DNA of 62,974 nucleotides, filler included, from Stramenopiles sp. TOSAG23-2 (lineage: Eukaryota), in the NCBI GenBank assembly GCA_900128395.1. It is 21 parts of 21 records of this genome, joined end to end, with 100 filler letters (N's around TTAATTAATTAA, not from the genome) between each part and the next. Parts side by side here need not be neighbours in the genome. Positions count along the whole stretch, not along the records: positions 9,337 to 12,346 come from LT651410.1; 20 more parts are not named here. One strand, given 5' to 3'. Within the stretch, counting starts at the first letter, position 1, and every line of letters starts with the position of its first letter. A program made the position numbers and the translations under genes. This document shows positions 1 through 62,974 of this stretch, piece by piece. The notes below the pieces were generated by a model, which ran no database searches, was not told where the DNA came from, and saw only the letters and a program-made list of their open reading frames with translations.

Positions 1-316
1 CACCTCAAAGGTCACTCTACAGATTGTCCGGGTCTTAAAATATACAAAGTAATATTAAGAATACGCGTAATTTTTTTATTCGGGGTTAATACACGTTTTT
101 AATACGAAAAAATGAACCAATTCTGTTTTTGTTCGTATATTATATATTGGTTAAAATCTAAGTTATAATAGTTTTATTTCTCATGGTGTAAAATTAATAT
201 GCTCAATACTCAATCTCGAGAATAAATATTCTATATCCCTGTTCCGTATATACTAGTATTTATATAAAAAATACATTGTATCAGATATTAATTTAATATA
301 TTTTTATATACCACCC

Positions 317-461
317 TTGTCTAACTGCTCTCCGTGTCCATCGGGCTTTTCAGCATTACCAGGTAGTAGTGAGTGTGAAATCTGTGTTTCTGGAAAGGTT
401 GCCCCGAATCCTGGCCAAGCCGCATGTTCTTTGTGTGCTCCAGGAAAGTGGTCTCGAATGG
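317..461 (+). CDS. Exon fragment with Cys-rich GCC2/GCC3 (ephrin-receptor-like) repeats, possibly part of a decayed surface receptor
   Basis: CSPCPSG...SECEICVSGK...QAACSLCAPGKWS followed by a GTAAAG donor-like site at 462; no clean upstream start. Confidence 0.5.
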
Positions 462-1160
462 GTAAAGAAGATCATTTGATATGTCCATATTGCATGTTGC
501 TGCATCTGTTATCGTTGTTGTCGTTGTTAATATTATTATTATTAATAATATGAACATGTTGTTTTTGTTGATGGTAATCGTGACCATTGTTATTAATATT
601 AAAAAATATATGTTCTAAAATGTTAATGGTATTATATATAATATGTTTATTATCTTTCTTCTGATCTAAATATGCTTCTCTATTTTTGTACAAAATGATG
701 ATTTATACAGTATTCGATCGTGTATTATCATTTTTATTTGTTATTATTTTTGATTATTATATATTCATTATGTGTGCATGTGATATAATTATTAATATTG
801 GAAAGGTTTTTTACACATACATGCCATACCTAGTAGTATACCAGAATGGTGCTAAAATATGTACTATATGAGGTGGTTTTCAGATGATCTAAATTCGTTT
901 AAAAATAGAACACGGAGAGGAGCACTACATAGCATTGACGAAAATCTGATATGAAACCAAAAAAACAACTCGAATCTCGTTGTACAGGGTACAAACAATC
1001 AACAACAATTTATGACCAATTATAAATGTAATAAGAATTTGATGTGATGTCGAAAAGGTTGTATTTAAAAAAACGTAGAGTGGTAGATAAAGGGAGATAG
1101 TTTATAATTAGGAATAAATACATACATACTTATATATATATAACTTATATATAAGCAATT

Positions 1161-1763
1161 TTGATGTTGCAAGCAGGGATTGCTATTGGCATTTGTTTCA
1201 TTGGTGAATGTATGTTGAATTACTTTCAACCACAGAAAAATCGTAATTTATTCTGGTTAGCACAAATATCATTTTTTTTCACTGGTGTTAAGTTTGGCTT
1301 TTCCTTTCTAATAAATGGAGTTTGGGGTAAACTACGTGCAAAATCATTAGGGACAACTTTAATTTGTTTGGATTGCGTCATCTTAGTAGCAAGCACTGTT
1401 TTGATATTTTACTCATTTAAAAAAATACCAACAAAAGATAAAACAAAAAAAAGTAACATATCAAATTTGCAAATTGTACCCTCATCAGATGGTGATGAAT
1501 TTACCGGAGGTAGAAAAATTGAAGCGAAATTAAAAGTTAAAACTGAAGAAGAGTTAAAAGAAGACATATGTGATTTATTATTATCATATTATGGTGACAA
1601 ATCATTTGAATACAAACAAGGGAAAAGTTTAATGGAGGAATACGATGATTTAGATGAGGATGAATTTAAAGGAGAAATGAAAGCATTTTTAGAAGATATG
1701 GGAGATAAAGATAAAGCGAAAGAGGAATTTACAAATTTATGCCATCAGTTAATGTATCGTTAA
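1161..1763 (+). CDS. C-terminal exon of a multi-pass membrane protein with an acidic cytoplasmic tail
   Basis: Three hydrophobic segments, then a Lys-rich stop-transfer and an acidic helical tail; no ATG start, possible CAG acceptor near 1176. Confidence 0.55.
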   Translation: MMLQAGIAIGICFIGECMLNYFQPQKNRNLFWLAQISFFFTGVKFGFSFLINGVWGKLRAKSLGTTLICLDCVILVASTVLIFYSFKKIPTKDKTKKSNISNLQIVPSSDGDEFTGGRKIEAKLKVKTEEELKEDICDLLLSYYGDKSFEYKQGKSLMEEYDDLDEDEFKGEMKAFLEDMGDKDKAKEEFTNLCHQLMYR

Positions 1764-2079
1764 AAAAATTTACCGAAAGCTTCGATGTTTTGTTGAGAGA
1801 AGAGGAAAAAAACATATCATATCGAATCAAATCTTGGTAAAATATAATAATATTTTATTAATAATACTATCATAAAAAAATACACACAGCAAAAACGTAC
1901 TACGTACTGTATAATATTATTGTTTTATTTTTGTTTAATATATATTTATCATTATAATACGGAACCTTTATATCACATCACACATACGTATGTGACGTAT
2001 ATGTGTTATGTGTTATATTCCTCACATCTCTCTCCTCCTCTCTCTCTCTCTCTGTGTGTATTTTTCTTTTTCCTGTGTT

Positions 2080-2826
2080 TCATCCTCGTTTATGTCGCTT
2101 AATTCTTGGTCTGAATTTAGATTTACTTTTCCTTTTTTTACTGGTCGGTGATCCTTGTGATGATTGAGATGATAAATTATAAGATAATGACTGTGATGAA
2201 TTGCTATTATAACTAACATTTCTAGATATACTACCATTGGTACTATTATGACTGCTTTCTCGAGACACATTGTCATTATTATTATTGTTGTAACCATTAC
2301 TATTACTATTGTGACTTGATGAATGTGATAACTTAGCTGATATTTCTTCAATATCATCTTGATTTTCTTCAGTATTAATAATTTCCATTAATAATTCATA
2401 ATAAGTCTTTTCATCGCCTTTAGGGACAGAGATAGACGCGGATATGCATATGTCGGCAACATAATGTTTCAAAATGATTTTTGCAATGTTATCTGCAGAA
2501 CTATCATTATTATCCGATTCAATTTCAACTTGTGCAGTAGCATTTATTGAATATATTACATGTTTTAGAAATAAATCAACTGTTGTCTTTTTGAATCCAA
2601 AAGCTGATTTTAACGTTTCAATATTTTTTTCATTATAATACACTTCATAAACTGAAGTTGGGTTAACAATTAAAGTGATCTTTAATTGAGTTGATGGTAA
2701 TGTTTGTATGATTAACCCGCAAGTTTGATTATTGTCAAGTCCATTCACTATGTTTATTTTTTTTTTATACACTTTACCAAATGTTTTCAATAATGTTTCA
2801 TACGTAATTTTTTCCTTTTCATCCAT
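2080..2826 (-). CDS. Hypothetical nuclear protein; possible XRCC4/XLF/PAXX-like head domain
   Basis: 248-aa ATG-started ORF with a beta/alpha N-terminal domain, an Asn/Ser linker and a basic KKRK...RPRIKRHKRG tail. Confidence 0.5.
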   Translation of the reverse strand: MDEKEKITYETLLKTFGKVYKKKINIVNGLDNNQTCGLIIQTLPSTQLKITLIVNPTSVYEVYYNEKNIETLKSAFGFKKTTVDLFLKHVIYSINATAQVEIESDNNDSSADNIAKIILKHYVADICISASISVPKGDEKTYYELLMEIINTEENQDDIEEISAKLSHSSSHNSNSNGYNNNNNDNVSRESSHNSTNGSISRNVSYNSNSSQSLSYNLSSQSSQGSPTSKKRKSKSKFRPRIKRHKRG

Positions 2827-3013
2827 TTATTAATAACCGTGAAAATCAAATTATAATTCAAATGTTTTTTGTCAAAATTAAAACACACACACACGATCGT
2901 ATTTTTTTCTCTTTATTTCTTTGGTAAAACTTTCACTAATTTTCTTTTTGTTTTCTAATGCTTATAACAAGTAATAAAACAATTATTTTTTTTGAAACAT
3001 GGAAACAATCATT

Positions 3014-3113
3014 NNNNNNNNNNNNNNNNNNNNNNNNNNNNNNNNNNNNNNNNNNNNTTAATTAATTAANNNNNNNNNNNNNNNNNNNNNNNNNNNNNNN
3101 NNNNNNNNNNNNN
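3014..3113. other. Artificial contig-joining linker (N44-TTAATTAATTAA-N44); first of 20 such linkers, about every 3.1 kb
   Basis: The same 100-nt spacer, with stops in all six frames, recurs 20 times; intervening contigs fall in length from 3013 to 2983 bp. Confidence 0.98.
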
Positions 3114-3604
3114 ATTACCTAAACAAGTATATCACCAGATTAGTAGAATATACAAATATTTGTATAATATCAATATATATTATGCATTAATTTTTAAAAA
3201 TATATATTTCCGCGTGTATATACATCTTTTAATAAATTAAATTATTAATAGTAGTTTTTTGTGCATTGGTTATTAAAAAATGAACACTTTAACTTGTTGT
3301 TATTGTTGCTGGCCGCCCATCCAGCTGGCCAGCCTACGAACGAAGTCGTAGTGTAAAGATCCGAACCGTCGTACTTTGTATGATAATATTTTTATAATTG
3401 ATGTGTTTAAAATTTAAAAGTGTTATAATAATTTTAGTTCCCGTGTTAAATATCGTAAACTAAATTAAATTTTTAATATTATATGAGATGCCATTTTAGA
3501 TACGACTGGTATATATATTGGGGTAAGGAATAAAAAATTAATATACGCGTACATTTACATTTTATATTAATTATTTTTATTTTAAATATATACGACGACA
3601 CTCA

Positions 3605-4858
3605 TCAATTCTTTTCTTCATCATCGCCACCACCACTACTATTATCATTGCTTTCAACAGTAGTATCATTATTTGCTGCAGCTGCATTTGCTTGTTCCTC
3701 TTCAGCTTTTGCTTTTGCTTCTGCTTCTTTTCGAGCAATTTGTCTTAATCTACTACGTTCAATTGCCTTTGCTTTTCTTTCCGCTTTTTCCTTTTGTAAT
3801 CGTGCTTTTAAATCAATTTCTGGTTCCAATGTGGATGCATAAACAATATTTTCCTTTTCACGTTTATCAACAATATAAGATACTAATGAACGCAAACATG
3901 CTTCGAAACTAATTTTTTTTTTACCAGATTTATATTCCTCAAATAAATCATTTCGTTCAAGTACTTTTCGAATTTGATATATATTCAATTTCGGTGCATT
4001 TTTCACAGTAATATCTTCAATATTTGGTATTTCATTTTTACCAAGTTCATTGATATTAACATTCGTATTGCGTTTTAAATTAGCACCTACTGGTTGCCCA
4101 GCAAGTAAATGTTTTTGTGTTTCTTTATCAATCAATTCATCTTTTACTACTTGCTTTTTTTTTTCATCATCCTCATCCCCAACTTTACTTGTATCTTCTT
4201 TAATACGATCAGATATCCACTCATCGCTTAAATTTTTTGGTGACATTTCTTCTTGTTGCTTTTGCTTTTCTTTCTTCTCCTTCTTGTCCTTATTAGTATT
4301 ATTGTCACCATCTCCTTTCAATAATTCACGTATAACTTTTGCAAGCATTTCTTCAAATAATTTATACGCATTTTCCCATTCTTTTTCTTCCAACAATTTT
4401 CTTTGATCCATTTGTTGTCTCAATTCGTACATGGACCATCCCTCAATTTCTTGAAATGTCAATGCAAATGGTTTAGTCAATCTCTTCCCAATTTCAACAG
4501 CTTTTTCTTCTTCTGTGATCATTTTCTTTTCCGTTGTTGGTTTTTCATCTTTTTCGTTGTTATTATTATTACTAGCTTCTTCCTCCTCCTCCTTCTCCTT
4601 TGCAATATCTTCTTTTTCTTTTTGATATCCTTCGACCCACATTTTCGTTTCTAAATCTTTAAATTTTTTCCATATCTTTTCATCCTCTTCATCGTAAACA
4701 CCACGCCTTTCTAACTCTTCCTTTAGCTCTAGCACAGAACATTTCGAAATATTTAATATAGTAATTTGTTTCTTTTCTTTTTTTAAATTAATTCCATATT
4801 TTGAAACAATTTCATCTGCTGATAATAATCTATCCGTCTTTGGTATGATAGATGTCAT
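3605..4858 (-). CDS. Charged coiled-coil protein with three SAP/HeH-like motifs
   Basis: CSVLELKEELERRG, WSMYELRQQMDQRK, LNIYQIRKVLERND; first ATG at 4858. Confidence 0.65.
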   Translation of the reverse strand: MTSIIPKTDRLLSADEIVSKYGINLKKEKKQITILNISKCSVLELKEELERRGVYDEEDEKIWKKFKDLETKMWVEGYQKEKEDIAKEKEEEEEASNNNNNEKDEKPTTEKKMITEEEKAVEIGKRLTKPFALTFQEIEGWSMYELRQQMDQRKLLEEKEWENAYKLFEEMLAKVIRELLKGDGDNNTNKDKKEKKEKQKQQEEMSPKNLSDEWISDRIKEDTSKVGDEDDEKKKQVVKDELIDKETQKHLLAGQPVGANLKRNTNVNINELGKNEIPNIEDITVKNAPKLNIYQIRKVLERNDLFEEYKSGKKKISFEACLRSLVSYIVDKREKENIVYASTLEPEIDLKARLQKEKAERKAKAIERSRLRQIARKEAEAKAKAEEEQANAAAANNDTTVESNDNSSGGGDDEEKN

Positions 4859-5508
4859 GTGTAACAAGAATAACAACAACCGTATACAATAATAAAAAAG
4901 AGAAAAAAAAAGGGAAAATGTAACAATAGCAGTAATAATATATTGATTTCTATTTTCAATTGAGAAGAATCGTATGTAGCTATCTATGTAGGTGTCTATT
5001 ATATATTGTACATGTTGTCTACATCCACTTGTTTAATTGTAGTACATTTATTATTATTATTATTAATAATTTGAAAATAAATATTGATACCGGTACTGGA
5101 CTATTATACTATTATTGAATTAGGCACTGTGTGACATACTGACGCGGTGGTAGTCTAGCGACTAGCTAGCTCGCTATGTAGTACAATATATACACAATGG
5201 TATACACTGCTGTTAGTATACGGTTTTCAAAAAAACTTTCTCCGAAAACCGAAAACCGTATGCTAGTCGTTAGTCGTCTATTCATATACATATACTAATA
5301 AGTATATGTTTTCTATGTTTCTTCTAATTCATTGTGGGTGTTTTTAATTTAAGGGAAATGATAAAAGTTGAAATAGGAAATAGTAGATCATAGGAGCGCC
5401 CGAGCGATCATCGAATCATCATCGAACGAACATCAAAACAATTTAGATAAAATAGAAGATCATATTGCATGCCCGGCATGCAGAAGTGTGTGTAAGTATT
5501 GTGTTCGT

Positions 5509-5744
5509 ATATATATATTTAATACAATACAATTATTAAAACAAACGGATATAGATAAGGTATATTTTTTTAGATATCGTTACATCCATCTATCTATATA
5601 CATATACATATTTAGAAAGTATTCAAATATATATATTTAATACAATACAATTATTAAAACAAACGGATATAGATAAGGTATATTTTTTTAGATATCGTTA
5701 CATCCATCTATCTATATACATATACATATTTAGAAAGTATTCAA
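5509..5744 (+). repeat. Perfect 118-bp tandem duplication upstream of SDHAF3
   Basis: 5509-5626 equals 5627-5744. Confidence 0.9.
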
Positions 5745-5807
5745 TCAGTGTAAACAAAGATAAATATATAAAAATTATCATCATCAAAATATATAGGGGT
5801 GAAAAAC

Positions 5808-6125
5808 ATGGCCTTGAATTTATACAGAAGAATATTAAGGCTTCATAGGCAAAAATTACCATTTCAAATGAAGGAGATGGGAGATAAATATGTAAAAGAA
5901 GAATTTCGACAACATAAAGAAGCTTCACCAGAATTTGTAAAGCAATTTATGGAGCAATGGGAGCAATATGCAGGGACATTGGATACGCAGAAAACGATTG
6001 AAAGTGATGATCAGAGTAAAATTACTTTTGGAAGACATTTAACTAAAGATGAATGGGATGGACTGTCACAAGAACAAAAACAACAATTAGCTCAAGTTCA
6101 AGCTGAGAGTAAGAATTTAAAATAA
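5808..6125 (+). CDS. SDHAF3: Succinate dehydrogenase assembly factor 3 (ACN9/Sdh7, LYR family)
   Basis: LYRRILRLHR...LP...MGDKYVKEEFRQHK...F..QW..Y signature. Confidence 0.9.
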   Translation: MALNLYRRILRLHRQKLPFQMKEMGDKYVKEEFRQHKEASPEFVKQFMEQWEQYAGTLDTQKTIESDDQSKITFGRHLTKDEWDGLSQEQKQQLAQVQAESKNLK

Positions 6126-6240
6126 GNNNNNNNNNNNNNNNNNNNNNNNNNNNNNNNNNNNNNNNNNNNNTTAATTAATTAANNNNNNNNNNNNNNNNNN
6201 NNNNNNNNNNNNNNNNNNNNNNNNNNATAATAATACTTTT

Positions 6241-6379
6241 CAAATAAAATGTACTTTTTTAGTTCGAAATTTTAACATGTTTACTGGTTTTACATCGTCG
6301 GTCGATTTTCGATTTTTAGACGACCTCTTCTTATCCAGTTGTTACATTATACTGTAGTATACTAATATTGTACTTAAAT
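6241..6379. repeat. Composite repeat copy 1 (module A in the opposite orientation to copy 2, plus module B)
   Basis: 6241-6320 is the reverse-complement homologue of 8044-8115; 6322-6379 is a direct homologue of 8127-8179. Confidence 0.75.
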
Positions 6380-6626
6380 CGGGTTTAAAATCGGAGGGGC
6401 GGAGGGGGGTGTGATTGCAGGTTTAGAAGCTACATTACGGAATTACTGTACTATAAAATTGTATCACATCACCAGCTGCACCAGCCCAGCCAGCTGGGCC
6501 AGCCAGCCGTTATTATAAAAATAAAAAAATGTCATGTCGTCATCAAAAATCTAAAAAAACATTACCGATGATCCGATCCTCTCTATATATAATGTTTGTC
6601 CTGTGATTATATCATAGACGACAAAA

Positions 6627-7832
6627 ATGTGTACACAAATAGATGACACCAACACATACATATACACGCCACTTGTTTTAGTTACTGCGACGAGATATAT
6701 GATTCATGTAACAAATAAAAATTTGAATCCATGGCAATACAGAAGGCGCCATTGGAAAGCTATTAAAATCCAGAAAGTGCATCGTGGCTGGCTTGGAAGG
6801 AGAAAAGGTAGACGTAGGAAACTGAACAAAGTAAAATATGCTCGAGCGCGAATACGAAAATCTGTTATTTTAATTCAGAGAGCATCGAAACTTCAAAGTC
6901 TCTGGAGAGGCAAGTTGAGTAGAAGAAAATTACACGATCAACAAAAGTTTGCGCGCTTGAAAAAACGTAGGCAATGGAAAAAAAATTATGATGAACAGCG
7001 TATTATTTTAAAACCATCTTATCGTGTTTTAAATGGTTTAGGGATGGCTCGAATATTACCATCAGATCCAATTGAAATAAAAAAGAAAAAAAATATGCAA
7101 ATATTAGGGCAAAAAAAGAGCCATGATATGCGAACTGCTGCTGTTGCTAAAGCCCGTAGGTTATTAGCAGCTGATACTTTGCTTCCAGGTTCGATTCAAA
7201 TTGCTAATCAATCTAATATTGCATGGACAACAGAAGATCTTACAGAATATATTAAACATGGCGATAGTATTCGTATCGGTACATTTGTTACTTTGGTAGA
7301 TTGCGAGTTACGCCCGTTTAATCACATGAGGTTGCCAATATTTGATTTTTGGGATAGGCAAAATGCTGATGGGTTACCAGTATATAAGATTTTAAGCATC
7401 GATGAGCTAATGGAAAAGGTAAAACCAAAAAAAGAGCCAAAAAGAGAAGAGGTGGTTCAAGTAACTGTAGATAAAAGTGAAAAAGCTAGACAAAAACAAT
7501 TACTGGATGATGCAAAATATTTAGGTGAAACATCGTTATGGGATGTTCTTAAGGATGAAGAAACGGAGGAGACGTATTATTTTAATAAATTGACTCAAAA
7601 AACCCAATGGGAAAAACCAAAATGCTTTATCAAACAAGAGGAAGAAAAAGCTGAAGAATTGCGTAAGATTAAAGCAGAAAATGAAAGGAAACGGCAAAAA
7701 CGGGCTAATGCTCGTGGTGGTTTCAAAGATCGTAAAAAAAGATTGCAAAAAGGTAGAGCAAAGATAAAACAACGAGAGGAAGAGGAAAAACAGGATAGAT
7801 TAGAAGCAAATGCAATGGCAATGGAGAGGTAG
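6627..7832 (+). CDS. IQ-motif and WW-domain protein (probably an internal exon, about 6682-7828)
   Basis: IQKVHRGWLGR and LQSLWRGKLSR IQ motifs; WW domain W...YYFNKLTQKTQWEKP; TTTAG acceptor at 6681 and possible GTAG donor at the end. Confidence 0.75.
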   Translation: MCTQIDDTNTYIYTPLVLVTATRYMIHVTNKNLNPWQYRRRHWKAIKIQKVHRGWLGRRKGRRRKLNKVKYARARIRKSVILIQRASKLQSLWRGKLSRRKLHDQQKFARLKKRRQWKKNYDEQRIILKPSYRVLNGLGMARILPSDPIEIKKKKNMQILGQKKSHDMRTAAVAKARRLLAADTLLPGSIQIANQSNIAWTTEDLTEYIKHGDSIRIGTFVTLVDCELRPFNHMRLPIFDFWDRQNADGLPVYKILSIDELMEKVKPKKEPKREEVVQVTVDKSEKARQKQLLDDAKYLGETSLWDVLKDEETEETYYFNKLTQKTQWEKPKCFIKQEEEKAEELRKIKAENERKRQKRANARGGFKDRKKRLQKGRAKIKQREEEEKQDRLEANAMAMER

Positions 7833-7962
7833 ACATTTTGTTGCCATTTTGAGTGGTGTGTGTATTTTCTAAAAAAGTTTATTTTCGAGAGGGCAAATAT
7901 CATACGCGTATTTATATTATAGGATAAGTGCATACCTGGCATACCACTGTGATGGTAGTCTA

Positions 7963-8179
7963 ACGATCCAATTTTTTGGGTGAGGAAACGTGATTAATGA
8001 CCAATAACGAGAGGATTATTAGACTATGTGTTTTTTGTTGAGGCTAAAAATCGACAAAAAAATGTAAAAATTATTGATAGTTTTAAAATTTCGAACCAAA
8101 AAAGTACAAAATTTGTTATATTTTTTGACCGTTTCCTATCAAGTTGTTACATTATAGTATACTAACATTGTACTTAAAT
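7963..8179 (+). repeat. Dispersed repeat family 1 core (7963-8014) followed by composite modules A and B
   Basis: ACGATCCAATTT..GGGTGAG.A..CGTGATTAATGACCAA is shared with 34015-34069 (-) and 55094-55141 (+). Confidence 0.85.
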
Positions 8180-8572
8180 TAAAAAATTTATAGATCTGAT
8201 CGGACTGATCGCACGTCCGGCTGCGTCAATTATATTATACTACACAAAACCATAAAACCATTTACATTACAAAAATAATAATAATAAGAAACAATAATCA
8301 AAATAATAACTTTAACATTTCAAACAACATCTTCTGCTTCTTCTTTTAATTTAAATATATTATGTTTTCAATCCTCCCCCTTCCCCCTATTCTTTTGGCA
8401 CAGGTATATCTTTATTATTATAAACTCTTGTATATTTTTTTGTATTATCCCATTAGAATAACAATTATATTTATAGAATACTAAACGCGTCCGTAGCAGT
8501 AATATTTATCATATAACTATTCATTTTAATTTATTATTCAAACTGAGAATAATATATATATATTATATATAT

Positions 8573-9236
8573 ATGTCGAGACAATATCAAATATTTCCAA
8601 ATCGTAACTATCCAATTGTCCTGCCATTAAATCGTAACCGGCAGCCACTTCCAGGGAAACGTGCAGGTGCTAATGCAATAGATTGGTTGAAGTCGAAAAA
8701 ATCAGCTGATACTAAACCTAAATACCAACATTTATGGAGAATAAAGAATAAATTATATGATTTAAAAGAGTTTGCAAAGTTTCATCCGGGAGGAAAACAA
8801 TTTATAGAATTTACACAAGGTCATGATTGTACAGAAGCTTATGAATCGCACCATTTGGACATGAAACGCGTAGATAACGTTCTATCAAATTTTTACGTAC
8901 AAGATTGTACAGATGATGATTTAATGGTTTTTGAGACAAACAATAACTATAATAATAATAATAATAATAACAAGAATATAAATAACCAAACACCAACAGC
9001 AGAGGAGACACTCAATGGTAAATTAGTTGTAGATAATGATACTGCATTAAAAAAAGAAAATGTTTTTGCGCGTAAAAAAGCGTTACAAATTCCAAAACAT
9101 CTTGAAGAGAAAATGAAGGAGAAAAAAATAGGACATCTTGAAGAGAAAATGAAGGAGAAAAAAATAGGACAGCAATCTCGTACATTTATATACGATCCAT
9201 ATGAATTTTACAACATGTTAAAGAAAAGAGTATTAT
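8573..9236 (+). CDS. Cytochrome b5-related protein, N-terminal heme domain; 3' truncated
   Basis: LWRIKNKLYDL..F...HPGG...G.DCTEAYESHH and FYNMLKKRV; 36-bp in-frame tandem duplication at 9098-9169. Confidence 0.85.
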
Positions 9237-9336
9237 NNNNNNNNNNNNNNNNNNNNNNNNNNNNNNNNNNNNNNNNNNNNTTAATTAATTAANNNNNNNN
9301 NNNNNNNNNNNNNNNNNNNNNNNNNNNNNNNNNNNN

Positions 9337-9779
9337 TGTTACCGAGTATTTTGGGGAAAGATCAGTTACCAAGTATACTATATTTATTGCTAGACGGTAA
9401 TAAAATCCCACAAAATGGTGGGACAAACATTGAGACTTTATCTTCAAATCTTGCTTCTCTTGGTTTAGCAAGATGTGGATTGAAAATATTACCATCATAT
9501 TTAACAGACTTTAAATATTTGAAAAATTTAGATGCTCGAGATAACAATATAACCGAGGTTCCAAAAGAAGTTACAAATTGGATCAAAGATAGAGGGATTG
9601 AGGCATATTTTTCAGGGAACAAATTGCTGTGTGAAAATGATGCAGAAAATTATGGTAAATATTGTGAAGAAATATGTAGTAAATATTGTTGGTCGAAGGA
9701 TGGTAATAAGGATAATTCTTGTAATCCAGATTGTAATTCTAAAGAGTGTGATTATGATGGGGGGGAATGTGAGTTTTAA
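9337..9779 (+). CDS. C-terminus of an LRR protein ending in an LNR/Notch-like Cys module (copy 1)
   Basis: LxxLxLxxN-type repeats, GNKLLC cap, C...DNSCNPDCNSKECDYDGGEC. Confidence 0.8.
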
Positions 9780-9948
9780 AAAAAAACGAAAGTAACTCTA
9801 GAAACGGGAAGTATTTTTTATTATTATTTTTACGAAGAAGTACATATGTCATATATAATATATATGTATCATACGAGTAGTATGCATAATTATTGTTTTA
9901 TGATAGAGTATAATGTTTCCCCCTATCGTATTCATAAGCAGATTACTA

Positions 9949-12346
9949 TCAACACGCGCCACCACCATTCTGCAATAAACGTCTTCTCCTTTGATTACCA
10001 CTTTTCTTGTTGAAATATTTTAGAGATTCAAATAAACGCCTTCTTCTCCTCACCTTGTCATCACAACCTTTCTCATCATTGTCACCATGAATACAGTTGA
10101 CACCAACTTTATAGTGCATTATCCCCTCATCATTAAGATACACCGCCAATTGGATACGACGATTCAGTTTGCGGTCTTGATCACCATCGAGCTTTTTACA
10201 ATTCTTTTCTTTATCACAGCCGTTTGCCTCATATACTTTTCTATTCTCCCAACCTTTTCCAAAACCTTCACACGGATTTGGTTTGCTCAACATATGACAC
10301 AATGTACCCTTCTTTCCATTATTAAAATATTTGCCAGCATATTTGGAATTTTTTACTTCTTTTCCGTTTTTACAATTAAATGTATAACTAGATTTTTTAC
10401 CGTTTACTTTTATATTAGTTATATCGATAAATTCAAGTAACTTATGCTCCACATCATCATTGGCAACACCTTGTTTCAAACAATTATCTGAGTCCGTTCC
10501 ATCGCATTTCCTTTCCCTTGGAAAATAAAACTTGGTATCCCATGGTCCATATGTACCTTTCCGATTCCATCCAGGAGTTCCTTCGATTAGACATTTTCCA
10601 CCATTATCAAAACCGCATTTTTTGTATTCCAAGTTACTGTCTTTAATTTCTTGGCATATACTATTGCATTTGTCATGACTGTTACCACATGGAATATCAA
10701 CAAGTTTATTATCATTTTTAATAATATAGCAAGTTTTTTCATTTTCAGGTGTAGGTTTATATTGATATCTTTTCTTCTTTCTATACTTCTTCTTCTTCTT
10801 CTTTTTATCTTCTTTATCCTTTTTCTTCTTATTATTATCCTTCTTCTTTTTATCTTTTTTATTCTTTTTCTTTTTCTTCTTGTTATTACCCTTCTTCTTT
10901 TTATCCTTCTTCTTCTTGTTCTTCTTCTTGTTATTACCCTTCTTGTTCTTCTTCTTGCTATTACCCTTCTTCTTTTTATCCTTCTTCTTCTTTTTCTTCT
11001 TGCCTTTTATTCGTTTCTTTTTCTTATCGCCATCTTTTTTCTTCTTGTCTCCTATTCGTTTCATTATTCGTTTCTTTTTCTTATCGTTATCCTTCTTCTT
11101 CTTTTTCTTCTTGCCTTTTATTTGTTTCTTTTTCTTATCGCCATCTTTTTTCTTCTTGTCTCCTATTCGTTTCATTATTCGTTTCTTTTTCTTATCGTTA
11201 TCCTTCTTCTTCTTTTTCTTCTTGCCTTTTATTTGTTTCTTTTTCTTATCGCCATCTTTTTTCTTCTTGTCTCCTATTCGTTTCATTATTCGTTTCTTTT
11301 TCTTATCGTTATCTTTTTTCTTCTTGCCTCTTGTGAGTTTCATTATCCGTTTCTGTTTCTTACCGTTATCTTTTTTCTTCTTGTCTCTTATTCGTTTCGG
11401 TTTCTTATCATCTTTTTTCTTCTTTTCCATTCGTTTCTTTCTCTTAGGTCTTGGGCTGGATCTTGGGCGAGGCCTTGGGTTCAAGAGACGACGAGGCCTT
11501 GGCTTTGGCCTTCGTTTCTTTTTCTTATCGTTATCTTTTTTCTTCTTGCCTTTTATTCGTTTCTTTTTCTTATCGTCATCTTTTTTCTTCTTGCCTCTTG
11601 GCTTTGGCCTTGGCTTTGGCCTTCGTCGTGGCTTTGGGCGGGGCTTTGGGCGAGGCCTTGGCTTTGGCCTTCGTCGTGGCTTTGGGCGTGGCCTTGGTCG
11701 TGGCCTTGGGCGGGGCCTTGGGCGGGGCCTTGGGCGGGGCCTTGGGCTTGGTCGTGGCCTTGGTCGTGGCCTTGGGCTTGGTCGTGGCCTTGGGCGGGGC
11801 CTTGGGCGGGGCCTTGGGCTTGGTCGTGGCCTTGGGCGGGGCCTTGGGCTTGGTCGTGGCCTTGGGCGAGGCCTTGGGCGAGGTCTTTTTTTCCTTTTCT
11901 TACCGCGGCGTCTTGTGGCTTTTTGACGATTCAGTAGTAATATTTCACGACTCTTCGTTTCTAAAAAACTTTTGGCCTCAGCATCTCTTCCTGAACAAAT
12001 ATCTTCTACCTTCTGTTCTATTGTCTGATCATGGTCGTGTTCATCTTCTTCTTCTTCTTCTTCTACATTGTCCTCGTGATCACAATCTTGCTGAACTTTT
12101 TCTACTTGTTCGCTGGATAATCCCTCTCCCTGCAAATATTGTTCAATGTCAGTTTCACTGGCATCAGGGTGTTCTTCCAACATTTCTTTTAAATGTTTGC
12201 ATGCCTTATCACTATCAAAATCACTCTCATCTTCTTCTTCTTCCTCCTCCTCCTTCTCTTCTTCTTCTTCTTCTTCTTCTACATTGTCCTTGTGATCACA
12301 ATCTTGCTGAACTTTTTCTACTTGTTCGCTGGATAATCCCTCTCCC
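9949..12346 (-). CDS. Polycationic Arg-Pro/Lys-rich protein with acidic N-terminal repeats and a C-terminal 16-Cys domain (variant A); 5' truncated
   Basis: Open frame to the contig edge; near-identical second copy at 44064-46443 preserves the frame across indels. Confidence 0.85.
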
Positions 12347-12446
12347 NNNNNNNNNNNNNNNNNNNNNNNNNNNNNNNNNNNNNNNNNNNNTTAATTAATT
12401 AANNNNNNNNNNNNNNNNNNNNNNNNNNNNNNNNNNNNNNNNNNNN

Positions 12447-13802
12447 TTTATCCTACTTGGTGCCACGTATATTTAAAAAAATGAAAGTAAAACCATGCCA
12501 TGCATTTTTGATATTGAAACCAGGAGAAACAATTTGCCAGTTCGGATTGCCGTTTGTACATTATGCATTGGGCAAAGCGGATGAATATAATTGGGATTGG
12601 ACATCTTTGCGTATGTCATATGCTCATTTAAGTGGCACAGCATTTAGATGTGATGTAAAACAAAATTCAGAAATGGCTGAAGCAATTGTTAAGATTGGAG
12701 ATGATTTACTTCAAGAACAGGCAAAAGGTACCACCAATACGGATGGAAAAAATATTGCAATCAATGAACAGAGTATTATTGATAGATACATGGACAATAA
12801 TAAAGAAAAACTCGAGCCAATGGTATTTAAACAGACGTTGTTAGCTGGAAAATGTAATTATCGCCCTGCAAATCCAGGTTTTGATAAAAACAGGTGCTCA
12901 GGGACAGATATTAGCCCTTGCGATCATAGTCAAGTTGATTCAATGTTACGTTATGCCTCCAATCGGGAAGATCATATCCATTTAAATGGGGATTCTAAAA
13001 TTGTTTTAGGTACTCCCGGGCAAAGTTGTTCAGAAGCATGCGATACGCAAACCAATGAGAAACTAAAGTGCAATAGTATTGAAACAGCTAAGTTTAATAA
13101 TTGTTATAATTTAAGAGGTTTTTTAAATTGCCAGTCCTGTTTAATTGATATCAAGTCGAATGGTATAAGTGGCATAACTAGCAGTAGCAACTATGCAAAT
13201 GGTATATGTCACTATCATGCAAATACATGCGTATATGCAAAAGGCTCTGTTGCTGGTTGTGGAGGTAAAGATATAGACACGCGAAGGGTGTGTGCGTGCA
13301 GCGAACATGGCGATGAGAATAGTGGTGGTGTTAGTAATAATAATAATGCCAATATAGTAAATAATAACCAACACTGGCAAAATAAAAAAGGTGGTGCAAA
13401 TGTTGTTGGGGATTATGGTGAATCGTGTGAAACAGTTTGTCGTAAAAGAAAAATGATATGTATTGATTCAGAATTGCAAGCATTAAATAATTGCCAGTCA
13501 TTATTAAAGTTATTCAAATCATGTAGTAAATGTGACCAAAATGAAGGTAAGCACACATTAACTAGAACTTTCTCTATATATATATATACACCTGTTTTAA
13601 ATCGATTTTCTAACATTTCACTCATCATATCTATATCCAACATTTATACAATATAGGCCCGGATCAACCATGCCAAGTTAATCCAGCTTCTGGAATCGGC
13701 ACACATGGAGAATGCTTGGTTAAAGGAAATGCTCATACATTAACATGCAAAGGGAAGCATAAATTGACTAGACGTGCTTGTGTCTGCTTCAAAGAGATGT
13801 GA
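12447..13802 (+). CDS. C-terminal part of a probable glycosyltransferase-associated protein with two MGAT5/GnT-V C-terminal-like Cys domains; intron 13547-13656
   Basis: Two G.SC...C...C...NNC..L....C..C...RR.C.C units; splicing GTAAGC...TATAG completes the second unit (EGPDQPC...TRRACVCFKEM*). Confidence 0.7.
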
Positions 13803-14247
13803 GAGATGTGTGTTCAATATGATATACATTATTAATATAAAAAAGTTTTGAGTGTAAAAAAGTAGAGAGGTGGTGTGGTGGTGTATGATATAATTTTCAG
13901 TGATAATTTCGATCATGCTTTCAAAAATACAAAAAAATTTTACGTACATATATACTCGTACAAGTATTTTAATACCGGGACTCGTGTATAAAAATTACAT
14001 TTTTACGCTTCGTAGTTTTTGGTACACACAACACACAACAAAAATACATATGACAAATACGCAATTAAAACAAAAATCACACCCCCGACTCTCTGCTGTA
14101 TTCGTATTTGTGTACTCCCCAAACTCCAAACCCTCTTTTTTCTCGCCTTTCACCCATATATATCATATTACGTGAAACAAAAGCGTATCATATTATTACT
14201 ATCATACATTCAACATGCGCACCACATATATGATATTTTATAAAATC

Positions 14248-15454
14248 TCAAACGACAGTATCGTTAATCATATCGTTTGCTTTTAAAGCTCCATACATAC
14301 GTTGCTGTATTTTTAATTTTTGATGTAGCTTTCGATACAAACGTGATTTTAAAAATCGTGGGAAAAATGTCGCTTCCATATGTTTAAATACAGTACGTTG
14401 AGCATCATCAAACAATGTCAATGGTGCCCTTTCATATTTCAATTCATTGTTAATATTTACACGTTCAGATATGGACAATATAGTAATTGGACTACCAGCA
14501 TCTATATCAACATATTCTGCATATATTCTATGTGCTTCCTCTAATCGTTCCACATTGTATTCGTCCGATAATCCCTCATCATCAATATCTTTGTATAATT
14601 CAACTGACAGCCAAAAATTTACATGTTGAACCGCTAATGATTGCGTCATGTATTGTTGAAAGACTTGCATGCATAAATGGTCCTTTAATACCGTATCTAA
14701 CGATTCAAGTGCAATTGGGAACGACCATAATGTTACTTCACTTTTAGATATACCATATGAATTCATTAATGGTATTAAAACGCTTACTATAAATAAAAGG
14801 ACACTACGAACAATGACACATAAAGGTTCGTATTTGACCCATAACTCTTCTCCTTCATTTGTTGATGCAATAGCTAATCCAACACGTATACCATACCATA
14901 CTACCCAAATACAAAAAATAAATAACAATTCAACCTGCAAATGTATGTATGTATGTATTTGTATGTAAAGTTAGTAATCTATACAGATGCATGTATGTAT
15001 GTGTGTGTGTGTGTGTTATTGAATGTCTATATATATATATATATATATATTGATATATATATCGAATATTATACTTACACTGATATTGAATGCATCAATA
15101 ACATCCCATAATTGATACAATGCTAAAACAAAAATAACTTGTTCAATAAATTCAATTACTTCCCATTCTAATACAAATCCTAAATGTACATGAGTGCATA
15201 CATTAAAACGTACATAATTAGAATCTGGCATTTGTAAAATAAGTATTTGATTCACGATACCATAGATAACAAAAACAGACAATAACATTAAAAAACGTTG
15301 TAATAACCATGAATCTGACATACGATAGGAAAATTTATGAAAATAATCTCTATCCGTATAGTTATAACTTGCATTTCCATTACGTAAATCATTATTATTA
15401 TTATCATACAATGCTTCTGCTAAATCATTCATATTATTATTACTACTATTGCTC
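14248..15454 (-). CDS. 7TM-RGS protein (RGS1-like architecture); intron 14935-15078; 5' truncated
   Basis: TM helices with DAFNIS/VEL across a GTAAGT...TGCAG intron; RGS box F..Y...HVNFWLSVELYK...IYAEYV...LFDDAQ..VF..M....FPRFLKS. Confidence 0.88.
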
Positions 15455-15554
15455 NNNNNNNNNNNNNNNNNNNNNNNNNNNNNNNNNNNNNNNNNNNNTT
15501 AATTAATTAANNNNNNNNNNNNNNNNNNNNNNNNNNNNNNNNNNNNNNNNNNNN

Positions 15555-15704
15555 ACTTTTATTCGCAGCATTTTTTTTATTCTTATCACTTGATTTCTTT
15601 GATTTCTTTCTTTTCTTTTTTTTTTTACTTGTCGTTGTAGTAGTTGGATTTTTATTCCCTTCCTCTTCATCGTCAAATCCATAAAATGCGTTATTGGTTG
15701 ACAT
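15555..15704 (-). CDS. N-terminus of an unidentified protein with a basic NLS-like tract; runs off the contig
   Basis: ATG at 15704, MSTNNAFYGFDDEEE...KKKKKRKK. Confidence 0.55.
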
Positions 15705-15932
15705 GATGTTTCTAATAGATGATGATAATTATGGTTGTAAAAATTAACTATTATATTTTCTTGGTACTTTAAAACAAAAAAAAGTCAACAAACTCGGTAT
15801 CTCTCTCTGTGTGTATTGATGTATATATTGTTATATATTATGGTATATTCAATATCTTTCCTTGCCTTCTATTCCTCTGCCCTATGTTGCAACCAATTGA
15901 TGAAGAAGGATATATATAAGTTATTATTATTG

Positions 15933-16672
15933 GTCAAGGAGAGAGGTGTGGTGACTACAGAGGTGCAATTTCACATTTATTATCCGTATGGTATTTATTA
16001 CATATAAATCTACACCATACCGATACTATACTAGTAAATATCAATACAAATATAAATTAACACACAAGGAGATCAAAGGAGAGGTGGTGAGATATCCTAC
16101 GATCGGAGGTGATATGGCCCATTTCATACCTGTATGGAAACAATATCAAATGTATTTATACCATACCGATACTATACTAGTAAATATCAATACAAATATA
16201 AATTAACACACAAGGAGATCAAAGGAGAGGTGGTGAGATATCCTACGATCGGAGGTGATATGGCCCATTTCATACCTGTATGGAAACAATATCAAATGTA
16301 TTTATACCATACCGATACTATACTAGTAAAAATCAATACAAATATAAATTAACACACAAGGAGATCAAAGGAGAGGTGGTGAGATATCCTACGATCGGAG
16401 GTGATATGGCCCATTTCATACCTGTATGGAAACAATATCAAATGTATTTATACCATACCGATACTATACTAGTAAAAATCAATACAAATATAAATTAACA
16501 CACAAGGAGATCAAAGGAGAGGTGGTGAGATACCCTACGATCGGAGGTGAGATGACCCATTTCATACCCGTATGGATACAATATTAAATATATTTATACC
16601 ATACTTATAATATATTAGTAAATATCCACACAAATAAAAATTAATACACTCGACGATTGGAGGTGAAATATG
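15933..16672. repeat. 146-bp tandem repeat (about 5 units; near-identical core, degenerate ends)
   Basis: CCATACCGATACTATA recurs at 16015, 16161, 16307 and 16453, and in degenerate form at 16599. Confidence 0.95.
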
Positions 16673-18462
16673 AAAATCCAACACATGATATCAGAAAATA
16701 TTTCAAGTGAATCAATGATATCATACTGTATAATGATAATTATAATGCATTGCATTACCAAATTTACCATTTAGGTATATCTAGTTTATATATATATCCG
16801 AGAAAGTGTTCGGTGTATTAATCCAATAATAATACGATTCACTATGGAAAAGGGATGAATATTGTATTTTTTTAGAGTGTCGTGATGTTTTTATTTCCTT
16901 AAATAAATAATATGTATCAAATTGTTGCTTGCATAAATAAACTAATTTAAGGAAACTGGAAACCATTAATACGGAGAAAATCGAAACTCCCAGAAGATGA
17001 TACTACATTGGTTCAAATACCAATTATTCAATAATATAAATATAATAAACATAAATATCCGAAATATGACATATCTCAACAATATAGTATATAAATAGTA
17101 TTAAAAGAGCAAGGTGAAGCATATTCCAACGATAATGACATACTTGCTATTATACAAAATAAAATACAATCTGATAGGATATAATTCGTGTGTATGGTAT
17201 ATACATTCTATTTTACAAATCAATATTGGGTTGGAATTGTGACCACGTAATAGTAAATATATGCTATTTAACAAAATCAATAGTGTACCAGTTTAAATTG
17301 GGCCAAGGTACATATTTCTAATAGCATAAATACCAATAGTATTTCCTCGTTTTCTTGATCAACAACACACGGGATCCAAGGATATTTTTTTGTGTGGTTG
17401 GGCGCTGTGGACCGGCTGGTGTGGTGAAAATTTGAAGTGATTTCCTCCTCGATCCAATATATCGATGGTAGCTACAATGCAAATAGAAGGTATCGCAATC
17501 GTAGAAAATCTTCATTTTTAATTATATATTCAGGAAAACTATTTGGTATTTTGTAATCTGGATATACGTATTTATTTATTCTATGGTTATATCCATATAT
17601 ATGTATGATGTATGAGATGATACAGTATTATATTGTATACGGAAATTCTTGATACGGTTCAAGTGTTCAAGTGGTATTGGGAAGATCTGTGCTCTGTGGG
17701 TTCTGGTTCTCTGTTCTCTGTGTGTCTGTGGCTGTGTGGCTGTGGCCAATGGCACCGTGGTGTGAAGAGAGCCATAGAGCCATAAAAGTGTGTGGTTGTT
17801 TTTGTAATGGCAGTTGATACAATCTGGCAATCCAGGTATAATATAGAATTACACGTCTATAGTTATTTTACAGATGTATTATGCAAATCTGACGTCATCA
17901 TCTATATCAAGCGGTGTGAGGCTAGCATCAACATAGCATAGCAACCTTCGAATTGCAGAGTTGCATTGTAGGGTAATACTGTATTAAACTACTCAAACCG
18001 ACTATTTAGAGTTGGATATGAATAATAATATCCGATAATTAATACTTATTGTTCAATATAATTCTGTATATTTGATGTTTATTGTTAGAGGGTAAAATTC
18101 CTGAAATGTTATCTATTTTTTAAAGTGAAATCCATCGCACGCTAATGTAATTAAAATGTTCTCGTTTCCAATTAAGGATATATGTGTAATACCCTCACCA
18201 AATCAATTGTATTTATCACATAAAGTCTCTCATTATTATATGACCACCTTAAGTAAATATTCAAACAATATATATATTCTATAGATTGTTGTGTATATAT
18301 ATAAAAAGGTATCTCAATCAATTAATTTAGTAGTTCAATATATATATATATATATATATATAGAATCAAGAAATACATTGTGAAAAAAGAAGTCTTTGAA
18401 ATAGGACGGGAGTGGTGAAAATAAAAAAAAAATATAGTCTGAGGGAAAAAATTAAAAAAAAT

Positions 18463-18562
18463 ATGGCATCATCATCATATAATACTTTAAAAAATGAGGA
18501 CAATAATAATAATAATAATAATAACAACAATAATAATAAACAAACAACACGTAGGTCTACTG
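18463..18562 (+). CDS. N-terminus of an unidentified Asn-rich protein; runs off the contig
   Basis: AAAAATATG context, MASSSYNTLKNEDNNNN. Confidence 0.5.
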
Positions 18563-18662
18563 NNNNNNNNNNNNNNNNNNNNNNNNNNNNNNNNNNNNNN
18601 NNNNNNTTAATTAATTAANNNNNNNNNNNNNNNNNNNNNNNNNNNNNNNNNNNNNNNNNNNN

Positions 18663-18763
18663 AACACACTTGTGTGAGATAGATTATTTCAGTTATTTTA
18701 TTCTTTTGAAGAGTAGGAATTATCATGAGTAAATTAAAAATAAATTATGCGTAAATTAAATTA
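18663..18763 (+). repeat. Dispersed repeat family 2 (contig-terminal)
   Basis: High similarity to the reverse complement of 40153-40258 on an unrelated contig. Confidence 0.85.
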
Positions 18764-18891
18764 TATATTATAATATATTAATATATACTCATATCTCGTA
18801 CGAAGTAATCAAGATTAAGTCCAAAATAAATTTTTTTTACGAAGCGTCGTAAATTTTTTCAAAAATTGAATAGCATACTTTCTCACACTTT

Positions 18892-20088
18892 TTAATACTC
18901 TAGACTTTCATTTTTATCGTTGTCATCTTCATCATCTTCAGCATCATCGTCTTCCTCCTCATTTTGATGATATTTTACCCATGGAAAATCTTCAATATTA
19001 TAATTAAATGATGGAAAAATTTGTGTTAAAGCTTGTAAGCTATACATTGCTGCTGGAATATTCCAAGAGTTGCCAACTATTTTATGTATTCTTTTGTTTG
19101 ACTCATTTGTATCATCACGTAGACATTTAAAATGATCAGATGGATATCCCATTAGCTCGCCTCGCTGTTCCGCATCTAGTTCAATTTCTTTTGCTTTTGC
19201 TGTTGCACTTTTACACCATATTCCACTACTTTCTGTGCTGGACGTTTTTGAGCTAAGTAATCCAGTGAGATTGCCAGTAAGACGCCAAATATAATCACCA
19301 TTGTTGTCTTGCTGTTTCCAGCTTTCATCTTTATCACTGGCGCTAAGCCAATGTTTCATCCAAGTTTCTTTAATGCTTGCTACTTTTTTTCTACCACTAT
19401 ATTTTATATTGAATGCACCAAATGTATTAGGAAACGGTATATTTGTGGCAAACCATCTATTCCGTTTATCTGGTGCAAAATGGCGTGAATCCAACTTGTA
19501 ACTTATACAGCATGCATTTGTTGCAAACCTGTTCATTCTTTCTAAATATGTAGATTCCGGTATTACATTTTCCATAAAGATATATGGATGATTCGATTCC
19601 TCTTTGATAGATTTATTAAATTCTTTTGCAAGTAAAATAAAATCAATGCAATCAAAAAACACACTTGATTTACCTTTTGACAATCCGGTCCTATTTGCAT
19701 TTACTCTTGACAAATCTTGACAGGGCGATCCAAATGTTATTAGATTGATACTGCATTTATAATCATTTGCCATAATATATTTTAAATTATCTTTTGTTAC
19801 ATTTGAAACGTCACCTAATGCTCTTGATTGAATGTTGTGCTTATTACAGAGATCAGAAATTACTTTGATGCAATCACCATCAATTTCACTAAAAAGATAA
19901 AGATGAACTTTTATCTTTAATCTAAGCAGACAAAGTAAAGCAGCACCACTACCTGCACAAAGATCTGCCACTACAATTCCTTTGGATGATTTCTTATCAC
20001 AATAGAATTTTCTTCTCAAATCCCATATATCTTCATCAGCAAAAATTTCCACCGGAGATAATTTTCTACTCCTTCGTCTTAGGTGTAT
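18892..20088 (-). CDS. DNMT3-like C5-cytosine DNA methyltransferase, catalytic domain
   Basis: Motifs I (DLCAGSG), II (SEID), IV (GSPCQDLS..N..R.GL), VI (MENV), VIII (RNRWFATNIP), IX, X (GNSWNIP); start uncertain, TATAG acceptor at 20089. Confidence 0.88.
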   Translation of the reverse strand: MHLRRRSRKLSPVEIFADEDIWDLRRKFYCDKKSSKGIVVADLCAGSGAALLCLLRLKIKVHLYLFSEIDGDCIKVISDLCNKHNIQSRALGDVSNVTKDNLKYIMANDYKCSINLITFGSPCQDLSRVNANRTGLSKGKSSVFFDCIDFILLAKEFNKSIKEESNHPYIFMENVIPESTYLERMNRFATNACCISYKLDSRHFAPDKRNRWFATNIPFPNTFGAFNIKYSGRKKVASIKETWMKHWLSASDKDESWKQQDNNGDYIWRLTGNLTGLLSSKTSSTESSGIWCKSATAKAKEIELDAEQRGELMGYPSDHFKCLRDDTNESNKRIHKIVGNSWNIPAAMYSLQALTQIFPSFNYNIEDFPWVKYHQNEEEDDDAEDDEDDNDKNESLEY

Positions 20089-20385
20089 CTATATTAATTT
20101 TAATCACCACACACTTCACAAAAAAACATCATCCTTCATGTCACCTTGCGTTTTCCCTCACGTTAAAATTAAGTTGATAGGCAGATATTAGCAAGAGACA
20201 ATACCGGATATTAAAAAATAGTACAGAAAATATCCTGGTTTGATATTGTACATATACATTGATTTTGGATTGATAGTAGAAGTATACAAAAAAGAACAAT
20301 TGGAAGGAAATAAAAAGATACTTTATTTATAGTAGTAGTAGTATCATTTTATATCACATAATAATTGAAGAAAAAATATATAACA

Positions 20386-21015
20386 ATGAATCAAATGGCA
20401 AAACTTTTATTGATAATATCCATTTTTGTTTGTTTATTTATTAATGTAGCATTTTCTTTAGGATATACAAAACGTGCTCCACCTGCTGTTATATCATTAA
20501 ATGTGTCTCAATATGTAGGGCGTTGGTATCAAGTATATGGTAGCGCAACTGTACAATGGACAATGGAAGTAGGTGGTCATTGTGTTACTGCTGATTATGC
20601 TATATCTGCTGCTCGCGATGATGTTGTAACAGTACAAAATGCGGTGAATGTCCTAGGACATGGAGTAAAAGTAACTGGTTATGGTATTGTTAATCCTTCT
20701 CATGCTGGTGAACTGGATGTATTTCTCGGACCTCCTGGTCATGGTGCAAATCCATCAAAGGCGGGGAAGTTTCAACGAACCAATTATTTAGTATTTGGTC
20801 TTGGTCCTGTTGTTGGTAAATATTATGATTATTCCCTTGTAAGTGATCCAACTGGTATGACGTTGTATGTGTTAGCTCGTAATGTATCACGTTTTCATCT
20901 TTTATATGATACCAATGTTTTATCAACATTGAAAGATTTAAATTTCACATCTTTTCTAAATCGACCTAGAAAGACAGATCAAGATAAATGCAAGTATGTA
21001 CCGCCACCTCAATAA
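20386..21015 (+). CDS. Secreted lipocalin (ApoD/Blc-like)
   Basis: Signal peptide; SCR1 LNVSQYVGRWYQV; YDYSLVSDP...LYVLAR. Confidence 0.9.
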   Translation: MNQMAKLLLIISIFVCLFINVAFSLGYTKRAPPAVISLNVSQYVGRWYQVYGSATVQWTMEVGGHCVTADYAISAARDDVVTVQNAVNVLGHGVKVTGYGIVNPSHAGELDVFLGPPGHGANPSKAGKFQRTNYLVFGLGPVVGKYYDYSLVSDPTGMTLYVLARNVSRFHLLYDTNVLSTLKDLNFTSFLNRPRKTDQDKCKYVPPPQ

Positions 21016-21202
21016 ATAATTTTGTACGAAGTAAAATGTATGTATGTGTGTATGTATGTATTGTAAATTGTTGTTGTGGACAATTAACATATACTGTACA
21101 AATAGCTTTTTATAAAAAACAATTTTCATTATAAAATATATACCCCTCTGGTATATATATATTTTTAGACTTTTTCAAAAATATCTCTCTTTCTCTTCAT
21201 TT

Positions 21203-21669
21203 TTATTTTCTCGTACTCTTCTCGCTCTTTTTATTAATAGCTTTCACCCGTGACAATACAAAACTTTTGTTCTTTTTGGTACCGAGATCATTTATATCGT
21301 CTTCTTCGCTTTTCTTTTCTTTTTTCTTTTCAATAGTAGATGGCATTTTTACAGAAGGTTTTTTCCTACTCGTATTCGTGTTTACGTTAGAAATTGCCTT
21401 CTTTCCTCCTGTCGATGTTGTTTTCACTTGACTTTTTTTATTATAATTGCTATTATTACTTCGAATAGGTGTTGTAGTAACTGGGCTATTATTAATATTA
21501 TTAGTAAGAATCTTCTTTTTCGATGAAATATTTTGCAACGACAATTTTTTTAATACAACATCATATTTAAGTTGTAATTCTTGCTTTGATCGTACTAATG
21601 CATTGATTACTTCACTCAAATGCTTCTTTTCTTTTCGAAATTGTTGTTTACTTTCTTCTACCGATCTTT
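21203..21669 (-). CDS. C-terminus of a coiled-coil, basic low-complexity protein
   Basis: Open frame to the contig edge; heptad-like segment then a Lys/Ser/Thr tail. Confidence 0.6.
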
Positions 21670-22296
21670 NNNNNNNNNNNNNNNNNNNNNNNNNNNNNNN
21701 NNNNNNNNNNNNNTTAATTAATTAANNNNNNNNNNNNNNNNNNNNNNNNNNNNNNNNNNNNNNNNNNNNGAAAGAATTGCTTTATTGCTTGATTTGGAAA
21801 GTGCATTTGATGGAAAAATTTGAGGGATTTTTTAAAAAAAATTTCAAAATATATTAATACATGATTTCGAAATGATGCATTTTATACGAAGTCGTATTAT
21901 TTTACGTATTTTTTTTATATTTTAATACGAGTATATATATACGACGTATGTATATACGACGGTTCGTATATATGTTCGTATGCATTAATTAATATTCATA
22001 TACTTTAAATTATACGCGTACGTATATTATACCAAAAAAATACAGATTTTGATTAAAGGATGTGACTTACAACTTTATGAAGGAGTATCATAGCTTTTTT
22101 ACCTAACTCTAAATCACAGACAGAGGAAGACTCTTTTGAATACTAAACAATTTATTACGAGTAATGTTTTTAAATATAAATGAGTGCGAATATTTAAATC
22201 ATTTTTGATTTGAAAAGTTAATTTCCGGGAGTAAAATAAATTTAAATATAATAATACACGAAGTATATATTTTTTAATATTTTATTTTCTCTCAAG

Positions 22297-24147
22297 TCAA
22301 GTCCTCTCCCTCGTTTTTTTTTTTAAAATTACCCAGTTTCTAATATCATTATTATTCCCATTTTTTCTTTTCTTTTTCTTGTAGTGCTCATTGTTGCGCT
22401 CTTCCAACTTTGACACATTTAAAGCATAATGAAAATCTTCATGCTCTTGCTTTTTATCTATATGAATCATTTTATCACACAATTGGCATTTATAATAATT
22501 CTGTACATTGTGTACCTTTTGACGTACTATATTATTAGTTTCAACGAATTTTTTTTTCAGCGTGGTTATGGCGTTCGGTTTCTTCTTAAACATTTGAATT
22601 ATCGACTTTTGATTTGTATTCATTTCTAGAAAATTCCCTGCCATTAGCGCTAATCGTGATAATTTTAGATTTTTACCAAAATTATTTAAAATCTGATAAA
22701 TGATATCAAATAGTCTTTGTCGATCTTTAGATCTGTCATCATTATCATATTTCTTACATTCATTGCTATCATTGTCATCCTTTTTATTACCATTTTTGAT
22801 TTTGAATAAATGTAATTTAGGAAATGGTTTTGATTTAGAAATGATTTGATCGTATAAATGTCGAAATTTTATTATAAACAAAGTGGGTATCCTATTTTCC
22901 AACAATAATAAACGATCGATAAATAAAGATACAAGTTCATTGACTTTTTGCTGCAATATATTGTTTTGTTTAATCATATCTATAGGCGCAAAACTTTGTT
23001 CTGATAATAATGATTTAATTGGTGGCCTGTTGACTACATTTGATGAATCTTGTCCACGTGAATATTCATAGATTAAATTTGCTTTATTTTTTCCATACCT
23101 TTGTTCTAAAGTATTATATTTTATCTTACGTAAATCCGACAAAAATTCTACGTTGAAATCATTAATTAAGCGATTTCCAAACTGAGCTTTTAGCCCATGT
23201 ACAGATTTTATTTTAGTACATTTCAATAAATATTCAATATTTTTGTTTTCAATAATTGTTTGTACGTTTGTTTGATGCTTGATCTTCGATATTAAGCGTG
23301 AAATTAACTTATTTTTACTGATGCCACCAGACAATGTTACTCCCACAGTTTCCTCAACATACTTCCGTAGTTTTGATGCAATTTCTGCTGCACATTGTAA
23401 ATGAATTGGTAAGCTTGAGAAAATCCGTTCATTTTGAATTCTGTTGAATGCAGCTTTATCATCATCAAATATATATATCCAAGTATTCTTTTTTATTAAA
23501 TTCGATATAGTGCGATGCTGTAAGACATCATGGTTATTATTATTATTATTATTACTACTACAATATTGATAGTAACTAATATTACTATTATTGTTATTAT
23601 TGTTGTAATTCGTTTTATTATGCAATAAGTTATTTAATACAAGATTTGTGATATCAACAAAATAATCATCAATTGAACTTTTTTCAACAACACCATAAAT
23701 GTTGTTGTTGTTGTTCTTATTATTATTATAACCGTCATTATTATAACTATTATTATTTTTACCGTCATTAGTTGTAGTGATAGTTTTTATTGCTAAGTTC
23801 AATGCCTTTTCAATATTTGAACTAACCTGTCGATACCATATTGTATCCATAGGTAAAACGATCAAATCTGGACACCTTTTTAAAACCTCTCCCATTAAAG
23901 CATCAGGGCGATTTTTAAAATGATCTAATGCTTTTTGTCCACCAGCACCAATTCCATCACCTTTCCTAACACCAGCTAATCGTGCTATATTGTTTACTGA
24001 TACAAAGCCACCAGAATTAAATTGTGTTACAGCAAAAGGCGATTTTTTTAATTCAGGCCTACGAATACACTCACATGCACAATAAAATGAATCTACATCG
24101 AAGTGGCATATAAATTTGCCTATCATACTATTGAATGGGTGATCCAT
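22297..24147 (-). CDS. Y-family translesion DNA polymerase (eta/iota-like) with a C-terminal UBZ finger
   Basis: HFDVDSFY...CE, SVN..AR..GV, YR..S, SIDD, SGGISKNKLISR; UBZ CQLC...EHEDFHYA; PIP-like QKSIIQMF. Confidence 0.9.
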   Translation of the reverse strand: MDHPFNSMIGKFICHFDVDSFYCACECIRRPELKKSPFAVTQFNSGGFVSVNNIARLAGVRKGDGIGAGGQKALDHFKNRPDALMGEVLKRCPDLIVLPMDTIWYRQVSSNIEKALNLAIKTITTTNDGKNNNSYNNDGYNNNKNNNNNIYGVVEKSSIDDYFVDITNLVLNNLLHNKTNYNNNNNNSNISYYQYCSSNNNNNNNHDVLQHRTISNLIKKNTWIYIFDDDKAAFNRIQNERIFSSLPIHLQCAAEIASKLRKYVEETVGVTLSGGISKNKLISRLISKIKHQTNVQTIIENKNIEYLLKCTKIKSVHGLKAQFGNRLINDFNVEFLSDLRKIKYNTLEQRYGKNKANLIYEYSRGQDSSNVVNRPPIKSLLSEQSFAPIDMIKQNNILQQKVNELVSLFIDRLLLLENRIPTLFIIKFRHLYDQIISKSKPFPKLHLFKIKNGNKKDDNDSNECKKYDNDDRSKDRQRLFDIIYQILNNFGKNLKLSRLALMAGNFLEMNTNQKSIIQMFKKKPNAITTLKKKFVETNNIVRQKVHNVQNYYKCQLCDKMIHIDKKQEHEDFHYALNVSKLEERNNEHYKKKKRKNGNNNDIRNWVILKKKTRERT

Positions 24148-24979
24148 CCTAATACAACATGTATCTACTATGTCATATATATATATACAAATGTTGATAG
24201 TAATATATGGTTATAGCTAGCAGTATAAGTTTCCATCGTTCTCACAGAGCAATATATACATTCGTAGAATTAGTTTGTATTAAATATGGTACATATTATC
24301 TGCTATAATAGTGCTGGAGTGTAAGTGGGTATAAAAAATATAATAATAAAATAAAATAATTTTTTTCTTAGAACAACAACAACAACAACCAAAAATGCGG
24401 CAGAGGCCTTAAAAAGGCTTTCATTTTAGAATACAAATGTTTATTAGTGTCATACTATAATACTAAAAATGATCCTATTTACTGGTGTATTATTGAAATA
24501 ATTTCAAACAAAAAAATATATGTGAGTGCAAATATACTTCTCTTTCTCGAGCGAGATGCGTTCGTAGGATTTTGTGTACATGTATATAATATTATATACG
24601 AAGTTCGTATATATATATATAATACGAGGAGAATCTGTAACACAACTAATCTTTTAAGGCATAACACACACACACTTTTTCTTTCGTCGTAGGAAATATA
24701 CGAAGCGTTCGTAATATATATAAAATTAACAATTGCTTAATCCCCATAACCTATTTGTAATTTCAAATGATGTNNNNNNNNNNNNNNNNNNNNNNNNNNN
24801 NNNNNNNNNNNNNNNNNTTAATTAATTAANNNNNNNNNNNNNNNNNNNNNNNNNNNNNNNNNNNNNNNNNNNNAAGGGATACCCCCTATTAATATTAAGG
24901 TATTTACCCAAATCGTACGGATCTTATCAACAGTGGGTCATATCATATCATATCTCATTTAATATTTTTTTTTTTCAAT

Positions 24980-25567
24980 TCATAACTCCACAGCGGATAC
25001 TCGTGTATTATCTGGTGCTTTGACTTGTTGTATTTTTCCCCATGCAGAAGGTGACATAACAGTTTCAAGCGCATCTCGCCCAACGCGATCAATTGCTTTT
25101 ACGGAACCTTGAAACTTTCTTGTATTATCAATTGTGTCACTCCTAGTTGAAACGCGGGTTGATGATTGTAAGACGGAAGATGTCATTTTAGAGTTGTAGT
25201 TGTTGTTGTTGTTATTATTATTATTAGTCATATACGAGCCATAAGATGTTAATTGTCGAAGTGCACCGTCATCAAGTATATTAGCTGCTGCTTTAATTAT
25301 TTCACCAAAGCCTGCAATCTTTTTATCAGCGACCTTTTCGTAGCTAGTAACAAACTCCATAGACGATGGTGCATGGCTTTGTAGTGTGTGGACGGCAATG
25401 TCAACTTGCGGATCGTCATCTGCATCATATTCTCCAGCATTACCTTTAATATGTTCTTGTAATATATTCACCATTTCCTCCGCTTCATCTTCAGTTTGCG
25501 GTACGTGCAATCCAGCTGCTAATTTTTTAGCACTCGCTTTCAATTTAAAACTATTTGACGCAGACAT
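24980..25567 (-). CDS. Hypothetical protein (195 aa)
   Basis: ATG-started ORF with coding-like composition and a poly-Asn tract; divergent from DCC1. Confidence 0.7.
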   Translation of the reverse strand: MSASNSFKLKASAKKLAAGLHVPQTEDEAEEMVNILQEHIKGNAGEYDADDDPQVDIAVHTLQSHAPSSMEFVTSYEKVADKKIAGFGEIIKAAANILDDGALRQLTSYGSYMTNNNNNNNNNYNSKMTSSVLQSSTRVSTRSDTIDNTRKFQGSVKAIDRVGRDALETVMSPSAWGKIQQVKAPDNTRVSAVEL

Positions 25568-26164
25568 TTTCGTTGCTGCTGTTGTTGTATATCTACTATT
25601 CTGCTGTTCTATATAAATATTTAGATTTTATATCTATTTACGGTGGGGTTTTTTTTCAATGTATCTTTCGAAAAGATCAAAATTTTGTATAGTAAAATTC
25701 AATTTTCAAAAAATAATATATATTAGCAACATTAGCTATTATTAATTTTTCGCTAGCTATCATCAGCACATCATATTCCTCCTGGCCCGCTGGCTAAGGC
25801 TGGCATTACCTACAATAATAGGTATAATACTTGCTGATGTACTGATGTATACCTGGTATAGTCGTCGTCTGATATTTACCTGTATAATGATAATGGTATA
25901 TTTATGCCAACATCATTGCATAGTCTACCAAGTATAAGTGTGCCTAAGTTAATCCCTTTTTTTGAAAATTTAAAAAAAAAAAATATATAATATTTAAATC
26001 GATTAGGCACTTAGTATATCTTAATCTATTAGAAAAGGATTATCAAAGGATGAAAAAAAGATTTGAAATAACAGGTAGTAAATATACACATTCATTTTGT
26101 TTTCTCTTCCCTGAATAATTTATAATATAAAACCAACCAAACAAACAATTCCATATTTAAAGAA

Positions 26165-27637
26165 ATGGCGAACATTAAAACAAAACATGTATTGCGTTTT
26201 AAAAATGATTTTGATGATCGTGGTTTAAATACTGAAAATGCGGATGGAAAATATCGATTATTTGAAATTGATGGGGACTTAGGGGAAGCACTATTGAATT
26301 CAAGTGATAAAATTTTTATTAAAGGTAATTCTACGGAAGAGGCTGTGATGTGTACGAAGAATGCAACTTTTGAAATAAGGAAGAAAGAGAGTTCTAATAC
26401 CGTGTTATTAGTACCAGATACTTTCGAAACGAAAAATGTGTTTCCAGCACCAAAAACTCCAAATACAAATAATGCTAATGCACCTTCACCTAGTAAAGAC
26501 AATAGTATGGACGTAGATAAGGATGGTAAGGAAGCTGTTGATGAAATTATCATTCAAGGAGGAATGCCAAATATATACACAATGAGAAAAGTTGCACCAA
26601 GATTGAACCAATTACAAGCATTATTGGCACATGCAGTATACTCTGGTAAAATGAGTGAACAGTTTGCTAACGATAGTAGTAGTAGTAGTAGTAGTAGTAG
26701 TAGGGATAACAATAATAACGAATCGAAACGAGTGAAGTTAAATAGTGGGAAAGCGTCACCTTCATCATATAATACTACAAAAATGATATATTCATTTGAT
26801 GAACTTTTGCAACGAGTTCAATGCTCAGAGCAGGAATTAGCCGATGGCCTTCGTAAATTTAAGGCGTTTGAACTTAATGATAAATGGCGTGTCTTAGACA
26901 ATGATTACTTCATGCGGTTGTCAGATACTATTTTATCCACCATATTGAGTAATGGAGTGGATATTAAAGCTATTAAATGCTCTGATGTTATAAATAGTAT
27001 CAATAGCGGTGAAGGTGAAGATGAATATGACAATGAAATTATTCATCATGTCCTTCGTTTGTATTCAAAACCATTTGCAGTCAAAGGTGTCGAACCTTCA
27101 CTACATAAAGCAGCTTCCTTTTCCCCTATGCCGGTTGTAGTAGCAAAACCAGTTCATGTATCCGTCAATGAGATTCAAAATATTATTGAACTGGATGTGT
27201 TGAAGATTAGTATATTCCGTGCAAAACAATTATTATCGCAACAATCGGTAGATCGTGAAGAGCCATACAAACGTTGGAAACTTGATGAATTTTTAGATGC
27301 ATGGAAGGAACAAATGTATGGTTTAAGTGGTGAGAATCTCGTAAGCTTGGATCATTGCAAAAAACTTGCAGTAATTGAAAATGTTGGGCCAGACCAATTC
27401 ATCAAACGTTTTTATTCTTCAGATTTGCCAACTGATGTAAAGGATAGATTTAAATTGTTATTTCAAATCCGTACTAAATGGACGGAAGAAGATTTGAAAC
27501 CATTTGTAGAAGACATAGTGGCACCAGGAAAATCAATTAGCAGCTATTTAATGAAACATACTAGAAATTCTATGAGTAAAGTGAATGATTTGAATACTGG
27601 TAAAATGAAAAATGTAAGATTATATTCAGCTCGTTAA
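26165..27637 (+). CDS. DSCC1: Sister chromatid cohesion protein DCC1
   Basis: IKG...EAVMCT...TF..R...SSNTVLL; PRL..L; VQCSEQEL; LP.D..DRF..LF..R.KW. Confidence 0.92.
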   Translation: MANIKTKHVLRFKNDFDDRGLNTENADGKYRLFEIDGDLGEALLNSSDKIFIKGNSTEEAVMCTKNATFEIRKKESSNTVLLVPDTFETKNVFPAPKTPNTNNANAPSPSKDNSMDVDKDGKEAVDEIIIQGGMPNIYTMRKVAPRLNQLQALLAHAVYSGKMSEQFANDSSSSSSSSSRDNNNNESKRVKLNSGKASPSSYNTTKMIYSFDELLQRVQCSEQELADGLRKFKAFELNDKWRVLDNDYFMRLSDTILSTILSNGVDIKAIKCSDVINSINSGEGEDEYDNEIIHHVLRLYSKPFAVKGVEPSLHKAASFSPMPVVVAKPVHVSVNEIQNIIELDVLKISIFRAKQLLSQQSVDREEPYKRWKLDEFLDAWKEQMYGLSGENLVSLDHCKKLAVIENVGPDQFIKRFYSSDLPTDVKDRFKLLFQIRTKWTEEDLKPFVEDIVAPGKSISSYLMKHTRNSMSKVNDLNTGKMKNVRLYSAR

Positions 27638-27975
27638 AGGAGAAAAGATGGAGAGAGAAGAATAAGAATATATAATATTGATAAATATATTTATTTTTAA
27701 ATATATAAGGAAGAGAATATTAAGATTTTAAAAAATGAGATGTGTGTATTATTACCGAGTACGAAAAATATATATTTTTTTTAAATAAAATGATGTACAA
27801 GGCCGTATATATATATATATCTGGTACTTCAAAATTAAAAAATTTAGCTGGTGTTCTCGGTGCACAGATATTGTGNNNNNNNNNNNNNNNNNNNNNNNNN
27901 NNNNNNNNNNNNNNNNNNNTTAATTAATTAANNNNNNNNNNNNNNNNNNNNNNNNNNNNNNNNNNNNNNNNNNNN

Positions 27976-28041
27976 CACCTCTGCAAACTAATACTCTACA
28001 AGCACAAGTAGGTTTCTATCCTTCCGTGCGTAATCGTTGAA
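27976..28041 (+). repeat. Dispersed repeat family 3 (contig-terminal)
   Basis: Aligns to the reverse complement of 55569-55635 with about 7 mismatches and 1 gap. Confidence 0.85.
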
Positions 28042-28192
28042 ATATTGTGTGTGTTTAAACAAAAATATGTAATATATCGTAGACGTTGTTTAAAGCGCTA
28101 TACTTTTAATATATTATTTTATTTTTTTATATTATATCAAAATATTTAAAAATAATTTTTACGAGACCATATGTATTACTTTTTCGTATTTT

Positions 28193-29020
28193 TTACGTAT
28201 TTTCTATCCCTTCTTTCACTGCCATCATGATTGCATTAAATAAAACACCACGAACTAATTCACCATATATACCTCTCCATAAACTTCCAATGCCACCAGT
28301 TTTATAGATACGTTTGATGCAATCAAGTATACTTGCATCTTTGTCTTCATCTTTTTTCTTTTTCGTCATAAATTCAACCTTTGCTCTAAAATATGGATAC
28401 GTTATAATCGTTGCAATCATTCTCGATATTGCACCAAGCCAAAATCCTTGGAAAAAGGTCAATGCATCATTAGTTAGTTTTCCAGATGCAGTTAATAAAA
28501 GATATTTAATTTGAACAAAAATAACATCTTGAATTGCTGGTCGAAGTCCTAACCCAAAATAGGAAGTGACTCCATCATAAAAGCTTAACATTCCATTCTC
28601 CGATGATGCAATATCTTTAATAGCTTTTGTTAAGGTAGCATCTTTTGAAGTGATCATTTTAAATGAAACCATTTCTATTGGATAAGTAACTGGTAAACGT
28701 AATAAATCGGATAAATATCCTATGAACAAATTTGCTATGTATGAAACTTTTCCAGTTTTTTTATTTTTTGCTAAATTAACTAAGTTGGTAAAGAAAAAGA
28801 AATATAAAAACTTATCCGAAACATTAACTAACGCTAATGGGACATATCCTCTCCAATATCCAATTATTCCATTCTCACGATATATCTGCTTTGCAGTTTT
28901 AACGAACGTTGAGGGTTTATTACCGACTTGTTGTTTCGTTGTGAAATTTTTTTGTACTGTTTCAATTGGCATTGTAAGAGACACTGCTACTAGACCACCA
29001 ACTGCTCCTTGCAGTGCCAT
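28193..29020 (-). CDS. Mitochondrial carrier family protein, peroxisomal nucleotide carrier (PMP34/PNC)-like
   Basis: Three repeats with PIETV, YPIEMV and TYPYFRAKV; G..G.W.G motifs. Confidence 0.85.
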   Translation of the reverse strand: MALQGAVGGLVAVSLTMPIETVQKNFTTKQQVGNKPSTFVKTAKQIYRENGIIGYWRGYVPLALVNVSDKFLYFFFFTNLVNLAKNKKTGKVSYIANLFIGYLSDLLRLPVTYPIEMVSFKMITSKDATLTKAIKDIASSENGMLSFYDGVTSYFGLGLRPAIQDVIFVQIKYLLLTASGKLTNDALTFFQGFWLGAISRMIATIITYPYFRAKVEFMTKKKKDEDKDASILDCIKRIYKTGGIGSLWRGIYGELVRGVLFNAIMMAVKEGIENT

Positions 29021-29720
29021 GACTAATATGTATGTATATGTGTATATATATATAATTAGTTATACGCCGATCTGTTTATATATAATATCTATGGTATAGT
29101 TTACTCTAACTGAATTTTCTTGTTATATGCGAGGGTGTTGTTTATACATGGAATGTTTTGTATATATATGTAATATATATATATATATATTTGTGGACAA
29201 TATTTTTTTTTATTTTTGTATTACTATACAAAAAGGATAAGACATAAAATAATATACTTGGTTCTTAGAATAAAAAACATTTATAATATAGATAATACAT
29301 TTATACCAACACCTCCTCCTTCGCATATATATATATTATATTATCTTTATGAGCTAGCTACTCCAGTATTAACTATATCAATTTATTATAAAATATCATT
29401 TATTACAACAACTTCCAAAGACGATAAATTTATACGCGAAACAAATTACTTTCTTATTATATCTCTCCTGGAATATATAATGTATAAATATATATAATAT
29501 ATATATATTATTACATTTTGGCCATTTTTTTTATTATTTTTTTTTAGGTAATATATATATCAATTATATAATTTTTTTGTTTCTTGGTATCAAAAGTACC
29601 AATTACCAAAAGCATCAATTGTTATACATATACTCCACGGTACAAGCACTTTATATCATATGTTATATGGATTGTTAGTCGAAACACATATGTTACAAAA
29701 TACAATGATATAAGCATCAT

Positions 29721-30568
29721 TTATGCATCCGTTGGTGGTTGGAAGTATTGTGCAAACTTATGTGGGTAATTACCACCATTTTCCAAACATGCAGCAGTTT
29801 CTTTTTCTCCTTTGAAACGATCGTAAAATGCTGTTAAACCTGCATATTTACTTAAGATATCAGATTTACACATCACAAGAGCATGTAAAGAGGAAAACAA
29901 TTTACATTCACCAACAGTACGGCCAGTTGTTGTAAATTTCCCACCACCAAGACCTAACTTGGTGTAATAATCATCAAGCTGTGTCAAGTATACATGAGCT
30001 CCGTATGTGGAATTGTGCTGTGTCGCGTCAGGTTCAGCCCAAAAGCTTTTTCTAGCAGCAACTAAATGATCATCCGTCTTTGGTGCAAATGCGGTTGGTG
30101 CTGCAAAACGATCAAGTTTTCCATAGATATCTTCTGCAACATACATAATTTGTTGTGATGCGCAAAAATCTGCATCGCTTTCGCCAGCCATCGCTGGTAC
30201 TTTGCGGCCAATATAATTCAAGATAGCAAACTCTTGACCAATTGGACCTGGTGTGCCTGGTCCTTCCAAATTAGGAAGGGTGTTGAAAGGGCGGGTTGCT
30301 TTAATTTTACCTAACCAGTTAGAGACGTATCCTCCCATATCAGCTCCAGTTTCTTGGTCATTACCTTTCCATGGTAGACCACTCATGGTCAATGCGATTG
30401 CAGCTGCTGGACCTTTTGCCCTGTTATCATGAATATATTGTTCTTGTTAGAAGTCGGTATAATAGGTTGTAATGGAAAAACTCCGTGTAACGTGAAGAGA
30501 AGGGTATATATATCTTATAAAAATACTTACCATAATGCGAAGTATGAAAATTCATATGTATCCGACAT
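29721..30568 (-). CDS. Glutathione S-transferase-like protein; intron 30421-30530
   Basis: Spliced N-terminus MSDTYEFSYFALWAKGPAAAIAL; PFNTLP.L...IGQEFAILNYIGR; C-terminal helical domain with TVGE. Confidence 0.85.
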
Positions 30569-31870
30569 GCTTGTTTTATTTTAAACAAGATATAAATTAG
30601 TTATTTTTCGTTTTTTAATATTTAATATTATTATCAATCTGTTGTATATATATATATATATATGTATATGTTTCTATTTGTTTTTGTTCTGTTTCCTATA
30701 CAACTTTTGTTTGTCTTATCTTTTGGAGGCGTATCTTTATTATTTTTTATACAGGTATACACTGTACCAGGTACTGTATAATAGAACTGTAAAAAAGATA
30801 TAAATGCCTACTGGCCTACTGGCCTAACTTCAAGCGTGAATGTATGAAAGGCAGAGAAGGCAAAAACATTATCTTCTCTCAAGTACAAAAAATACCTAAT
30901 CTGGCCTATCAAATATATCAAACACTACAAATCTACTGAGTGTATGAAAAGGACTACATTAAGTATAAATATNNNNNNNNNNNNNNNNNNNNNNNNNNNN
31001 NNNNNNNNNNNNNNNNTTAATTAATTAANNNNNNNNNNNNNNNNNNNNNNNNNNNNNNNNNNNNNNNNNNNNTGTCGTAATTTAATATATCGGATATCTA
31101 TATATTGACAGAAATCTATTAGTTTTGTAATTTCGGTCAACTGGCGTTAATTTTTTGCTCAAAATATGGTATTTCACAGTGCTGTGTAATGCTCATAACG
31201 CAAAATCAAATATGATGCAAATAATGTAATAAAATTTTTGCACTGCACATCACTCCAGCACTACTGCACATCACCACTGGAATCACTCAAAAAAAAGAAA
31301 TTCATATAAATTCAATAATAGTAAGATGTGATCAATAGAAATGTACACACGCATCCGATATGTCTGGTCTGGGATCTCCCAAGGAGAGATGGATCACAAT
31401 ACACATTTAGGAAATACAGAATGACGAGTATAGATAGATTCGAATGGTTTTACATGTAGAGAAAAAAAAAGATAAACGATGAAAAAGTTATTATGAAATA
31501 ATTGCATTTTTAGTCGTATTTGGTAGTTTTTTGGTAATGGATTTATTTATGAAGTCAGTATTAGCTCCAAGAAGGGGTAAGAAATTTAGATGAAGTTATA
31601 CAGTACATATGCATATTAAAAATACACGAGTGTGGTATATGGTATTTGTAAAACAACAGAGGAAATGTACGAAATTTTTAATACAATTAATACGAAGAAT
31701 AATATTATTACACGAGAGAGTACGATTGTTATATTGTTACAATATATTTTTATTATACTGGTTATATTTTAATTTAGTACTATTCTAGAACCATATAATC
31801 AGGGATAATAAAACCTTCTGTGGCCTATTTTTAAGTGTTATCCATCCTACCCGTTCCATGATCGTTTTGG

Positions 31871-32032
31871 ATACTGTATTTCATACTTGTGTATTTTGGT
31901 AAATTTCCTATATTTCTCTACTTTTTTTTTTCAGGAAGTCAAATGGTCAAATCTTCAAATCTCAAAGTCCAGGTTCAAAATGGAACAGCAATACTGTATT
32001 TCATACTTGTGTATTTTATTAAATTTCCTATA
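31871..32032 (+). repeat. 42-bp direct repeat pair, 120 bp apart
   Basis: ATACTGTATTTCATACTTGTGTATTTT..TAAATTTCCTATA at 31871 and 31991. Confidence 0.85.
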
Positions 32033-32360
32033 TAGAAGGAATGGTAAAACTGATAATAATTTCTGCTATATGACGCACTAGAGTTGCTAGAGCGGATCCG
32101 ATCTATGACACACCTATATCATATTTATATACATTTACGCTTTTGTGTACACATTTATTGAAAATTTATATACAATCAGAAGGAAATGATAGAAAGTCAT
32201 TTACTGTATAAACCTTCCGAATGAAATAATTATCATCTATTTTAATTTGTTTATTACCTAATCATTCAGAGGTGTTGGATTATTTTTTTTATTTTTGGAG
32301 ATATATAACCATCAAAATTTTTGTACTGCATTAAAAATAATATAGTATCTATACTACGCG

Positions 32361-33825
32361 ATGAATTCATTTACGTTATATTGTTATTTATTCATAGCAA
32401 TATGTGTCATTATGAAAGCAATTGTTCCTTCAAATGGCAATACGGTTGTATATGTAGACTCTAGTGAGTCTGGGAAACATAAATGGTGGCGAATAATTTC
32501 GCTTGACCCTGCTTTCACTGATAAACGATGGGGTATTACGACAATTGCATTTTATAATGAAACAATGAATAAAGCAACCGGTAAAATGATGGCCAGCTCA
32601 GCATGTTCAAAAAATGGTTGTTATAACAATGCAGTTGATAATAATAAATATGTTACTAAGTGGAAACGTTAATGGGAAAGGTGTTAGTAACGATTGTAAT
32701 TTTAATGCAAATGTTTGTGGGCGTTGTTCCGCATCGGCATGTGACAGAAATCAAGGTTGTGCAGATTGTGCGTTTCAAGGGTGTACAAGTACAATGTGGA
32801 CGACATATCAAACAGGAAATCACATCCCTTCATGGTTGAAATTTACATTTGATGAACCTACTGAGGTATCAAAATATACAATCGATGCTTCTGGGAATCC
32901 AGTCACGGCTTTTGTAGACTGGCGTTTTGAAGCAAGCAACGATAATGCGAATTGGATAACGTTGGATTCACAAACGGGTCAAAATACTGTATGCAAAAAC
33001 GAAATACAGCCTAAAGTGTATCAACTTGGATGCACAGATTCTACTGACTTTAAATGTAGGCATGGGTATTATGGAAATACAACAGGATGTATCCCATGGA
33101 AAAAATGCAATGTTGGTTTTAAACGCGTTAATGGAACTGCTACATCAGATGCAATATGTTTACCATGCGAGGATGGGACATTTCAACCAAACAATAACTT
33201 TATTGGTAATAATTGTACCAATTGGAAAATATGCAATTCTAATGAATATGGTTCTATTGTAATTGTAGTAATGGAAGGTACTAACTCAAATGATCGTGTA
33301 TGCAAAACCATTACTATTCCTACTACCACCACAACCACAACTAGTGCTGCTACCACAACAGCCATTAGTGCCGGTATAACAACAACAGCTGCAAGTAGTG
33401 TCGGTGCAACAACAACAGTTAGTGCCAGTACGACAATAAATAGTGCCAGTACAACAACAGTTAGTGCCAGTACGACAATAAATAGTGCCAGTACAACAAC
33501 TAATGCTGCTGAAACGATGACGACAACAACGACGAAAATGATTACAAATGCAACTACAAATGGTACAATAACAATGACGACTAGGAAAAGTATGTCGACA
33601 AATACAACATCAACAAATGCATTACCTGTACCAACAACGACTTCGGCACCAATACTAGTTGAAGATACACAAACAACTACAAATAAACCCACAAGTCGTG
33701 GGCGTAATCCATCCAATAACATAGATGGCGATGAGGAAGAGGATGAATTATCTATTGCTACTCATCATGCATCTTGTTCTTTATCTGTTATGTTACTGAT
33801 TTCAATCATAACAACTTTGTTTTAA
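32361..33825 (+). CDS. Cell-surface protein (signal peptide, F5/8C discoidin-like domain, TNFR-like Cys repeats, Thr mucin stalk, GPI-like tail), split by a 1-nt frameshift near 32665
   Basis: Removing one A from TGGAAACGTT joins the ORFs as ...YVTKW-NVNGKG; SWLKFTF...DWRFEASND..NWITLD; GTATSDAIC.PC..GTF. Confidence 0.75.
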
Positions 33826-34014
33826 CACTAAAATGTAACTAATTATCATATCATACCTAAAAACTAAAAAGTAAAATTTTATAAAAACAATTATTTTAGT
33901 ATTTTTTTATATTAATAATACAAAAATAGGTCAAAGAAGCGGTAAATAATACAACAAAAACCTTTTTCTTAAATAATTCTAGAATAATATTAATCAATAA
34001 CAAATAACTTCAAT

Positions 34015-34069
34015 CTCTTGTTGGTCATTAATCACGATTGCTCACCCGCAAAATTGGATCGTAGGCCAT
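34015..34069 (-). repeat. Dispersed repeat family 1 copy (contig-terminal)
   Basis: Reverse complement reads ATGGCCTACGATCCAATTTTGCGGGTGAGCAATCGTGATTAATGACCAACAAGAG. Confidence 0.9.
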
Positions 34070-34170
34070 NNNNNNNNNNNNNNNNNNNNNNNNNNNNNNN
34101 NNNNNNNNNNNNNTTAATTAATTAANNNNNNNNNNNNNNNNNNNNNNNNNNNNNNNNNNNNNNNNNNNNA

Positions 34171-34341
34171 CGTTTACTTGGCAATATGTATCATTATGGT
34201 TATGGTATCAAAAAAGATTTAAAAAAGGCAAAAGAATGGTATGAAAAAGCTGCTAATGATGAATTTGAAGACGGGGAAGAGAAGAAAAAAGATGAAGAAG
34301 CTATTGAAATGCTTACACATGATGAATTTCAAAATTCATAA
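34171..34341 (+). CDS. C-terminus of a Sel1-repeat protein
   Basis: LGNMYHYGYGIKKDLKKAKEWYEKAA. Confidence 0.85.
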   Translation, partial: RLLGNMYHYGYGIKKDLKKAKEWYEKAANDEFEDGEEKKKDEEAIEMLTHDEFQNS

Positions 34342-34562
34342 AAAAAGAAAAATTAAAAAATGATAATGGACCAATAAATTTTAATCAATACATTATATTT
34401 AAGATTTCAGTGCATTTGATAGGATATTTTTACACTACCTGGTACGTTCGTATGATATTTGATGATGTGATAAAATAAAATGTTTTAAAAAAACACACAC
34501 AAAAAGTATGATAATCTCCACAATCCACAATCCCCGCCGTGTCCTCCTCTCTCTCTTTTCTC

Positions 34563-35783
34563 TTACGATATCACACAACAACTATTTGCAGCTTGTGTAA
34601 ACATGGTTTCTTCACCACCATCACCAGTACCATTAAATGCTTCTTGAAATCCCAATGGTAATGATTTCGTACCTTCCACTACTTTTGATATGGGTGTAAA
34701 TTTATTTAACTTCATTTCTTTCATAAATTGTTCAACCATTGGCATTGCTTTTCTTCGTTCTGCTTTTGATGCTTTTTTACCAACCCATACATATATTTCA
34801 ATTCCACCATCAACAATAAATACATCATTTGATTTTAATTGTGACATTTTTAAACTACCTTGTGATATTTTATTAAATTTTAATTTACCACTACTATCAC
34901 TGCAACGAAATAATGCTTTTGCACGTGGTTGAACACTTTCATCTGGAGGTCCATCTATTTGTATATCTTTCTCTGAACCTGCAATTGCATTAAAAAATTC
35001 ATCATTGCTTTCATTATTATCTAAATCATCTAATACTTCTAATGTTGGTTTGCCATTTCTATCACTACGTATTTCCGCACTTGTTTCCCTTGCTTTTTCT
35101 TTTTCCCACATTCCTGAATTTTTACCATTAAATTGAAATAATTTTAATCCTAAATCTAATATAAATACATCACCATGATTCATATTTTTCGCATGTGGTT
35201 CAATTTGCATTACACGGACATTTTTTAACTTTTTGCTTCCTTTGATCCAAAGTAAACGTGGTTTATATGTTTCAGGTGTAACATGATGAAATCCAGACTC
35301 TACACCACCACTTAATATGACAATTGGTTTTTTAAATAATTTCAAAAAATCTTTTCTTTCATATCCACCAATAACTCTATGTTCACTTGGTTCTCCACCT
35401 AATAATTCATCTAATTCTACTGTTTTATATGCTGCAACACCCAATTCATCTTGAGAGGAAGTAGGTCCAAGCCAATAATAGATATCGTGTTGAAGTTTAT
35501 TTTCGTTCTCTGGTGATTTCACAGTTGATAAAATAATAAAAGAATCTCCATCATAAAATGTCCCATAAAATTTCTTTGGCCATTTTTTAATACCAAATTT
35601 TGGTCCTGACATTGTTGTTGCCTTTTCATTTTCCACTCTCCATATTTCTAAACCAACTTTTTTACCAGCACCTTTAAATGCTTTTTCATGTTTCGCTGCT
35701 TCTAATTTAGCTTTATGATGTGCTTTTCCACCTGTATTTGAAATATTTGAATCTTGTAATTTAACTTGTCCCGGTGATGCCAT
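34563..35783 (-). CDS. Three-domain gelsolin/severin/fragmin-family actin-binding protein
   Basis: GLEIWRVEN, YGTFYDGDSFIIL, SSQDE.G.AAYKTVELD, NHGDVFILD, DVFIVD.G.EIYVWVGK. Confidence 0.93.
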   Translation of the reverse strand: MASPGQVKLQDSNISNTGGKAHHKAKLEAAKHEKAFKGAGKKVGLEIWRVENEKATTMSGPKFGIKKWPKKFYGTFYDGDSFIILSTVKSPENENKLQHDIYYWLGPTSSQDELGVAAYKTVELDELLGGEPSEHRVIGGYERKDFLKLFKKPIVILSGGVESGFHHVTPETYKPRLLWIKGSKKLKNVRVMQIEPHAKNMNHGDVFILDLGLKLFQFNGKNSGMWEKEKARETSAEIRSDRNGKPTLEVLDDLDNNESNDEFFNAIAGSEKDIQIDGPPDESVQPRAKALFRCSDSSGKLKFNKISQGSLKMSQLKSNDVFIVDGGIEIYVWVGKKASKAERRKAMPMVEQFMKEMKLNKFTPISKVVEGTKSLPLGFQEAFNGTGDGGEETMFTQAANSCCVIS

Positions 35784-36001
35784 GTTAATATATATCGGTT
35801 TTATTATATGTCTATTATTTATTTTTCTATGTTTAATTGTATTTATAGCTATGTTGTTATTATTATATGACGTATCTTTGCTTTCTTCTCCAGTTGTTAA
35901 CCTCCTCCTATTACTATATAATAATAAAGCGGTGATGAAGAAATGTAAATCCTACTGCGCTGGTAGAATATACATGTATATATGTTAAAAAACAATCGTT
36001 C

Positions 36002-36274
36002 ATGATGGCACTTTATCAATTACTAGCTGGAACAGTAACAGGGTATATTGGATTAATTTGTAGTCATAACTTTCGTCTTCGCTTTGATGAAGTATATAAA
36101 GGTTGGTGGGAATTTGATGAGCAAGCACAAAGATTAACACCAGGCATGTGGCTTTTTATCTCAATTTGTAATGGGTTTTTAAATGCCTTAGTCTGTTGGT
36201 ATTTTACTTTCCCAACATTACCGGTAACCCTTGCATTAGGCTGTTTAATGTTTTTAGTACCATTTATAAGTTGA
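36002..36274 (+). CDS. Small membrane protein (90 aa), function unknown
   Basis: ATG-started ORF divergent from the gelsolin gene, with 2-3 hydrophobic segments and coding-like composition. Confidence 0.55.
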   Translation: MMALYQLLAGTVTGYIGLICSHNFRLRFDEVYKGWWEFDEQAQRLTPGMWLFISICNGFLNALVCWYFTFPTLPVTLALGCLMFLVPFIS

Positions 36275-36381
36275 ACCTAAAAACTTGAAGATATTAGTAT
36301 AGTCCAAAATATATTGTAAAAATTAGAGTGTGCGTGTGTGTGAGACGAGATAAAAATATATTAACATTTTTATGTATTTTT

Positions 36382-37164
36382 TTACACAAAATAAAAACTA
36401 ATAATAATTGATATCTTAATATTTTTTACACAACATACACAACAAATCAAGAGCAATACACACAAGATACTACTTCTTTTCATCTTCTTCTTGTTCAATA
36501 TGATGATAAAATTCTAACAATTGCAATGCAGCTGCAAATGCACCTTTTGCTAAATTATCAACGACTAATGATAATGTAATATCATAAACACCATCATTTT
36601 CAACCCTTTATTATCAAGACCAGGATGATGTGATTTCGGTCTTGGACAACCACCATCACGTATACATTCCAACGGGATTTTTGGCACCGTTGGTAATGAA
36701 TAATTTTGCAATGGATGAAATTTTTCTAATGCACTATATACTTCATCAACATCATTTACAGCACAACCGGTTTTTACACGTACATCTATTAAATGTCCAC
36801 GTTGTACTGATACACGATATGCTTTGACAGAAACATTACCTATACGATTTCCTAATACAGCTTTTAATTCTTCACCTATTAATGCTTCTGTATGCTCTGT
36901 AACCCCTCCTAATGGATACACATTCCCAACTACTAAATCAGCTGGATATTTTGCATCACCACGTCCAGATAATGATTGCATTGTTGTGACACTAACATCA
37001 CCAAGACCTTTGAATGCATCTGATAATGCGCGCAAGACAACGGTGGTACCACAACATACGCAATTTGGCGATTTAACCATGATTCCTGGTACAATACCAG
37101 ATTTGACTTCTTGTAAAGCTTTTCTTTTTTCCAATAATGATTTTTTTAAGTCTTCATGGTACGT
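36382..37164 (-). pseudogene. asd: Aspartate-semialdehyde dehydrogenase C-terminal domain, frameshifted near 36604 (pseudogene or consensus error)
   Basis: SPNC, TTMQSLSGRG, NVYP, RVSVQRGH; the family C-terminus DNLAKGAFAAALQLLE lies in another frame. Confidence 0.7.
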
Positions 37165-37472
37165 NNNNNNNNNNNNNNNNNNNNNNNNNNNNNNNNNNNN
37201 NNNNNNNNTTAATTAATTAANNNNNNNNNNNNNNNNNNNNNNNNNNNNNNNNNNNNNNNNNNNNAAGTTAATAATTCCTGTATAAATAGTGTACATCGTA
37301 TACACTACTATCTATAATAGTCTGCGTCGTCATGTCAGATTCGTACCTTAACTGTATTTGAAATTCTGAGGAAACGCGGGCTCGCCTGGAAATCTCTTCT
37401 TCTGTTGTGGCAAATTTAAATTTATTATCCTAATACTAACAAAGAAACACCCACGATTTTCAACATATTATT

Positions 37473-37571
37473 TGAAGTAAAATTTGATAAAGTCCTTAAA
37501 CAATTAGTTATTTTTATTTTAGCTTACATAGCGTTGCAGTATAATTAAGGACTTTATCAAATTTTACTTCA
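37473..37571. repeat. Perfect 27-bp inverted repeat with a 45-nt spacer (MITE-like or hairpin)
   Basis: TGAAGTAAAATTTGATAAAGTCCTTAA (37473-37499) and its exact reverse complement (37545-37571). Confidence 0.9.
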
Positions 37572-37928
37572 GCTATATGGATGACGACAAGAGTAAAGAG
37601 CTTTGCCAGCCCGCCAGGAACGAACGAAAAAATAATAATAAAAAAAAATAGAAAAAGAATAAAGCACAAAGAAAGAAGACAAATTAAATTAATCCAGGAA
37701 ATCCATCACTTACGAATAATACATTTTATTATTAATAGGGGGCTTTAGCTAATCGTTCTAAAAGAGACATGTGCATGTAGTCATTGCCTTTTGTGTTGTA
37801 TAATATTTTATCGTTTGATTTATTTCGTTTTATTTTATTTTCTTATTATTATTATTGTATATTTTATCTTCATTTCTTTGTGTGTTTGATTGATTAATAT
37901 ATAAAACATATTTAATAATTATTGAAAA

Positions 37929-40067
37929 ATGGCAGAAGATGACGATTTAAATAATGTTGTAGAAGCATGGTTGTCAAAGGAAAGAAATACTAGGGTGGAA
38001 AATATTAATAGAAGCATGGTGATAAATAATAACAATGATGTTGATAATCGTATTGTAAATAATAATAATAATAATAATGCAAACAATTATAATTATGATG
38101 ATAATGTCAATAATAATGAAAATTCATATGCACAAAGTGAAAGTTCATCTTATATGGGTTCACCAACAAATTCAAGACTATCTTCACCCAGTTCAAAACT
38201 TGGTATTAATACTGCTAACTTTTACAATAATGTGAATAATATCCAGTCGCCATCATCAACAGGAGGAGGAACTTCGCCACGGGTGGCATTTAGTAGAAGT
38301 AGGAAAGTTGAAGCAATCTTGGAAGATATATTAGAAAATCAACGTAAAATACGATCATTAGAGCTGAAGTTGACACGTTGTATATCTAATGTAGATACGC
38401 AAGAAGAAACATGTTCACGCCTATCGCGTGATTTTCTAATGGAACGACAAAAAAATTCCAATAATACTCTTGAACATAATAATTTATCGCATCAACTAGA
38501 AATCTTTAGGAAACGTGCTGAAAATTTAGATGTATTAGCACAACAATGTGTAAATCGTCGAGAGGTAGACCAAATCACAAAAGCATTGATTCATCCATTA
38601 CGTTCGGAAATTCAAATGCAATTGGAAAATATTGGTAGGCAATTTTCACTTCATACAAAACGAATGGATAGTATACTAAAAAATGTAAATCGTTTGCAAA
38701 ATATGAACGACTCAGTAAATGCACGTGTAAGCGCTGTTGTCAAACAACAAATGTCATCTAATAGAGAAGTTAAACGTAATCTAAATCGACGCTTGACAAA
38801 GTTATCATTAGAAAATGGTTTGGATAATGATAATAACAATAATAAATTAAGTGATCATGTATGGAGACAAATAAATGAACATGTGGAAGCACAAAGTATA
38901 AAATCCCAACGTCATATGGAAACTGTCATTGATAATCGTTTACGATTACTACAGTCGGGCAATGGTAATAATATTTCTTCTTCTGCAAATACCAATACTG
39001 TTCAATCATTGACTTCAGATAAATCTATGAATGACATTCAAATGCGAGTGCAGGAATGTTATGCAAATATATTAAGATTAGGTGGGCAATTCACTCAGGA
39101 AAAAGAACGACAAAAATTAATTCTTCAATCTATTAAAAGTGATTTAAAAAGTTTTATACGTGAAGTATTGTCTGATCCTGGACAAATGGACAGAATCATA
39201 AATCGTTCACCAAATATAGTTGACGAGAAAAAAGAATCTAAACCTGCCGTGGATGAAGCAACAAATAGTAATTTGACAAGAATTGCTCGTGCTGCTGCAG
39301 CAGCTGAAGTCAAATCAATGGTAAAACGTTTAAATAGCGCTGAGGAGGAAATAGATACATTGAAAGATGTAATCAAATCGTTAAAGTCAAAGATAATGTC
39401 CATGGAAGATACTAACAATGACATCAGTAATAATAATAGTAACAAGGATATGATTCGAAAAAATGAAAATTATACAAAAAGTAGACTTGATTCATCTATT
39501 TCAAAAGAAAAAAATAGAAATATTAAACCTGCTACGATTGTAAATCAAGTGTCACAAAAAATAAATAATGGTATAAATAATAACAGCGCGATGATTTCAA
39601 ATTTGTCAAGTAATAATGATCAAGCCAAGGCAAAAGAACAAATAGACAATCAGCTACTGGTATCACAAGTAATTAATGAGAAGGATATACCTCCCCCACC
39701 ACCACCAGATGATGATGAAGATGAGGAGGACGATGAAGAAGATGATATTGATAACAGTGTTGAAAAAAAATATATTCCATCACATCCAGATTTATCAAGC
39801 CTACCTGCGATACATTGGACATGGAAAAATGTAAAAGCATGGCTTGAAGTTGTTGTAAATGCAAATAATGATGTTATTGCCATATTTGAAAAGCTTGATG
39901 TCATTGGTGTTTTATTATTAGAAATAGAAAAAGATGATTTAATAAATGATGCAGATATGAAAGTAGATGATGTTTCAGAGCGTGAGAAACTTTGGAAAGA
40001 AATTTATAAATTACGAAGAGCTGAAGGTGCATTAAATGATAGTAGTGACTATGATGATGATTTTTAA
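37929..40067 (+). CDS. Long coiled-coil protein with a poly-Pro/acidic linker and a C-terminal SAM domain
   Basis: Heptad-rich middle; WTWKNVKAWL...F....V.GVLLL.I...DL...REKL..EI..LR. Confidence 0.85.
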   Translation: MAEDDDLNNVVEAWLSKERNTRVENINRSMVINNNNDVDNRIVNNNNNNNANNYNYDDNVNNNENSYAQSESSSYMGSPTNSRLSSPSSKLGINTANFYNNVNNIQSPSSTGGGTSPRVAFSRSRKVEAILEDILENQRKIRSLELKLTRCISNVDTQEETCSRLSRDFLMERQKNSNNTLEHNNLSHQLEIFRKRAENLDVLAQQCVNRREVDQITKALIHPLRSEIQMQLENIGRQFSLHTKRMDSILKNVNRLQNMNDSVNARVSAVVKQQMSSNREVKRNLNRRLTKLSLENGLDNDNNNNKLSDHVWRQINEHVEAQSIKSQRHMETVIDNRLRLLQSGNGNNISSSANTNTVQSLTSDKSMNDIQMRVQECYANILRLGGQFTQEKERQKLILQSIKSDLKSFIREVLSDPGQMDRIINRSPNIVDEKKESKPAVDEATNSNLTRIARAAAAAEVKSMVKRLNSAEEEIDTLKDVIKSLKSKIMSMEDTNNDISNNNSNKDMIRKNENYTKSRLDSSISKEKNRNIKPATIVNQVSQKINNGINNNSAMISNLSSNNDQAKAKEQIDNQLLVSQVINEKDIPPPPPPDDDEDEEDDEEDDIDNSVEKKYIPSHPDLSSLPAIHWTWKNVKAWLEVVVNANNDVIAIFEKLDVIGVLLLEIEKDDLINDADMKVDDVSEREKLWKEIYKLRRAEGALNDSSDYDDDF

Positions 40068-40152
40068 AAAAAATAAAAAAAAATACGCGCGTAAAAAAAT
40101 ATATCATGTACTTTCGTAAAATATATTATAATATACACTGTATTACTCTTTT

Positions 40153-40258
40153 TAATTTAATTTACGCATAATTTATTGTTTTAATTTACTCAATGATATA
40201 ATTCCTACTCTTCAAAAGAATACAATAACTGAAATAATCTATCTCACACTAATGTGTT
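40153..40258 (-). repeat. Dispersed repeat family 2 copy (contig-terminal)
   Basis: Reverse complement matches 18663-18763. Confidence 0.85.
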
Positions 40259-41162
40259 NNNNNNNNNNNNNNNNNNNNNNNNNNNNNNNNNNNNNNNNNN
40301 NNTTAATTAATTAANNNNNNNNNNNNNNNNNNNNNNNNNNNNNNNNNNNNNNNNNNNNAATCTTTATCCACCCTTTGATGTGTATACACACAGTTATATA
40401 TTTTATACAATATAGATTTAAAGCTACAGAGTCTAATATAATAATTTATACTTTTTATACTATATTTATTTTAATACTGTTTTCCTTAAATATTTCTTTC
40501 TTCCAAGTCTCTTCTTTGTTATCTTGAAACGTTAACACCCCTACACATCAGGGCAGGGAATTAAAATATAGCATCATTGAAATAGAATCAGCTATAATAC
40601 CTTAATCTTAATAATTGACTTCCGCGTAGCCGTCGTGTTTTACCACCAGTGGTAGTTTGCTGATGATTTTTTATATTTTTTACGTGTATATTTTTTAGTG
40701 ATTTTTTGAATGCATCAACGAATGTCGCACTTACGATGTCCACATTATAAAAAACTTCAACATTTTTTAGTATAACTAAGAATGAGGGAGATAAAGGTTT
40801 ATTTATATTAATACCAAACTTTTGTTGTTATTAGTGTTGTGTGCATGCTATAGAGCTAGAGTTTATAGACGACATGTGTAAAATAAACATTTATGATAGC
40901 ACCATACACAACAGGAATTAAAAATTACAAACACACACACATCACATACACATTTCTTCACACAATGGTTGTACATATATAATAGAGAGGAGATATACAT
41001 ACATGTACACATACAACTAAAGACCTACAAAAAGAAATTTGTTTTTTCATACGTCGTACATCGTACATACATATATATATAATATAAAAAGATTGAAATT
41101 ATAATAATTATTATTATTTTATTAATATATGGATTTTAAAAAAAAATTACACTATTTATGAT

Positions 41163-41633
41163 TTGTATTTCATTTTAAAGAGACAACCAATTGATCACGA
41201 TATTAATGTTTTACGTACTACACCAATTGTTTCAACAAAAAAGGCAAATGGTCGAATGATGTGTTATGCTAAGAGTGCAAAGGATGGATTATGGTATTTC
41301 TTAGATGTTTGTGAAGAAGGTCCGAGATGTTGTACATCACTTGATAATGCTTCACGTGTTTCTTCAATGTCTGTGGAAACTCTTGTTTACATTCGTCGTG
41401 ACTGTATTGATACTTATATTTCTGTTCCAGAAAATGAGAATAATGCTTAAAATTTAATTCCACCACCAAATGAACAATGGACCATGTATAACCAGCAACA
41501 AGCACAGCAACAAGCTACTGCTAATCAACAGCAAATGCAGGAAACAGGTGTTGATGATTTTGAAACAGAATTAATGAACATTGGTAGTCCAATTTCCTCA
41601 ACATCAACATTAACAACTCCAACACATGATTGA
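41163..41633 (+). pseudogene. Disrupted coding remnant; the 5' part resembles a USP His-box region lacking the catalytic His
   Basis: G..MCYAK...DGLWYFLD...LVYIRR, then an in-frame TAA (41448) and a 2-nt shift into QQQAQQQ...VDDFETELMNIGSP. Confidence 0.4.
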
Positions 41634-41978
41634 TTTTTAATGTTGGCATGACAAGGCAGCCAATTTTTTTTACAAATGGTATGCTTTTATACAGTATTTT
41701 ACAAGAGGTGTGCAATTATATAGCCGAAGTATCTTGTATTATTGAGAGTATAATTTTGAGAGTATTGATATATATTCAATATATATAATATATGGAGTTT
41801 ATGTGAGATTTAAAATAATTTTTTTATACACATATGTATTTTAATTTTACAATATAATCAAAATTAATAAAATATTATGGAATCAATTTTAGAAAAACGA
41901 GATAATTTTAATTTTACTCTAGATTTAATACCTCACTAATAAGATCATACACACACCGTGGGCACCATTTTTGTTTTT

Positions 41979-43351
41979 TTATTCATCGTCATCATCACTA
42001 CCAGGTGGTGGTGCCAACAAATCAAATACACTATTATGAGCTTGCGAAGGACCCATGTCTATCTCCTCAAGCTCGCCATTCATTTCGTTTTCATTTGTTT
42101 CTGGTTTTTTCGGAGAATCCATCTTTGGAGAACTCACAAAAGTATCTGCTACGGAATCTAGAAATCCTGCAGTTGTCTTAATTTCCATGTCTTTCTTATC
42201 TTCTTCATCATTCGCGTCGTCATCCTCATCCTCATCACCTGACGGTGGTGCCAATAAATCAAATGCAGATCGTGCAGGTGCTTTCACAGCATCAAGTGGG
42301 CTCAATGCCGTTTGTATTGTCTCGTCTTTTTCTGCATTCTCTTCTTTCACTGGAGTTTTTACTTCTTCTAATTTTTCTGGTGTTGTTGATGCAGATGTTG
42401 ATATTGCATTACTATTCTGATTTTCATCTTCACTGCCACTACTAGAATTGCTTTCACCACCATCTTTAGAGGGAACTGGTATTATTACATTTACTTCACT
42501 TTCATTACATAATGATAAAGAATAATCCAATACACCATTTATTTTTTCAAAAGTGCAACGTTCTACGGGATCATCTAACCAACATTTTTCCAACAAAGCT
42601 TTCACGCCATTAAAACCTGGGGCATCTTCAGACACTAATACATTAATGTCTGGCCTTTCTTTATTTGCTAGTTTCTTTAAAACATCAATATTCTTCACCA
42701 TTTTCCAAGGTTGGACACGATGTAACACCTCGTATACACACATACCAAACCCATATGCGTCCGTGTAGGTTGTAAATTCTTTATCATCATCGCTCTCGAC
42801 TACCACTTCAGGGGCATCCCAATGTAATTTTCGACCAGCCAACTCGACGTCTTTAACGGGTCTATGTAAACCCATGTCCGAAACTTTTAACACATATTTG
42901 CCGTCATCTACCGATTGCATCATAAAACTATGCGTTGCTACACCACCATGAATTACACCTTTATCGTGCAAAAAACGAATGCCATTGGCAGCTTGGGACA
43001 ACCAATTTACGGCATCGGCCCATTCAATTGGCTTTAATTTTCGAGATGCTTTTTTCTTATTTGTTAGATATAAATGATCTCGAAAAGAACCGGAGTCCAT
43101 AAAATTAACTACAACTGAGGATGGATGTGGAACTATTCCCAGGAATGGTAACACATTTGGATGTCGGCTCTCATCCAAATTTATCAATCTAAAAATTTCA
43201 CGACAACCTTCTAAACAAGCTTCTTCGACGTATTTCACAACGACATCCATCGTTTTCCATGTTGCTGTTTTTGATTTATGACCAAAATTGCTTGGTGTAC
43301 TATTCTTAAATGATAATTCTTCGTCCGTTATATATACAATACGATCCTTCG
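41979..43351 (-). CDS. TKL-like pseudokinase with an acidic tail; 5' truncated
   Basis: HPNVL.F.G, A.G..FLH...IH, LKVSDMGL, W.APE, D.Y.FG...YE, CW..DP.ER.TF; HRD replaced by HGG. Confidence 0.88.
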
Positions 43352-43451
43352 NNNNNNNNNNNNNNNNNNNNNNNNNNNNNNNNNNNNNNNNNNNNTTAAT
43401 TAATTAANNNNNNNNNNNNNNNNNNNNNNNNNNNNNNNNNNNNNNNNNNNN

Positions 43452-43894
43452 TGTTACCGAGTATTTTGGGGAAAGATCAGTTACCAAGTATACTATATTT
43501 ATTGCTAGACGGTAATAAAATCCCACAAAATGGTGGGACAAACATTGAGACTTTATCTTCAAATCTTGCTTCTCTTGGTTTAGCAAGATGTGGATTGAAA
43601 ATATTACCATCATATTTAACAGACTTTAAATATTTGAAAAATTTAGATGCTCGAGATAACAATATAACCGAGGTTCCAAAAGAAGTTACAAATTGGATCA
43701 AAGATAGAGGGATTGAGGCATATTTTTCAGGGAACAAATTGCTGTGTGAAAATGATGCAGAAAATTATGGTAAATATTGTGAAGAAATATGTAGTAAATA
43801 TTGTTGGTCGAAGGATGGTAATAAGGATAATTCTTGTAATCCAGATTGTAATTCTAAAGAGTGTGATTATGATGGGGGGGAATGTGAGTTTTAA
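43452..43894 (+). CDS. C-terminus of the LRR/LNR-like protein (copy 2, protein-identical to 9337-9779)
   Basis: Same translation as copy 1. Confidence 0.8.
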
Positions 43895-44063
43895 AAAAAA
43901 ACGAAAGTAACTCTAGAAACGGGAAGTATTTTTTATTATTATTTTTACGAAGAAGTACATATGTCATATATAATATATATGTATCATACGAGTAGTATGC
44001 ATAATTATTGTTTTATGATAGAGTATAATGTTTCCCCCTATCATATTCATAAGCACATTACTA

Positions 44064-46443
44064 TCAACACGCGCCACCACCATTCTGCAATAAACGTCTT
44101 CTCCTTTGATTACCACTTTTCTTGTTGAAATATTTTAGAGATTCAAATAAACGCCTTCTTCTCCTCACCTTGTCATCACAACCTTTCTCATTATTGTCAC
44201 CATTAATACAGTTGACACCAACTTTATAGTGCATTATCCCCTCATCATTAAGATACACCGCCAATTGGATACGACGATTCAGTTTGCGGTCATGATCACC
44301 ATCGAGCTTTTTACAATTCTTTTCTTTATCACAACCGTTTGCCTCATACACTTTTGCAAACCTCTCACCTCTTGCAAAACCCTCACACGGATTTGGTTTG
44401 CTCAACATATGACACAATGTACCTTTCTTTCCATTGAGAAAATACTTCTTACTATTTTTGCCAATTAAGAATCCATTTCTACAATTAAATTTATACGAAG
44501 ATGTACTATCTTCTTCGTTTACTTTTATATTGGTTATATCGATAAATTCAAGTAACTTATGCTCCACATCATCATTGGCAACACCTCGTTGCAAACAATT
44601 ATCGTCATCCTTGCCCCTTCCTTTGCAATCCTTTTCCTTTGGAAAATAAAATTCGGTATGCCATGGTCCATATGTACCTTTCTGCATCGATCCAGGATTT
44701 CCTTTCGTCATACATTTTCTACCATTATCAAAACCGCATTTTTTGTATTCCAAGTTACTGTCTTTAATTTCTTGGCATATACTATTGCATTTGTCATGAC
44801 TGTTACCACATGGAATATCAACAAGTTTATTATCATTTTTAATAATATAGCAAGTTTTTTCATTTTCAGGTGTATTACCCTTCTTCTTTTGATCCTTTTT
44901 CTTCTTGTTCTTACGTTTCTTCGTTTTATCCTTCTTCTTCTTGTTCTTCTTCTTCTTCTTGTTATTACCCTTCTTCTTTTTATTACCCTTCTTCTTTTTA
45001 TCCTTCTTCTTCTTGTTCTTCTTCTTGTTATTACCCTTCTTGTTCTTCTTCTTGCTATTACCCTTCTTCTTTTTATCCTTCTTCTTCTTTTTCTTCTTGC
45101 CTTTTATTCGTTTCTTTTTCTTATCGCCATCTTTTTTCTTCTTGTCTCCTATTCGTTTCATTATTCGTTTCTTTTTCTTATCGTTATCCTTCTTCTTCTT
45201 TTTCTTCTTGCCTTTTATTTGTTTCTTTTTCTTATCGCCATCTTTTTTCTTCTTGTCTCCTATTCGTTTCATTATTCGTTTCTTTTTCTTATCGTTATCC
45301 TTCTTCTTCTTTTTCTTCTTGCCTTTTATTTGTTTCTTTTTCTTATCGCCATCTTTTTTCTTCTTGTCTCCTATTCGTTTCATTATTCGTTTCTTTTTCT
45401 TATCGTTATCTTTTTTCTTCTTGCCTCTTGTGAGTTTCATTATCCGTTTCTGTTTCTTACCGTTATCTTTTTTCTTCTTGTCTCTTATTCGTTTCGGTTT
45501 CTTATCATCTTTTTTCTTCTTTTCCATTCGTTTCTTTCTCTTAGGTCTTGGGCTGGATCTTGGGCGAGGCCTTGGGTTCAAGAGACGACGAGGCCTTGGC
45601 TTTGGCCTTCGTTTCTTTTTCTTATCGTTATCTTTTTTCTTCTTGCCTTTTATTCGTTTCTTTTTCTTATCGTCATCTTTTTTCTTCTTGCCTCTTGGCT
45701 TTGGCCTTGGCTTTGGCCTTCGTCGTGGCTTTGGGCGGGGCTTTGGGCGAGGCCTTGGCTTTGGCCTTCGTCGTGGCTTTGGGCGTGGCCTTGGTCGTGG
45801 CCTTGGGCGGGGCCTTGGGCGGGGCCTTGGGCGGGGCCTTGGGCTTGGTCGTGGCCTTGGTCGTGGCCTTGGGCTTGGTCGTGGCCTTGGGCGGGGCCTT
45901 GGGCGGGGCCTTGGGCTTGGTCGTGGCCTTGGGCGGGGCCTTGGGCTTGGTCGTGGCCTTGGGCGAGGCCTTGGGCGAGGTCTTTTTTTCCTTTTCTTAC
46001 CGCGGCGTCTTGTGGCTTTTTGACGATTCAGTAGTAATATTTCACGACTCTTCGTTTCTAAAAAACTTTTGGCCTCAGCATCTCTTCCTGAACAAATATC
46101 TTCTACCTTCTGTTCTATTGTCTGATCATGGTCGTGTTCATCTTCTTCTTCTTCTTCTTCTACATTGTCCTCGTGATCACAATCTTGCTGAACTTTTTCT
46201 ACTTGTTCGCTGGATAATCCCTCTCCCTGCAAATATTGTTCAATGTCAGTTTCACTGGCATCAGGGTGTTCTTCCAACATTTCTTTTAAATGTTTGCATG
46301 CCTTATCACTATCAAAATCACTCTCATCTTCTTCTTCTTCCTCCTCCTCCTTCTCTTCTTCTTCTTCTTCTTCTTCTACATTGTCCTTGTGATCACAATC
46401 TTGCTGAACTTTTTCTACTTGTTCGCTGGATAATCCTTCTCCC
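44064..46443 (-). CDS. Polycationic Arg-Pro/Lys-rich protein with a C-terminal 16-Cys domain (variant B); 5' truncated
   Basis: Allele or paralogue of 9949-12346, 18 nt shorter, all Cys conserved. Confidence 0.85.
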
Positions 46444-46544
46444 NNNNNNNNNNNNNNNNNNNNNNNNNNNNNNNNNNNNNNNNNNNNTTAATTAATTAAN
46501 NNNNNNNNNNNNNNNNNNNNNNNNNNNNNNNNNNNNNNNNNNNT

Positions 46545-47087
46545 ATTTTGCTAAAAATGCCACATGACTCAAACCAACATGTAAAGTCTGCAATTACGTA
46601 TTATTATTTACATTATACGTCAACACCATTTTCAAGCATATGCAAGGAATGTCGATTTGAAGATTTAAAATTGTTTCTTACGAATGATAAGGACATTAAG
46701 ATCAATGGTAAAGTTTGAAGCAATATCATGTCTCGTGAAAGTATTATTACTGATGTACAAGTTGACATGATTGAATATTTACTGGAACATGTAGTAACGA
46801 TGCGTCCACAAGCTACTATGCATAGGTCACGTCATTCCGCTCGTAACACGGTTTCGGATTCGTCTCATTCTAGAGAAATTTCATATTCCGATGTAGTAAG
46901 TGCATTAGGAAATGTTTTAAAAAACGAATTATCGGCAAATGCGCAAAGATTAATCAAAATATATTTGCATAAAATGCCGCATGACCAAGAGATGCATGAT
47001 TACATATTCGATTTGAAATGTTCTTATGAAAAGATGCGTATATATCTCATATACTTCTTTAATATAATATTTATAAAATATTTTTAA
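46545..47087 (+). pseudogene. Ankyrin-like helical repeat remnant with an in-frame TGA at 46716
   Basis: TPFSSICKECRFEDLKLFL...I.ING and DMIEYLLEH; KMPHD occurs on both sides of the stop in the same frame. Confidence 0.4.
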
Positions 47088-47209
47088 AATCTTTTTTTAT
47101 TATGGTACACGCGAGTTAGAGTATTTTAATTTTAAATCAGCTCTCACAAATATATTTAATTATACTCTATATATAAATATCTTTTTGAGTAAATATTATA
47201 AAAAAGAAA

Positions 47210-49532
47210 TTAAAAGCGCGTATATCCTCTTCTAAACAAATCATCATCTTCTTCATCATCGTGTCTTGTTTTAGAACAACAACACCTTTCATAGTTATCA
47301 TTTTCGCAATATACTTGTTCACACCATCGACATGTTTCTTGTTCTCGGCAGCGCTTCTCACCGCAATTTGGGCATTTGTAGTGATCACTGTCAAAACATG
47401 ATCGGCATATCACCACTCCATCGCCTGTATCCGTATCACCATTTCTACAATCAACGCATCCTTCATAAAGATAACCCTCACAATGATTACAAACAGCATT
47501 ACCACACCAACAATTCTGATATGTTTCATCTCCACAAACTTTACAACAGTTGTGATGCAATTCTGAACATGCGGAACACATAAGTTCTTCGCCTTGCCAA
47601 CCTTTGCAGTTTGGCTCTTTACATTTGCATTTCATGTTGTCCCAACAATTGCGACAAAATAGTTTGGAGCAATATTTACAATCCCATGCCACCCCTTCCG
47701 ACAATTCGCAGCACTCCTTCCCACAATCCGCACAGAAATAATCGTTTCTGCTATCGTTTGCCGTATTTTTACCGCCTTTATCTAATTCTATTTTACTCCT
47801 GACGTTTCTAGTATTAACATGTGAAGTTACAGATATTCCATCCTTCGCACAATCCATACAATCTAAATTGGCACAATGACGTGACACACTTCGGATGTTT
47901 TGGGCCAAACAAACTTCTTTGGCGGACTCCTCCTTGCGTTTACGTTTTGCACTCTTGGGATATCCTAACGGCAAGTTTGTACTAGTATTCATCTTCTTGT
48001 TGTTACCTAGATTACCAATCTCCAAAATATCACATGTCGTATTAACAACGTGATTTGTATTAATATTATTGTTATTATTATTATTATTACTATTGTTATT
48101 ATTATTATTATTGATCTGGCTGTTCACATATGTAAATGCTAAAATATTATTGTTACTATAAATATTACTGTTTCTATTTTGTCGCTGTAACAATACATTT
48201 GCTGCTTGGTCTATATCTCTCCTATAAGCAAAATACACTTGCTCGATATCATATCTCGATACATTGAGGCCCATAGCTTCCAATAGCTCCATAGCTTTTT
48301 TATCTTTGTTTGAATAATCAGAATTATGTAACAATGAGGTTCTAGAAAATGCTGGATCGGTTTGATCTTTTAAACGCAATTTTCCATCCCATGTGTGCCA
48401 CTGATCGATACTTGAAGTATTAAATCCGCAACTTGGACATTTGTTCATATCACTACCTGTAAGGTTTCGGCATGCAAAGTGCTCCACGGGGCCATAACGG
48501 CAACTTGGGCATTGATATTGCTGTCCATTTTGATAAATATTTTTTAAATGTTGTGCTGTTAACCCATGACAATTGGAATTACCATGACTTTCTCCACCGC
48601 ATTTAGTACAAACATTCCAATTGCAAACACGACACCTATTTCCCCAATTTGAAGCTAAATCAATTGTTGGTTTCAACATTATAAAAGAACTATTCCCCGA
48701 CTTAGAATTAAAATTCTTTTTTCTTGTCTCAACGCATTGCCTACTTTGGCACCACCATAAATTTGGATTTACAGAAGCACGCATATTGCACAATTTCACA
48801 TATAAAACTTGGATATCTCTATTATTATTATTATTATTATTAAAGTTTGTATTTGTATCATTAAATAAAATTGCAAGGGTATCATCTTCAATAATAGTAT
48901 CATATTTACAATGACATAAAATGGCGCATGTTGTTGATCTATGCTTACAATGGTATAGCGTCAATGGACATCGAAAGCCTTCCACTAATGGGACGTTCAA
49001 AGTTGCACTAAATTCGTTTCTAAAATGGGTAATTAAACATTCCTTACAACATTTTAAATCACAATAATTTCGTGTTCCAAGCATGCATGAAAATCTTGCG
49101 GGCACAAGAAAATTACATAATACACATTCAAAGCAAGTTGATAACAATTTATCCCATCTTTGAACCGTTTCTTCACAATACATATGTATTGATGTCGGGT
49201 ACATTTCAGTTTGTTCCATAAATTGAATTATGCTTTTGCTTTCTGCTAGTGATGCTTCTTCGTTTAGCAATATAGAATCTAATAACTGCTTTTGGCCTTT
49301 CGTACTGCTACACCATGCATGTGGGTACTTGACTATCGATTTGTAATCAAAATGTTTCCTGTTTCTAATTTTATACAATACAATTAAAATATTTTGTATG
49401 TGCAGCCATCTATTCATATACCTATGCAAATATGTTATTGCTAATACGTTTCTGGTAAGCAAATACTTTATTGCCTTTTGTCTTGATTCCTCTAACGATT
49501 GGGGGGTTTTCCGTATCTTATTTTTGTTGTTG
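47210..49532 (-). CDS. RBR-type E3 ligase-like protein (RING1-IBR-atypical Rcat) with a UBA-like domain and a Cys-rich C-terminus; 5' truncated
   Basis: C..C...CC.ECL..H...CP; WWC....C...C..C....C..C....H...C; CPSCRYGPVEHFAC; L.AMG...DIDQAANVLL; many CxxC pairs. Confidence 0.75.
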
Positions 49533-49632
49533 NNNNNNNNNNNNNNNNNNNNNNNNNNNNNNNNNNNNNNNNNNNNTTAATTAATTAANNNNNNNNNNNN
49601 NNNNNNNNNNNNNNNNNNNNNNNNNNNNNNNN

Positions 49633-50098
49633 AACTAACAACAGGCTTCTTTTCAACTTTAGTTCCATCATCTGTCGCTGGTGCATTGGATACTTTGTCA
49701 TTATCATTACTTTTACTACTACTGTCACCATTAGTAGTAGTGGTGGTAGTGGTAGTAGTGCTGGATGCGATCGTTTCCTTTGGCGCTACGGTGTTGTTGT
49801 TATTATTATTAGTTTCATTACCATTATTATTATCTTTTTCTATTTTCTTATTAGTTGTGGCTGCAGAAGCAATCTTTTTCCAGTTTGAAACAATAGTTTT
49901 CGCAGCTGCAGCAATTTTTTCATTTTTTGAATTTCTTAACCGTCCAATTTTTTTACCAATTTTTGTAACTTTTAATAAATCCAATGTGATCTTAAGTGTA
50001 CCAACTTGTTCAAGGATATCCAATATACGTTCAGGTGTATTATCCTCCTTTGATAATTGTTTTTTAAACATTAATATATCTTGTTTTGTTGCTGCCAT
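49633..50098 (-). CDS. TFIIS N-terminal (LW) domain protein, probably elongation factor TFIIS; 3' truncated
   Basis: ITLDLLKVTKIGKKIGRLR...IAAAAKTIVSNWKK. Confidence 0.85.
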
Positions 50099-50699
50099 GA
50101 TGATAAGATTTATTATTATTTATTATTTTATTTGTTTTTCGTGTAACTTTCAACCTTATATATATATATATAGTTATTTTAAATTTTAAATTAAATTATG
50201 TTCTATTACTTTTTCCTGTCTGTCTGTCTGTCTGTCTGTCTGTATACTATCTATATACCCTCTTCAATTATGACATGTTGAATATGGACTATTGTTTTCT
50301 TATTCTACTAATAATTCATATAAATTATTTATATTATTAGCCATCACCACCAGTTTAAGTTATTATTTATTAGCAAAATAAAAACGTGCATTTTTTTTTA
50401 ATCTTAATCTTGATCCTGGGATCAAAGTAGTGGCGCCCTGGAGCCCCGGGTTTGGAGTTGTTTTGGATATAATAGGTAGCCAAGGGTAGGCCATAAGACG
50501 CAGACTAAATTAGAATAATAATATAGAAAAATACAAATAATAAATAAAGAACACAAAGTAGAAAATGGAAAAGAAGGAGAGTGTATCGAGCAAAGTTATA
50601 ATAATAGAGAACAAGAGTATATTGTTCGATATTTTAAAATAGTTATCATTTCTTATTGGTTTTGTACACATTCATATATATATATATATATTGTATAAC

Positions 50700-52391
50700 A
50701 TGGAGAAAGCAAATCAATTGTACCAGGATGCAATTGAATTGCTACAACAAGCTGATGAAAGACATGGAGTAGAAAATGACGCAGAACAAAAATTAAGAAT
50801 GATTATAAAAATATTATCACCTTCTTTCAATGAACCAAAACGAAAAAAAGCAAAACATAATAATACTAATAGTGATAATAGTGATAAAGAAGAAGAAAAA
50901 TATTTTCTCGCTGAAATATATTTATTATTAGGTCGTATTATTGAATGGAAACAACCTAATTTAGCTCTTATTGAATATACCAATGCATATAATATTGTAC
51001 CAAATATACCAGAAACTAATTACAATGTTGCTAGATTAAAGTGGAAACAAGCTACGACGATTAATGATATGAATATCGCGGAGGAACGTTTACGCGACAC
51101 TATTAAATTAGCAGAGGAAAGCGAAGATGAACATGATGAAATATATTGGGATAATGCTAATGAACTTCTTGGTCGATTATTATGCCAAAGTGGTTCACAA
51201 CGTCGACAAGAAGCATTTGAGGTATTAACAGATTTAAAATATAAATATGTATTCCAAGCACATTTAACTAGTATCGGAAATAATAGTAATAATAATAATA
51301 ATAATATCAAGAATAGACAATGTAATAAAAAAAATCTTGCTGATGATAACAATATCGAAGAATATGTTGCAGCATTTAATGATGTATTACCTGATGACAT
51401 ATTTAATATGATGACAAATGGATTCAAATTAAATGCTAGATTTTGGAAAGAAAATAATTATGGTGATCCAAGAACTGGTTTTTTCTCATTTCAACATAAA
51501 TTACCATCTTATACATCAACGTTAAAAGCCCATGAAAATAATCAATACCAATCATCATCATCATCATCAACTACAAGAACTATATCCGGTCTTGATCAAA
51601 TGTTACAATATATATGGATAGTTGCATCAAAAGCAATGCCAAAAGTAAAAAATGCCAAATATGTTGAATGGTGGGCGCATTCTCGACAACATTGTTATGG
51701 CCATCAAATTCATTACGATTCAATCCCTGGTAAAAAGAAAGGTAAACCAAAGCATCCACTTATATCCACTATTACATTTTTAAAAGCTGATTGTGGTGGA
51801 CCTACATTAGTTACTGATCAAACAATTGAAAATAAAAAAACAACGAAAGGATGGGTAGCACACCCAAAAACAAATCGGTTAATTTGTTTCAATGGAAGTG
51901 CATTGCATTTAGTGTTACCAGGTGCTGGACATTCCCCACAAAAAGATGCTAGAAGAACAACTTTTATGGCAGCATTTTGGGATGAAAATCCACATCATGG
52001 GGTGGAATTTGAAACATTATTAACTAATAACGAGGGTAGTAGTAGTAGTAGTAGTAGTAGTAGTAATAATAATAACAATAATAATAATACGAATGCCAGT
52101 GAAATCCATATTACTTGGCCAAAAGATTTTCCGATGTTATTAGCATCGAAACAAAATAATGATAAAAAGAACAAGAAGAAAAATAAATATCAAAGAACTG
52201 TTGAAAACGATGCAATTACACAATTAACAATTGATGAAATTTGTGAAGTTGTCCCGAATAATAAAGACAAATCTCTGCTTGACATCAGTATTGATAATAA
52301 TGAAGGAATTGATTTAATGAGTGATTCGATATTTACTTCATGTGAAGGACTTTTAGGTTTAGGAATGAAATCAGATCGACAAGAATATTGA
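50700..52391 (+). CDS. TPR-like N-terminus fused to a 2OG-Fe(II) oxygenase-like domain
   Basis: AEIYLLLG...A...Y.NA....P; EWWAH.R...HQIHYD; GGPTLV; P..NRL..F.G..LH.V.PG; R.TFM..FW. Confidence 0.75.
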   Translation: MEKANQLYQDAIELLQQADERHGVENDAEQKLRMIIKILSPSFNEPKRKKAKHNNTNSDNSDKEEEKYFLAEIYLLLGRIIEWKQPNLALIEYTNAYNIVPNIPETNYNVARLKWKQATTINDMNIAEERLRDTIKLAEESEDEHDEIYWDNANELLGRLLCQSGSQRRQEAFEVLTDLKYKYVFQAHLTSIGNNSNNNNNNIKNRQCNKKNLADDNNIEEYVAAFNDVLPDDIFNMMTNGFKLNARFWKENNYGDPRTGFFSFQHKLPSYTSTLKAHENNQYQSSSSSSTTRTISGLDQMLQYIWIVASKAMPKVKNAKYVEWWAHSRQHCYGHQIHYDSIPGKKKGKPKHPLISTITFLKADCGGPTLVTDQTIENKKTTKGWVAHPKTNRLICFNGSALHLVLPGAGHSPQKDARRTTFMAAFWDENPHHGVEFETLLTNNEGSSSSSSSSSNNNNNNNNTNASEIHITWPKDFPMLLASKQNNDKKNKKKNKYQRTVENDAITQLTIDEICEVVPNNKDKSLLDISIDNNEGIDLMSDSIFTSCEGLLGLGMKSDRQEY

Positions 52392-52720
52392 GTGAACAAA
52401 ATATTGTTTTTCTTGTGGTTTTACGACAAAATGTTAAAAATGTACGAGTACACACACATATATGCATATTATATATACAAAGTACGAATATACATTTTTA
52501 AAAAATTTGACCTTGGGGGAATTAAAAATATTAAATATGGTCTTTTATGTATTTTTAATCATATTTCTTATAAATTATTTGCTTCTATAGCAGTTACAAA
52601 TACTACCCAATAGTCTTGCTNNNNNNNNNNNNNNNNNNNNNNNNNNNNNNNNNNNNNNNNNNNNTTAATTAATTAANNNNNNNNNNNNNNNNNNNNNNNN
52701 NNNNNNNNNNNNNNNNNNNN

Positions 52721-54729
52721 CATTGTTGCCAAAAGATACGAAGAAGGTAATCGCAAACGAGAAACAACAAGAAGCAATGCGGGAGCTGGATAAAAATATC
52801 CATGAAACACTCGAGAAACAGTGGCAGGGCCGCTTGCAAGACTTACTCCAATTGAAAGTTTGGCATGATTCGTGTTTGGATGCACCCACCCAATCTCGTG
52901 CGCCGATGTTTACTCCTTCTTCACAAACAACCAAAACATTGCACAGGACGTTGGGAATCGTGCAACCACAGGGAGATAAAACATTTGCTTCGCCACAACG
53001 GGTACGTCAACGGGTTGCAGTGAAGACTCCACCTACTGTAAAACGTGGAGTGCGCGAGCAACCATCTCCAATGCCATATGCTTCGTTATTTGAAAAGGAG
53101 GATTTGGACAAGATACAAGAGCAATTCGAAGCAGACCGTAAAGCGATGACGGGCACGATACCATTCGATTCGGTGATTGGCATCCATGTGAACGAATTTG
53201 CCAACGTGTTCGACGAAAAAATGGCGATTTTTGTTCACACCATAGACTATTTTATCGAGGTGGTGGACCACTTTCGTGACTATCTGCTTCAAGCACATCG
53301 GCATTCGGTTACCAATGAAAGAATCTACTTTATTGGCAACGAGATTCATATTACCGTGCAAGAATACAACTCTTTAAAAAGCTACTTGAACACACTGAAA
53401 AAACATACCTTGCCGGCGCTGAAGGCCAAGATACAAGCAGCTGCCCTAAAGGAACATAAACGTATCAAAAAGAAAATAGAAGCATTAGATGCTTCTGTGG
53501 ATAGTGAGAATATGCCCATGGCTCACGAATTTGAACCATGTGGGCCTAGAATTCATACGAGGAGGAATCGAACAATATCGACACGTGCAACACCTCCAGA
53601 AGAGCAAATTCTTGAAGAACATCGTCAACAGTTGGTCGATAGAATGCCACGGGACAGTTCCGAACGACCGGTGGTCATGGTGGCATCCGATCCGTCCTTT
53701 CAATATGTTATTAAAGTCACAGGAACCTTGGTACTACCGCTCCTTATTCGTCATTTGACCATGAACATCTTCTTTCGTCGCTTTAATTCAATTCTTCAAG
53801 GGGACCATAATGTGGGGATTTATCCGTCCACCTTATTGTTTGAACAGCTCATTGTTCAATTTTGCATGAAGACCTCGTACATGACTTCCAACCTATGCCT
53901 GCGATATTTTCACCCGGATAACTTTATGGACACGGCTACCTTTAAACAAATCATGCAGCAATCGATGCCAAGCATGTTTACCGAGCGAATTCGTGCATTG
54001 TCGTTTAGTTATATGAATGCGACTGGAACGAGCGGAACCGACCCACAATCGAAACAAACCATGCATCAATTGTACACCAAGTTTAAAGAAAGCATGGAAA
54101 TGGCTGACACGGGGCAGGTTCATCTTTGGTGGGCAGACGCATACGAAGAAGCCTGTATGGAATTGCTCAACACTGGAATAATAAACGAATTAAAGGTAAA
54201 AAGTGCAGACGCGTACAAAAAATTGAACACGCCCCGTAACGAATTGGTAGGCGTGAGTTATGACAATGGCCAATCGGTACAGGAAACGCTTATGCAGTAC
54301 GCATTAGATGCTCAAACCTACCACACGTTGCTCATCATGACCGAAGAAACCATTCGTATGTGGGCGTACAAAATGTATTGGGACTGGGCATTGATTGCAC
54401 AATCGATTCTTACCACGACCATGTTGCCATGGAAAATGAACATCAACAAGCAATTGATTACCTCGGTGACTGGTGCCATTACTGCGTCGCAAGTGGAGAA
54501 ACTGTATTCGTTTTCGACATCGATGGTGACTGTGCAGCAGCAGAACGACTCTGTGGTAGACAATTCAATTAACTTTTTGGTGTATGGATTGGAATCAGGA
54601 ATATTGTATTTTTGGTTGAACCTACTCAATGGATACATGCGAATTGGTGTCATCACCGAAGATGAGCTAGTCAAAGGCAAGATGATTTGGGGTCTCGAGA
54701 GGTGTTTAAGGGGCGTGGTTGGAGGGTAG
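52721..54729 (+). CDS. Orphan ORF (at least 668 aa), GC-richer than most neighbours; 5' truncated
   Basis: Long intronless open frame with no poly-Asn and no motif I recognise. Confidence 0.8.
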
Positions 54730-55086
54730 GGTTGGTGATAAAAATTCGTGGAGGAATTTTTCCCGCAAAATGAAAATCTTAAGACGGTGCTGTGTCAGCC
54801 TAGCGTGGAAAAATCCCAAAACTGTGAAATATTTTTTTGGGGTTACGATGGACGTACCATTACCCTTGCCGATTTTACTGGGATGAAAACCTCCTCAAAA
54901 ACATCGGGGTTCAATAAAGTATACCACTGGTGGTAGACGGATAAGAGGATGAAGGATGAATAATAATTTCATCCTCTCGGTGAGAATATTCCAAATCGAA
55001 ATGCCAAATTGAAAATAACACCCTGTGTCCATGCTATTTGTTTTAAGCGTACTACTATGCTAGCATATATCTACCATGGACACAGC

Positions 55087-55141
55087 ATGGCTTACGATCC
55101 AATTTCTCGGGTGAGGAATCGTGATTAATGACCAACAAGAG
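55087..55141 (+). repeat. Dispersed repeat family 1 copy
   Basis: ATGGCTTACGATCCAATTTCTCGGGTGAGGAATCGTGATTAATGACCAACAAGAG. Confidence 0.9.
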
Positions 55142-55178
55142 GAGGACGACGACAGGCGGTGTGCGCACATCACCGGCC

Positions 55179-55305
55179 TGATACGTCGTAGTGGATACCT
55201 TAAATATAGACTTAATAATATAAACACTATAATTTAAATTGGCAATTTAGATAATGATACGTCGTAGGGGATACCTTAAATATAGAATTCACTTTTAATT
55301 TAAAT
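55179..55305 (+). repeat. Degenerate 76-bp tandem duplication with a 32-bp conserved core
   Basis: TGATACGTCGTAG(T/G)GGATACCTTAAATATAGA at 55179 and 55255, each followed by CACT..TAATTTAAATT. Confidence 0.85.
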
Positions 55306-55568
55306 TTAATTTGTTGTGGAGAGAAGACTGGAAGAGTTTAAGTTTCAGTTCGAGTGCAAATTAAAGTAGTCCCACGGATGGTTAAGGTGGAGTGCTGGGA
55401 CTTCAGAAAACTTTTGTACTTCGATATAGACGAGTAAAGACTGTCGTCTAGGTACGCGTATTATTATAATAGGATTTAGGATTTAGGTAATAATCCATGA
55501 TATTTTATATATATTTATGCATACTTTGACAGCCTCACCGCTTTCGAATGAACCCGACGTCCAGCGCG

Positions 55569-55635
55569 TTCAACGAGTGCGCAGGGAAGGATTAGAAACC
55601 TACTCGTGCTTGTGGAGTATTAGTTTGGAGACGTG
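55569..55635 (-). repeat. Dispersed repeat family 3 copy
   Basis: Reverse complement aligns with 27976-28041. Confidence 0.85.
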
Positions 55636-55806
55636 CATTAGAGCTTCATTATAGTAGGATAGCATATTTATTCGCGAGATTGAGTATAAGGATAAATCAA
55701 GTTATGNNNNNNNNNNNNNNNNNNNNNNNNNNNNNNNNNNNNNNNNNNNNTTAATTAATTAANNNNNNNNNNNNNNNNNNNNNNNNNNNNNNNNNNNNNN
55801 NNNNNN

Positions 55807-57426
55807 GAGAAATTGTTAATTTTTTTTCTAGTTCTTCCATTTTTTCTTTTGCATTATCATTAACTAAATTTCCTAAATTTCGTATTTCATTTATATTATT
55901 TTCAATTTTTTGAACAATTTGTTTTAATTTTCCAACACTATGTTTATTATTTAAATGCGACCAAAAGAAAACTAATAATTCTTTACCAACTCTTCCATGT
56001 GCAAATAAATTTTTCAAATCATATCGGCTCCAAAATAAATCTTTTCGATTACGATATACTTTAAATTCATTCCAACTACGTATTGGATTGATTTGTTGCT
56101 GATCAAAATAATTAATGGTACTACCATCAATATTTTGTAATTTTCGCAAATACACCCAATATTTACGATCATTTCTATTAAATGATGATGAAACACCCTT
56201 CCCTTTGCTTTCCTTTAACCAATGTTTTGGAATTTGTGACATCAAACCACTAGAATAATCTTTTTTACCTTTAATATATTTCAAATCATATGTTGGTGGT
56301 CGAGAAATAGTTTTAAATGCACGTTTTGGTGCATATTTATAATTTTCCAATTGTTGTTTAATTTCTTCTAATAAATTATTTTCTTCACTTTTTGATCGTT
56401 TTATTGGACGTCCTTCATCAGTATCATTATTGTTGTTGTTGTTGTTGTTATAATGATTGCCTCCACCAAGAGCTAATGCTAATACTTTACGATGTTGAGA
56501 CATACTAGATGATGATATAAGATCTGGATGCATTGTTGGATTATTGATAGTGGTAAGAGTATTATTACTATTATTATTTGATAATGATAACGACGACGAT
56601 GAATAATTATTATCATTCAATATACGATCACCTTGTTGATTAAATTGTTGAACACTATATATACTTCTTTTCTTATCATTTTCATATTCACTTTCATCTT
56701 TTTCATTATTATTACTATCATTATTATTATTGCCATCACATTCAATATCGACATTTTCAACTCGTTTTAAAGATCTATCAATAATACCATATCCTTCCTT
56801 TGCACTTGTTGGACCTCTTAATACTTCTGAATGTGTTGATCTTAAATCGAATAAGGGATCTGCACTTTTTAAACGTTCATTTCGATTATCTAGATATAAA
56901 CGTTTTTCTTCTTCTTCAATATCAATAAATATTTGTTGATTTGTTCCAATATTAGTAAGTAATGAATCATCAATTTCTCCTTGTCTATATTGATCATTCA
57001 ACGATAATGTTATGAAAAAATCACTTGTATTAATAATTTTCTTTTCTTGAACATATTTTTTATATGCTTTTGCTACAACTGGTCTTGTACGTAAAATATG
57101 TCCCATATGATTTTGTGTTAAATTAATTGTTTTATTACCACGTCGATCTACCTTTATCGTATCATCTTGTGTTTGACCAACTGATAATGTCTCCCCAGCT
57201 TGTAATCCAACAGCTACTTGATTTTTACGTGTTTGATTATCCCAAAATTCATGCGGTTCTAATGGTGGTACAAGTTGTTTATATAAACTCATCATTTCTG
57301 GATTATTTTGTAATAATAAATATGCTTTTTGTTTATCAAATGATAATTGATTATTGTCGACATCGATTGGTGCATTTGATGTTCCAGTTTGCACCATTGA
57401 TGATGAAGCAGCATTTGAACCAAAAG

Positions 57427-57457
<31 letters not shown>

Positions 57458-57820
57458 TTCATGAACAATAATATTTCGTTTACTTTTTTTATTTTCACGA
57501 CATAATGCAATATAATGTGTTATTTGACCTTTCATATTTTCAAACTTTGTTGTATCATAAAATTCTAATTCAATCCCAGGACCTTTTAAATTATTTGCAT
57601 CCAACATCAATTTAATAAAATTAGTCTTAAACGCAACTTTGACGATTTTCTCATATGGTATACTGACGACATTTGCATTTGTATCTATTGTAGTAAATAT
57701 AATATAACCTGTGTAATCATTATTTAAAGTTAAAAAATACATATTTCCAGTTAATGTTGATATGGTTTCATCATGTACTTTCCGTACTTTTACTTTGCAT
57801 TGTTTCGTGTTGTTCGACAT
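55807..57820 (-). CDS. GTF2H1: TFIIH subunit p62/Tfb1 (PH domain plus two BSD domains); 3' truncated
   Basis: LLQNNPEM..LYKQLV.....EFW; NLT.....I....P.V.KAY...V; DL....EGYG; FN.....IL; ELL..FWS. Confidence 0.8.
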
Positions 57821-58376
57821 TGTATATAATAGATAGACAATTTGTCTATATGAGTGTGATTGATTGGATTGTAAAGGTGGGTAATTTAATACGGATTGAT
57901 TGATGTTGTTTCTGTTTTCTCGTGTTTGTTCGAGGTTCGAGGTCTTTTAGACTTTTGTTCATTCATTATTGATAGTTTAAAAATTATTAATTTTGATGTA
58001 AATTAGAATCAAGTTTTATAATATACTAAGAAGTATAATAACCTATATAATAAAAATCTGTTTACAACACATTTTAACATCATCATTTGGTGTTTCATCA
58101 TCTCCTCTAGGTGGGATGGGAACTCCATACAGTATTTCAAAATTGATTGGAGATGACATCAACCATAATATGAAGAGTGTCGTATTTATATATTATCTAA
58201 GTATATATGGGCCGTTTATATTGGTGTAATACGATCATTTGTGTGTTGGCTGTGGTATGTGATCAACGATTATTGTTGACAAAAAAATTTCACGTTGACC
58301 AATTATTAATTCTATAATTCTTACATACTACTATGGTATATCAGCCCTTTTTTTGTGGCAATTTCAATCACACACC

Positions 58377-58790
58377 TCACAACTTACTCGAATTTTTCCA
58401 TGTAATTGGTTCCGTTCGATTATAATATTCACCTTCGATATGTACGCGATTTGAAATTGGCGGATCGTTATATGTATTACTACCAGCTGGTACGGAAATT
58501 TTACTACGTTTCCATTCATTCAAAATACCTTTCATACATGCTGTTAATGCTAATGGTTGATCTAACATGACATGATGTGCACTATCATGTAAAATATTTA
58601 TTGGTATATCATTTCCTAATACCGAGCGATTAAAATCAACAATTGCTGGATTACAAATTGCACTTCTTTCACCAATAATAAATGCAACACGTATAGGTAA
58701 CTTTTGCACATTTTCAACTGATAAATAATCCATTAAATTTAATGGAAAAGCATCATGTTTTGGTTGTTTAAAATTCTTTTTTGGATCAAA
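58377..58790 (-). CDS. C-terminus of an alpha/beta-hydrolase
   Basis: FDP, FIIGERS, DSAHHVMLDQP catalytic-His motif. Confidence 0.85.
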   Translation of the reverse strand, partial: FDPKKNFKQPKHDAFPLNLMDYLSVENVQKLPIRVAFIIGERSAICNPAIVDFNRSVLGNDIPINILHDSAHHVMLDQPLALTACMKGILNEWKRSKISVPAGSNTYNDPPISNRVHIEGEYYNRTEPITWKNSSKL

Positions 58791-59133
58791 NNNNNNNNNN
58801 NNNNNNNNNNNNNNNNNNNNNNNNNNNNNNNNNNTTAATTAATTAANNNNNNNNNNNNNNNNNNNNNNNNNNNNNNNNNNNNNNNNNNNNTTAGCTTGTA
58901 GATTTCTACAAGTTTCATTGACCCATTGTGCTTTAAGCCAGTTTATTATTTTAAATAAAAAAAAAAAAGAAATTTTTTATGCCTAATAGATACTATATAT
59001 TCCCGTAAAAAATTTTACACAACCCGTTCGTCGTATAATATAAAATTATTCACCAAACGTCACCCGAATATTGAACATTCGGTCATCACACACACACACA
59101 CACACACACCCTGCTGATAGTTGTTTTAAAATT

Positions 59134-60705
59134 TTAAAATTTCAATTGTTTCACACCAACTTTACGTTGTATATCTCCATCTTCAAATTTCAAATCGTAC
59201 AATATTGTACCATTTCCTTTTGTTTGGACTTTAATGATGGTTCCTTTGTAATATTTTTTCCAACCAATTGCTTTGCATTGAATATCATCTCCAACTTTTA
59301 AATTTGTTAATGTTTTAATTTGAGAATATTTAATATTTTTTTGCGTCTCACCATCATCAAATTTAATATCATATACTATTAATCCATTTTTCTTTTCATT
59401 AATAGCAATGATTTCACCAGCATAATGATTTTTCCATCCAATGGCTTTTGCAGATACCCTATCCCCAGTTTTTAATGAATTGTTGCTATTATTAGATGTA
59501 GAATTACCATCTTTCACATCGTTGTTGCTAACATTACTAAATTCAAGCGTTAATTCTTGCATGGCACAATTTTTTAAACCATGTTTAATAGATAGGTCTG
59601 CCACATTTATATTATTCATTTCAAATAATTTTTTCATTTTTTCTTCTGTAAATAAGATACGAATAAAAAATCCATGGCAAAATACTACAATAGTCTTTTC
59701 CTTACGACGAGATAACCATTTCATGAATTTTGCTATACGAACAACTACATCATCCGATCGTTCACGTGTACCATCAATATTATTAAACATCGAATCCTCT
59801 TCATCTTCAATTGCTGAAAAATCAACATGTGGGAATTGTTTCTTGTGTTTTGATAATAAATCACGTTTGGTATACCAAGCTGGTTTAAACATCATTTCAC
59901 GTACATGTTCAGAGCATACAATAGGTACATCATCTGATACTTTTTTCATGGCATATGTTGCTGTTTGTAATGCACGACGCATGGATGAACTGACAGCTAA
60001 TTCAGGATTTAATTTCATCACATGATCTTGTATAGATTGAGCTTGTTTTATACCAGTTGATGTCAATCCAGAATCTAAATAATCTTTATGATCTTTAGAC
60101 ATTGTACCATTTGGACCACCTTGTGGACTCATTTGTTGATTGCCTTTTGCATCTGTACATGCTAAATTGTATTCAGATTCACCATGCCTAACAAATATAA
60201 TTCGTCGAACTTGTTTACTAGGTAATATTCTAGGCTTTGTAGTTGCAGTTGAACCACTGCCACTACTGCCCATAACTGCAGCAAGTTTTTTTTCTGCTTT
60301 AATTTGTCGTTTCATTTTACCTCGTACAATAAAACCAAGTAAATACAATACTATGGAGGTTGTTAAATTTGCAGTTGTTCCATGTAACAAGGTTTCACTT
60401 AACATCCATGTCGCTTCTACAAAGTAAGACCAATATGCACTGACTTGAGAAGCAAGTTCTGTTGGATACCAATAACCAATAATACGCATTAAACCAATTG
60501 TAAATATTAACCATGCAGTCGAACGTTTTGCATACGGCGATGTAGCTGGCAATGATAATGATTTATTCACAGCGATAATTGCATTTGGATTGATAAGCAA
60601 GGTATTTAAACCAAGGATAATATCAATTGCACCATTTAATGCTACAAATTTTGATAAAGCATGATTTGGTAACTTCGTATATAATTTTACCAATACGTTT
60701 CCCAT
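59134..60705 (-). CDS. Fusion of a membrane (Erg28-like) domain, a histidine phosphatase (PGM family) domain and two Tudor-like domains
   Basis: About four TM segments; FVRHGES.YN, D..LT..G..QA, SS.MRRALQT, VFCHG; twice GD.V..K..GW...Y.G.I...YD.KF.DG. Confidence 0.85.
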   Translation of the reverse strand: MGNVLVKLYTKLPNHALSKFVALNGAIDIILGLNTLLINPNAIIAVNKSLSLPATSPYAKRSTAWLIFTIGLMRIIGYWYPTELASQVSAYWSYFVEATWMLSETLLHGTTANLTTSIVLYLLGFIVRGKMKRQIKAEKKLAAVMGSSGSGSTATTKPRILPSKQVRRIIFVRHGESEYNLACTDAKGNQQMSPQGGPNGTMSKDHKDYLDSGLTSTGIKQAQSIQDHVMKLNPELAVSSSMRRALQTATYAMKKVSDDVPIVCSEHVREMMFKPAWYTKRDLLSKHKKQFPHVDFSAIEDEEDSMFNNIDGTRERSDDVVVRIAKFMKWLSRRKEKTIVVFCHGFFIRILFTEEKMKKLFEMNNINVADLSIKHGLKNCAMQELTLEFSNVSNNDVKDGNSTSNNSNNSLKTGDRVSAKAIGWKNHYAGEIIAINEKKNGLIVYDIKFDDGETQKNIKYSQIKTLTNLKVGDDIQCKAIGWKKYYKGTIIKVQTKGNGTILYDLKFEDGDIQRKVGVKQLKF

Positions 60706-61973
60706 GATGATGATGATTGTTTACTATAGATATATATATATATATTATGTCAAACTATATTATGTGGTAAAAATCTATCTCTCTCTCTCTCGTTTACTTT
60801 TTTTGTTACGTTGAATGTTATTCTTTTCTGATATTCTATTGTATCGGAAAATTACATACAAGAATGTGTATATTTATGTCTAACACATCTTAGAGAGATG
60901 AGGACTGGGATGAGGAGGGACCAATAGTATTCCCATAGTATTTATATATATATCTATCAAAAGAATACCCCCTTATAAGTATAAACAGATGTTCGCATCA
61001 GGAAATCCGGTTGTAACACACAGCGTTGTCTCCACCCCCTTTTCAATTGGAGGTTGTATGTGAGTACATTGCGTTTCTATAAACACTGCATGATAGCTCT
61101 TTACAAATCTCATGGTTGCTTTGTTTATAAATACATAAGGACCGGTTACATCAGTCATTCCGATGAATTGTAATTGTAAGGATTCCGTACTGTTGTCTCT
61201 AACGTTTTTGTTCTGTGATCGAAAATTGATATTGTATACACTCTTGAACCCCCTGGGAACTCGCTCCATACACTCCTCTCGTCCTACTCAACAAACAATC
61301 TATATATATACACACGACAGAGAATAAATGGAGCAAATCTCCTTTTTTTTCTTATTCAAGTCGTCATTGACCCCCTTCTCCAGTGATTGACCTGCCTGGA
61401 CGGATTTGGAGGCGTTGAAGCTGTGATAAGCTTTCAATATGTTATGTTCCTGTTTCTCAAATATTTTCAGTTTCAATATATATCTAAATGTTTTATAATC
61501 GCTGAGTTGCAATACAACATGCAAGGAGTTGTATATATACAATATATATATATATATGTATATAAAAGTTATGCAATATAGTTAGGGTAAGTAGTTAAAA
61601 TGTGTGTAACTTGTTACGTTTGTTCCTGAAGAAGATAGGACGATCGGACCCATCACTTCTCAGCTTTTACCAGGTTAAGGTATCATAACAAATAACATGC
61701 ACACAGCATCCATTTATAAAAAAAATGTAACAAAAATGCAAAAAATATCGGAAAAAAATTTCTAAGAAGAATGAAGAAGTTTTACCACCAGTTTACCACA
61801 GGTTTACAGTTAAAATACAGTATGATATTTTTAAAAATTAAAATAAATAAATATCAGTCGAATAATAAGATATNNNNNNNNNNNNNNNNNNNNNNNNNNN
61901 NNNNNNNNNNNNNNNNNTTAATTAATTAANNNNNNNNNNNNNNNNNNNNNNNNNNNNNNNNNNNNNNNNNNNN

Positions 61974-62974
61974 TGGGTTCAATATAGGATCAATGTTTTC
62001 CACATCTTGTACCAACAAAATGGTTCCAAATCGCAATGAGCTTTCCAGATGTTTCATGAATGAAGCATCAAGAAATGAAGTTGTTTTGATTTTTTTCTTC
62101 TCATTTTCTCGCAATAGATATTCCGTTGCTTGCCCCGATGGATCAATTATCAATGGAAAACGTTTGAAACGAGATAAAATAATACCATTTTCTATACACA
62201 ATGTATCATCTGGTAGTCCATTTGCCTTCCAACCAATTCGCTCACTACCGCTAGATAAATATTCCACGATTTCCAGGTTTTCTTTCACTGTTATACCACG
62301 CTCAGCAAGCTGGTCTTCCCATAATAGCATCAAATTTGCCCTATGTCTAAAATCAAAATAGCCTGAATATACACAAAATGCACTTGCTAACAAAACATCA
62401 CCAACGATAGATGACATTTGTAATTGAAACGTTTCGCGGCCATCTTCCCATCGTATCTGTTCCTCTGAAAGGCTTCTCAACAAGGTTGCAGCACGATCAC
62501 ATTTACTTTTAACAGACTCCATTTCCCCTTTAATCGCTTCGCTTTCTTTAATTAATTGAGCATATTCACTTTTGTATGTTGAAATGGAAGACTCGAGCTC
62601 TGTTATTTCACTAGTAAGCTTCTCGTGTCGCTCGGATAATGACTTGCTCTCCAACGCTAATTTTTCTACTTCCTCACGCAAAGGCGCGACACGTTCAGCT
62701 ATGCTAGCAAAATTCACTTGAGAGTTTAACCACTGGTACAACGGTCCACATGCACGGTTTGCGCGAGATACAGTTTCTAAATTAAAGTCTTCTACATTTA
62801 AATATTTGCTTTGTACGAGTTGCCTAGTTTCAGGTACCAGTGCATGAGGATCAAATCCAACCACGTCTGAAATAAATGAGCTTCCACGCAATAATGTTCG
62901 TAACGCACGCCAATCGGGAATTTTTTTCGCATCTGTAATTCCCTTGATCATAATCGCCACAGCTTCCAACGTTA
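61974..62974 (-). CDS. DYNC1H1: Cytoplasmic dynein 1 heavy chain fragment (MTBD/stalk to AAA5)
   Basis: RANRACGPL..W, RFPLIIDPSGQATEYL, TSFLD..F.K.LES.LRFG..LLVQDVENIDPILNP. Confidence 0.95.

Follow-up and report, generated by a model that had tools for sequence, protein, structure and literature searches.

Why should two contigs of one assembly, nearly identical over most of their length, carry strongly different versions of a few short loops in a cysteine-rich protein? The question arises in a window of 62,974 nucleotides from Stramenopiles sp. TOSAG23-2, the whole stretch of DNA analysed here, which is made up of 21 contigs joined with N/TTAATTAATTAA spacers. Among these, the contigs at 9337-12346 (version A, 3010 nt) and 43452-46443 (version B, 2992 nt) are the sole similar pair. 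The answer that we tentatively favour, while giving it slightly less than an even chance, is that A and B are haplotypes of a single locus in a population, at which the polymorphism of a candidate binding domain is modular and recombining.

Distribution of the differences between the two versions

The alignment of A and B runs from the first base to the last, as an earlier, sequence-only reading of this DNA had noticed, and 152 of its 3016 columns differ. As many as 146 of these fall into four clusters with a total span of 415 columns (Table 1), and the remaining 2601 columns hold six differences: two intergenic, three in the C-terminal part of the Cys domain and one at 12340. Such clustering cannot be reconciled with a uniform spread. 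Since the window contains no other duplicated pair of contigs, the assembly is not split by haplotype in general.

Table 1. Features of the locus in versions A and B, in positions of the window, with the differences between the versions
Feature	Position	Strand	Remarks
Neighbouring gene, 3' end: leucine-rich repeats (LRR), then LNR/Notch-type Cys module	9337-9779	+	ORF; cut by contig start
AT-rich intergenic spacer between convergent genes	9780-9948	.	2 SNPs vs partner (9928, 9941)
Version A: 16-Cys C-terminal domain, RRRRLF...RRRRLLQNGGGAC tail and stop codon (9949-9951)	9949-10752	-	
Patch 4: GKGWENR (A) / ARGERFA (B)	10219-10267	-	Cluster of 13 differing columns; 13 substitutions; 0 synonymous, 10 non-synonymous (Nei-Gojobori)
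Patch 3: GK..KSSYTFNCKNGKEVKNSKYAGKYFN (A) / EEDSTSSYKFNCRNGFLIGKNSKKYFL (B)	10309-10417	-	Cluster of 41 differing columns; 41 substitutions, equal nt length, dS 1.19, dN 0.38
Patches 2 and 1: DTK..RERKCD..GTDSDNCLKQ and GKCLIEGTPGWNR (A)	10472-10599	-	Cluster of 33 differing columns; 27 substitutions, 6 gap columns
Poly-lysine tract	10753-11595	-	54% K, 11% D+E; 111-nt (37-aa) tandem unit at 10976-11398
Variable end of Lys tract	10754-10882		Cluster of 59 differing columns
Pro-Arg dipeptide tract	11596-11895	-	R 42%, P 46%; 12-nt and 72-nt periods; same in partner
Acidic N-terminal modules (EEHPDASETD... repeated)	11896-12346	-	Frame open to contig end
Version B, whole locus	43452-46443		Cys-domain gene -; LRR/LNR gene end 43452-43894 +
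Version B, Cys domain	44064-44873	-	
Version B, variable segments	44334-44382, 44424-44532, 44587-44720	-	
Version B, variable Lys-tract end	44874-44979	-	

The neighbouring LRR/LNR gene contributes its last 146 codons, the same in A and B, and its end shows no differing column between 9337-9779 and the partner stretch 43452-43894. Its LNR module matched the Notch/LNR model PF00066 with 21.9 bits (Pfam cut-off 21.2), and the LRR models scored below the Pfam cut-off. For the Cys-domain gene the true N-terminus is missing, because the frame stays open up to the end of the contig, which in A lies inside a 90-bp internal repeat (12041-12130 and 12257-12346). Near-identity had been claimed for the LRR gene, the intergenic DNA and most of the repeats; it holds for the gene end and the spacer but not for the domain-proximal end of the Lys tract, where the 59 columns differ through repeat rearrangement. 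This strong difference in the tract adjoining the domain had not been stressed before.

Both versions of the domain contain 16 Cys, all in aligned columns, and they differ by 36 amino-acid substitutions and 8 gap columns, distributed over four patches and three single sites. The sequence-only reading had correctly described the retention of all 16 Cys and the four differing patches with their peptide strings, and its estimate of about 40 residues plus in-frame indels can now be replaced by the exact figures, most of which do belong to the patches. The range that it proposed, 10070-10600, narrows somewhat, the variable part being 10177-10599, and the blocks between the patches, described as invariant, carry three synonymous differences at the DNA level.

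Substitution rates and mosaic structure of the patches

Over the whole domain we counted 17 synonymous and 54 non-synonymous differences between A and B. In the patches dS was 0.43 and dN 0.40 (omega 0.92), while the 487 codons upstream of the domain gave a dS of 0.0036 and the non-patch codons of the domain a dS of 0.061 and a dN of 0.008 (omega about 0.13); the domain framework is under purifying selection. In the variable core omega was 0.76 and dS 0.27, and patch 3 is near-saturated at synonymous sites. With such values, the statement that synonymous changes are few proved wrong. Omega exceeded 1 only in patches 1 and 4, which together hold 1 synonymous and 20 non-synonymous differences, and dN/dS does not bear out the view that the pattern argues for diversifying selection. 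An omega below 1 in both core and patches, with near-saturated dS in patch 3, is in part the outcome that had been named beforehand as speaking against that view, namely dN/dS below 1 with saturated dS. We infer selection from the depth and the reassortment of the patch forms and not from a codon test, because omega is not above 1 overall but only in patches 1 and 4 (21 differences). For A and B alone, the three synonymous differences in the inter-patch blocks (dS 0.11) would allow a simpler reading, with one divergent tract of about 0.4 kb instead of four. In the rest of the family, variability is only modestly higher in the patch columns than in the remaining ones (0.422 vs 0.342, Mann-Whitney p = 0.025). 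Compensated frameshifts were considered as the origin of patches 1 and 4 and dropped, since by eye the shifted alignment was hardly better than the ungapped one; pairs of +1/-1 indels are aligned at 10240/10251 and 10581/10586 in contigs compared with A.

The same patch forms occur in other assemblies and runs, so that the claim of real variation stands. Outside the patches A and B are equal, and the JGI locus L001 is mostly 91-98% identical to them. In patch 3, L001 matches A with 97-100% nucleotide identity (codon windows 121-143) and B with 77-87%, whereas in patch 4 it matches B with 97.8% and A with 73-76%. In a three-sequence runs test, 37 informative sites joining A with L001 and 27 joining B with L001 fell into 20 runs (permutation p = 0.0011). 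The patch dS between A and B exceeds the background dS to L001 (0.11-0.16), which would place the origin of the patch forms before the split from L001; judged by this depth, they are old segments and not recent mutations.

Cassette typing of single sequences revealed further combinations. P0002 joins a B-type patch 3 (17/17 sites) to an A-type patch 4 (4/6), P0025 joins an A-type patch 1 (5/8) to a B-type patch 2 (9/12), L001 reads 1B-2A-3A-4B, and P0001, a protein from an independent contig, is A-like at all four patches (6/8, 10/12, 13/17 and 4/6 sites). For patches 1 and 2, and likewise for patches 3 and 4, all four combinations were found. The outside runs were compared as assembled contigs, not as reads, and the coverage gaps in these contigs, among them the AT-rich spacer and, for X1 and X3, the lack of an identical LRR flank, were left out of the evidence. 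Patch 3 appears in runs X1 and X3 as a bubble between B-type unitigs, with contig depths, which are not frequencies, of 6.9 (X1) and 2.7 (X3) for its A arm and 15.7 and 11.5 for its B arm. B-type patches 1 and 2 lie on one unitig (10418-10753) in both runs. Among the rows listed for X1 and X3, A-type letters were absent from the sites of patches 4 and 2, and patch 1 had two indel rows. Run X4, from another study, has an A-like piece of patch 3 with six other letters and a diverged contig, at depths of 3.3 and 3.55, again contig depths and not frequencies. Typing, the runs test and the X1/X3 mosaic all yielded discrete alternative segments in several combinations, as in a cassette polymorphism. 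Taken as sequence comparisons, the data show that recombination or gene conversion has reshuffled alternative segments of old origin, a picture that fits balancing selection and also exchange among paralogues.

Family, secretion and structure of the Cys-domain protein

A profile search among 1.84 billion representatives returned 18 proteins with E<=1e-3, including 8 with E<=1e-30. Members of the family have the core blocks LLEFIDITNIKV, TLCxxL, YEANGC and LNRRIQL together with a C-terminal RRRRLLxNGxxxC tail; 16 of the 24 sequences in the alignment carry the tail, the other 8 being 6 earlier-ending fragments and 2 diverging sequences (P0012 and P0021). The architecture of P0009 (499 aa) is that of the A/B gene, and one of its modules matches 12088-12216 (E 1.25e-4). 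No longer relatives were found among 2118 candidates. Relatives were present in 0 of 130 stretches in a first JGI scan and in 1 of 187 in a second, and in none of 171 viral contigs or 183 genome contigs. Related sequence is indexed in 20 marine runs from 9 studies, and many marine metagenomes contain it at 80-99% identity.

The family is multi-copy, as a second member begins 1 kb downstream of the first in L001. X1 and X3 contain a further LRR/LNR gene, which shows 26 differences over 449 nt and is convergent with another family tail (RRRLLQSGAK...), and an LRR/LNR gene is convergent with a family gene at two distinct loci. Six family proteins reach further upstream than the domain, and each of them, like ORF2 of L001, starts with a hydrophobic run of 15-21 residues. 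These N-termini look like signal peptides and, by extension from its relatives, the A/B protein itself is probably secreted.

Searches for a known domain or fold gave little. Pfam returned no match at the curated gathering score (the best, DUF7395, had 14.6 bits against a cut-off of 27 and was subthreshold in 5 of 24 members), a PDB sequence profile search no match at E<=10, and the ESM Atlas no usable match; keyword searches of the literature gave no account of the family, which is weak evidence. A first AlphaFold2 model of the domain, built from 9 sequences, was unusable (pLDDT 44.3). The model that we used has a mean pLDDT of 65.9, a middling confidence, and its low-confidence segments (residues 45-59, 84-88 and 136-139) coincide with patches 1-3. 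With this model, Foldseek found nothing above noise in the PDB (best E 0.33) or in BFVD (best E 0.15), and neither did VIA in the PDB (best Z 3.2) or in a wide fold search (best Z 4.7, on residues 1-51 only). With 18 relatives and no match in the Pfam, PDB and fold searches, the description of an undescribed protein with loop-restricted polymorphism on a conserved Cys framework is upheld; for the toxin or antiviral-interface role suggested along with it, we found no specific support. Thaumatin-like proteins also have 16 conserved Cys. We rejected a thaumatin-like identity, since no thaumatin profile matched any of the 24 members at E<=1; no thaumatin chain was among the fold matches listed for this model of middling quality.

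Haplotypes, paralogues or assembly

On the reading that we tentatively favour, the assembler would have retained two natural haplotypes, A and B, of a single locus, the host being an uncultured marine eukaryote whose DNA is AT-rich and poor in introns. The product would be a secretory-pathway protein with acidic modules, a Pro-Arg tract of about 100 aa and a poly-Lys tract of about 280 aa, followed by a 266-aa domain with 16 Cys and the conserved RRRRLLxNGxxxC tail. Each of the four loop segments would have two or more deeply diverged forms in the ocean, and exchange between alleles, and possibly between paralogues, through homologous recombination or gene conversion would bring these into many combinations. 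Balancing (frequency-dependent) selection may maintain this polymorphism on a putative binding surface, that of an extracellular module for recognition or adhesion, which the polycationic tracts might tether to a negatively charged surface.

It is unlikely, though with a real chance of being right, that A and B are instead recent paralogues from a segmental duplication of at least 3 kb, whose flanks are kept alike by conversion while the loops escape it or are overwritten by other family members. The multi-copy nature of the family, with the second member next to L001 and the other LRR/LNR gene and different tail in X1 and X3, favours such an origin, as do the two patch 3 forms in each of X1 and X3, which are labelled as one organism; the patch forms common to L001, which elsewhere is mostly 2-9% diverged, could then be a product of inter-locus conversion. 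However, the spacer and the repeat arrays are near-identical as well, with just the six differences outside the clusters; the duplication would need to be very recent, or conversion very efficient and halting precisely at the loops, and the window holds no second duplicated contig pair. Most improbable is that the variants are real while their combinations and the duplicated flanks are paths through a multi-strain assembly graph and not molecules. The sequence-only reading had fairly cautioned against an assembly bubble with collapsed shared paths: the two contigs have their starts and ends at matching bases, the far end within the 90-bp repeat, as at graph junctions, and the X1/X3 combination, B with an A-type patch 3, is in neither contig. 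Yet B-type patches 1 and 2 share one unitig in X1 and X3, the independent P0001 is A-like throughout, and the conserved inter-patch blocks, at 40-110 nt, are within reach of a read or read pair.

The role of selection is a separate matter. The loops may simply be weakly constrained, a few recombinations having imported about 0.4 kb of diverged sequence from another strain, a cryptic species or a paralogue, with constraint on the framework mimicking patches; we regard this as clearly unlikely. It would agree with the near-neutral patch omega, with the dS of the inter-patch blocks and of the core, by which the whole core may be one diverged tract, with the modest excess of variability in the patch columns of other members, and with the availability of diverged donors in marine metagenomes. 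On the other hand, breakpoints lie between every adjacent pair of patches in independent sequences, the same two patch 3 forms occur together in runs of two studies (P1 and P3), non-synonymous differences outnumber synonymous ones by 20 to 1 in patches 1 and 4, and the patch forms appear older than the split from L001.

Known systems offer partial parallels to the haplotype reading. Conotoxins are peptides of 10-40 residues from multigene venom families, with variable loops on an invariant cysteine scaffold and omega far above 1. The locus resembles them in its invariant cysteine scaffold, variable inter-cysteine loops and conserved flanks, but its loop omega is about 0.9 and its variation consists of reassorted old forms. 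The Brassica S-locus ligand SCR/SP11 is a small, secreted, 8-Cys defensin-like peptide with hypervariable loops, conserved cysteines and old alleles, and its partner SRK, encoded by the adjacent receptor-like gene, is a co-polymorphic receptor kinase. Similarly, a Cys-rich, loop-variable protein here adjoins a convergent LRR/LNR gene at two distinct loci; unlike SCR, however, the domain is 266 aa long, A and B agree in all 146 visible residues of the neighbour, and no kinase was seen. That the two genes together make up a recognition locus of linked ligand and receptor (for mating, kin or self/non-self recognition), carried by a free-living marine protist, is a long shot. The four loops would then be ancient, freely recombining specificities, and the protist would have its own equivalent of plant S-loci or of the fungal loci for mating pheromones and receptors, with an undescribed family and fold.

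A model of modular variation comes from Plasmodium falciparum DBLMSP1/2, whose alleles are combinations of recombinable modules between conserved blocks; some modules recur across paralogues, the modules hold the peaks of diversity, and purifying selection acts on the framework (PMC13088805). The likeness lies in discrete recombinable modules between conserved blocks and in a constrained framework. The family and fold are unrelated, the modules here are loops of 7-30 residues in a 16-Cys domain, and the host is not a parasite facing adaptive immunity but an uncultured marine protist whose selective agent is not known. Diatom silaffin-type precursors have a signal peptide, an acidic part and then basic Lys-cluster repeats, and Arg-x-Leu type motifs mark endoproteolytic processing in diatoms (PMC4557024). 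The A/B protein shares the acidic part followed by basic Lys repeats, R-x-L type motifs and, in its relatives only, a signal-peptide-like start, while it has a large Cys domain that silaffins lack and no sequence similarity to them was found. The silaffin pattern of an RXL motif closing each basic repeat unit, with Ser-rich Lys clusters, was not seen: only 3 R-x-L[LF] motifs occur in 798 aa (residues 285, 768 and 787), none ends a 37-aa repeat, and the translated Lys repeat units contain no Ser.

Almost nothing is known of how recognition works in uncultured marine protists, be it in mating, in choosing prey or symbionts or in defence against viruses, and the locus is a concrete and widespread candidate whose clear population signature can be tested in existing ocean metagenomes. 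With it comes a disulfide-rich domain that is uncharacterised and has no recognisable fold, attached to poly-Lys and Pro-Arg tracts of unusual length. Should A and B prove to be ordinary strain variants, or paralogues with unconstrained loops, the locus would represent a fast-evolving orphan gene family only. Elsewhere, the window gave no Rfam match and no tRNA match, and an Atlas search with its Dcc1 ORF reached only generic eukaryotic clusters; it also encodes a dynein heavy chain, a mitochondrial carrier, Dcc1 and Pol eta, and the host was read as a flagellated eukaryote.

Divergence between the two contigs

Contigs 9337-12346 (A) and 43452-46443 (B), which carry two versions of a Cys-rich protein encoded on the minus strand, were the sole similar pair among the window's 21. 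As the sequence-only reading had claimed, they start and end at homologous bases, their alignment running from the first to the last base; they stop at a common base because their far end falls within a 90-bp internal repeat. Of 3016 alignment columns 152 differed, 146 of them within four clusters at 10219-10267 (patch 4), 10309-10417 (patch 3), 10472-10599 (patches 2 and 1) and 10754-10882 (the end of the Lys tract), and the near-identity proposed elsewhere held, with just 6 differing columns in the other 2601. All 16 Cys were indeed kept, being aligned in A, B and also L001, a relative's locus on a JGI contig. The ~40 differing residues plus indels reported for the four patches corresponded to 36 substitutions and 8 gap columns spread over the patches and three single sites, and the peptide strings quoted for them were correct. 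When B-type contigs of public runs were aligned to A, +1/-1 indel pairs appeared at 10240/10251 (patch 4) and 10581/10586 (patch 1); the compensated frameshifts hinted at by these were rejected, the shifted alignment being by eye no better than an ungapped one.

Synonymous and non-synonymous differences between A and B were counted by the Nei-Gojobori method, and the supposed scarcity of synonymous changes did not survive the count across the Cys domain (17 synonymous versus 54 non-synonymous).

Synonymous and non-synonymous differences between A and B
Segment	Codons	Syn.	Non-syn.	dS	dN
Upstream of domain	487	1	0	0.0036	0
Whole Cys domain	264	17	54	0.126	0.089
Variable core	119	15	51	0.265	0.20
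All four patches	67	12	51	0.43	0.40
Patch 1	13	1	10	0.128	0.431
Patch 2	23	3.75	13.25	0.43	0.28
Patch 3	24	7.25	17.75	1.19	0.38
Patch 4	7	0	10	0	1.207
Non-patch domain codons	158	5	3	0.061	0.008
Blocks between patches	50	3	0	0.11	0

By these counts purifying selection clearly acts on the framework of the domain, and change in the loops overall proceeds at a roughly neutral rate. Silent divergence between A and B was ~100 times higher in the loops than in the flanks, and therefore the common ancestor of the loop segments is much older than that of the surrounding DNA. Moreover, since the patch dS of A versus B (0.43) lies above the background dS to L001 (0.11-0.16), the patch forms predate the split from L001.

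Reassortment of the patch forms

In patch 3, L001 showed 97-100% nucleotide identity to A versus 77-87% to B, and in patch 4 97.8% to B versus 73-76% to A; its patch 1 was nearer B than A. Outside the patches, where A equals B, its identity was mostly 91-98%. The 37 sites that join L001 with A and the 27 that join it with B formed 20 runs (permutation p = 0.0011). Other family fragments, obtained from database searches, were typed at columns discriminating A from B: P0002 joined a B-type patch 3 (17/17 sites) to an A-type patch 4 (4/6), P0025 joined an A-type patch 1 (5/8) to a B-type patch 2 (9/12), and P0022 had a hybrid patch 4. For patches 1 and 2, as for patches 3 and 4, every one of the four A/B combinations was found.

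Assembled Logan contigs of four public runs were compared with window 9337-10790. In X1 and X3, two runs labelled as one organism, B-type unitigs (9924-10308 and 10418-10753) lay on either side of a bubble at patch 3, in which the depths of the A and B arms were 6.9 and 15.7 in X1, and 2.7 and 11.5 in X3. B-type flanks with the A arm of patch 3 would thus make a third haplotype, absent from both window contigs. X4, a run from a different study, held an A-like patch 3 piece with 6 other letters and a second contig whose middle diverged across the same 80 nt of patch 3. Among other family members the mean pairwise difference was 0.422 in the 73 patch columns versus 0.342 in the 190 others (Mann-Whitney p = 0.025), a modest excess that we count against a strong reading of A and B.

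The Cys-rich protein and its family

The minus-strand frame in A and B remains open up to the contig end with 798 residues readable, so that the N-terminus of the protein is missing.

Features of the readable A/B protein
Feature	Location	Strand	Property
Acidic modules	N-terminal part of readable protein	-	pI 4.2
Pro-Arg tract	After acidic modules	-	R 42%, P 46%
Poly-Lys tract	Before Cys domain	-	K 54%, tandem unit 37 aa
C-terminal part	267 residues	-	16 Cys; terminates in RRRRLLQNGGGAC
Conserved family tail	9952-9990	-	RRRRLL-x-(N/S/D/K/R)G-xxx-C
Match to P0009 module	12088-12216		EEHPEASEDD module, E 1.25e-4

The tail motif closes 16/24 aligned family sequences, some only ~30-40% identical to A, and looks like a predicted processing or sorting signal. 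Relatives that extend upstream (P0005, P0007, P0009, P0013, P0016, P0019 and L001 ORF2) have a hydrophobic stretch of 15-21 residues at their start, and P0009 (499 aa) combines a signal-like start with Arg/Pro/Ser repeats, the EEHPEASEDD module, the Cys domain and a tail reading RRRKLL. These starts, this architecture and the tail motif suggest that the protein enters the secretory pathway and may be processed at its poly-Arg motifs.

This is a small family: 7 relatives came from an index of sequence words (1514 candidates), 6 from a search for shorter proteins (14 candidates) and 18 from a profile search run exhaustively against 1.84 billion representatives, and one JGI contig supplied DNA of a relative (L001). 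At L001 2958-3683 (+), ~1 kb downstream of the first member, begins a second, whose N-terminus resembles a signal peptide and which also has an acidic His-rich part, an ICSG motif and the start of Lys-rich repeats; its frame then closes, no Cys domain was found downstream of it, and it may represent a truncated paralogue or an intron-bearing gene.

Pfam gave no model at cut-off (DUF7395 was sub-threshold in 5/24 members), a PDB sequence profile search nothing at E<=10, and the ESM Atlas no usable match for the Cys domain. AlphaFold2, run on the 24-sequence alignment, predicted a mixed core and, at the N-terminus, a small subdomain of the order strand-strand-helix-strand (mean pLDDT 65.9, pTM 0.58); in this model the low-confidence segments 45-59, 84-88 and 136-139 coincide with patches 1-3. 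With the whole model as query, Foldseek (PDB, BFVD) and two VIA-align runs found nothing above noise; the best VIA-align Z of 4.7 was confined to residues 1-51. A keyword search found no description of the family in the literature, which is weak evidence, supplementary files lying outside the search.

In behaviour the A/B domain is similar to the Cys-rich ligands of S-loci and to conotoxin scaffolds. It behaves most like modular polymorphic antigens, for example P. falciparum DBLMSP (PMC13088805). The basic repeat architecture is reminiscent of the precursors of diatom silaffins, which carry RXL processing motifs, but the repeat-end RXL motifs and Ser-rich clusters that define these (PMC4557024) are not in the A/B protein. 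It belongs to none of these families.

Interpretation and other window contigs

As the likeliest explanation we tentatively propose that A and B are two haplotypes of a single locus within a natural population. The Cys domain would be a binding module outside the cell, and its loop segments would represent an old modular polymorphism, reshuffled by recombination or gene conversion and plausibly maintained by balancing selection, and the polycationic tracts would tether it to an anionic surface. Taken whole, this account is possible, falling just short of probable; our confidence is far higher in reassortment, and lower in allelism, selection and function. The mosaic polymorphism itself, confined to the loops, is real, and the marine-protist protein family that carries it, of a secreted type, is undescribed.

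A and B may instead be recent paralogues homogenised through gene conversion, which we consider unlikely, if credible. In the region matching 9337-9957, X1 and X3 hold the end of a second, diverged LRR/LNR gene (in A and B the convergent plus-strand neighbour), which differs at 26 of 449 nt and has contig depths of 200 and 74.7; after it, in convergent orientation, a different family member ends (tail RRRLLQSGAK...), and the pairing of an LRR/LNR with a Cys-family gene thus recurs, either at a further locus or in a closely related organism. The family is multi-copy, L001 too having the start of a second member, which also counts against a strong reading of A and B. The three silent differences between patches allow, from A versus B alone, one divergent tract of ~0.4 kb rather than four; that the loops are neutral and weakly constrained, with a diverged tract introgressed, appears unlikely too. 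That A and B are mis-phased assembly paths is very improbable.

The window consists of 21 separate contigs of ~3 kb in descending length order, joined by N/TTAATTAATTAA/N spacers and not a single molecule, so that features crossing a spacer are not real. Most have ~28-33% GC, and their long ORFs lack introns and code for proteins of eukaryotic kind: Dcc1, DNA polymerase eta with a UBZ finger, a mitochondrial carrier, gelsolin repeats, RGS, a protein kinase and a dynein heavy-chain piece. In the indexed public data, 20 runs from 9 studies contained sequence words of the locus; they comprise metagenomes of marine, seawater or aquatic origin and two small runs labelled as one organism. The source would therefore be a flagellated eukaryote of the sea, uncultured or little studied. 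Contig 52721-55706 stands out with 42.5% GC; the one match of its 668-aa ORF is weak and Herpes_ori_bp-like (E 8.9e-4, below cut-off), and the contig may be foreign or mobile DNA or derive from another organism in the bin. An ORF at 18895-20052 (-) carries a C-5 cytosine DNA methylase domain (PF00145, E 6.6e-10).
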